Shown here piece by piece: positions 1-29,761 of a DNA stretch of 29,761 nucleotides; position 1 is the stretch's first letter, and each line of letters starts with the position of its first letter. Source of the stretch: a virus. Taxonomy: Duplodnaviria; Caudoviricetes. The notes below the pieces were generated by a model that did not search any database, was not told where the DNA came from, and saw only the letters and a program-made list of their open reading frames with translations. The DNA is taken from IMG/VR virus record IMGVR_UViG_3300044267_003698, positions 1 through 29,761 of that record; one strand, written 5' to 3'. Both the position numbers and the translations under genes were made by a program.

Positions 1-2517
1 GGTCAGCAGGTCTAACGCTGGCTGTTCCGCGCCTGGGGCTCCAGATGTAGCCGTGTCGATGACCTGGCTCATCCAACCCTTACGGTCGCTACCAAGGAGC
101 GTATTGAACGGACCATAAGGCCAAGCAGGAACAAGGTAATCGGTTGTTACGCCTGAGCCATGAGAGAGCAATCTTACGAAAAGCCCACGCGCCTTTAGCA
201 GGTTGGCGTCTGTTAGTCCGACCTCTTGCGACTTGTAGCACCAGTCTACAGGCAGTGCGACGTTATCGTCTTTGGACATGTCAGGCGTCCCAAGGTGCCA
301 CTGCTCCCAGCTTATAACGGATGCAATACGCGCAGTCCCGCCCGATGTAAACGACGCATTCGTAACCACGCTAAACCCAAACGACCTTACTCCGGCATCG
401 TTAAGTCTTTGCATCGGAAGATACATAAGCATGTTCACGCGGTCTTCGTTAGAAGATATAACCGGAACCGCGCCGCCAGAAGCAAACGCAATGCTAATCC
501 TATTGGCAGCAGATTGCGTCACAGTATATCCACCAAGGCCTGCAATACGTTCGCTTGGCAGCGCGTAATCTATTGCGCCAGTAGCGGCAGATGGGTCATC
601 TAGCCTTGGCTTCCAATTGGTATTGTCAAACCCAAGCGTTACTGACCACGCAGAAACGCCGCTAGCAGGCGTAATAGTGTTTACAGGGAACACCACTGTG
701 ATAGGCACCCACCACACGTCTTCGTTGTTAATTACGGTAGAAGCTGCCGCCGTCGACTTGAACTTGTACCCACGGTCTACCTTGAATGGTTTGTCTAGGT
801 ACATCGTAACTTTATGCAGCGGGTTTCTAGAGTCATAGTATCCGGCTGTGCTCAGGTACACATAGTTCTGCGCGGGTATTCGATAGTCCTCGTCCTCAAC
901 TGAGCGGTCAATCGAACCGCCTCGACCGTACACCAGGACTTGATAGTTGGTGCCGCCGACATCGAGACCTGCTGCGCTTGCGTCATCATGTGACTGACTT
1001 AAAGGTCCTGTGACAAGAGCAACGGTGTCGTCCCCCGTAACCATCCAGGGGGACTTAATACGAAGGTTAGAACCAACATCTGCCGCGCCGGCACCGTTAA
1101 TGTGGACCATTGACTCAACAGTCCAGTACGCCCACTTGCCATTACATAGCACCCACATCTCTCGCTCTTCAGGAAACACGGCAAACACCGCATCCAGCTT
1201 GGGCGAGTACGCCATGTGACACCGTGTGTCGTTAAGGCGCAATGTAGTGTCTGGCATATTCTGGCTGTCTGATGCGACAGGCGTAGATACGCCGTTAGCC
1301 ACGTAGTAGCTTGTCATTGGGTTGGTCACAAAGTCCGTAAAGAACGGAGCAATGACGTCAGCCACCGGACTTACAATGAGGTTTCCAGTGGTCCGATACA
1401 CGTTGTTTCGGTCCATCCACACAATGTCATTGCCGGTCTTTACCCATGAGTTTGCATTAAGGCACCCAACGGTATCACTTATTTTTGTCAGCGAGCCCGA
1501 GCCTAAAGCCCCGGTAGAAGGAATCCTAAACACAAACGTCTCAGTAGATGTCCATATAGTAAGGTTGCCTAACTGCTCTGCGATTGCAGTGATAGGGTTC
1601 TCGCTATCAATGACAATTACGTTATCCCCCAAAACGGACGCATAATAGTCGTCGTCTGAAAAGAATACGGTGCGGTCCCTGGCATACGCCACCTTGTTCC
1701 CTACGGCAGCTATTGCCGAAGGAGGCGGAAAGTCGGATGGTATAAGATAAGACAGACCGTCTGCCGCGCCGCCAAACAGCCCCTGGCCCGCCATGACTAA
1801 AGGTGACACCACTGACGACTCACCATAAGGTCGAGATGACTCGTGCCAATATGCCCCGGTAACCTGCACGGTCCTCTGCGTAACATCTTGAAACTTTGTG
1901 GGATAATAAATCCACGCACCAAGAACGGGGTGTGAAAAGATAACCCTGTCTTTAGTTTCGACAAACGTAAAGGCATGGTCTCCAGCAGACAGTGTTGTGA
2001 CCCACCGTTGCCTGTCATACGTTGTATCCGTCTCATAGTTGGCGTGCATTGTCGCCAACGGATAGCTAGCAGCATCTTCGTAAGCGGTTGATATGTTTAG
2101 TGTCACATCAGACTTCTGGCTTACAGTGTGCTGGTAAAGGGGGACCTCCCACCGGGTGCCATCCGTGAGGTCGTCAATCTGCACCGTGTATATTGGTATG
2201 CGCCTAGATGACCTAAGCGTTGTGCCGAGGATGGTGTCCCCAGTATTGGCGTTACCTTCAAAGACTGAAACTATCTGCTCATGGTCAAAGTTGGTTTTGA
2301 TGAGCCTGCTTCCGAGATGCTTTTGCAGGGTGGTGTTTCCTCTTCCTGCAATATCGGGCAACGCCATCGTTGAGCACCGCTGTGCAAACTGGCCGAAGCC
2401 TTTCCTTACTTCCCATGCACCTCGACGAAATATCATGTTCATTGCAAACGACCCCTTCGTAGGGGCGTCTAGCTTACATCCATCACCTAATATCTCAGTC
2501 TCGGTATACTTAGGCAT
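1..2517 (-). CDS. Tail nozzle / head-stabilisation-type virion protein (P22 gp10 / T7 gp12-like), truncated by window edge
   Basis: Absent from the ORF track. Hand translation from ATG at 2517 (overlapping the upstream TAA as TAATG) is open to position 1: MPKYTETEILGDG...AWEVRKGFGQ...VFFSDDD...ITAIAEQLGNLTIWT...ISDTVGCLNANSWV...IVWMDRNNVY. Beta-propeller-like pattern; position after portal and adaptor. Confidence 0.75.
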   Translation of the reverse strand, partial: MPKYTETEILGDGCKLDAPTKGSFAMNMIFRRGAWEVRKGFGQFAQRCSTMALPDIAGRGNTTLQKHLGSRLIKTNFDHEQIVSVFEGNANTGDTILGTTLRSSRRIPIYTVQIDDLTDGTRWEVPLYQHTVSQKSDVTLNISTAYEDAASYPLATMHANYETDTTYDRQRWVTTLSAGDHAFTFVETKDRVIFSHPVLGAWIYYPTKFQDVTQRTVQVTGAYWHESSRPYGESSVVSPLVMAGQGLFGGAADGLSYLIPSDFPPPSAIAAVGNKVAYARDRTVFFSDDDYYASVLGDNVIVIDSENPITAIAEQLGNLTIWTSTETFVFRIPSTGALGSGSLTKISDTVGCLNANSWVKTGNDIVWMDRNNVYRTTGNLIVSPVADVIAPFFTDFVTNPMTSYYVANGVSTPVASDSQNMPDTTLRLNDTRCHMAYSPKLDAVFAVFPEEREMWVLCNGKWAYWTVESMVHINGAGAADVGSNLRIKSPWMVTGDDTVALVTGPLSQSHDDASAAGLDVGGTNYQVLVYGRGGSIDRSVEDEDYRIPAQNYVYLSTAGYYDSRNPLHKVTMYLDKPFKVDRGYKFKSTAAASTVINNEDVWWVPITVVFPVNTITPASGVSAWSVTLGFDNTNWKPRLDDPSAATGAIDYALPSERIAGLGGYTVTQSAANRISIAFASGGAVPVISSNEDRVNMLMYLPMQRLNDAGVRSFGFSVVTNASFTSGGTARIASVISWEQWHLGTPDMSKDDNVALPVDWCYKSQEVGLTDANLLKARGLFVRLLSHGSGVTTDYLVPAWPYGPFNTLLGSDRKGWMSQVIDTATSGAPGAEQPALDLLT

Positions 2518-3203
2518 TAGACGTCCTCGTATGAATCGGATGTCCTTCTCACGTACTGAACCCCTTCAAAGTTGCGACGGTTCATATACGCCTCTAACTC
2601 CCTAAGCCTCATGCCTAGTTGCATCATGAGGGGCTGATTTACGTTTGCGTCTCGAATCGAGTACTGCTTGTAAGCCAGCAGCGCGATGATATCGTGAAAC
2701 ATTGCGAGGTCATCAACGTACTCAGCACCGGCACCGGTTGCCGTGTTTGCCCAGTTCACCGAGTTCTCTGGAATGTACGTCACAATCAGGTTGCTTCCAG
2801 GTGCTAGCGACAGGTACAGCGTCGTTCCCTGTAAGTAATAAGACCGATACGTCGACTGTAGGTCACGCAAGCCTTGCGCCGATTTCCAGAGCAGGTCATT
2901 CGGTGTTGAGCTGGTGGGTGTGCGAACCTGAATAAGCTGGGTCATTCGCTGCACACCAGCAGACAGGTTACTTCCCAGTATCCTCACCGCATTTGCAGGC
3001 AACGCAAGGTCATACTCAGTGACGCTTGCTGCCGGGATAGACACGTCTACCGCATAGGTGTGAGGTGCCATGTCGCTTACCTTCCACCGGAACTCGTTGT
3101 ACCCGGTGAGAAGGTAGCTTGCGACATCTGCTGCGGTAAGCCACGTCGTATCGGGCTCATCGCAGTATTGCCGAAACAGATTAGTAATCTCGAAGACAAA
3201 CAT
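2517..3203 (-). CDS. Head-tail adaptor-like protein
   Basis: 228 aa directly after the portal. Helical N-terminus, beta middle and C-terminal FHDIIALLAYKQY resemble phage adaptor proteins. Confidence 0.65.
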   Translation of the reverse strand: MFVFEITNLFRQYCDEPDTTWLTAADVASYLLTGYNEFRWKVSDMAPHTYAVDVSIPAASVTEYDLALPANAVRILGSNLSAGVQRMTQLIQVRTPTSSTPNDLLWKSAQGLRDLQSTYRSYYLQGTTLYLSLAPGSNLIVTYIPENSVNWANTATGAGAEYVDDLAMFHDIIALLAYKQYSIRDANVNQPLMMQLGMRLRELEAYMNRRNFEGVQYVRRTSDSYEDV

Positions 3204-5119
3204 CAGTACCCCGGTCCTACTGGTGATATAAGGGCTTCACTGCGCTGACCCATGCGTGACACCGCATCTTCCACTTGGTCGCGTCTGGCGGCCTCGTAGA
3301 CCTGCTCCTGGCCCATTTGGTTGAGCGCCTGTTGAGACTCTTGGATTCCAAGCTCGGTTGCCTGCTCAACTTCTGGTGCAGCTACGGGAGTTTTGCGCGG
3401 CCAAACGCTTCGGTTCATCGCGGCCTTTTGATACGCCTCGTCTCCCATACCAAAGGTAGAGATGGCAACGTAGACATCGCTAAGGTAGTCCTGCCTATCT
3501 TCAGGAAGGAGGTAGAAGTCCTCGGACTGCATGAACTCTTCCCATACCTGCTTAAACGCTTTGAGGTCATCAGACGCAAATATCTCGATGTCGTATCCAG
3601 ATGCTGCGGCTGCGAGCAGGTCTTGCGCGTGAGACATCTGTGCGATGTGACGCGAGACGTAAGCGTTCGACGTTCGGAAGGAAAGCTCCCTGGTCGCAGT
3701 TTCCTGGTCAACCAACCCAAGCTTGAATAGCTCAAGCACTCGGCTGTCGCGGTCATGCGCTTCGGTTCTAAACAAAGACCCCGGCTGCAAGAACACTTCC
3801 GGGTCCTCGGTAAGGTTGGTTGAGTCTAACTCTTTGTGGACTACGCTTCCGAGCGTATCCATCATGCGAAGCATTTTGCGCTCGGTGTAGTATCGCTTCG
3901 CGATAACAAGCGTAAGCCTTGCGACCTCTTTAATGCCTCGCTCCATTGCGTTCTGAGACACCTGAAGCTGACTCATGTCGTTACGCGAAAGCACGTCGAT
4001 GGCGCTACCGCTAGACACGTTGACCGCACGCTTACCGAGCGTTACCGAGTGAATGCCTGCAACGTCCTGCATCTCAGACTGGATACGGGTAATGTTGTCG
4101 AGCACGTATCCTGGCAGCGGCTTCGGTGGTGCCATCTCAGGCTTGCCCCCAGCAGCATTATAATAAACCTTCTCCCCGGGCCTGTCGGTAAACGAGGACG
4201 TGTCGACACCGGCAGTTTTTGGGATGAGCCATTTGGGGTTCCCCATCAACTCCACATTCTGGAGAACCTGTGACCGTGACTTATTATAATACCACTGAAG
4301 ACGAACCAAAGGAGAAACAAGACCTACTCCCCACAACCTTGTAGGTATAGACGAGTAGCGAACAATCTGAACAGGGAACGGGTCGGTGACTCCGTTCTCT
4401 TCTTTAAACAGATATGTCTGCCCCATAAGGATGGCGTGACGACCGTCCCTCCAGTAAACCTCGTATGTTTCTACGCGGTTGGCAGGAACCATGTCACCTA
4501 AGGGGCCGCCTTCTTTCGACTTGTCTGTAGTGGCTGCGTCTTCAATTTCTTTCTCATGGTCTGGATACGCAGCCTTAAGGGCGCTTCTTGTATGATACGT
4601 CCGTATCGCAATCCACTGAGACTCCTCAGGGTCCGCCACCTTAGCTTCAAAGAATAAGTCGTATGGGCTGACAACATCCGTGTGTGCCCGCTTTAGCTTA
4701 GGGTCATAATAGGTATGGAACCCTACAGTACCGAAAGAGAGCAAGTGCTCGATGGCGACCTTAATCGTCTCCGCCATGTCATCGGCTTGCCAGTGGTATT
4801 GAAGTAACCACTCGCTTGTCTTTGCTTTTACGATGTCGCTTGTCGACGGACTAGCGGGCAAAACCGCGATGGCAGGGTAGTTCACCATCATGCGCGACAA
4901 GATGTTTCGGTACATATTGAGGAGCAGGTTGACGGTGACCCTGGTGTTCGACTGCTGCGGGCGGTCCATTGACCATTGGCGCAAGCTGTCGTTGTACGTG
5001 AGCCACTGGTTTCCGCTCAAGAAAAGAACGCACAAGTCCCACGCACGAGTGTAGCTAGACTTGTCGTCTTCGCTCTCTTTGATGAGCCCTCTCATATTAG
5101 TGGGGAACTTATCGCTCAT
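3203..5119 (-). CDS. Portal protein (P22-like)
   Basis: 638 aa with portal-like segments (FLSGNQW, VTVNLL, VVSPYDLFFE, RLWGVGLV..L..LQ..YNK..SQ, EMQDVAGIHSVTLG, SGSAI). Confidence 0.88.
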   Translation of the reverse strand: MSDKFPTNMRGLIKESEDDKSSYTRAWDLCVLFLSGNQWLTYNDSLRQWSMDRPQQSNTRVTVNLLLNMYRNILSRMMVNYPAIAVLPASPSTSDIVKAKTSEWLLQYHWQADDMAETIKVAIEHLLSFGTVGFHTYYDPKLKRAHTDVVSPYDLFFEAKVADPEESQWIAIRTYHTRSALKAAYPDHEKEIEDAATTDKSKEGGPLGDMVPANRVETYEVYWRDGRHAILMGQTYLFKEENGVTDPFPVQIVRYSSIPTRLWGVGLVSPLVRLQWYYNKSRSQVLQNVELMGNPKWLIPKTAGVDTSSFTDRPGEKVYYNAAGGKPEMAPPKPLPGYVLDNITRIQSEMQDVAGIHSVTLGKRAVNVSSGSAIDVLSRNDMSQLQVSQNAMERGIKEVARLTLVIAKRYYTERKMLRMMDTLGSVVHKELDSTNLTEDPEVFLQPGSLFRTEAHDRDSRVLELFKLGLVDQETATRELSFRTSNAYVSRHIAQMSHAQDLLAAAASGYDIEIFASDDLKAFKQVWEEFMQSEDFYLLPEDRQDYLSDVYVAISTFGMGDEAYQKAAMNRSVWPRKTPVAAPEVEQATELGIQESQQALNQMGQEQVYEAARRDQVEDAVSRMGQRSEALISPVGPGY

Positions 5120-5469
5120 TGCTCAATACCCAGTGCCTTCATTCGTTTCTGTAGTTTCTTTTGAAGCTCAAGAGACTTCTGCGCCTTGTCGTATTGCGTG
5201 AACTGTTGACCAGCCTGCGAGACTCGTTGCATCATATCCTCTTCGTTTCCTTCCATCAGGTTTCCCACGGTCTGCCCAGCGGTATTCCCAAGCCCTGCTC
5301 CAGCGACTGCACCCGCAGGTCCGCCCGTTACGGCACCTGCAATTCCGCCGCCGATACCTCCAAGGACGCCTAGCACTGTGGACGCGACATTGCTTTGCTC
5401 GTCGTCAAGAGCGCCTCTTCCCCCTGACAGCCTTAGTGCTGCTCTGCTTCTTGGTGTCATCATTGCCAT
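5116..5469 (-). CDS. Glycine-zipper protein, possible virion membrane-contact/ejection protein
   Basis: GxxxG-rich hydrophobic segment (LGVLGGIGGGIAGAVTGGPAGAVAGAGLG); ATGA-coupled to the portal gene. Confidence 0.6.
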   Translation of the reverse strand: MAMMTPRSRAALRLSGGRGALDDEQSNVASTVLGVLGGIGGGIAGAVTGGPAGAVAGAGLGNTAGQTVGNLMEGNEEDMMQRVSQAGQQFTQYDKAQKSLELQKKLQKRMKALGIEQ

Positions 5470-5651
5470 AGAGAGCCTCCGATATCTTCTTGAGAAGACA
5501 CAATGTCAAGGGGGTCAGCATCATAACTAGTGAGCCTAATAGATTCATCGTGCTGTTTAATTTCACGACGCTTTTTCTTAATCAAATCAACGATGTATAT
5601 GTTTAGCGTAATGGCGGTTATGACCACTGACGCGAGTGCCAAGTCTATCAT
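5460..5651 (-). CDS. Small membrane protein
   Basis: N-terminal hydrophobic helix followed by KKKRR; overlaps both neighbours in the operon. Confidence 0.6.
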   Translation of the reverse strand: MIDLALASVVITAITLNIYIVDLIKKKRREIKQHDESIRLTSYDADPLDIVSSQEDIGGSLWQ

Positions 5652-5842
5652 TTCTTTCGACCCTTGGCTGCCATTTTAGCCATGCCTTTCTTTCCGTATT
5701 TCTTGCGCCCAATAAATGCCGCCAAGGCCTTTGACCCTACGGCTTTAGATAGCGCAGCGAACCGCTTGCCATCACCAGGCTTAGACGTCTTCTTCGCCTT
5801 CTCATACATCTTCATAGCGGCTTTTTTGCGTGAACCTGGCAT
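5648..5842 (-). CDS. Small Lys-rich phage protein
   Basis: 64 aa, very basic (GDGKRF..L, ALAAFIGRKKYGKK); AGGAG SD upstream. Confidence 0.7.
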   Translation of the reverse strand: MPGSRKKAAMKMYEKAKKTSKPGDGKRFAALSKAVGSKALAAFIGRKKYGKKGMAKMAAKGRKK

Positions 5843-5851
5843 GGCTTTCTC

Positions 5852-6148
5852 CTAACAGTTCCATTTACGGAGTGACTTGTTTATGCGGCTCTTGGGGTCA
5901 CGAGCCGTCTTCTTGCTGGTAAGCTTTTTCTTCATACCTTTCATGCGAGCACAAAATGCGTCCCGCCGTTTTCCGCCCTCTGGCTGTGGGCGTTTAAGGT
6001 CAGACCCTGGATTCTCTTTCTCGTAAGACTTGCGACCCTTTTCGTTAAGTCCGCCTGACGGGTCTTTCCCCTCTTTACGAGTCCACGCAGCGGTCTTCTT
6101 GCGCTTACCCATAAGACGCTTCGCTGCATCTTTGCGTGCTCGTGCCAC
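5852..6148 (-). CDS. Small basic phage protein (DUF6321-like)
   Basis: AWTRKEGK..SGGLN.KGR.SY...NPGS.LK...RR..FCARM.GMK...SRINKSLR.W.C is a recognisable conserved phage motif; AGGAGG SD before GTG. Confidence 0.75.
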   Translation of the reverse strand: MARARKDAAKRLMGKRKKTAAWTRKEGKDPSGGLNEKGRKSYEKENPGSDLKRPQPEGGKRRDAFCARMKGMKKKLTSKKTARDPKSRINKSLRKWNC

Positions 6149-6164
6149 GGGGACCTCCTAAAGG

Positions 6165-6190
6165 AAGGGGGGCCGAAGCCCCCCTTTTTT
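6165..6190 (-). terminator. Intrinsic terminator after the major capsid gene (possibly bidirectional)
   Basis: Minus strand GGGGGGC-TTCG-GCCCCCC then TTCCTTT (cUUCGg loop); a T6 tract follows the stem on the plus strand. Confidence 0.85.
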
Positions 6191-6198
6191 AGTGCAAC

Positions 6199-7764
6199 CT
6201 AGTTGTATCCAATGAGGATGCAGTTGTTATTGGGATGCTTTGCAACAACATTCCAATACCAACGATAGTAACCCTCAAACGCATCGCTGTTTCCAACTCG
6301 CGAGAGGACGTTCCCATCAAGGTCAGCAAACCCAGGCGACTGAAGCTCGGTCAGGCACCAGGAGTCTTTACGCATGAAAATCATGGCGCGACGGTGGCAG
6401 GCGCGACTCGTGCGAATTGGCACACCGGCAAACGCGATGTCCAAGAACGAACCGTCACCCTTAGCCTTGGTTCCAGCGGGGTTCATCTGGATAGTCGCGT
6501 TGAGGATTCCGATATAAGCCTGACGGTCAACAGGGTTGAGCAGGATAATATCGGGAGCCTCTCCACCACCACCGGGAAGCGTTCCGCCACCGGCACCAGG
6601 CGTAGCCTGCGGGTCAAGGTCAACAGCGTCCATAAGGGCAGTCATGCGCGGAAGCGCGAGAACTGCTCGACCCTGGTCGCGAGGCGCTGCAAACGCTGCG
6701 CCGCCCGGAACATTCACCTGAACGTGTCCACGCAACGACGGAGCTGCACCATCGGCAGCAACCGCAGGCACGGCAGTTCCGTCCTGAACATTCCGCGTAA
6801 CACCGTAGTGTGCCGCTGAAGACAGGTTGGTGTAGATTCCATTCGCTTCCGCAAACGTAGCAACGGTTACCGCACCGCCCACTGCGAGGCCTGGGTTAAG
6901 TGCGCTGTTGTTCACTCCTACTGGCACATTACCACTATCGACTGCCTGCACGGGTCGCAATGAAACCGCCACACCAAATCCGGGCGCAATATCGCTCGTG
7001 ATGTAGCTACCACCACCACCAGCGTCGGTGCCAAATGCAATCGAAATGGTGCCTGCGTTCGGGTTGATTCCACGGACCCAGAAGTTAGGGTTCGTCGCAC
7101 CAGCACTAAGCGTTACCGGATTGTAGGTGTCGGTACGAATAAGGTCGACCGGCACCCAAGTGGCAAAGTTTGCCAGCGCAGGCTGCGCTCCTGCAAACAC
7201 AGTAAAGTCTCCCTGGTATTGGAAGTCCTGTGCGGCAACTTGAGTCATCGCACCAGCGACAATAAGCTGCGGTCCAGCGGTAGCTCCGCCTGTACCGGCA
7301 GCCGATGCATCGCAACGCTCGTTAAGGTAACCACGCACGCGACCACCGAAGATGGTGGTTTGATTTGCTTGGTTACGCACGTCGGCTGCAAGCTTCTTCA
7401 TCTCAGCATCGGTGTAGCTGATGAACGAGCCAACACCACCCGTCTTCGCGGCAGCGATAGCGGGACCTGAGACTTGGAAACGACCGTACTGGAAGGAGGC
7501 TTCAATCTGAAGACGCTCATATCCCTGCTCTCCAGCCTGGGGGAGCGTGCTTGCAGCAGCAACACCAACACCGGTTTCGCCACGGAAGGCTACGCCTGTG
7601 TTACGGGATACGTGGATAGGCATGATGGCAACGCGACCGTTCCAGTCGATTGTCGCCTTTTCCATTAATTCGAGGGCTAGGACTTCATTATTTAATTGGT
7701 CCAGGATGGGACCTATATAAAACTCTTTAAGAATAGAAGCGAAAGTAGCTAATGTAGCTGGCAT
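6199..7764 (-). CDS. Major capsid protein (HK97-like fold, large central insertion)
   Basis: 521 aa after the scaffold and followed by a terminator. LKEFY....DQLN, LPQAG.Q.Y, YGRFQVSGPAI and C-terminal F.G.PI...R / VLSRV...DAFE.Y...Y segments are typical of phage capsids. Confidence 0.85.
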   Translation of the reverse strand: MPATLATFASILKEFYIGPILDQLNNEVLALELMEKATIDWNGRVAIMPIHVSRNTGVAFRGETGVGVAAASTLPQAGEQGYERLQIEASFQYGRFQVSGPAIAAAKTGGVGSFISYTDAEMKKLAADVRNQANQTTIFGGRVRGYLNERCDASAAGTGGATAGPQLIVAGAMTQVAAQDFQYQGDFTVFAGAQPALANFATWVPVDLIRTDTYNPVTLSAGATNPNFWVRGINPNAGTISIAFGTDAGGGGSYITSDIAPGFGVAVSLRPVQAVDSGNVPVGVNNSALNPGLAVGGAVTVATFAEANGIYTNLSSAAHYGVTRNVQDGTAVPAVAADGAAPSLRGHVQVNVPGGAAFAAPRDQGRAVLALPRMTALMDAVDLDPQATPGAGGGTLPGGGGEAPDIILLNPVDRQAYIGILNATIQMNPAGTKAKGDGSFLDIAFAGVPIRTSRACHRRAMIFMRKDSWCLTELQSPGFADLDGNVLSRVGNSDAFEGYYRWYWNVVAKHPNNNCILIGYN

Positions 7765-7775
7765 TTTTTATTTCC

Positions 7776-8711
7776 TTACACGAATGGATTGTTGTTTTTG
7801 AGGAACGCTCTCAGTGCTTTAGATGCATCTTTGAGGTCCTTTGGTTTATGGTCCCCCGCTGATATCGGTGAGTTGACGGGCGCACTGGCAGCTTTAGATG
7901 GGCGTGGCGCAACTGCTTGCGCGACATCTTCTTTAGCCTCCGCCTTGGCCTGAGAGACAGACTTGCCTTCAGCCAGGTGGCGTGCAATCGCCGCTTCTTC
8001 AATCGAGACAATAAAGGAGGAGTATTGTTCTGCGACTTCCATGATATTAGCGGAATCATCATTTATGACAGCTTGAAGCAGGGCTTCCCTTGGCACCACT
8101 GGATATTTCTGTTGAGCTACGCTCAAGTCGTTCTCCAGTTTTACCGTGGCCTGAGACACCTCGTATTCATGCATTCGGTTACGCATCTGCGCCATCTCCT
8201 GCATCCAAGGCTCTTGATGTCCAGATTGACCTTCGTCAGACAGCATGGCTAACAATTCTTCATCACTCATATCCTGCACGCTGCGGTATTGCTGCTGCGG
8301 AATGGATGGCTGCGCCTGTTGTGCTGTTCCTGCTTTAAGTCTCTCTATCTCTTGTCTCAGGCTATCAAGCTCAGACTTGTAGCCATTACGGGCGTCAACA
8401 ACTTCCTTAAATCTCGTGTAAGGAACACGATGTAGAGAACTGGCTTCCGAGTCGCCCGACTCCTCGGCGCTACTAGCGCTGTCACTGCCAGCCCCTACTT
8501 CCTCCGAAGAAGCCTTTTCTTTAACGACTGCGGCTTCATCAGTCGATGTTTGAGAGGAGGGCAAGGTGGTGTCACCGTCTTCTTTTCCTGCTTCTTGTGC
8601 TGCACTAGGGCGCTCCGTTACCTGCTCTGGGGACGAGAGCACGTCACCGGCGTCACCCCCAAGCATATCACGGACCTTGTCGACCGCGCCACTGTCCAGA
8701 TATCCACTCAC
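7776..8711 (-). CDS. Capsid scaffolding protein
   Basis: Acidic disordered N-terminus, VPYTRFKEV motif, coiled coil and short C-terminal helix; directly upstream of the capsid gene; GGAGGT SD. Confidence 0.8.
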   Translation of the reverse strand: MSGYLDSGAVDKVRDMLGGDAGDVLSSPEQVTERPSAAQEAGKEDGDTTLPSSQTSTDEAAVVKEKASSEEVGAGSDSASSAEESGDSEASSLHRVPYTRFKEVVDARNGYKSELDSLRQEIERLKAGTAQQAQPSIPQQQYRSVQDMSDEELLAMLSDEGQSGHQEPWMQEMAQMRNRMHEYEVSQATVKLENDLSVAQQKYPVVPREALLQAVINDDSANIMEVAEQYSSFIVSIEEAAIARHLAEGKSVSQAKAEAKEDVAQAVAPRPSKAASAPVNSPISAGDHKPKDLKDASKALRAFLKNNNPFV

Positions 8712-8741
8712 CTTGACCTCCTAAAAAAACGTATAGTTGAT

Positions 8742-10334
8742 TTACATCATTCCGTCTAGTGACGGTGCACTCTCCTCATGGAGAGGCTTTTTATTGTCAA
8801 ACATTTCTTTGGAGTTTTTGTACAGACGACCTGTCTGCATCTCGAACTCAAGGATTTGTTTAACGTTTCCGGGGGGTTGCTTCTTCTTAATCTCTTGAGC
8901 AACTTCCACTTGGTCCATTGAAACCAGTGCCAACGCGCATGCCATAACCATGTCATCATGGTGTCCAGAGTCAGCTTCGGGCTTACCAGATTTATTGAAT
9001 ACAAAGGTATTCATTTCTGCTTTTAGGGTTTCATCATTAGGTATGAGCCACTCTCTAGAGATGTACTCTTGTATTCTTGCGACCAGGACAGCGCGAGTAG
9101 ACGCTGTGGTGTAGAACCCCAGGTTCTCAGTCCATCGGTTGGTCGCCTTGTCGTACTTAACTCGCCGGTACAGGTGGGCGTACTCTCGCGCCACGAGCCC
9201 TTCTAGGACGCTAAGTCCGTAGCTATTGGCCTCGACACACACCATCGCTTTATACTCTTGCGCTTCTTTAAGTACCCTGTCTGTAAACGACGAAGGTGAT
9301 ATGCGCTCATAGTACGTGGCGACGATAAGCGGTTTCTTTTTGTCAGTACAGTCGAGCACTACGAAAGACGAGAAGTCACCGTGTTCTGAGCCCGATGCGA
9401 CATCGACACCCATGACATAAACTTTAAACTGCTGTGGCTCCATGTACTTACGGTAACCGGGAGATGCCTTTGAGTGTGCGTAGGTTCGGTTGAAGAACTT
9501 CTTACCTGAGCTAATAAAGGCGAGGTGGGCTTCTGGTGGATACTCTTGCAGGAAGGTGTTCCAGTTAGCGGCACACCGGGTTGAGTACGTCGATGCCGCC
9601 CAGTTAAGCTGGTACTTGTCAATCTCGTACTGCTGCTGTAAGTCTTCGATTTCTTTGGGAATCCATTGGGGCTTCTTTCTGCTTCTTGCGTCTTCTTGGT
9701 CTAGCCAAGAGATAAAGAGTTTCTCGAACCCGTTCTGCTCTTCCCAAATCTTATGGGCCTCGTTGAGCCCTTTGGCGGTTGTCTCAAGAGACACCATTGC
9801 GTTCTCGCCGGCAGTAGACATGGCTGCGGCTATAAGCTCCTCAATGTTGTCGTACTGTGCGAACTCGGAGCAGTGAATGGACTGGTAGGTACTTCCTCTA
9901 GCAGAGTCACTTCCTGCGGTAGCGGCGAGTATGTATCCGCCATGTGCGAACTGAATCTCGTGCTTGTTCTGCAGCTTAAGGTCAAACTGTAAGAACTTAG
10001 GCAGAAGGTCGTAGAATCGTTGGTAAATTCTAAAGATAGACTTTGCTGCGGAGTCTGTATGGGCGAGCACCAGGCACTGATAGTTCGGTGTGAAGAGTGT
10101 CTTCCAGAAGTTGTACCCGGCAATAATGGTGGTAATGCCGAGCTTTCTACTCTTAAGCACGTACACCCAGGGGTTGCGCTCGTTAGCTTCCAAGAACTGC
10201 CGCTGTGCATAGTTGGGCAGGAGTGCAGCGACCCTCCCCTTTTTATCAAGTATTTTCAGGTACTTGTCACAGAAATAGCCAAAGTCTTCCTGACACTTGC
10301 GGATTTCTTTGGCGGCCTTCTTGGTAAATTTCAT
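8742..10334 (-). CDS. terL: Terminase large subunit
   Basis: Walker A-like LKSRKLGITT, Walker B-like IHCSEFA, ETTAKG, RNase H-like nuclease YVMGVDVASG...GDFS, VEANSYG, HDDMVMA. Confidence 0.95.
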   Translation of the reverse strand: MKFTKKAAKEIRKCQEDFGYFCDKYLKILDKKGRVAALLPNYAQRQFLEANERNPWVYVLKSRKLGITTIIAGYNFWKTLFTPNYQCLVLAHTDSAAKSIFRIYQRFYDLLPKFLQFDLKLQNKHEIQFAHGGYILAATAGSDSARGSTYQSIHCSEFAQYDNIEELIAAAMSTAGENAMVSLETTAKGLNEAHKIWEEQNGFEKLFISWLDQEDARSRKKPQWIPKEIEDLQQQYEIDKYQLNWAASTYSTRCAANWNTFLQEYPPEAHLAFISSGKKFFNRTYAHSKASPGYRKYMEPQQFKVYVMGVDVASGSEHGDFSSFVVLDCTDKKKPLIVATYYERISPSSFTDRVLKEAQEYKAMVCVEANSYGLSVLEGLVAREYAHLYRRVKYDKATNRWTENLGFYTTASTRAVLVARIQEYISREWLIPNDETLKAEMNTFVFNKSGKPEADSGHHDDMVMACALALVSMDQVEVAQEIKKKQPPGNVKQILEFEMQTGRLYKNSKEMFDNKKPLHEESAPSLDGMM

Positions 10335-10816
10335 TAATTCACGTCGAAGCTAGAGGATGCTGGCAGGTAGCCGAGATAGCTTTGAGTAATCTCTTCCTTG
10401 TCTTTCATGTCGGTTTCACGGTGGAGTACGGTATGGAAGGCTGAGATAAACTTCACAAGCTCTCTAGCGAACTGCACGCACTCACGCTTATGTGTGCTTT
10501 TGGCGTTATGCACCGGCTCATTAAGCTCCATGATAGTGGAATCGAACTTCTCTAGCATTGCTCTACAAAACCTGTGGTGTGTTGTAAGCGATGCGTTTGA
10601 GTAGGGCTTTAGTTTCGCGAGGATGTCTTTTGTTTCCTCTGCACAGATAAGGAACGTCGCCTTCATGTTCTGGACATCGGTAAGCTTCTTCTCTCCGTCA
10701 TCTGCTAGCGGCGGAGCGATAATGCAGTCCATCGTGTTCTTAATCTGCGAGATGTACTGTGCAAGCACACTCTCCACCATCCCTGCCGGGAAAATTGTCG
10801 TAACGGTTTCACCCAT
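10334..10816 (-). CDS. Hypothetical helical protein
   Basis: 160 aa; one-base stop/start overlaps with both neighbours (TGATG, TAATG). Confidence 0.7.
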   Translation of the reverse strand: MGETVTTIFPAGMVESVLAQYISQIKNTMDCIIAPPLADDGEKKLTDVQNMKATFLICAEETKDILAKLKPYSNASLTTHHRFCRAMLEKFDSTIMELNEPVHNAKSTHKRECVQFARELVKFISAFHTVLHRETDMKDKEEITQSYLGYLPASSSFDVN

Positions 10817-11079
10817 CAGTCACCCTCTACATGGTCTGATTTAATTTTATGGAGTGCGCGAAGCGACCTAACGGTAGCCTCAAGGTCATCGAGTACCTTG
10901 TGGATGCTAGGCGCTTCTCGCTTTCCTATTTCTTGCGTCTGAAAATAGAGGTCAAGCGCTTCCCTCATCATCCGACTCATACTCTTCCCCAGCTTCTTCT
11001 TTGCCTTTACGAGAGTCTTTAGCTGGCTTTCCCTTATCGCCAGAGTCGTGTTCTTCTTCACCCCGTGGTCCATCTTCAT
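10816..11079 (-). CDS. Ribbon-helix-helix (CopG-like) DNA-binding protein
   Basis: KNTTLAIRESQLKTLVKAKKKLGKSMSRMMREALDLYF fits the RHH pattern; ATGA overlap with the TerS-like stop. Confidence 0.7.
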   Translation of the reverse strand: MKMDHGVKKNTTLAIRESQLKTLVKAKKKLGKSMSRMMREALDLYFQTQEIGKREAPSIHKVLDDLEATVRSLRALHKIKSDHVEGD

Positions 11080-11227
11080 GGTGTTCCTCCATCATGTGGC
11101 GAGGGGGTTTCATCATCAGGCTGACGCTGATTCCCGCCACCTTGTCCATCGGCAGCTCGTCGAGCTTCGACAGCATCTTCATCGCGGCCACTTTCGCCGC
11201 CTTCTTCATTTTCATTCCGTGTCCCAC
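10952..11227 (-). CDS. Putative overprinted small protein (basic N-terminus, acidic tail)
   Basis: GGAG SD before GTG at 11227; contains AAMKM also seen in 5648..5842; lies entirely within two other reading frames. Confidence 0.45.
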   Translation of the reverse strand: MGHGMKMKKAAKVAAMKMLSKLDELPMDKVAGISVSLMMKPPRHMMEEHHEDGPRGEEEHDSGDKGKPAKDSRKGKEEAGEEYESDDEGSA

Positions 11228-11660
11228 GTTTACTCTCCAGTTGTTTTGGCCGCGCTAAAACGTCAACCAGGTCTAAGGTCGTTTCACTCTTCATCATATC
11301 AAGCCTGGCCTTTCCAAGCTCAAGCTCAAGCATTTCCTTCTGGAGCCTAACCTTTTTAAGCTTCTCATCCAAGGGGTCGCGCCAATGTGTATACCTTCTT
11401 TCCAGTAACCACTTGGCTGTAGCAGGGCTTGTCTCCGCATGCTCATTGATAATCGCAACGAGCTTCTCTTCGGCCTCCGCCATCGCAAAGTTAAACGCCT
11501 CCTTAAAGTCCTCACGAGCAGGGTCAGTCAACCAACGCTGCACCGTAGTCTTCCCCACCGCAGCCTTCTTACACGCCATATTAAGCGTCTGCCCATTGCG
11601 GATACTATCCAGGATAATACTCACCCTTTGCTGGTCAAACTTAGTAGTACCACTACTCAT
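11076..11660 (-). CDS. Terminase small subunit-like HTH protein
   Basis: ILDSIRNGQTLNMACKKAAVGKTTVQRWL HTH and AKWLLERR motif, upstream of TerL. I prefer ATG 11660 over the track's 11807 start. Confidence 0.75.
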   Translation of the reverse strand: MSSGTTKFDQQRVSIILDSIRNGQTLNMACKKAAVGKTTVQRWLTDPAREDFKEAFNFAMAEAEEKLVAIINEHAETSPATAKWLLERRYTHWRDPLDEKLKKVRLQKEMLELELGKARLDMMKSETTLDLVDVLARPKQLESKRGTRNENEEGGESGRDEDAVEARRAADGQGGGNQRQPDDETPSPHDGGTP

Positions 11661-12218
11661 AAAGAACACCTTGGTACAATTCTTGAAGTGACCAGAAATA
11701 GACTGGCCGCTCGACCCAACATACCCGTATATGTAGGTTTTAATTACCCTTAATTCCAACACCTTATGGCTGTCAAGTAAGTTGCCACTTGACAAGGTAG
11801 TTGGCACGGGTGATGCAATTGTATTCCTATCCCCTCTTATGGATTCCTGTGCTTCGTTTAGGTTGTCTGGTTCAAGTAGTTCTGAGCCAGTTCAAAAACC
11901 TGACAAACCAAAAAACGGATTCCAAAATTGGACCGCGAGTTTTTGTGTCCCCTTTTTTTGAGCCCGCGAAAGCAAACCCCGTCCTCGACTCCTGACACTC
12001 CAGGCAGATTCCACCACGGGTCGACCTCCCATTGCGACAAATCGCATGGGGTATCGGAGAAAGGGGCTTGGAATTCCCAATGATGCGGGGGGGTCAATTT
12101 GGGGTATGGGAAATTTCCCTACACAATACCCCCGCCCTTTACTACTCCGCCACAATTCCCATCAAACCCTGACAGGCTATCAGATGCGCTTGGGTTGCGA
12201 TTTATTGTGTCAAGGTTC

Positions 12219-12247
12219 TTGACTGGTCGGGATTGTGCCTGTATGGT
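12219..12247 (+). promoter_or_regulatory. Sigma70-type early promoter
   Basis: TTGACT-17 bp-TATGGT upstream of the plus-strand operon. Confidence 0.7.
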
Positions 12248-12283
12248 CGTTGCATGGTTACAGAGTGTAACCGTTCAATAATT

Positions 12284-12297
12284 AAACTAGGATGTGA
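12284..12297 (+). promoter_or_regulatory. RBS leader motif AAACTAGGATGTGA, copy 1
   Basis: 14-nt exact match to 14485-14498; ends 4 nt before ATG 12302. Confidence 0.75.
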
Positions 12298-12301
12298 TGT
12301 T

Positions 12302-12505
12302 ATGTTGTACGAAGAAGCAATCGCTTGGTTGTCATTGTTCGTTATCTTGTTCTTAGTCGTTTCAACGGTCTTTGCTCAGGAGTGGCTCGAGAGTAGGCGT
12401 CAGCTCGTATCAGAACGTGAGAACGCGGAGTTGATGCGGCTTAAGCTTGTAGCTGACATTAAGCGTCTTCGACGCATTGCCAATGATGGAGGCTTCTCAT
12501 GCTAG
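12302..12505 (+). CDS. Small membrane protein with coiled coil
   Basis: MLYEEAIAWLSLFVILFLVVSTVFA TM helix; start chosen from the RBS. Confidence 0.65.
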   Translation: MLYEEAIAWLSLFVILFLVVSTVFAQEWLESRRQLVSERENAELMRLKLVADIKRLRRIANDGGFSC

Positions 12506-12858
12506 GCGATACGGATAAAGCGTGGTTTGTTCTTCCTGACGTGCAGTCGATGATTCATCGGTGTTCTGCATTAGGTCCCTGGTTTGCGCGCACCCCCGAA
12601 GGATGGGACCTCTATACTGGCTCCAGTACGCCGGTTCAGATAACGGCCCACCTTAGCAGGCCTGATGAAGCTCTCAGTGTCCGTAAGGATTGGGAAGGTC
12701 CAGTGATGGAATCGCGCGCCGCTTGTGGCTGTGTTCGGTACCGTGCCGTTTATGCTTTTGAGCTTAAGCCTGTAGGCAAAGCGGGAGCGCTTGAAGTTTG
12801 CGTTCTCCTTAATTCCAAGACATGCGACCTAAAGCCAGTAGGGGGTGAATCATGCTAA
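12499..12858 (+). CDS. Hypothetical early protein
   Basis: 119 aa; SD plus overlap coupling at both ends. Confidence 0.65.
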   Translation: MLGDTDKAWFVLPDVQSMIHRCSALGPWFARTPEGWDLYTGSSTPVQITAHLSRPDEALSVRKDWEGPVMESRAACGCVRYRAVYAFELKPVGKAGALEVCVLLNSKTCDLKPVGGESC

Positions 12859-13349
12859 GCGCAGAACAGCTACAGTTATTAATGGCATGGATAGGCGGTG
12901 GATACGTTACGGGTGAGAGGAGAGAGTTGCTTTCAGCTCTCGTTGATAGCCTTGTGAATGACTATCCGTGTAGGCTTCACCTTGTTCAAGGCTCTATCAA
13001 TGCCTTGTATGAAACACGTCATAACATGGGCGGAATAGATTGGGATATGCAGCTCGACTTTATTGCCATTGAGAAGGCTCTTGTCAATCAGATGAATGGC
13101 ATTCTCAACGAATGGAGACTAGCCAAGAGGCTGGTCATTGATAGCAGGAAGCTTCCAAAGGGATACCCTGGGGGTCATAGGCGGATACGTGTATTTGCTA
13201 CCCGTATGGATGAATGCCGGTATCTAATGGCTGAGGATATGCTTGGCAAGCGTGAGCCTTCACTTGAACGGTTGCTTGCGCAAGTAAACGCCACAACAGC
13301 CAATCTAGAAGACTCACCAGACGCGATGAAGGAAGGCGCATCATGCTAA
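12852..13349 (+). CDS. Hypothetical early protein
   Basis: 165 aa; SD plus overlap coupling. Confidence 0.65.
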   Translation: MLSAEQLQLLMAWIGGGYVTGERRELLSALVDSLVNDYPCRLHLVQGSINALYETRHNMGGIDWDMQLDFIAIEKALVNQMNGILNEWRLAKRLVIDSRKLPKGYPGGHRRIRVFATRMDECRYLMAEDMLGKREPSLERLLAQVNATTANLEDSPDAMKEGASC

Positions 13350-13717
13350 TTAAAGAAGAGATTCTATTTTTACGCAACACCAGAGACGGTTCGCGCATTA
13401 CTCGGATGCTGGTGTTCGATAGCGAGTGGAGCCAAGCACACTGGGAAGGTCGGCGTGATGAAGTGCACGGGTCCCGAATGATTCGAGTGCCGGAAAAGCG
13501 TGCCTATGCTCTTCCCAATGGTGACCACGAGTTGATTCTGGTTAACCGCGAACAATGGGACAAAGCGCCACACCTAAAGCCTGGCCGATACCTTGGGCGG
13601 GTTATCTCGCATCATATAGCGGGTGAAGAGATGGACCGTTGTCTTGCGGATTGCGATGACTGTGACGAGTACAGGCGAGCAAGCGGGCTTTACTTAATGA
13701 GAGGTGAATCATGCTAG
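13343..13717 (+). CDS. Hypothetical early protein
   Basis: 124 aa; Cys cluster CxxxCxxC near the C-terminus; coupled. Confidence 0.65.
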   Translation: MLIKEEILFLRNTRDGSRITRMLVFDSEWSQAHWEGRRDEVHGSRMIRVPEKRAYALPNGDHELILVNREQWDKAPHLKPGRYLGRVISHHIAGEEMDRCLADCDDCDEYRRASGLYLMRGESC

Positions 13718-13923
13718 GCAAGACTGAAAGGCATTATACGTGCAGAGACTGCCATGGTTCGGATATTCATTCTCCTTTCTGGATTGACGTGAACACGCGA
13801 GAAGAAAAGGGAGCCTACACTGCGCAGGGTTACCCGTCGCGCTACCGCATTTTTTGGTGTGGTACGTGTGAGGAACCCAAGCAACATAGCAAGATTGAAT
13901 CACATATCATCGGAGGTGAATGA
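13711..13923 (+). CDS. Small zinc-ribbon protein
   Basis: Two CxxC pairs (CRDC...WCGTC). Confidence 0.65.
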   Translation: MLGKTERHYTCRDCHGSDIHSPFWIDVNTREEKGAYTAQGYPSRYRIFWCGTCEEPKQHSKIESHIIGGE

Positions 13924-14426
13924 TGCCAGCAGTGTATGAAGACTTCATCGAATGGACGTCAGGTAAAGAGTTAGAGAAAGAGATAGAGGCGCGCTTTCCG
14001 CTTTATATTGTGGACGGGGTCTTCCAGGAAGACAATTGTTCAACAGATGACGACTACTGGACAAACCGCAAGGGCGTTCTGCCATCGCTAGAGATAACCG
14101 CGCATGATGTTCTCGAGGTGCTCTTGTGGGCTAACGTGGTCCGCTATAGCTTCGACGACTATTACGCGGAAGATGATGAGTTTATCATCACACTCGATGA
14201 GATAGTTGACGCAATAGCAGAGCATAACAAGAACCCGTCCAGTCAATGGTTTAACCCCGCATCATTGTGTCGGTTCTATTTGAGTGACCTTCTAGACCCG
14301 GGTCGCAGCCTTTTGGTACACCTTGTCGAGAGTACAAGGGCAGAGGTCTGGAAGGGGAAAGAGCCGGAGATTGATGCTCAAGACTACCTAAAGCACCTGA
14401 TACAGGAACTGAAAATAAATTATTGA
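13920..14426 (+). CDS. Hypothetical acidic protein
   Basis: 168 aa, D/E-rich; GGAGG SD (start could be ATG 13923). Confidence 0.65.
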   Translation: MMPAVYEDFIEWTSGKELEKEIEARFPLYIVDGVFQEDNCSTDDDYWTNRKGVLPSLEITAHDVLEVLLWANVVRYSFDDYYAEDDEFIITLDEIVDAIAEHNKNPSSQWFNPASLCRFYLSDLLDPGRSLLVHLVESTRAEVWKGKEPEIDAQDYLKHLIQELKINY

Positions 14427-14441
14427 TTCCAGCTCGGAAGG

Positions 14442-14498
14442 GTGACCGTTTGGTTGTTCTTCCTATGGTGAAATCAATCACCCAAAACTAGGATGTGA
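14442..14498 (+). promoter_or_regulatory. Second early promoter and leader motif AAACTAGGATGTGA, copy 2
   Basis: GTGACC-16 bp-TATGGT (same -10 as the 12219 promoter); leader 14485-14498 ends 4 nt before ATG 14503. Confidence 0.55.
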
Positions 14499-14502
14499 GA
14501 CA

Positions 14503-15267
14503 ATGGATAAGGGTACCCGTGCGCCTGGTAGGCGTCAAGGCAGGCACAAAAGAAGGAAGGAGCAACGAAGAAAGAACGGTAGAAACTCAGAGGTTATATA
14601 CCGTGGACCGTCTGAAATAGACGGCGCCCCCATTATCGTAATCGTAACCGGACTCGCTAAAGCTTCAAGCAATCCCAAGACCGGCGACATGCTGCAAGTC
14701 TTCATCTTATTGCAAGATGTAGCGCCCAACCTGGCCACTAAGACCGGACAAGATGTTAGCATCTGCGCTAATTGCAAGCTTAGGCCGTTTCTATTTAAGA
14801 AAGGCGAGGTATCCAGAAAGCCTTGCTACGTCAAAGTATGGCAAGCCCCACTATCAACCTGGAAAGCGAACAAGGACCGAGAAGCAATTCCCTTGCAAGC
14901 TATCGCGCCACTAATAGCAGGAAGGCGATTAAGGCGCGGAGCATATGGGGACCCGCGCGCGGTTCCTGCTTATATATGGGCCGAGATTGACAATCCAGGA
15001 ACAGGCTACACTCATCAATGGGAAAACGCGGACATGCAATCGTTTCTCATGGCTTCAGTCCACTCAAAAGAAGAAAAGAAACGAGCCAATGACAGAGGAT
15101 ACCGCACGTTCAGAATTATCAGCGCATTAGATGAAGTCGGAGCGGATGAGATACTATGCCCGGCCAGTAAAGAAGCCGGAGCCCGAACTTCATGCGCGAA
15201 GTGTAACCTGTGCAACGGGAAGCGAGACAACGACAAGCGCAAAAACATTGCAATCATAGCACACTAA
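14503..15267 (+). CDS. Cys-rich phage protein, Gp88/DUF7227-like putative Fe-S protein
   Basis: SSNPKTG, ICANC...PCYV, R.GAYGDP, GYTHQW, MASV, CPAS...CAKCNLC motifs. Confidence 0.7.
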   Translation: MDKGTRAPGRRQGRHKRRKEQRRKNGRNSEVIYRGPSEIDGAPIIVIVTGLAKASSNPKTGDMLQVFILLQDVAPNLATKTGQDVSICANCKLRPFLFKKGEVSRKPCYVKVWQAPLSTWKANKDREAIPLQAIAPLIAGRRLRRGAYGDPRAVPAYIWAEIDNPGTGYTHQWENADMQSFLMASVHSKEEKKRANDRGYRTFRIISALDEVGADEILCPASKEAGARTSCAKCNLCNGKRDNDKRKNIAIIAH

Positions 15268-15280
15268 GTAAGGCGAAAAG

Positions 15281-15517
15281 ATGAATCATCAGCACAATTG
15301 CGAGCGCTGCCAAACAATCGGAACCATTAAGGATAGCGAGTTCAAGAGAACTTACGACTTGTATTATTGCGAAATAGGCGCAAAACCTACAGTCATTGCC
15401 AGGTACGGAAGCGAACCGCACGAGTACATGTCCGGCATGATATCAGCTAGGCGCGGAGTCTACCCGTTATCCGTTGCGCTATCAATGGCCACAGAAAAGG
15501 GTATCATTTCGCACTAG
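15281..15517 (+). CDS. Hypothetical protein
   Basis: 78 aa; HNCERC and YDLYYC...TVIARYG...EY.SG pattern of small phage proteins. Confidence 0.65.
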   Translation: MNHQHNCERCQTIGTIKDSEFKRTYDLYYCEIGAKPTVIARYGSEPHEYMSGMISARRGVYPLSVALSMATEKGIISH

Positions 15518-15538
15518 TCGCCAACACATAACGCAATC

Positions 15539-15584
15539 CAAAGGACCCTTCCTTAGTCGAAAGACTCAAGGTTAGGGTCCTTTG
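15539..15584. terminator. Long hairpin at the convergence of the early operon and the HTH gene
   Basis: CAAAGGACCCT-T-CCTT-AGTC-GAAA-GACT-C-AAGG-TT-AGGGTCCTTTG; no U tract. Confidence 0.5.
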
Positions 15585-15801
15585 CGCATGCAGCTGCGCC
15601 TACTCGGCGAACGGTAGCGGATAGGTCCATCTCAGGATAGGCGAGACTCAAGAGATACAATTCTTTGAGTGACATCCGCCTATGCCCGGCGCGTTTATGC
15701 GCGAGTGTTTCGCCTTTAATGCCCAAGACCTTCGCAACATTGGCAACACCATACGTGCGCGTAATCGCGTGAAGGTCAATTGTCTTTTTATAGTGGCTCA
15801 T
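15553..15801 (-). CDS. HTH (XRE/Cro-like) transcriptional regulator
   Basis: YGVANVAKVLGIKGETLAHKRAGHRRMSLKEL..L HTH pattern; start set at ATG 15801. Confidence 0.7.
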   Translation of the reverse strand: MSHYKKTIDLHAITRTYGVANVAKVLGIKGETLAHKRAGHRRMSLKELYLLSLAYPEMDLSATVRRVGAAACAKDPNLESFD

Positions 15802-15887
15802 GAGTGTGCATATATTCCACACGGCCCAAGGTGTCAAGTAACTTCACAGTAAGGGGTGGAAAGTAAGTAGACAGACAACCAACACAA

Positions 15888-15942
15888 TGTACCGAGCGGT
15901 ATATGTACCGAGCAGTACATAGAAAATGTACCGAGCGGTACA
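15888..15942. repeat. Three copies of a 16-bp palindrome TGTACCG-AG-CGGTACA (operator/iteron-like)
   Basis: 15888 TGTACCGAGCGGTATA; 15904 TGTACCGAGCAGTACA; 15927 TGTACCGAGCGGTACA. Confidence 0.85.
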
Positions 15943-16022
15943 GAAAAGTAAAATCCTGTGGGGATTTTCAGGACAATTCCACTAACACTCCAGGCTCCTA
16001 ACTCGAGTCTATCAAAAATAAA

Positions 16023-16053
16023 TTGTCAGGTGGCAGAATATTTTTGTCAGGTG
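16023..16053. repeat. Direct repeat TTGTCAGGTG x2 with 21-bp period
   Basis: Copies at 16023-16032 and 16044-16053 in an AT-rich context. Confidence 0.6.
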
Positions 16054-16063
16054 ACAAGCTTGC

Positions 16064-16603
16064 TCAACGCTTGCGTTTAGGTTTCAGGCGTAGTGCCCTC
16101 ATTCTTTTCCACTTGCGGAGGAGGTTCTTATGTTTGCTCGCACCGTAACAGTTCCAACCCTGGGGTCCGCGAGTGACCCACGAGTAGGCTATCCAAAACA
16201 GGCGAAGCCTTCCCAACTTTTTACCGCACTTGCGCCTTGCCTTTCCCATGCTCCGCATCACCTGCGTAAGCAATGCATGCAGCACCTTGGGGTAGTCGTA
16301 GGCATCCACCTTGTAGGCGCGGGTCAACCACTTACGAACCTGGAACATCCCGCATGACTTGCCCTTGTCCCCGCACCGAGGCCTCACCCGATACCCGCTC
16401 TCCATACACGCGGCTGCCCAGCTAACACTCCTGGCTCCTGCCGGGAGTTTAATCTTAGACTCAACCTCCGCCAGAGCATGGAGTATTGCCACGTTAACGG
16501 GCTTCCTGGCGCGGTTACATGCCGAGGTAGCCTCAGGCAGTAGCGATGCGTTTAAGGAGGGGTTAACTACAGAACCTATTAATGCGATTAATAATACCGT
16601 CAT
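16064..16603 (-). CDS. Lysozyme-like/SLT-fold protein with N-terminal hydrophobic segment
   Basis: AAACMESGY (candidate catalytic Glu) and GDKGKSCGMFQV (GLMQ-like motif); start ATG 16603 after GGAG. Confidence 0.6.
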   Translation of the reverse strand: MTVLLIALIGSVVNPSLNASLLPEATSACNRARKPVNVAILHALAEVESKIKLPAGARSVSWAAACMESGYRVRPRCGDKGKSCGMFQVRKWLTRAYKVDAYDYPKVLHALLTQVMRSMGKARRKCGKKLGRLRLFWIAYSWVTRGPQGWNCYGASKHKNLLRKWKRMRALRLKPKRKR

Positions 16604-16607
16604 GGCT

Positions 16608-17075
16608 TTACTTCTCCCAGCATGCGGCACCCAGGTCGAGCAGGTGGTATGCCCTCGCGAGTGCCTTCTCTTTTTCTGTTGCTGCATTGTACAGGTCAAC
16701 CACCACCTGTCTCTTACGCTCGGGCTTCTTCTTTGTTTCCCTGCCAGGTCTGACCAGGAACACCCAGGCGTACCGTATCACACGGTCATTCTTGCACCCT
16801 ATCCAGGGTTCGATTGCATCCTGCAATGCCTTGATGGGTGCGTCCCAGTCACACCTCGGAAGGGTCAACGCATACACCGCGAGGATAGCGTTGCCCGCAG
16901 GGGGTGTGCCATCTACCTTCGCGGTCATGCGTACTGCTTCACTGAAGTCACGCTTGCGCTTGTTCATCGAGTACCTAGCACCCCTGCTTGTAGCGTTAAG
17001 CTTATTGGCGTACACGCTCTTGAGCATGTCGAGGGTTACCGGGCTATCAACTGTTATGCGTATCACTTCTTCCAC
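16608..17075 (-). CDS. rusA: RusA-like Holliday junction resolvase
   Basis: DWDAPIKALQDAI...NDRVI matches the RusA DxDxxxKxxxD...D pattern; replication context. Confidence 0.65.
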   Translation of the reverse strand: MEEVIRITVDSPVTLDMLKSVYANKLNATSRGARYSMNKRKRDFSEAVRMTAKVDGTPPAGNAILAVYALTLPRCDWDAPIKALQDAIEPWIGCKNDRVIRYAWVFLVRPGRETKKKPERKRQVVVDLYNAATEKEKALARAYHLLDLGAACWEK

Positions 17076-17899
17076 CCCTTGTCTCTCAGGTCTGGACCGT
17101 CCAGGTATATCACCTTGCTAGACCCTCTGAACCTGGAGCCTACCGACTCATCGTAGGTTGCGCCAAGCAGAGGTTGCTCGTTCGATATGAAAATGTTCCT
17201 GAGGTCTAGTCGCTCAAGGCGCTTACGCATCAGGTCTTGGATACGCCCTCGCGCCTGATTGCTAGCTCGCGCAATAGCACTCCCGGCCTCATCCAAAACC
17301 AGCAGCTTGCAATGGACTGCCTCGTGAAACTTCTCTCCGACAATGCCGTACTTGGTTTCCGTTGCATACCGCACCAAGTCTCCCTCATTAACCCATACGA
17401 AGGAGTCAATCTCCCGGTCACCCACGATAAGCTTCCACGCACACCTGGCCGCAGCAACGCTTTTGCCTGTGCCTGGTGGTCCGTACATGAAAAGATTAGG
17501 GGTAAGAAGGTCGCCGGATAGGTAGGATTTGAGCGCATGGTCCACCTCCTTTCGGTGTGCGTATGCCTTGTAGTGCCCGGTCGCTGTGCGCCTGAGGTCA
17601 GGGGGGATGCGGTCAAGCAGTCGCTCCCTGTTCTCACGGGTGTGGTCACGCTGGCAGTCTTGGCAGAATGGCGTTGGCTCATCGTAAGCACTTGAGCCCG
17701 CAGGCATCACCAGGTCATTGCACCCCCGGCAGGTCTGCGGAAAGTATGCACCACAATGCACGCACCTGTAGGTGGGGTAGTCGCTTGCTATGCTGTAGCA
17801 ACACCCGCAGTGCCAGCACGCGTCACCATCCTTCATGCGATGAATATCCCATACCGCCCTCTCCGGTTTCACCCGGCGCAACGAATCAAAATAGCTCAT
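17063..17899 (-). CDS. DnaC/IstB-like helicase-loader ATPase with N-terminal Zn fingers
   Basis: GPPGTGKS Walker A, LLVLDE Walker B, IFISN, SRF, GPDLR; several CxxC pairs at the N-terminus. Confidence 0.85.
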   Translation of the reverse strand: MSYFDSLRRVKPERAVWDIHRMKDGDACWHCGCCYSIASDYPTYRCVHCGAYFPQTCRGCNDLVMPAGSSAYDEPTPFCQDCQRDHTRENRERLLDRIPPDLRRTATGHYKAYAHRKEVDHALKSYLSGDLLTPNLFMYGPPGTGKSVAAARCAWKLIVGDREIDSFVWVNEGDLVRYATETKYGIVGEKFHEAVHCKLLVLDEAGSAIARASNQARGRIQDLMRKRLERLDLRNIFISNEQPLLGATYDESVGSRFRGSSKVIYLDGPDLRDKGWKK

Positions 17900-18527
17900 G
17901 CGAAGACTCCTCTACAATCGTAGGCCGAGGTCGCTCGTCTTGCGCTACGTCCATCACGTCCCTCCACTTCTCATCCTGCAACCAGCGGTGGAACCCTGGC
18001 ACATAACCGCCGGCCCATCCAGAGTTGGTGCTCTTCTCAAGCTTGATGGCAGAGGCTATCTGCATCCGGTCTACCAGCGGCATCTTGCGCCATACGTTCC
18101 AAGACTTACGCCTGCTCGAACGCTCCCTGCCTACCTTGGGGTAATCCTTCCAGGCATCCAAGAACACCTGGTCCTTGACCCAAGGCGTCTCATTGCGTGG
18201 AGCGTCACCCGCTTTCTTCAGAAGCTTGTTCTGGATATCTTGAGTCTCTTGCTTTTTAGCCAGAGCCTTCTCCGCGAGAGCACCTTTCCGCTGTACTCCT
18301 ATTGTCTCTGATATATTCTTTACCTTATTAGTTAATTCTAAATAAGAATTATTGCAAGGCGTGTGCCAAGGCTCATCGAGGAGCAGGCGATACACCGCTA
18401 ACACCACGGCATGATTGACAGAACTGCATAGTATGCCGTCCTTGCACACCACCTTAAGCGCATCCATCAAATACTTAGGGAATCGGATGGTCCGAACAAT
18501 CTGTTCTGTAACCGCTTCTTTACTCAT
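17886..18527 (-). CDS. Replication initiator / replisome organiser
   Basis: FLDAWKDYPK...SRRKSWNVWRK...YVP...RWL.DEKW domain upstream of the DnaC-like gene; RHH-like N-terminus. Confidence 0.7.
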   Translation of the reverse strand: MSKEAVTEQIVRTIRFPKYLMDALKVVCKDGILCSSVNHAVVLAVYRLLLDEPWHTPCNNSYLELTNKVKNISETIGVQRKGALAEKALAKKQETQDIQNKLLKKAGDAPRNETPWVKDQVFLDAWKDYPKVGRERSSRRKSWNVWRKMPLVDRMQIASAIKLEKSTNSGWAGGYVPGFHRWLQDEKWRDVMDVAQDERPRPTIVEESSHELF

Positions 18528-18597
18528 TGTGTAACCTCTTTGGTTGGAGTTGATAACCAGTTTGTAAATCTTTTTTCTTTACTATGCAAATACTTTC

Positions 18598-18623
18598 TTG
18601 ACAGGGGTGTCATACTTTATGCT
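18598..18623 (+). promoter_or_regulatory. Divergent promoter region; TTGACA inside palindrome TGACA-GGGG-TGTCA
   Basis: Perfect -35 hexamer at 18598 in the AT-rich gap between divergent operons; the -10 is ambiguous. Confidence 0.4.
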
Positions 18624-18660
18624 ACATATCGGGTGTAACACAACCCACCAGGAGATGGTG

Positions 18661-18957
18661 ATGGCAATTAAGATTGATATGACTAGCGAAAGCGTGAACC
18701 GGTACCAGGGTATCTGGACTCACCAGCTACAGATGATTGACGTGCTTCGTCGTACCATCATGACCGCTGACGAAATGGCCAAGGTGCTTGGCGCATTGTC
18801 GTTGGACATCGAGCCCCTCAACGAGGCATGCATGCACGTGTGCTCTTCAGCTACAGAGCTGTTGCAAGACCTCGACCGTGCACAAGGCACGCTGGAGACC
18901 ATGCTTGAGAACTTAGACACTGCCCTAGATGCACACTACGATAAGTCGTTTGACTAG
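18661..18957 (+). CDS. Hypothetical helical protein
   Basis: GGAG SD at 18651 supports ATG 18661. Confidence 0.65.
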   Translation: MAIKIDMTSESVNRYQGIWTHQLQMIDVLRRTIMTADEMAKVLGALSLDIEPLNEACMHVCSSATELLQDLDRAQGTLETMLENLDTALDAHYDKSFD

Positions 18958-19036
18958 GGTACAATACGCGAGCCGCTTTCCTTGGTCGGGCAGCGGTAAG
19001 TGGAATGCCATGCAAGGTAAGGCATGAATCCTTGCG

Positions 19037-19113
19037 GGGTGTCTGCCCCTTAACACCACAACACATCCTAGTGGGTTGCCGGTTTCGCTCGGCATCTCAA
19101 GGGGCAGACACCC
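19037..19113 (+). ncRNA. Candidate structured RNA (three-way junction), possible antisense sRNA
   Basis: Perfect 15-bp stem 19037-19051/19099-19113 enclosing two hairpins; strand inferred from flanking genes. Confidence 0.6.
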
Positions 19114-19137
19114 ATCTTTAACTTCAAGGAGGTACAA

Positions 19138-19677
19138 GTGGAGAAGAGAAGAAGCTCATGGGAAATCATGAACGACATCACTAAGATGGTGCATGATTAC
19201 ACCCACGTAATGTCGGACCCTGAATCCAGTGAGGTGGAAGCCGAGCACTACGAGAGTGAGTTCTGGAAGCAGTTCGATGCTGTCGTTAAGGAGCGCGACG
19301 AGAAGATGTTCGCGTGCAAGGTGGTAATAGAGAGGGCAAAGCTAGAGGCAGAGGAGGCTCGGAAGAAGTCTCGCCAGTGGACTGAGCGTGCCCGCATATT
19401 GAAGGGTCTGGCTGAGCGGGTGTCTGAGAATGTTGTCGGCATGATGACTGCCAACAATGACAAGAAGGTCACGCTCTCTGATAACTCCAAGGCTACGCTG
19501 TGCGAGCGCACCGCATATGACTTGGTGGGTGAGCTATGCCCCGACTCATTGCCAGATAGGTTCATTAAGAAGGAGGTCAATAAAGGTTTAATTAAGAAAG
19601 CGTTAAGGCAGAAAGAAGAAGTAAAAGGGGTGACCCTTAAAGAAAGGACAACAAGGTTTATACGATGGTCAATCTGA
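19138..19677 (+). CDS. Siphovirus Gp157-like (Gam-like) protein
   Basis: Coiled coil plus LPDRFIK.EVNK.LIKKAL...EEVKGVTL C-terminus; AAGGAGG SD. Confidence 0.75.
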   Translation: MEKRRSSWEIMNDITKMVHDYTHVMSDPESSEVEAEHYESEFWKQFDAVVKERDEKMFACKVVIERAKLEAEEARKKSRQWTERARILKGLAERVSENVVGMMTANNDKKVTLSDNSKATLCERTAYDLVGELCPDSLPDRFIKKEVNKGLIKKALRQKEEVKGVTLKERTTRFIRWSI

Positions 19678-20165
19678 AGAATAAGAAAAGAATCTGGGAC
19701 GAGGTGAAGTGCACCGACCCCCGGTTCACAAAGAAGGTTTCCAAGGGTGCATACGGTTTCACCGCAGTCGATGCCCACTACAACGTGCTTAAGGCTACCG
19801 AGATATTCGGTGCTCATGGCGACGGGTGGGGGTGGGACATCATTGAGCACTCCGTTATCGACGGCGTGTTCATGGTAACCGTGCAGCTTTGGTACAGCGA
19901 AGAGATGGGCCTCGGCCCTGAAGGTGAGGTGATGGTCGCAAGGCGCACGTGTAGCCCGGTGTTTGGTACCTGCAAGTTCAAGGGTACGAACAAGAGGGGA
20001 GACTTCATTGACGAGGAGGCACCCAAGAAAGCCCTGACTGACGCGCTGTCTAAGGCGTGGAGTTACCTAGGGTTCTCGGCGGATGTGTTCCTCGGGTTCT
20101 TCGACAATCACAAGTATGTGCAGTCAATGACACAAAGGTTTAGCAAGGAGAAAGCAAGTGAGTGA
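19665..20165 (+). CDS. Rad52/Rad22-like single-strand annealing protein
   Basis: FTAVDA.Y....ATEIFG..G.GWGW and DEEAPKKALTDALSKA.SYLGFSADVF motifs. Confidence 0.75.
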   Translation: MVNLKNKKRIWDEVKCTDPRFTKKVSKGAYGFTAVDAHYNVLKATEIFGAHGDGWGWDIIEHSVIDGVFMVTVQLWYSEEMGLGPEGEVMVARRTCSPVFGTCKFKGTNKRGDFIDEEAPKKALTDALSKAWSYLGFSADVFLGFFDNHKYVQSMTQRFSKEKASE

Positions 20166-20697
20166 ATGGACGTTTAGCGCAAAAGAGTATACGCCTGCAC
20201 CGCAGGAGCCCAAGACAGACCCGAAGTGGTCCTACAATACAGTGGTGCCAGAGGGCACGTACCGTGCAGACATTGGCCTGGTGCGTTGGAAGCACTGGGA
20301 CGATGGCGGAAAGACACTGAAGGTGTTCTTCAACCTTGGAACCAACGACAACGGGACCGAGCACATCATCTTCGTATGGGACTGTAGCGTTGTGAACAAG
20401 CGCAACAGCAAGTACGAGGACAAAGCAAAGCACATGCTCTATGAGCTATGCACTGTGCTTCAGGTCGACGACCTGTCTGAGTCCACGATAGAGCAACCCA
20501 TTGGCTCAGGTGGAATCTTAGGCGGGAAGTGCCGCGTCAAGCTTGTAGTGCTTGAGCCTAGCGACAGGTTCCCAGACCCCAAGAACTGGCTAGTGGGCTT
20601 TCGCTCCGTCGATGGAGATAAGCCCCATCAGGTAGACCAGGGAAAGGTAGAGGCCAGCGTAGTCGATGATTACGACGACGATGACATACCGTTCTAG
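20158..20697 (+). CDS. Phage single-stranded DNA-binding protein (DUF669-like)
   Basis: VVPEGTY N-terminal motif and acidic DDDDIPF tail; follows the SSAP gene. Confidence 0.75.
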   Translation: MSEWTFSAKEYTPAPQEPKTDPKWSYNTVVPEGTYRADIGLVRWKHWDDGGKTLKVFFNLGTNDNGTEHIIFVWDCSVVNKRNSKYEDKAKHMLYELCTVLQVDDLSESTIEQPIGSGGILGGKCRVKLVVLEPSDRFPDPKNWLVGFRSVDGDKPHQVDQGKVEASVVDDYDDDDIPF

Positions 20698-20891
20698 GAG
20701 GGCGTATCCTTAATGGCGGCCTCTTCGCTTGCGTATGCTCCGCGCACGCAGGTGGGCGAGTGCCACATAAAGGCATCCGTGCCATCCACCTTCTTAAGTG
20801 TGAAGGTGATTCCTTGAACGGTAACCGTTTTCCCAAGCTGAGTCCCTGCCTTTTTGGCAGGGGCTTTTTTCTTTGTGTCTTTCTTGCTCAT
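20694..20891 (-). CDS. Small basic hypothetical protein
   Basis: ATGA-coupled to the upstream gene; last gene of the late operon. Confidence 0.6.
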   Translation of the reverse strand: MSKKDTKKKAPAKKAGTQLGKTVTVQGITFTLKKVDGTDAFMWHSPTCVRGAYASEEAAIKDTPS

Positions 20892-21106
20892 GCTTCCATC
20901 TCCTCCTCTTCAACCTCTTCGGTTTCCATTGCCATAGGGGCTCGCATGGGTGGGGTCTTCTCTTTGCGTTGAGCAAACTCCACAAACATCTCCGCATTCT
21001 CTTGCTCGTCCATCTCTGCAACCTTTTCCTCGCCACCCTTCTCACCAGGGTAGGGCAAACGATAGACTGCAAAGACGCCTTCTTCTTCTCTAATGTCGTA
21101 GGGCAT
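20888..21106 (-). CDS. Small acidic hypothetical protein
   Basis: MPYDIREE...FAVY; abuts the upstream stop. Confidence 0.6.
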   Translation of the reverse strand: MPYDIREEEGVFAVYRLPYPGEKGGEEKVAEMDEQENAEMFVEFAQRKEKTPPMRAPMAMETEEVEEEEMEA

Positions 21107-21256
21107 TTACTGTTCCTTAATCTTGATAGTGTCTACTTCTACCTTGGTGGTAATCAGCTTCTGAATCTGGTTGTGGATATTCTCCACCGACTCCTTAAGC
21201 TCTTTGCTCTTTACCATCAAGTCCATGACTTCTGAAAGGACCGGGGACAAATCCAT
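21107..21256 (-). CDS. Small coiled-coil protein (49 aa, below ORF-track cutoff)
   Basis: MDLSPVLSEVMDLMVKSKELKESVENIHNQIQKL...; AAGGAG SD; fills the gap exactly. Confidence 0.6.
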   Translation of the reverse strand: MDLSPVLSEVMDLMVKSKELKESVENIHNQIQKLITTKVEVDTIKIKEQ

Positions 21257-21258
21257 AG

Positions 21259-21438
21259 CTACTCCTTGGGGCAAGGCTTCTTAGCAGTAGCCTCTAGGAT
21301 GAGTGAGCCATCGACCTTCACTGCCACCTTGCATGCGGGAGCACGTTTGATGGTAAGGTCTAGCGACTTGCCTTTGACGTAACGGGTACACCCGGCAATG
21401 AACACCAGCGCGATGGCGATTAGTAGGACCTTCTTCAT
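21259..21438 (-). CDS. Small lipoprotein (59 aa), possible o-spanin-like
   Basis: MKKVLLIAIALVFIAG-C lipobox; two further Cys; ATGA-coupled in the lysis cassette; not in the ORF track. Confidence 0.75.
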   Translation of the reverse strand: MKKVLLIAIALVFIAGCTRYVKGKSLDLTIKRAPACKVAVKVDGSLILEATAKKPCPKE

Positions 21439-21665
21439 TCTGTCACCTCTGCCTTGTCCTGCGACTCCTCGACACCGATGGGCTCACGAGTAATAAATCG
21501 CATACCCACCATAAGCACGCTCGATACAATGGCTGACCACGCAGCACCGAGTGCAGCAGGCTCAAGCTCAAGCACCCCGGTATAGTGCAACACTACGCTG
21601 GTAACAGAAGTTACCAACAGGGCGGTGCCCGTCTGTATTGTCCGAGACTGTAATGGTTTCTTCAT
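21435..21665 (-). CDS. Holin-like membrane protein
   Basis: Two TM helices, K..LQSRTI N-terminus and MRFITREPI motif. Confidence 0.65.
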   Translation of the reverse strand: MKKPLQSRTIQTGTALLVTSVTSVVLHYTGVLELEPAALGAAWSAIVSSVLMVGMRFITREPIGVEESQDKAEVTE

Positions 21666-21910
21666 TAGCTTACCTTTGTTTCGACCACCGTCACGCGGTT
21701 GGTCAGTTCGTTATGCTTTTCCCAGATGTTTGAGCGAGCATTCCTAGCATCATCAAGACCCTTCTCCATGCTGGCAAGGCGACTCTCCATGGCATCCATA
21801 CGGTGGACGAGCATGCTAATGCGCGAGCCCATCCACCAGGCAGTAGCAAGCATGGTTGTTCCAAGGGGTACCGTGATACTAAGTATGTCTGATAAGCTCA
21901 TCCGCCCCAC
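21665..21910 (-). CDS. TM plus coiled-coil protein (holin/XhlA-like)
   Basis: One hydrophobic helix then coiled coil ending RVTVVETK; next to the endolysin. Confidence 0.55.
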   Translation of the reverse strand: MGRMSLSDILSITVPLGTTMLATAWWMGSRISMLVHRMDAMESRLASMEKGLDDARNARSNIWEKHNELTNRVTVVETKVS

Positions 21911-22281
21911 CGTGCTTTTCGTCCCCTGTTATCGTAATGTACAAACGTCTTGTACAACCCGATACCACCTTGCTCCATTTTGCCCTCGGTTATCAAGATT
22001 TCTATCGCTGCCTTGATAGCCTTCGGGCTCATGCCGTTGACGCGGATGTCTGCCGCCATAGCCTTCATGTGGTACGAACGTGAGACTCCCCCCACCCGTT
22101 TATTGTAGGACGGATTTCGGTAGCCCGATACTACATGAACGGCCTTACCGATAGTGTCGCGTAGTACCTGAAGGTTGTTGGCTAGCTTCTGTACGTTCTC
22201 GACTAGGTTCCAGGGTACGCCGGTCCCGTCATGGCACTCGAACTCATTGATGGTAAAGTTCTCTGTTAGGTTCATGTTCAT
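21898..22281 (-). CDS. Endolysin, peptidase M15A family
   Basis: LTENF...EF.C.DG, SGYR...YN..VGG...S.H....AADI, GGIGLY.TFVHYD.RG..ARW; start ATG 22281. Confidence 0.9.
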   Translation of the reverse strand: MNMNLTENFTINEFECHDGTGVPWNLVENVQKLANNLQVLRDTIGKAVHVVSGYRNPSYNKRVGGVSRSYHMKAMAADIRVNGMSPKAIKAAIEILITEGKMEQGGIGLYKTFVHYDNRGRKARWGG

Positions 22282-22282
22282 T

Positions 22283-25200
22283 TTACTTCCTCTTTGCCCA
22301 TCTTTCGTCCAGCTCTCGCATTGCCTCTCTATCAAGCTCACGGGTGCTTTTCTGGGGCAGGATTGCGACTTCTTTTTTGCTTGCGGGTTCGTAGCCAAGG
22401 CTTTCCAGTTCTTTCTTAATGCCCATTCTTAACAGTTCTATCTCTGCATCTACAGCCCAGCCCACTGCCAAGTTCCTGCGCTTAATTGCTTCAAGGTCTA
22501 CCTTGTCCTTGTCCGTTCTGGGGGTATACGGTGTTGTTTGCAGGCTTTTTTTCCACTCGCTTGCAAGCTTGTCGAGAGATTTGTTCACGTAATTTTGTAC
22601 GTCAATCTGGTATTTTTTCCCCAGATAAGAGTCGTCTCTTATTCCAATGTACTCTCGCACCGCTTGGGTGACATTTCCTCCATCTTTAAAAGTCTTAGTG
22701 GCAATGTCACCTACCATCTTGGAGCCGGTTGCCATCCCTATAAGCTGTGCCGTGAGGTAAGGAGACAAAATTGCGTTCGATGAAGGCCCCCATGACCTAA
22801 CGGTTTCAGCAATCAATGGGCCTGCCCCGCCCACTTGTAAACCAAAAATAACGGCCAGGTCACTTGCCTTGTTGCCAAGCGATGGGAGTGCAGACCTCAC
22901 TTCTTCTACTATCTTCAGTCTTTTCTCAGGGTCTGCAAGCGTGCGGGCCGCGTCTACAATGCGTTCAAGCCTTAGAAACTTCGGGGTGCGCTCTCTTCTC
23001 TCACGTTCAGTCAAATCGCTGGGTCCGCTCTTAACCCTTGCTGCAACTATCGAATCAAGCGCGGCCCTTTGAGGGCTGCCTTCAGTAATGAAGTCTTGTA
23101 TGCTGCCATCGAGACTAGAACCCGCAGCCTCTTTGCCTCGCAAAGACATTGTAGCCTTGCCAAGCAATCGGAACAGCGGAATCTGTGCGCCCGATACCTC
23201 AAAGCGGTTCATCATAAACCGTGTCATTCCGCCGGGACCCTTTATCAGCAAGCCCATAAAAGGGGAGTCTTTTGTAGGACCATATCCGCTTAACATCCTA
23301 AGCTTATCAACCTCAGACTCAGGCAGCTGTCGCGCCATCTGCGATGACAGCACGACCCCAAGCCTTCCCCTGGCCTGCCTCGCCTTGCCCGCGCCTATAA
23401 GCTTTGTGACGTTCGGGTCTGTAGACTTTATGCCTGACAGCCCTCCGTTAATAATATGCTTTGCTAGCCCCTCTTTTAAGCCCGGAACCCACATGGCTTT
23501 CCAGAACCATGAATAAAATGGAGACGCAAAGAAGTCCACGCCCGTCTCACGCAACAGCCGGTTCAGGCCAGACACCTTACTGTAATCAAAATAAAGCCTA
23601 TTCCCGGCCAAGCGTCCCGCTTCCGCCAACAAGGAGGACACCTGCTTGGGTGACAGCTTTCGACCGCGTTGGTTGTTGAGCCGAAAATTCCCGTTTATGT
23701 CCTTATAAATTGTCATGCTTCTTTCTGGTGACACGTCGAACGTAAGGGTCTTTTGTTTCCCCATAGTTTTCAGACCCTTATCCAAGAGCCTGCCGACAAT
23801 AAGCCCCCTCTCAAGCTTGAACCATACATCGGATAGACGGTACGCTGTCTCCATCTTTGTGAGTGCACCCTTCCACAGGTTTAGACCCTTAGATGCAGTT
23901 CGCACCATCAGGTTGTCGGCTGCGGTTGCCGTGCCTTGCATGACTCTAGAGAAAGCCTGCGCCGCATCGGCATCACTTGCCTCTGCTAGCCACTTGCCAA
24001 ACTTGTCGGCCACGCCCTTGCCTAAAGCCTGCCTGACTTCAACAGAGGTAAAGTCTCCCCACCCTGCCTTCTCCCACTCTTTTATCATGGCCATGTCTAG
24101 CTCAAGCTTTTCTGCCATCGCATTATTCTTTTGACTTCTTGCTTGTCTTATTTGCCTCTGAAGTGCTCCGCTCTTGTACCTGTTGTAAACACCTGTAGCC
24201 TCTAGCAACCCAATCGGTGTGACGTTTCCATCCACCATTGCACGTAAGGCCAGGTTGGAAATAAAGTTACCAGCAAACGTAACGGGGTTCATTGCCGTCA
24301 TCATCGCCTTCCAAGATGAGCTTGCCATCTTTAGCAGGCCTTTACCGGCAGCCCCCCCTCCAAACGCTGCCCTCCATCTCCGGTCAAACTTTATAAAGTC
24401 CTGCACCTCTGGTTGGATATAAAGGTTGGACCCCTCGTCGAACCCCAACCATTTCTTTTGCTCTGCGGTTGCCGGTCTTAATCCAACATCTTCCGGCGAC
24501 CTACCGGCAAGAGTTGCGTCTGTCGCCGCTGTTACCTGCCCTTGGTACTTCTCGCTTATTGCCCCCGCAGAGTTTGCAATTTCTTCTTCGAGCATTAAAC
24601 GGCGCTCTTTTGCAAGTATCTGTGAAGACACAAAATCCGTATCGTCAATAAGCTGCGCAAGCCCTTGGGCCCTTGTTTGCGGGTTGAGAATGGTTGCCTC
24701 CACCTCAGGAGAGATTCTTGTCCGCTGACGTTCTCCAAATAAAAACTCACGCCCTCTCTCTAGGGTCTCTGCGGTTTTTCTTCTCCCTTCCATCAATGCG
24801 CCAATAAGGCCATCGCTACTCGTGACTGCGCCTAGACCGCCGGCAGGAGTTGACGGCTTGGGTGTAAGGGACTGCAAATACCTAGCAGTCTCTGCATTTG
24901 ACGCTGCTACTTGAAATGGCTTTCCTGACTCAAGCCCTGCAATGACGTGAGCAATCGACTGCCTTGCGGGATTGACTCCCTGCCGAGGCGCACCTGTCGT
25001 AGGGTCAAGCATTGCTCCATAGCTACTTGTGTGAACCGGCTCCGCCCTTAAGACCCCCTCGTCGAGAACCATGACGGGAATATCTGACTGGCTAATGACA
25101 TCGGTGTTTACGACCGGGCGACCTTTGACGTACTTTGGAGAGCCCGGCTTTCCTCGGACACCTTCGTATTGCACGTTTCCTTTAGCGTCTAGGGTCTCCT

Positions 25201-28159
25201 TGTATAGCGCCCCTTGCGCCTGCTCGATGTCTTTTGTTATTCTAGCGGGAAGTTCGTTGCTTAATCTATTCTCTATGTAACGCGCTCTCTTTGCTTGTAT
25301 TTCAGAGCGAGACAATCCTTGTTCAGCCCATTTTTTCTCTAGCCTGGGGAGGGCACCCTCAATCGAATCCATAAGGTCCTTGCGAACCATGTCTTCTTGG
25401 GCCTTTCTAAGCTCAACCAACAGAGGCTCGGTTGACGCAGACCTTTGCACGGTAACCGCATGCGGGCCTCCGCCTTGGTCTGAGAGAGCCTCAACATAGG
25501 CCGGGTAAAGCTCATCAAACTCAACCAGCCTTCCCTCGTCGCGAACACTTCTAGCCGAAGCGCCATCCATTACATCTTGAAAGTATGCGTCGTCTGCCAC
25601 ACGCGCCGCGACCGGGGGCCTCGGAACTGCGACAGGCGAAGGTCTAGGAAGAGGCGGAGGGCCCTGGGCAGGCAAAGGCGGTGGACCTTGAGTCGGAAGC
25701 GGCGGGGGCACAGGGGCTTCTGGGCGCGGCAGCGGGGGAGGTCCAGGTGGCGCATCATCAAAAGCTGGCCTGCCTGGGACGGTAGCATCATCGAATACTG
25801 GCCTGCCTGGGACGGTGACGTCTTGTCGAGGCGCAGCAGGTCTAGCGTCTGATGCCGACCCTGATAAATCCATTCTGCTTTGGCGAGGAAAGCTTACATA
25901 GCTAGAAGGGCTTCCTGGTGTAGACTGGGCCGGAACGTCGAGTGTTCCTGCTAACGCCGCTCTATCTTGCGCAGGCACTCTTAGCAGGTCACCGTCTTCA
26001 GCGAGCCTTTTAATTGCATCGTAGTAAGACCCGTTTGTTCTTTGCACGGTTGCAATGACCGCATCGTAACCCAGCGCGTTTAGAAACTCTTGAGACAGGA
26101 CCTCTTTGGGAACCGTATCAAGAGCATCCATTTCTTTTATGACGTCTGCGGCACTCGCGTTTTCCCCAATGGATTCTCTTAGTTTAGCCTTTTGCTGGTT
26201 ATACAAATTCTTTGCATCTTCTGCCCTCTCAAGCTTGCGAGTAACGCGGTACTCTGGACCCGTAGGTCTAATAAGAAAGTTCTGTAGGGCCGTCATGAAT
26301 TTGCCGACTGGAGCCATTGCTGCACCGACTTGCTGCAATGCAGGTCCATATAGTTGATATCCAGGCAACGCCTGGGCAGCTATCTTTACCGGCGCAAACA
26401 TGAGTGCGCCATCCACCTGGTTGAGGACCCCGGTGATTAGCTCGTACCGGCTTACTTGTTTTCCACGCATTGCCTCTGGCACGTAGGGTTTGTTTGGTGC
26501 CGTTACCATTTTCTTTTGCAGATGCGACTTTAAGACAGGGCTCATCTTAAGCGCTCGCGCTGCCCCGGTAAACGTCATCAACGTAAACAAGGGGTCTGAC
26601 TCAAACGCTTCTACAGGGTTGGTTGCAGCGTTATAAATGCTGGCACCCATCGCCTGGACCATGTTTCTAACCGTGTCGGCACGCTTGCCGGAACGCATAA
26701 GGTCGTACTCTTTTGTCGTAAGAGGGCGGAATACGCCTCGGTTCCTCATGTCTGCAATGACTGACCGTTTGACTATTTCTGGAACGTCGTCCCCAAGCAA
26801 CCCGTAGGTTTCCCAAATCAACTGGCCCAAGCCAACTACCATCTCACCAATGTTTTTCGCAAAGTTGAGGGGAAGGCTGTCTTGGCCTCGCTTTCCTACC
26901 CGTTTTTTTTCAGCAACCAGTGCCTGGGCAAATGCTGCGCTTCCAGCATCTTCAGAGCGGTCAAAGAAGCCTGGCTGAAAACCAGTCCAGTCAGTGGGTA
27001 GCGACCTGTAAACACCCTGTACTATGCCTTCTCCTGCTCTAGCGACAGGGGTTCCAAGAAGATACGTGCCAAGCGCCCCCATTGGGCCTCCCGATAGAAA
27101 CCCTACTGCCGCTTTTCCTAGGCCACCCTTGCTTGGCGCTTTCTCATCAACGCCATACCTGTCTAGCGATTTGCCTTCAAGGGACGCTCTTCGCTCGTCT
27201 TCTACCGTTTTGTCCGATGCCAGGCGGTACGCGCCCAGCTTCTTTAGGTAAGGGTTAATGATTGCCTTGGCGTCTTCGCTGTACTCTTTGTCGTACCTGC
27301 CATCGTAGAAGTCGTCTACGATTCCTTCTGCGGTACTTAACAATAGCCGGTCAGTTTCTTCTTTCGACTTGTCTTGCAGTAATAACCCAAACCCTCTCTT
27401 CTCTAGCATCTCCCTTGCGGCACCCATCAGTTCTCGCGAGGGTTTAGACCTTAGCTTTAGAAAGGCCTCTTTAAGGTTGTCTGCCCGCCTAGCGTCCTCA
27501 CTTTTTACCGGCTGCCCTGGCGCAGACGCCATTTCCCCTTTGCCAATCATGCGGTCGACAAAAGCTGCTTGTCCTATAGCCGTGCGGTTAAAAAGGCTAA
27601 GAGGAACGCTTACTGACTCTAAAGCCTTACGCGCAGCAAGCGCAACTTTCTCTGAGTCATAGGTGCCTTTCTTTCGCATCTCAAGTATTCTGCGCGCTAT
27701 CTCTTCTCTTGCTTGCTCAGGAAATGGCGTTGGTGTGCGCGTTGGTGTAATCGGCTTTTTGTACCGAAGGCTTGTCTGTGCAAGCTGGTAAGGAAACACA
27801 GCATCGTCAGCCCCCATGCTTTCGTTTGCTTTGGGTGGCTCTGGCTCTGGTTGCTTTGCCGAGCGAAACAAAGGGTCATCCGTTTGCTTTACCGGAGCCC
27901 CAAGCTGTCTTGCCAATCTTCTTGCTGCCTGCACACCAGGCGCAAGCTGCTCGCCTATTTTCTTTCTTCTTAGAAGCTCACGGTACACTTCGCCGGCACG
28001 CTCGTGTCCCCTAGTCTTTTCTTCAATCGGAGTAAGAAGCTCAAGAAGTTCGCTTTGCTTCTTAAACCTTTTACGGCGTCTCGCTTTCTTAGATTTGACC
28101 CCCCTTCCAACGCGGTCAATATACTCCCCAAGCAGCTCAGGACCTTTTTTGTTGCTCAT
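22283..28159 (-). CDS. Very large internal virion / DNA-ejection-like protein
   Basis: 1958 aa, Ala/Gly/charged and helical; C-terminal FDYS...PFYSW pattern typical of podovirus-like ejection proteins; precedes lysis genes. Confidence 0.65.
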   Translation of the reverse strand: MSNKKGPELLGEYIDRVGRGVKSKKARRRKRFKKQSELLELLTPIEEKTRGHERAGEVYRELLRRKKIGEQLAPGVQAARRLARQLGAPVKQTDDPLFRSAKQPEPEPPKANESMGADDAVFPYQLAQTSLRYKKPITPTRTPTPFPEQAREEIARRILEMRKKGTYDSEKVALAARKALESVSVPLSLFNRTAIGQAAFVDRMIGKGEMASAPGQPVKSEDARRADNLKEAFLKLRSKPSRELMGAAREMLEKRGFGLLLQDKSKEETDRLLLSTAEGIVDDFYDGRYDKEYSEDAKAIINPYLKKLGAYRLASDKTVEDERRASLEGKSLDRYGVDEKAPSKGGLGKAAVGFLSGGPMGALGTYLLGTPVARAGEGIVQGVYRSLPTDWTGFQPGFFDRSEDAGSAAFAQALVAEKKRVGKRGQDSLPLNFAKNIGEMVVGLGQLIWETYGLLGDDVPEIVKRSVIADMRNRGVFRPLTTKEYDLMRSGKRADTVRNMVQAMGASIYNAATNPVEAFESDPLFTLMTFTGAARALKMSPVLKSHLQKKMVTAPNKPYVPEAMRGKQVSRYELITGVLNQVDGALMFAPVKIAAQALPGYQLYGPALQQVGAAMAPVGKFMTALQNFLIRPTGPEYRVTRKLERAEDAKNLYNQQKAKLRESIGENASAADVIKEMDALDTVPKEVLSQEFLNALGYDAVIATVQRTNGSYYDAIKRLAEDGDLLRVPAQDRAALAGTLDVPAQSTPGSPSSYVSFPRQSRMDLSGSASDARPAAPRQDVTVPGRPVFDDATVPGRPAFDDAPPGPPPLPRPEAPVPPPLPTQGPPPLPAQGPPPLPRPSPVAVPRPPVAARVADDAYFQDVMDGASARSVRDEGRLVEFDELYPAYVEALSDQGGGPHAVTVQRSASTEPLLVELRKAQEDMVRKDLMDSIEGALPRLEKKWAEQGLSRSEIQAKRARYIENRLSNELPARITKDIEQAQGALYKETLDAKGNVQYEGVRGKPGSPKYVKGRPVVNTDVISQSDIPVMVLDEGVLRAEPVHTSSYGAMLDPTTGAPRQGVNPARQSIAHVIAGLESGKPFQVAASNAETARYLQSLTPKPSTPAGGLGAVTSSDGLIGALMEGRRKTAETLERGREFLFGERQRTRISPEVEATILNPQTRAQGLAQLIDDTDFVSSQILAKERRLMLEEEIANSAGAISEKYQGQVTAATDATLAGRSPEDVGLRPATAEQKKWLGFDEGSNLYIQPEVQDFIKFDRRWRAAFGGGAAGKGLLKMASSSWKAMMTAMNPVTFAGNFISNLALRAMVDGNVTPIGLLEATGVYNRYKSGALQRQIRQARSQKNNAMAEKLELDMAMIKEWEKAGWGDFTSVEVRQALGKGVADKFGKWLAEASDADAAQAFSRVMQGTATAADNLMVRTASKGLNLWKGALTKMETAYRLSDVWFKLERGLIVGRLLDKGLKTMGKQKTLTFDVSPERSMTIYKDINGNFRLNNQRGRKLSPKQVSSLLAEAGRLAGNRLYFDYSKVSGLNRLLRETGVDFFASPFYSWFWKAMWVPGLKEGLAKHIINGGLSGIKSTDPNVTKLIGAGKARQARGRLGVVLSSQMARQLPESEVDKLRMLSGYGPTKDSPFMGLLIKGPGGMTRFMMNRFEVSGAQIPLFRLLGKATMSLRGKEAAGSSLDGSIQDFITEGSPQRAALDSIVAARVKSGPSDLTERERRERTPKFLRLERIVDAARTLADPEKRLKIVEEVRSALPSLGNKASDLAVIFGLQVGGAGPLIAETVRSWGPSSNAILSPYLTAQLIGMATGSKMVGDIATKTFKDGGNVTQAVREYIGIRDDSYLGKKYQIDVQNYVNKSLDKLASEWKKSLQTTPYTPRTDKDKVDLEAIKRRNLAVGWAVDAEIELLRMGIKKELESLGYEPASKKEVAILPQKSTRELDREAMRELDERWAKRK
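25752..25817. repeat. 33-bp tandem duplication within the large virion gene
   Basis: GCATCATCAAAAGCTGGCCTGCCTGGGACGGTA / GCATCATCGAATACTGGCCTGCCTGGGACGGTG; encodes TVPGRP(V/A)FDDA x2. Confidence 0.85.
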
Positions 28160-28162
28160 ATC

Positions 28163-29761
28163 CTAACCCCTTGGAGTCGAGTCGTCGTCTTCTTCAAGGC
28201 TTTTTCTTAGCTTCTCCTCTTCAATCTCAACTCGACGATTCTGTATCATAAGGAGGCTGTCTTTATAGTCTTTTTGCTCTCCAGATTTACTCTGTTGCTG
28301 TGCCGCTTTTTGAAGTCTATCTAGGGTAACGGTGTTTGCAGACTTTTGCGCTTTTCTGCGCTTGCTAAGAAGCTCTGGAGTCGGCTTAACCCCTTCCTTT
28401 AATTCGACCGTGTAAAAGGTTGCGGCTAATGGGTTCCTATCATCACCAGGTTTAATGGGAACAAGCTTTAGCCTTGGGTCAAGCTTTCTTGGGGCGCTTC
28501 TGCCGCGCCCTGGCATTGCCCTTCGCAGGATTTTCCACGCCCTCGCCGATGTAAGCTGAGTCTTTGCTCTCAAGAGCGGAATGTTCTCTGCCTTCTCTGC
28601 CGCTTGAGTCTTTCTTAGAAGTGCCTGCGCCTCGATGTTGCGACCCTCTGCCAGAAGTTTTCTTACCTTGAGAAGGGCAAGTCTTCTTTGCGATTCGGTC
28701 ATAGGAGCAGGCAGCTCTCTTAAGACGTACTGCTCACCTGCACGCGCACCAGACTCGCCCGCTATGGTTCCAAGCAATCCTGGTGGCATCTCGTATTCAC
28801 CACGAGCCCTTGCCGCTGCACCGAGGCGACGGATGTCAGCCGGTGTCTTGGCTAGCTTGCGAATAGCCCTTAGCTCAGTAAGCGAGTACTGAGACAGGTC
28901 TTCAGGCAATGCGCTATCTCCACGCGCTGCCTTGCGGTCTGTGACGTTCTTCTCTCGGAACATCTTTCCAAGCTGGGCAATGTCAATCCTGCCATCCTTC
29001 ATCGGCACCTTAACGCCACCAACCTCTCCAGGTATGGTTGGCATCGGGGGTCCAGGCTCCTGACCCAGACGAGCACCCTCTGGCACAGGAAGGACGGTGG
29101 GCGTCATCGCTGGCATGTCTGATGGTCGCTCAGGAAGGTCAGCAGGCTCAGGCCGCAAGAACGATGACTCGAGTTTTGTCTCTGGAATAGAGGGAACGCT
29201 AGCAGGAAGTACCCTGTCTGGAGGGGCGTCACCTTGAACAAAAGGCCCTCCTATGCGTTCGTCTCTTAGCTTTCGGTTTTGTTCTTCAATCGTTCTTATA
29301 ATCGGATTATTATCTACCGCCGCGCCCTTGCCGGTCGAAGTAAACCCTGGCATCAGTTGCCTTGCTATTACCTCGCGTATACCTGCCTTTCTTGCCTCAG
29401 ACGGAATGGGCGGAGAGGGGTCCTCGCCAGGAACCTTAAGCATTGGACTTAAGCTCGGGTCCAGCTTTAGCTGGGGGCTAGGTACGCCGGTTAGTGCCCT
29501 TGGGGTAACTGTGGTCCTAAACCTTGGCCTTCCCAGGGTTCTATCAAAATAAGATGTCTCTCGCTCTTGCCACGGAGACTCCGTTAAATCGAAGTCATAT
29601 ACATTGGGTATCGGGCCTCTTGTGGTTTTTCTCGGAGTGCTAAAGCCCATCCGAGGGAACGGCTCTCCACCAAGAGGCACGACTGGCTTAGAGTCTTTTT
29701 GAGGCGCAAAGAATTGTGTGCCAGGAAGGATGCCTGTCTGTGGCAAACCCGGTCCAGACAT
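28163..29761 (-). CDS. Pro-rich putative internal virion protein, probably 5'-truncated
   Basis: Open to the window edge; Pro-rich first half, basic helical second half. Confidence 0.6.
   Translation of the reverse strand: MSGPGLPQTGILPGTQFFAPQKDSKPVVPLGGEPFPRMGFSTPRKTTRGPIPNVYDFDLTESPWQERETSYFDRTLGRPRFRTTVTPRALTGVPSPQLKLDPSLSPMLKVPGEDPSPPIPSEARKAGIREVIARQLMPGFTSTGKGAAVDNNPIIRTIEEQNRKLRDERIGGPFVQGDAPPDRVLPASVPSIPETKLESSFLRPEPADLPERPSDMPAMTPTVLPVPEGARLGQEPGPPMPTIPGEVGGVKVPMKDGRIDIAQLGKMFREKNVTDRKAARGDSALPEDLSQYSLTELRAIRKLAKTPADIRRLGAAARARGEYEMPPGLLGTIAGESGARAGEQYVLRELPAPMTESQRRLALLKVRKLLAEGRNIEAQALLRKTQAAEKAENIPLLRAKTQLTSARAWKILRRAMPGRGRSAPRKLDPRLKLVPIKPGDDRNPLAATFYTVELKEGVKPTPELLSKRRKAQKSANTVTLDRLQKAAQQQSKSGEQKDYKDSLLMIQNRRVEIEEEKLRKSLEEDDDSTPRG

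Follow-up and report, generated by a model that had tools for sequence, protein, structure and literature searches.

The viral DNA analyzed here, a stretch of 29,761 nt that we refer to as the window, carries, in our best reading of the predicted folds and alignments, a conserved structured element of approximately 140 nt on its plus strand (18972–19113). Within this element, a short seed is complementary to the ribosome-binding sites of leaders encoded by the same phage. The RNA structure is real, conserved, and uncatalogued, its antisense seed is well placed, and it probably has a function: We consider it rather likely that it acts as a plus-strand antisense RNA, similar but unrelated to C4, which would damp early translation from two leaders (targets 1 and 2 below). 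An earlier note on this DNA had proposed an antisense RNA of about 77 nt directed against these two leaders; a third target, an upstream hairpin, and a candidate pseudoknot are new beyond that finding. The element consists of the following features:

18960–18965, plus strand: candidate −10 hexamer TACAAT (TATGAT in the copies L023 and L025; alignment A4), 7 nt before the 5′ hairpin
18972–18997, plus strand: 5′ hairpin of the element, predicted in the window, L023, and L025
19005–19035, plus strand: candidate H-type pseudoknot directly 5′ of the closing stem, with 11 of 11 pairs kept in 6 copies
19037–19113, plus strand: candidate antisense RNA domain with a long closing stem, a 5′ bulge, and inner helices (fold, 6 copies)
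19063–19072, plus strand: seed ACATCCTAGT, complementary to the target leaders, with none of its 10 columns varying in 6 copies

The window is a linear virus record, which its collection estimates to be 80% complete. The phage is of marine origin, as members of its cluster derive from Tara and other marine sources, and the holders are seawater, marine, and sponge metagenomes; none of those listed is an RNA data set, which is uninformative about expression. Packaging and structural genes as well as a replication module with a DnaC-like loader lie on the minus strand, while the plus strand carries a cluster of small genes (12302 to 15517) and a unit that includes a Gam-like gene (18661–20697). 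Approximately 4.5 kb that are absent from the window were supplied by the contig of a relative; none of the five long frames in that stretch matched an integrase or repressor, and no integrase or antirepressor family was found among the window proteins and the 5 scanned proteins of the missing stretch. No DNA match to annotated phages was obtained, and the relatives of the terminase were all below 30%.

Five further copies of the element were identified (L001 and L022–L025), resulting in six copies that represent approximately four haplotypes, all of them close; four additional runs yielded contigs of the same types. The closing stem pairs 19037–19050 with 19100–19113, and 14 of 14 pairs are kept in each of the 6 copies; the perfect 15-bp stem described previously for the window (19037–19051 with 19099–19113) is present in the sequence. 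The stem starts with GGG and is directly followed by an invariant ATC in all 6 copies, with lengths of 66–77 nt. The 77-mer is predicted to fold with −42.1 kcal/mol (z = −6.5), which was equaled by none of 200 shuffles, and the predicted form is the three-stem cloverleaf drawn in the earlier note. While this cloverleaf is the minimum in the window, L001, and L024, where it lies 1.2–2.1 kcal/mol below a bulged fold, it is not the conserved fold, being absent in L023; its first inner hairpin is missing in L023 and down to 3 bp in L025. The alignment consensus corresponds to the bulged fold, in which the seed lies in an open bulge and which lies no more than 2.1 kcal/mol above the minimum in each of the 5 variants folded. 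Its inner helices pair 19072–19075 with 19096–19099 and 19077–19082 with 19089–19094, with one both-sided change (L023). The assignment of the 11-mer to a loop needs a corresponding qualification, as the seed is open in the bulged consensus, but its last two bases are paired in the minimum-energy fold of the window. Opening 9 nt of the seed is predicted to cost 0.2–2.9 kcal/mol in all 5 variants folded.

The extent of about 77 nt turned out to be too short, since the upstream hairpin and the candidate pseudoknot add to the element. In the 5′ hairpin, 96% of cells are paired, with one both-sided change in L023. The pseudoknot helices (19005–19009 with 19021–19025 and 19012–19017 with 19030–19035) show one both-sided change each, in L025 only. 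Of the 260 cells of the whole structure, 98.5% are paired, and the four both-sided changes over four helices were matched in 0 of 500 column shuffles, a comparison in which the structure was derived from the tested sequences and related sequences can, as the tool warns, inflate the score relative to the shuffle control. No clear promoter or terminator bounding the RNA was found by the promoter scan of the window. The hexamer at 18960–18965 has no good −35 and is not in the output of the scan, which gives a site at 18914–18942 in its place, and an internal promoter near 18960–18965 is only a guess from the sequence. A self-cleaving ribozyme upstream was considered as well and dropped, as there was no Rfam match and the parts required for it were not seen.

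The leaders that the seed could pair with, together with their genes and neighbors, are as follows:

12286–12306, plus strand: target 1, covering the leader of the first early gene and its start (rank 1 of 37 leaders)
12302–12505, plus strand: target 1 gene, encoding a 67-aa, membrane-type protein with an N-terminal hydrophobic stretch
14436–14463, plus strand: predicted 12-bp hairpin before target 2, a candidate processing or stabilizing element
14487–14497, plus strand: target 2, leader of a 254-aa gene (11 pairs, rank 2 of 37 leaders)
14503–15267, plus strand: target 2 gene, encoding a cysteine-rich phage protein (phrog_2554, E = 3.6e-60)
18641–18653, plus strand: target 3, the leader of the gene that immediately precedes the element, complementary to 19066–19078 at 12 of 13 positions in the window
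18661–18957, plus strand: target 3 gene, encoding a 98-aa protein without a family match
19138–20697, plus strand: downstream genes, encoding a Gam-like protein (Sipho_Gp157), a protein labelled exonuclease by PHROGs, and an acidic-tailed 179-aa protein

The 11-mer ACTAGGATGTG has two plus-strand copies, at 12286 and 14487, and one minus-strand copy, at 19062–19072, as reported in the earlier note, and both plus-strand copies indeed span an AGGA Shine-Dalgarno-like site of real-looking genes (ATG at 12302 and ATG at 14503). At up to one mismatch, the window contains 3 matches to this 11-mer, a number reached in 0 of 100 shuffles. However, the expectation of 0.014 occurrences that had been given for it is post hoc, as the motif was chosen after the fact: The window has 2 independent 11-mer families with two copies on one strand and one copy on the other, and 60 order-4 Markov genomes contained a mean of 2.0 such 11-mers, with at least one in 85% of them. 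The antisense case rests on placement and conservation. With respect to placement, among all 11-mers of both strands of the window, 19062–19072 alone is complementary to two of 37 leaders, a set of gene starts picked by hand from the ORF list. Among 3,000 shuffles of the inner 47 bases, complementarity to two leaders was found once at 11 bases, 5 times at 10, and 31 times at 9.

Binding energies were calculated with our own script, counting the opening costs. Targets 1 and 2 ranked first and second among the 37 leaders (−15.0 and −11.2 kcal/mol), followed by the next leader at −5.0 kcal/mol, and the lowest energy in 399 random windows (−10.1 kcal/mol) was weaker than both. In the harder control, provided by inner shuffles, 16 of 306 bound two leaders at −11.2 kcal/mol or better, and 2 of 306 matched both values. 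When the opening costs were left out, the raw duplex energy did not distinguish the targets from background. On its own, the binding energy is modest evidence for the antisense reading.

The predicted pairing with target 1 reaches 18 of 21 positions. A promoter-like site (12219–12247) lies upstream, with target 1 approximately 40 bases past it, and the 11-mer of target 1 is retained in L030, though a nearby hairpin loop differs there. The protein encoded by the target 1 gene has 28 homologues with 72–100% identity, 26 of which are 67 aa long; it is unusually polymorphic and without a family over the cut-off. Small size, a hydrophobic start, and such polymorphism are common among host-interaction or exclusion proteins. 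Further downstream of target 1, consecutive early genes (12499–13920) overlap at a recurring GAGGTGAATCATG-type junction, which is consistent with translational coupling.

For target 2, the same 12-bp stem before the leader is predicted in the window and in both copies of L025 despite sequence changes (z = −0.9 in the window, and −3.2 and −2.5 in L025). L025 holds two target-2-type leaders, with 11 and 10 matching bases. The protein of the target 2 gene has atlas look-alikes at 0.95–0.96, a minority of which are labelled DUF7227 or GP88. The description of the two leaders as belonging to the first gene of each early unit applies to 12286, which heads the first early gene, while 14487 is only a candidate for a second operon start, since a conserved RNA hairpin precedes the leader and the −10 look-alike before it reads CATGGT in both L025 copies, with the first T lost. 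The hairpin and leader form a cassette (14428–14505 in the window) that occurs twice in L025 (1426–1502 and 1816–1895), with an extra gene between the copies. The gene after the second L025 cassette differs from that of the window, and this is likely a gene-shuffling site.

Target 3 is complementary to the RNA at 13 of 13 positions in most relatives. The mismatch in the window is caused by a C at 18649, which is found in the window alone, while a T is present in all 5 loci and all 4 runs compared. With this C, the predicted pairing with the RNA is weaker, and a local hairpin that covers the ribosome-binding site is more stable (−9.7 versus −7.4 kcal/mol). The energies calculated for target 3 in its natural pairs were −3.0 kcal/mol in the window, −8.6 to −10.0 kcal/mol for the four other cognate pairs or types, and −5.3 kcal/mol in L023. 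Between the RNA and target 3, an extended collinear pairing of 25–28 pairs would be possible, most of whose gain is cancelled by opening costs. L023 provides the sole change in trans that was seen, a G-to-A exchange at 19073 matched by a C-to-T exchange in its target 3; the change at 19073 also has a partner change inside the RNA (19098). Swapping the partners gave a one-sided result (window-type RNA on the L023 site, −2.8 versus about −9 kcal/mol), and, judged by energy, the L023 RNA shows no preference for the target 3 of L023 (−5.3 kcal/mol versus −6.1 to −7.3 kcal/mol for others). The haplotypes also differ from one another in their outer loop.

In 3 of the 4 additional runs (X13, X14, and X19), position 18640 is the site of an insertion of approximately 265 bases that brings its own ribosome-binding site and ATG. 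The insert sits between the promoter region and target 3, and L024 contains its end. A seed match is absent from the leader of the inserted gene, so that the prediction that the leader at the operon head carries the match failed, and target 3 is tied to the gene of 98 residues rather than to the first position. Targets 1 and 2 both offer partners for the first three bases of the seed, which target 3 mostly lacks, and the conservation of these bases is therefore not explained by the upstream leader alone.

These observations bear on the reading that the element acts in cis only, serving the Gam-like recombination genes as a structured leader, processing site, or attenuator, with a bulge that pairs at most with target 3 and early leaders that share the motif through cassette duplication. 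The element does lie between genes of the same strand, 24 nt before the Gam-like start, and a pseudoknot with hairpins would fit an mRNA leader. Moreover, L025 has the duplicated hairpin-plus-leader cassette with its extra gene, comparable to regulatory cassettes in T4-type phages that get duplicated in a like manner (PMC2839356), and P4 CI likewise works within its own operon (PMC4825925). However, targets 1 and 2 outpair target 3 in every cross tested, the invariance of the seed bases with partners only in targets 1 and 2 would be left unexplained, target 3 is mismatched in the window, and the predicted binding at the downstream leader (19138) is nil. We therefore regard an action restricted to cis as rather unlikely.

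With regard to conservation, alignment A4 shows 0 of 10 variable columns in the seed, compared to 11 of 12 in the bulge just 5′ of it and 17 of 27 in the helices just 3′ of it, with much of the latter variation due to L023. The seed core is constant in the 6 copies, and no covariation of seed and target was observed there; both the RNA and the early target are present only in L025 and the window. Three pairs of the closing stem vary, on one side each, and all three become G-U on the plus strand, which corresponds to A-C on the minus strand. This pattern favors a plus-strand RNA, with the three events by themselves having a chance of approximately 1 in 8. Furthermore, all 4 copies that are not identical to the window have the better fold on the plus strand, while in the window itself the minus strand is slightly better (−44.4 versus −42.1 kcal/mol).

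The strand also matters for the suggestion that the leaders share a site for a CsrA/RsmA-like or phage-encoded RNA-binding repressor, with the copy at 19062 being a minus-strand decoy or the leader of a small antisense gene. In the window, a six-base loop closed by AC and GU may present GGA in targets 1 and 2, a five-base loop may do so in target 3, and the minus-strand motif resembles the other leaders in being preceded by a hairpin and followed by a GTG. Compared with the CsrA consensus RUACARGGAUGU (PMC7652899), however, the ACA that is invariant in CsrA ligands is ACU in these leaders, none of the three minus-strand GGA is fully unpaired in the predicted fold, the promoter scan gave no promoter-like site upstream on the minus strand, and the stem changes would be A-C mismatches on that strand. 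As a protein site at 19062 requires a minus-strand RNA, against which the stem changes speak, this reading is disfavored and appears improbable. A small gene on the minus strand was rejected as a candidate, as it is not conserved: It spans 44, 44, 34, and 44 codons in four copies, is missing from L023, and lies in a different frame in L025.

It is very improbable that the 11-mer is instead a DNA operator for a phage repressor, usable in either orientation. A ribbon-helix-helix protein is encoded by the phage (10816–11079), and repeats regardless of orientation would suit a DNA site, yet every sense copy lies exactly on a Shine-Dalgarno site, the motif is not palindromic, target 1 is about 40 bases beyond the promoter-like site, and the lone inverted copy sits in the bulge of an RNA fold that tolerates G-U pairs. 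Equally small is the probability that an inverted leader copy was captured in a functional hairpin as a relic or chance match without present function, as might be suspected from the genome-wide abundance of 11-mer triples and from the collinearity of the RNA 3′ half with the target 3 reverse complement (about 25 pairs), such as an inverted duplication leaves, because indels have altered the bulge bases adjacent to the constant seed in three of four haplotypes.

Searches for more distant copies were performed in several ways. Our own covariance model returned only the 6 known copies among 57 sources, intermediate relatives are known as proteins (57–70% identity), and a genome scan revealed 28 distant prophage homologues. 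In viral-contig scans, the Gam-like protein, the exonuclease-labelled protein, and the alignment of the latter each found only one contig, while the pattern of the target 1 gene found 2 contigs, both known. The loop pattern gave 20 loci among viral contigs, with the hairpin only in the contig already found, and the stem pattern gave 2 loci, 1 of them unrelated. Among the at least 119 loci listed for the leader pattern, 2 were near-identical relatives, and no stem-held seed was found in the rest of those listed.

Taken together with the preferred antisense reading, the following course of events can be proposed. The RNA would be made as part of the recombination operon or start internally near 18972, and the closing stem, perhaps with the pseudoknot and the 5′ hairpin, may protect it or mark an excision site, so that it could be released or kept as a stable species. 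The open seed might nucleate pairing without the need for a chaperone, and by pairing over the Shine-Dalgarno sites of targets 1 and 2 it would block their translation. As the RNA accumulates, it could damp early host-interaction genes and act as a timer of the early-to-middle transition, with a weaker feedback on its own operon through target 3. From the initial proposal of an RNA that shuts off early translation, the plus-strand fold, the invariant and cheaply opened seed, and targets that are kept and ranked first and second were retained, while the cloverleaf, the length, and the operon claim were not. Its second suggestion, superinfection immunity, was weakened, since there is no match to the C4 family and no lysogeny genes were found; immunity to a second infecting phage would follow if the RNA were present in a phage-carrying cell.

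More tentatively, the element could be an RNA-only master switch, that is, a pseudoknot-capped small RNA with no sequence relationship to catalogued families, in a phage with no detectable lysogeny module, whose seed shuts several leaders and feeds back on its own operon, while its flanks tune the choice of leader; we see this as a possibility rather than as an expectation. If a small, integrase-free marine phage used a multi-leader RNA directed against ribosome-binding sites, this would show that early gene expression can be timed by RNA alone, while C4, CI, sar, OOP, and aQ, as found described, concern lysis versus lysogeny in temperate coliphages at one locus each. In any case, the module is compact and testable, comprising 66–77 nt, a 10-base seed, three natural target types, and one natural escape-like mismatch.

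C4 of P1 and P7, to which the earlier note had likened the element, is a processed 77-base RNA with a loop that occludes a ribosome-binding site (PMC5320573, PMC8198154). Membership in this family was not borne out by the Rfam scan, which gave 0 matches at the gathering score; the covariance model RF01695 gave 0 matches at E up to 10 against the phage's own genome, and Rfam at E up to 10 over 18500–19300 gave 4 chance-level hits, none of them C4. The candidate RNA domain resembles C4 (RF01695) in its approximately 77 nt, its long closing stem, its position within an operon, its exposed segment against a ribosome-binding site, and a partial complement encoded elsewhere in the phage (PMC5320573); the C4 trait of a loop complementary to a ribosome-binding site thus appears to be present in the predicted structure. 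C4 is cut from a precursor by RNase P, and the second of its two recognition loops pairs upstream and gives specificity. In contrast to C4, with its three stem-loops, the conserved fold here is a bulged hairpin, a second specificity loop is only a candidate, and a pseudoknot precedes the element. Furthermore, icd, ant, C1, and an integrase were not found here, the neighbors are the 98-aa gene and the Gam-like gene instead of a c4-icd-ant operon, and the strongest targets belong to the early cluster, at distances of 4.5 and 6.8 kb, and not to the operon of the element itself.

P4 CI causes premature transcription termination. It pairs with a site upstream in its own transcript (PMC4825925). Our element is similarly internal to an operon and complementary to an upstream site of the same transcript (target 3, like seqA; PMC4825925), but there is no downstream target like seqC, additional targets are found in other transcription units, the targets are ribosome-binding sites rather than demonstrated terminators, and an Rfam match was not obtained. 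Sar of P22 as well as OOP and aQ of lambda are likewise phage RNAs that repress phage genes by pairing, with sar blocking translation initiation (PMC12197685); unlike these RNAs, which are read opposite one target, the element is encoded elsewhere and would use a short seed against several leaders. The STAXI motif is also a pseudoknot RNA near DNA-handling genes and occurs occasionally beside c4 RNAs (PMC2864571), but it has two or three tandem pseudoknots, compared to the one candidate pseudoknot here, which has no Rfam match. In the accessible part of a review of phage small RNAs (PMC12197685), no RNA of such an arrangement is mentioned, and our targeted literature search found nothing on anti-Shine-Dalgarno phage small RNAs directed against early genes. 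None of four motif strings occurred in the 6 supplementary files covered from a large phage RNA survey (PMC10690425).

Some further observations concern other parts of the window. The ribbon-helix-helix protein (10816–11079, minus strand; Pfam RHH_1 over the cut-off) is encoded within the packaging operon. A small frame that ends the replication module (15553–15837, minus strand) looks helix-turn-helix-like by eye, with no match in Pfam or NCBIfam. Beside this module, a gene-poor stretch contains three direct repeats (15887–15947) at a spacing of 16–23 bases, which are candidate origin iterons. Finally, short inverted repeats at 18599–18612 and 12208–12224 overlap −35-like hexamers of two promoters and are possible operators.
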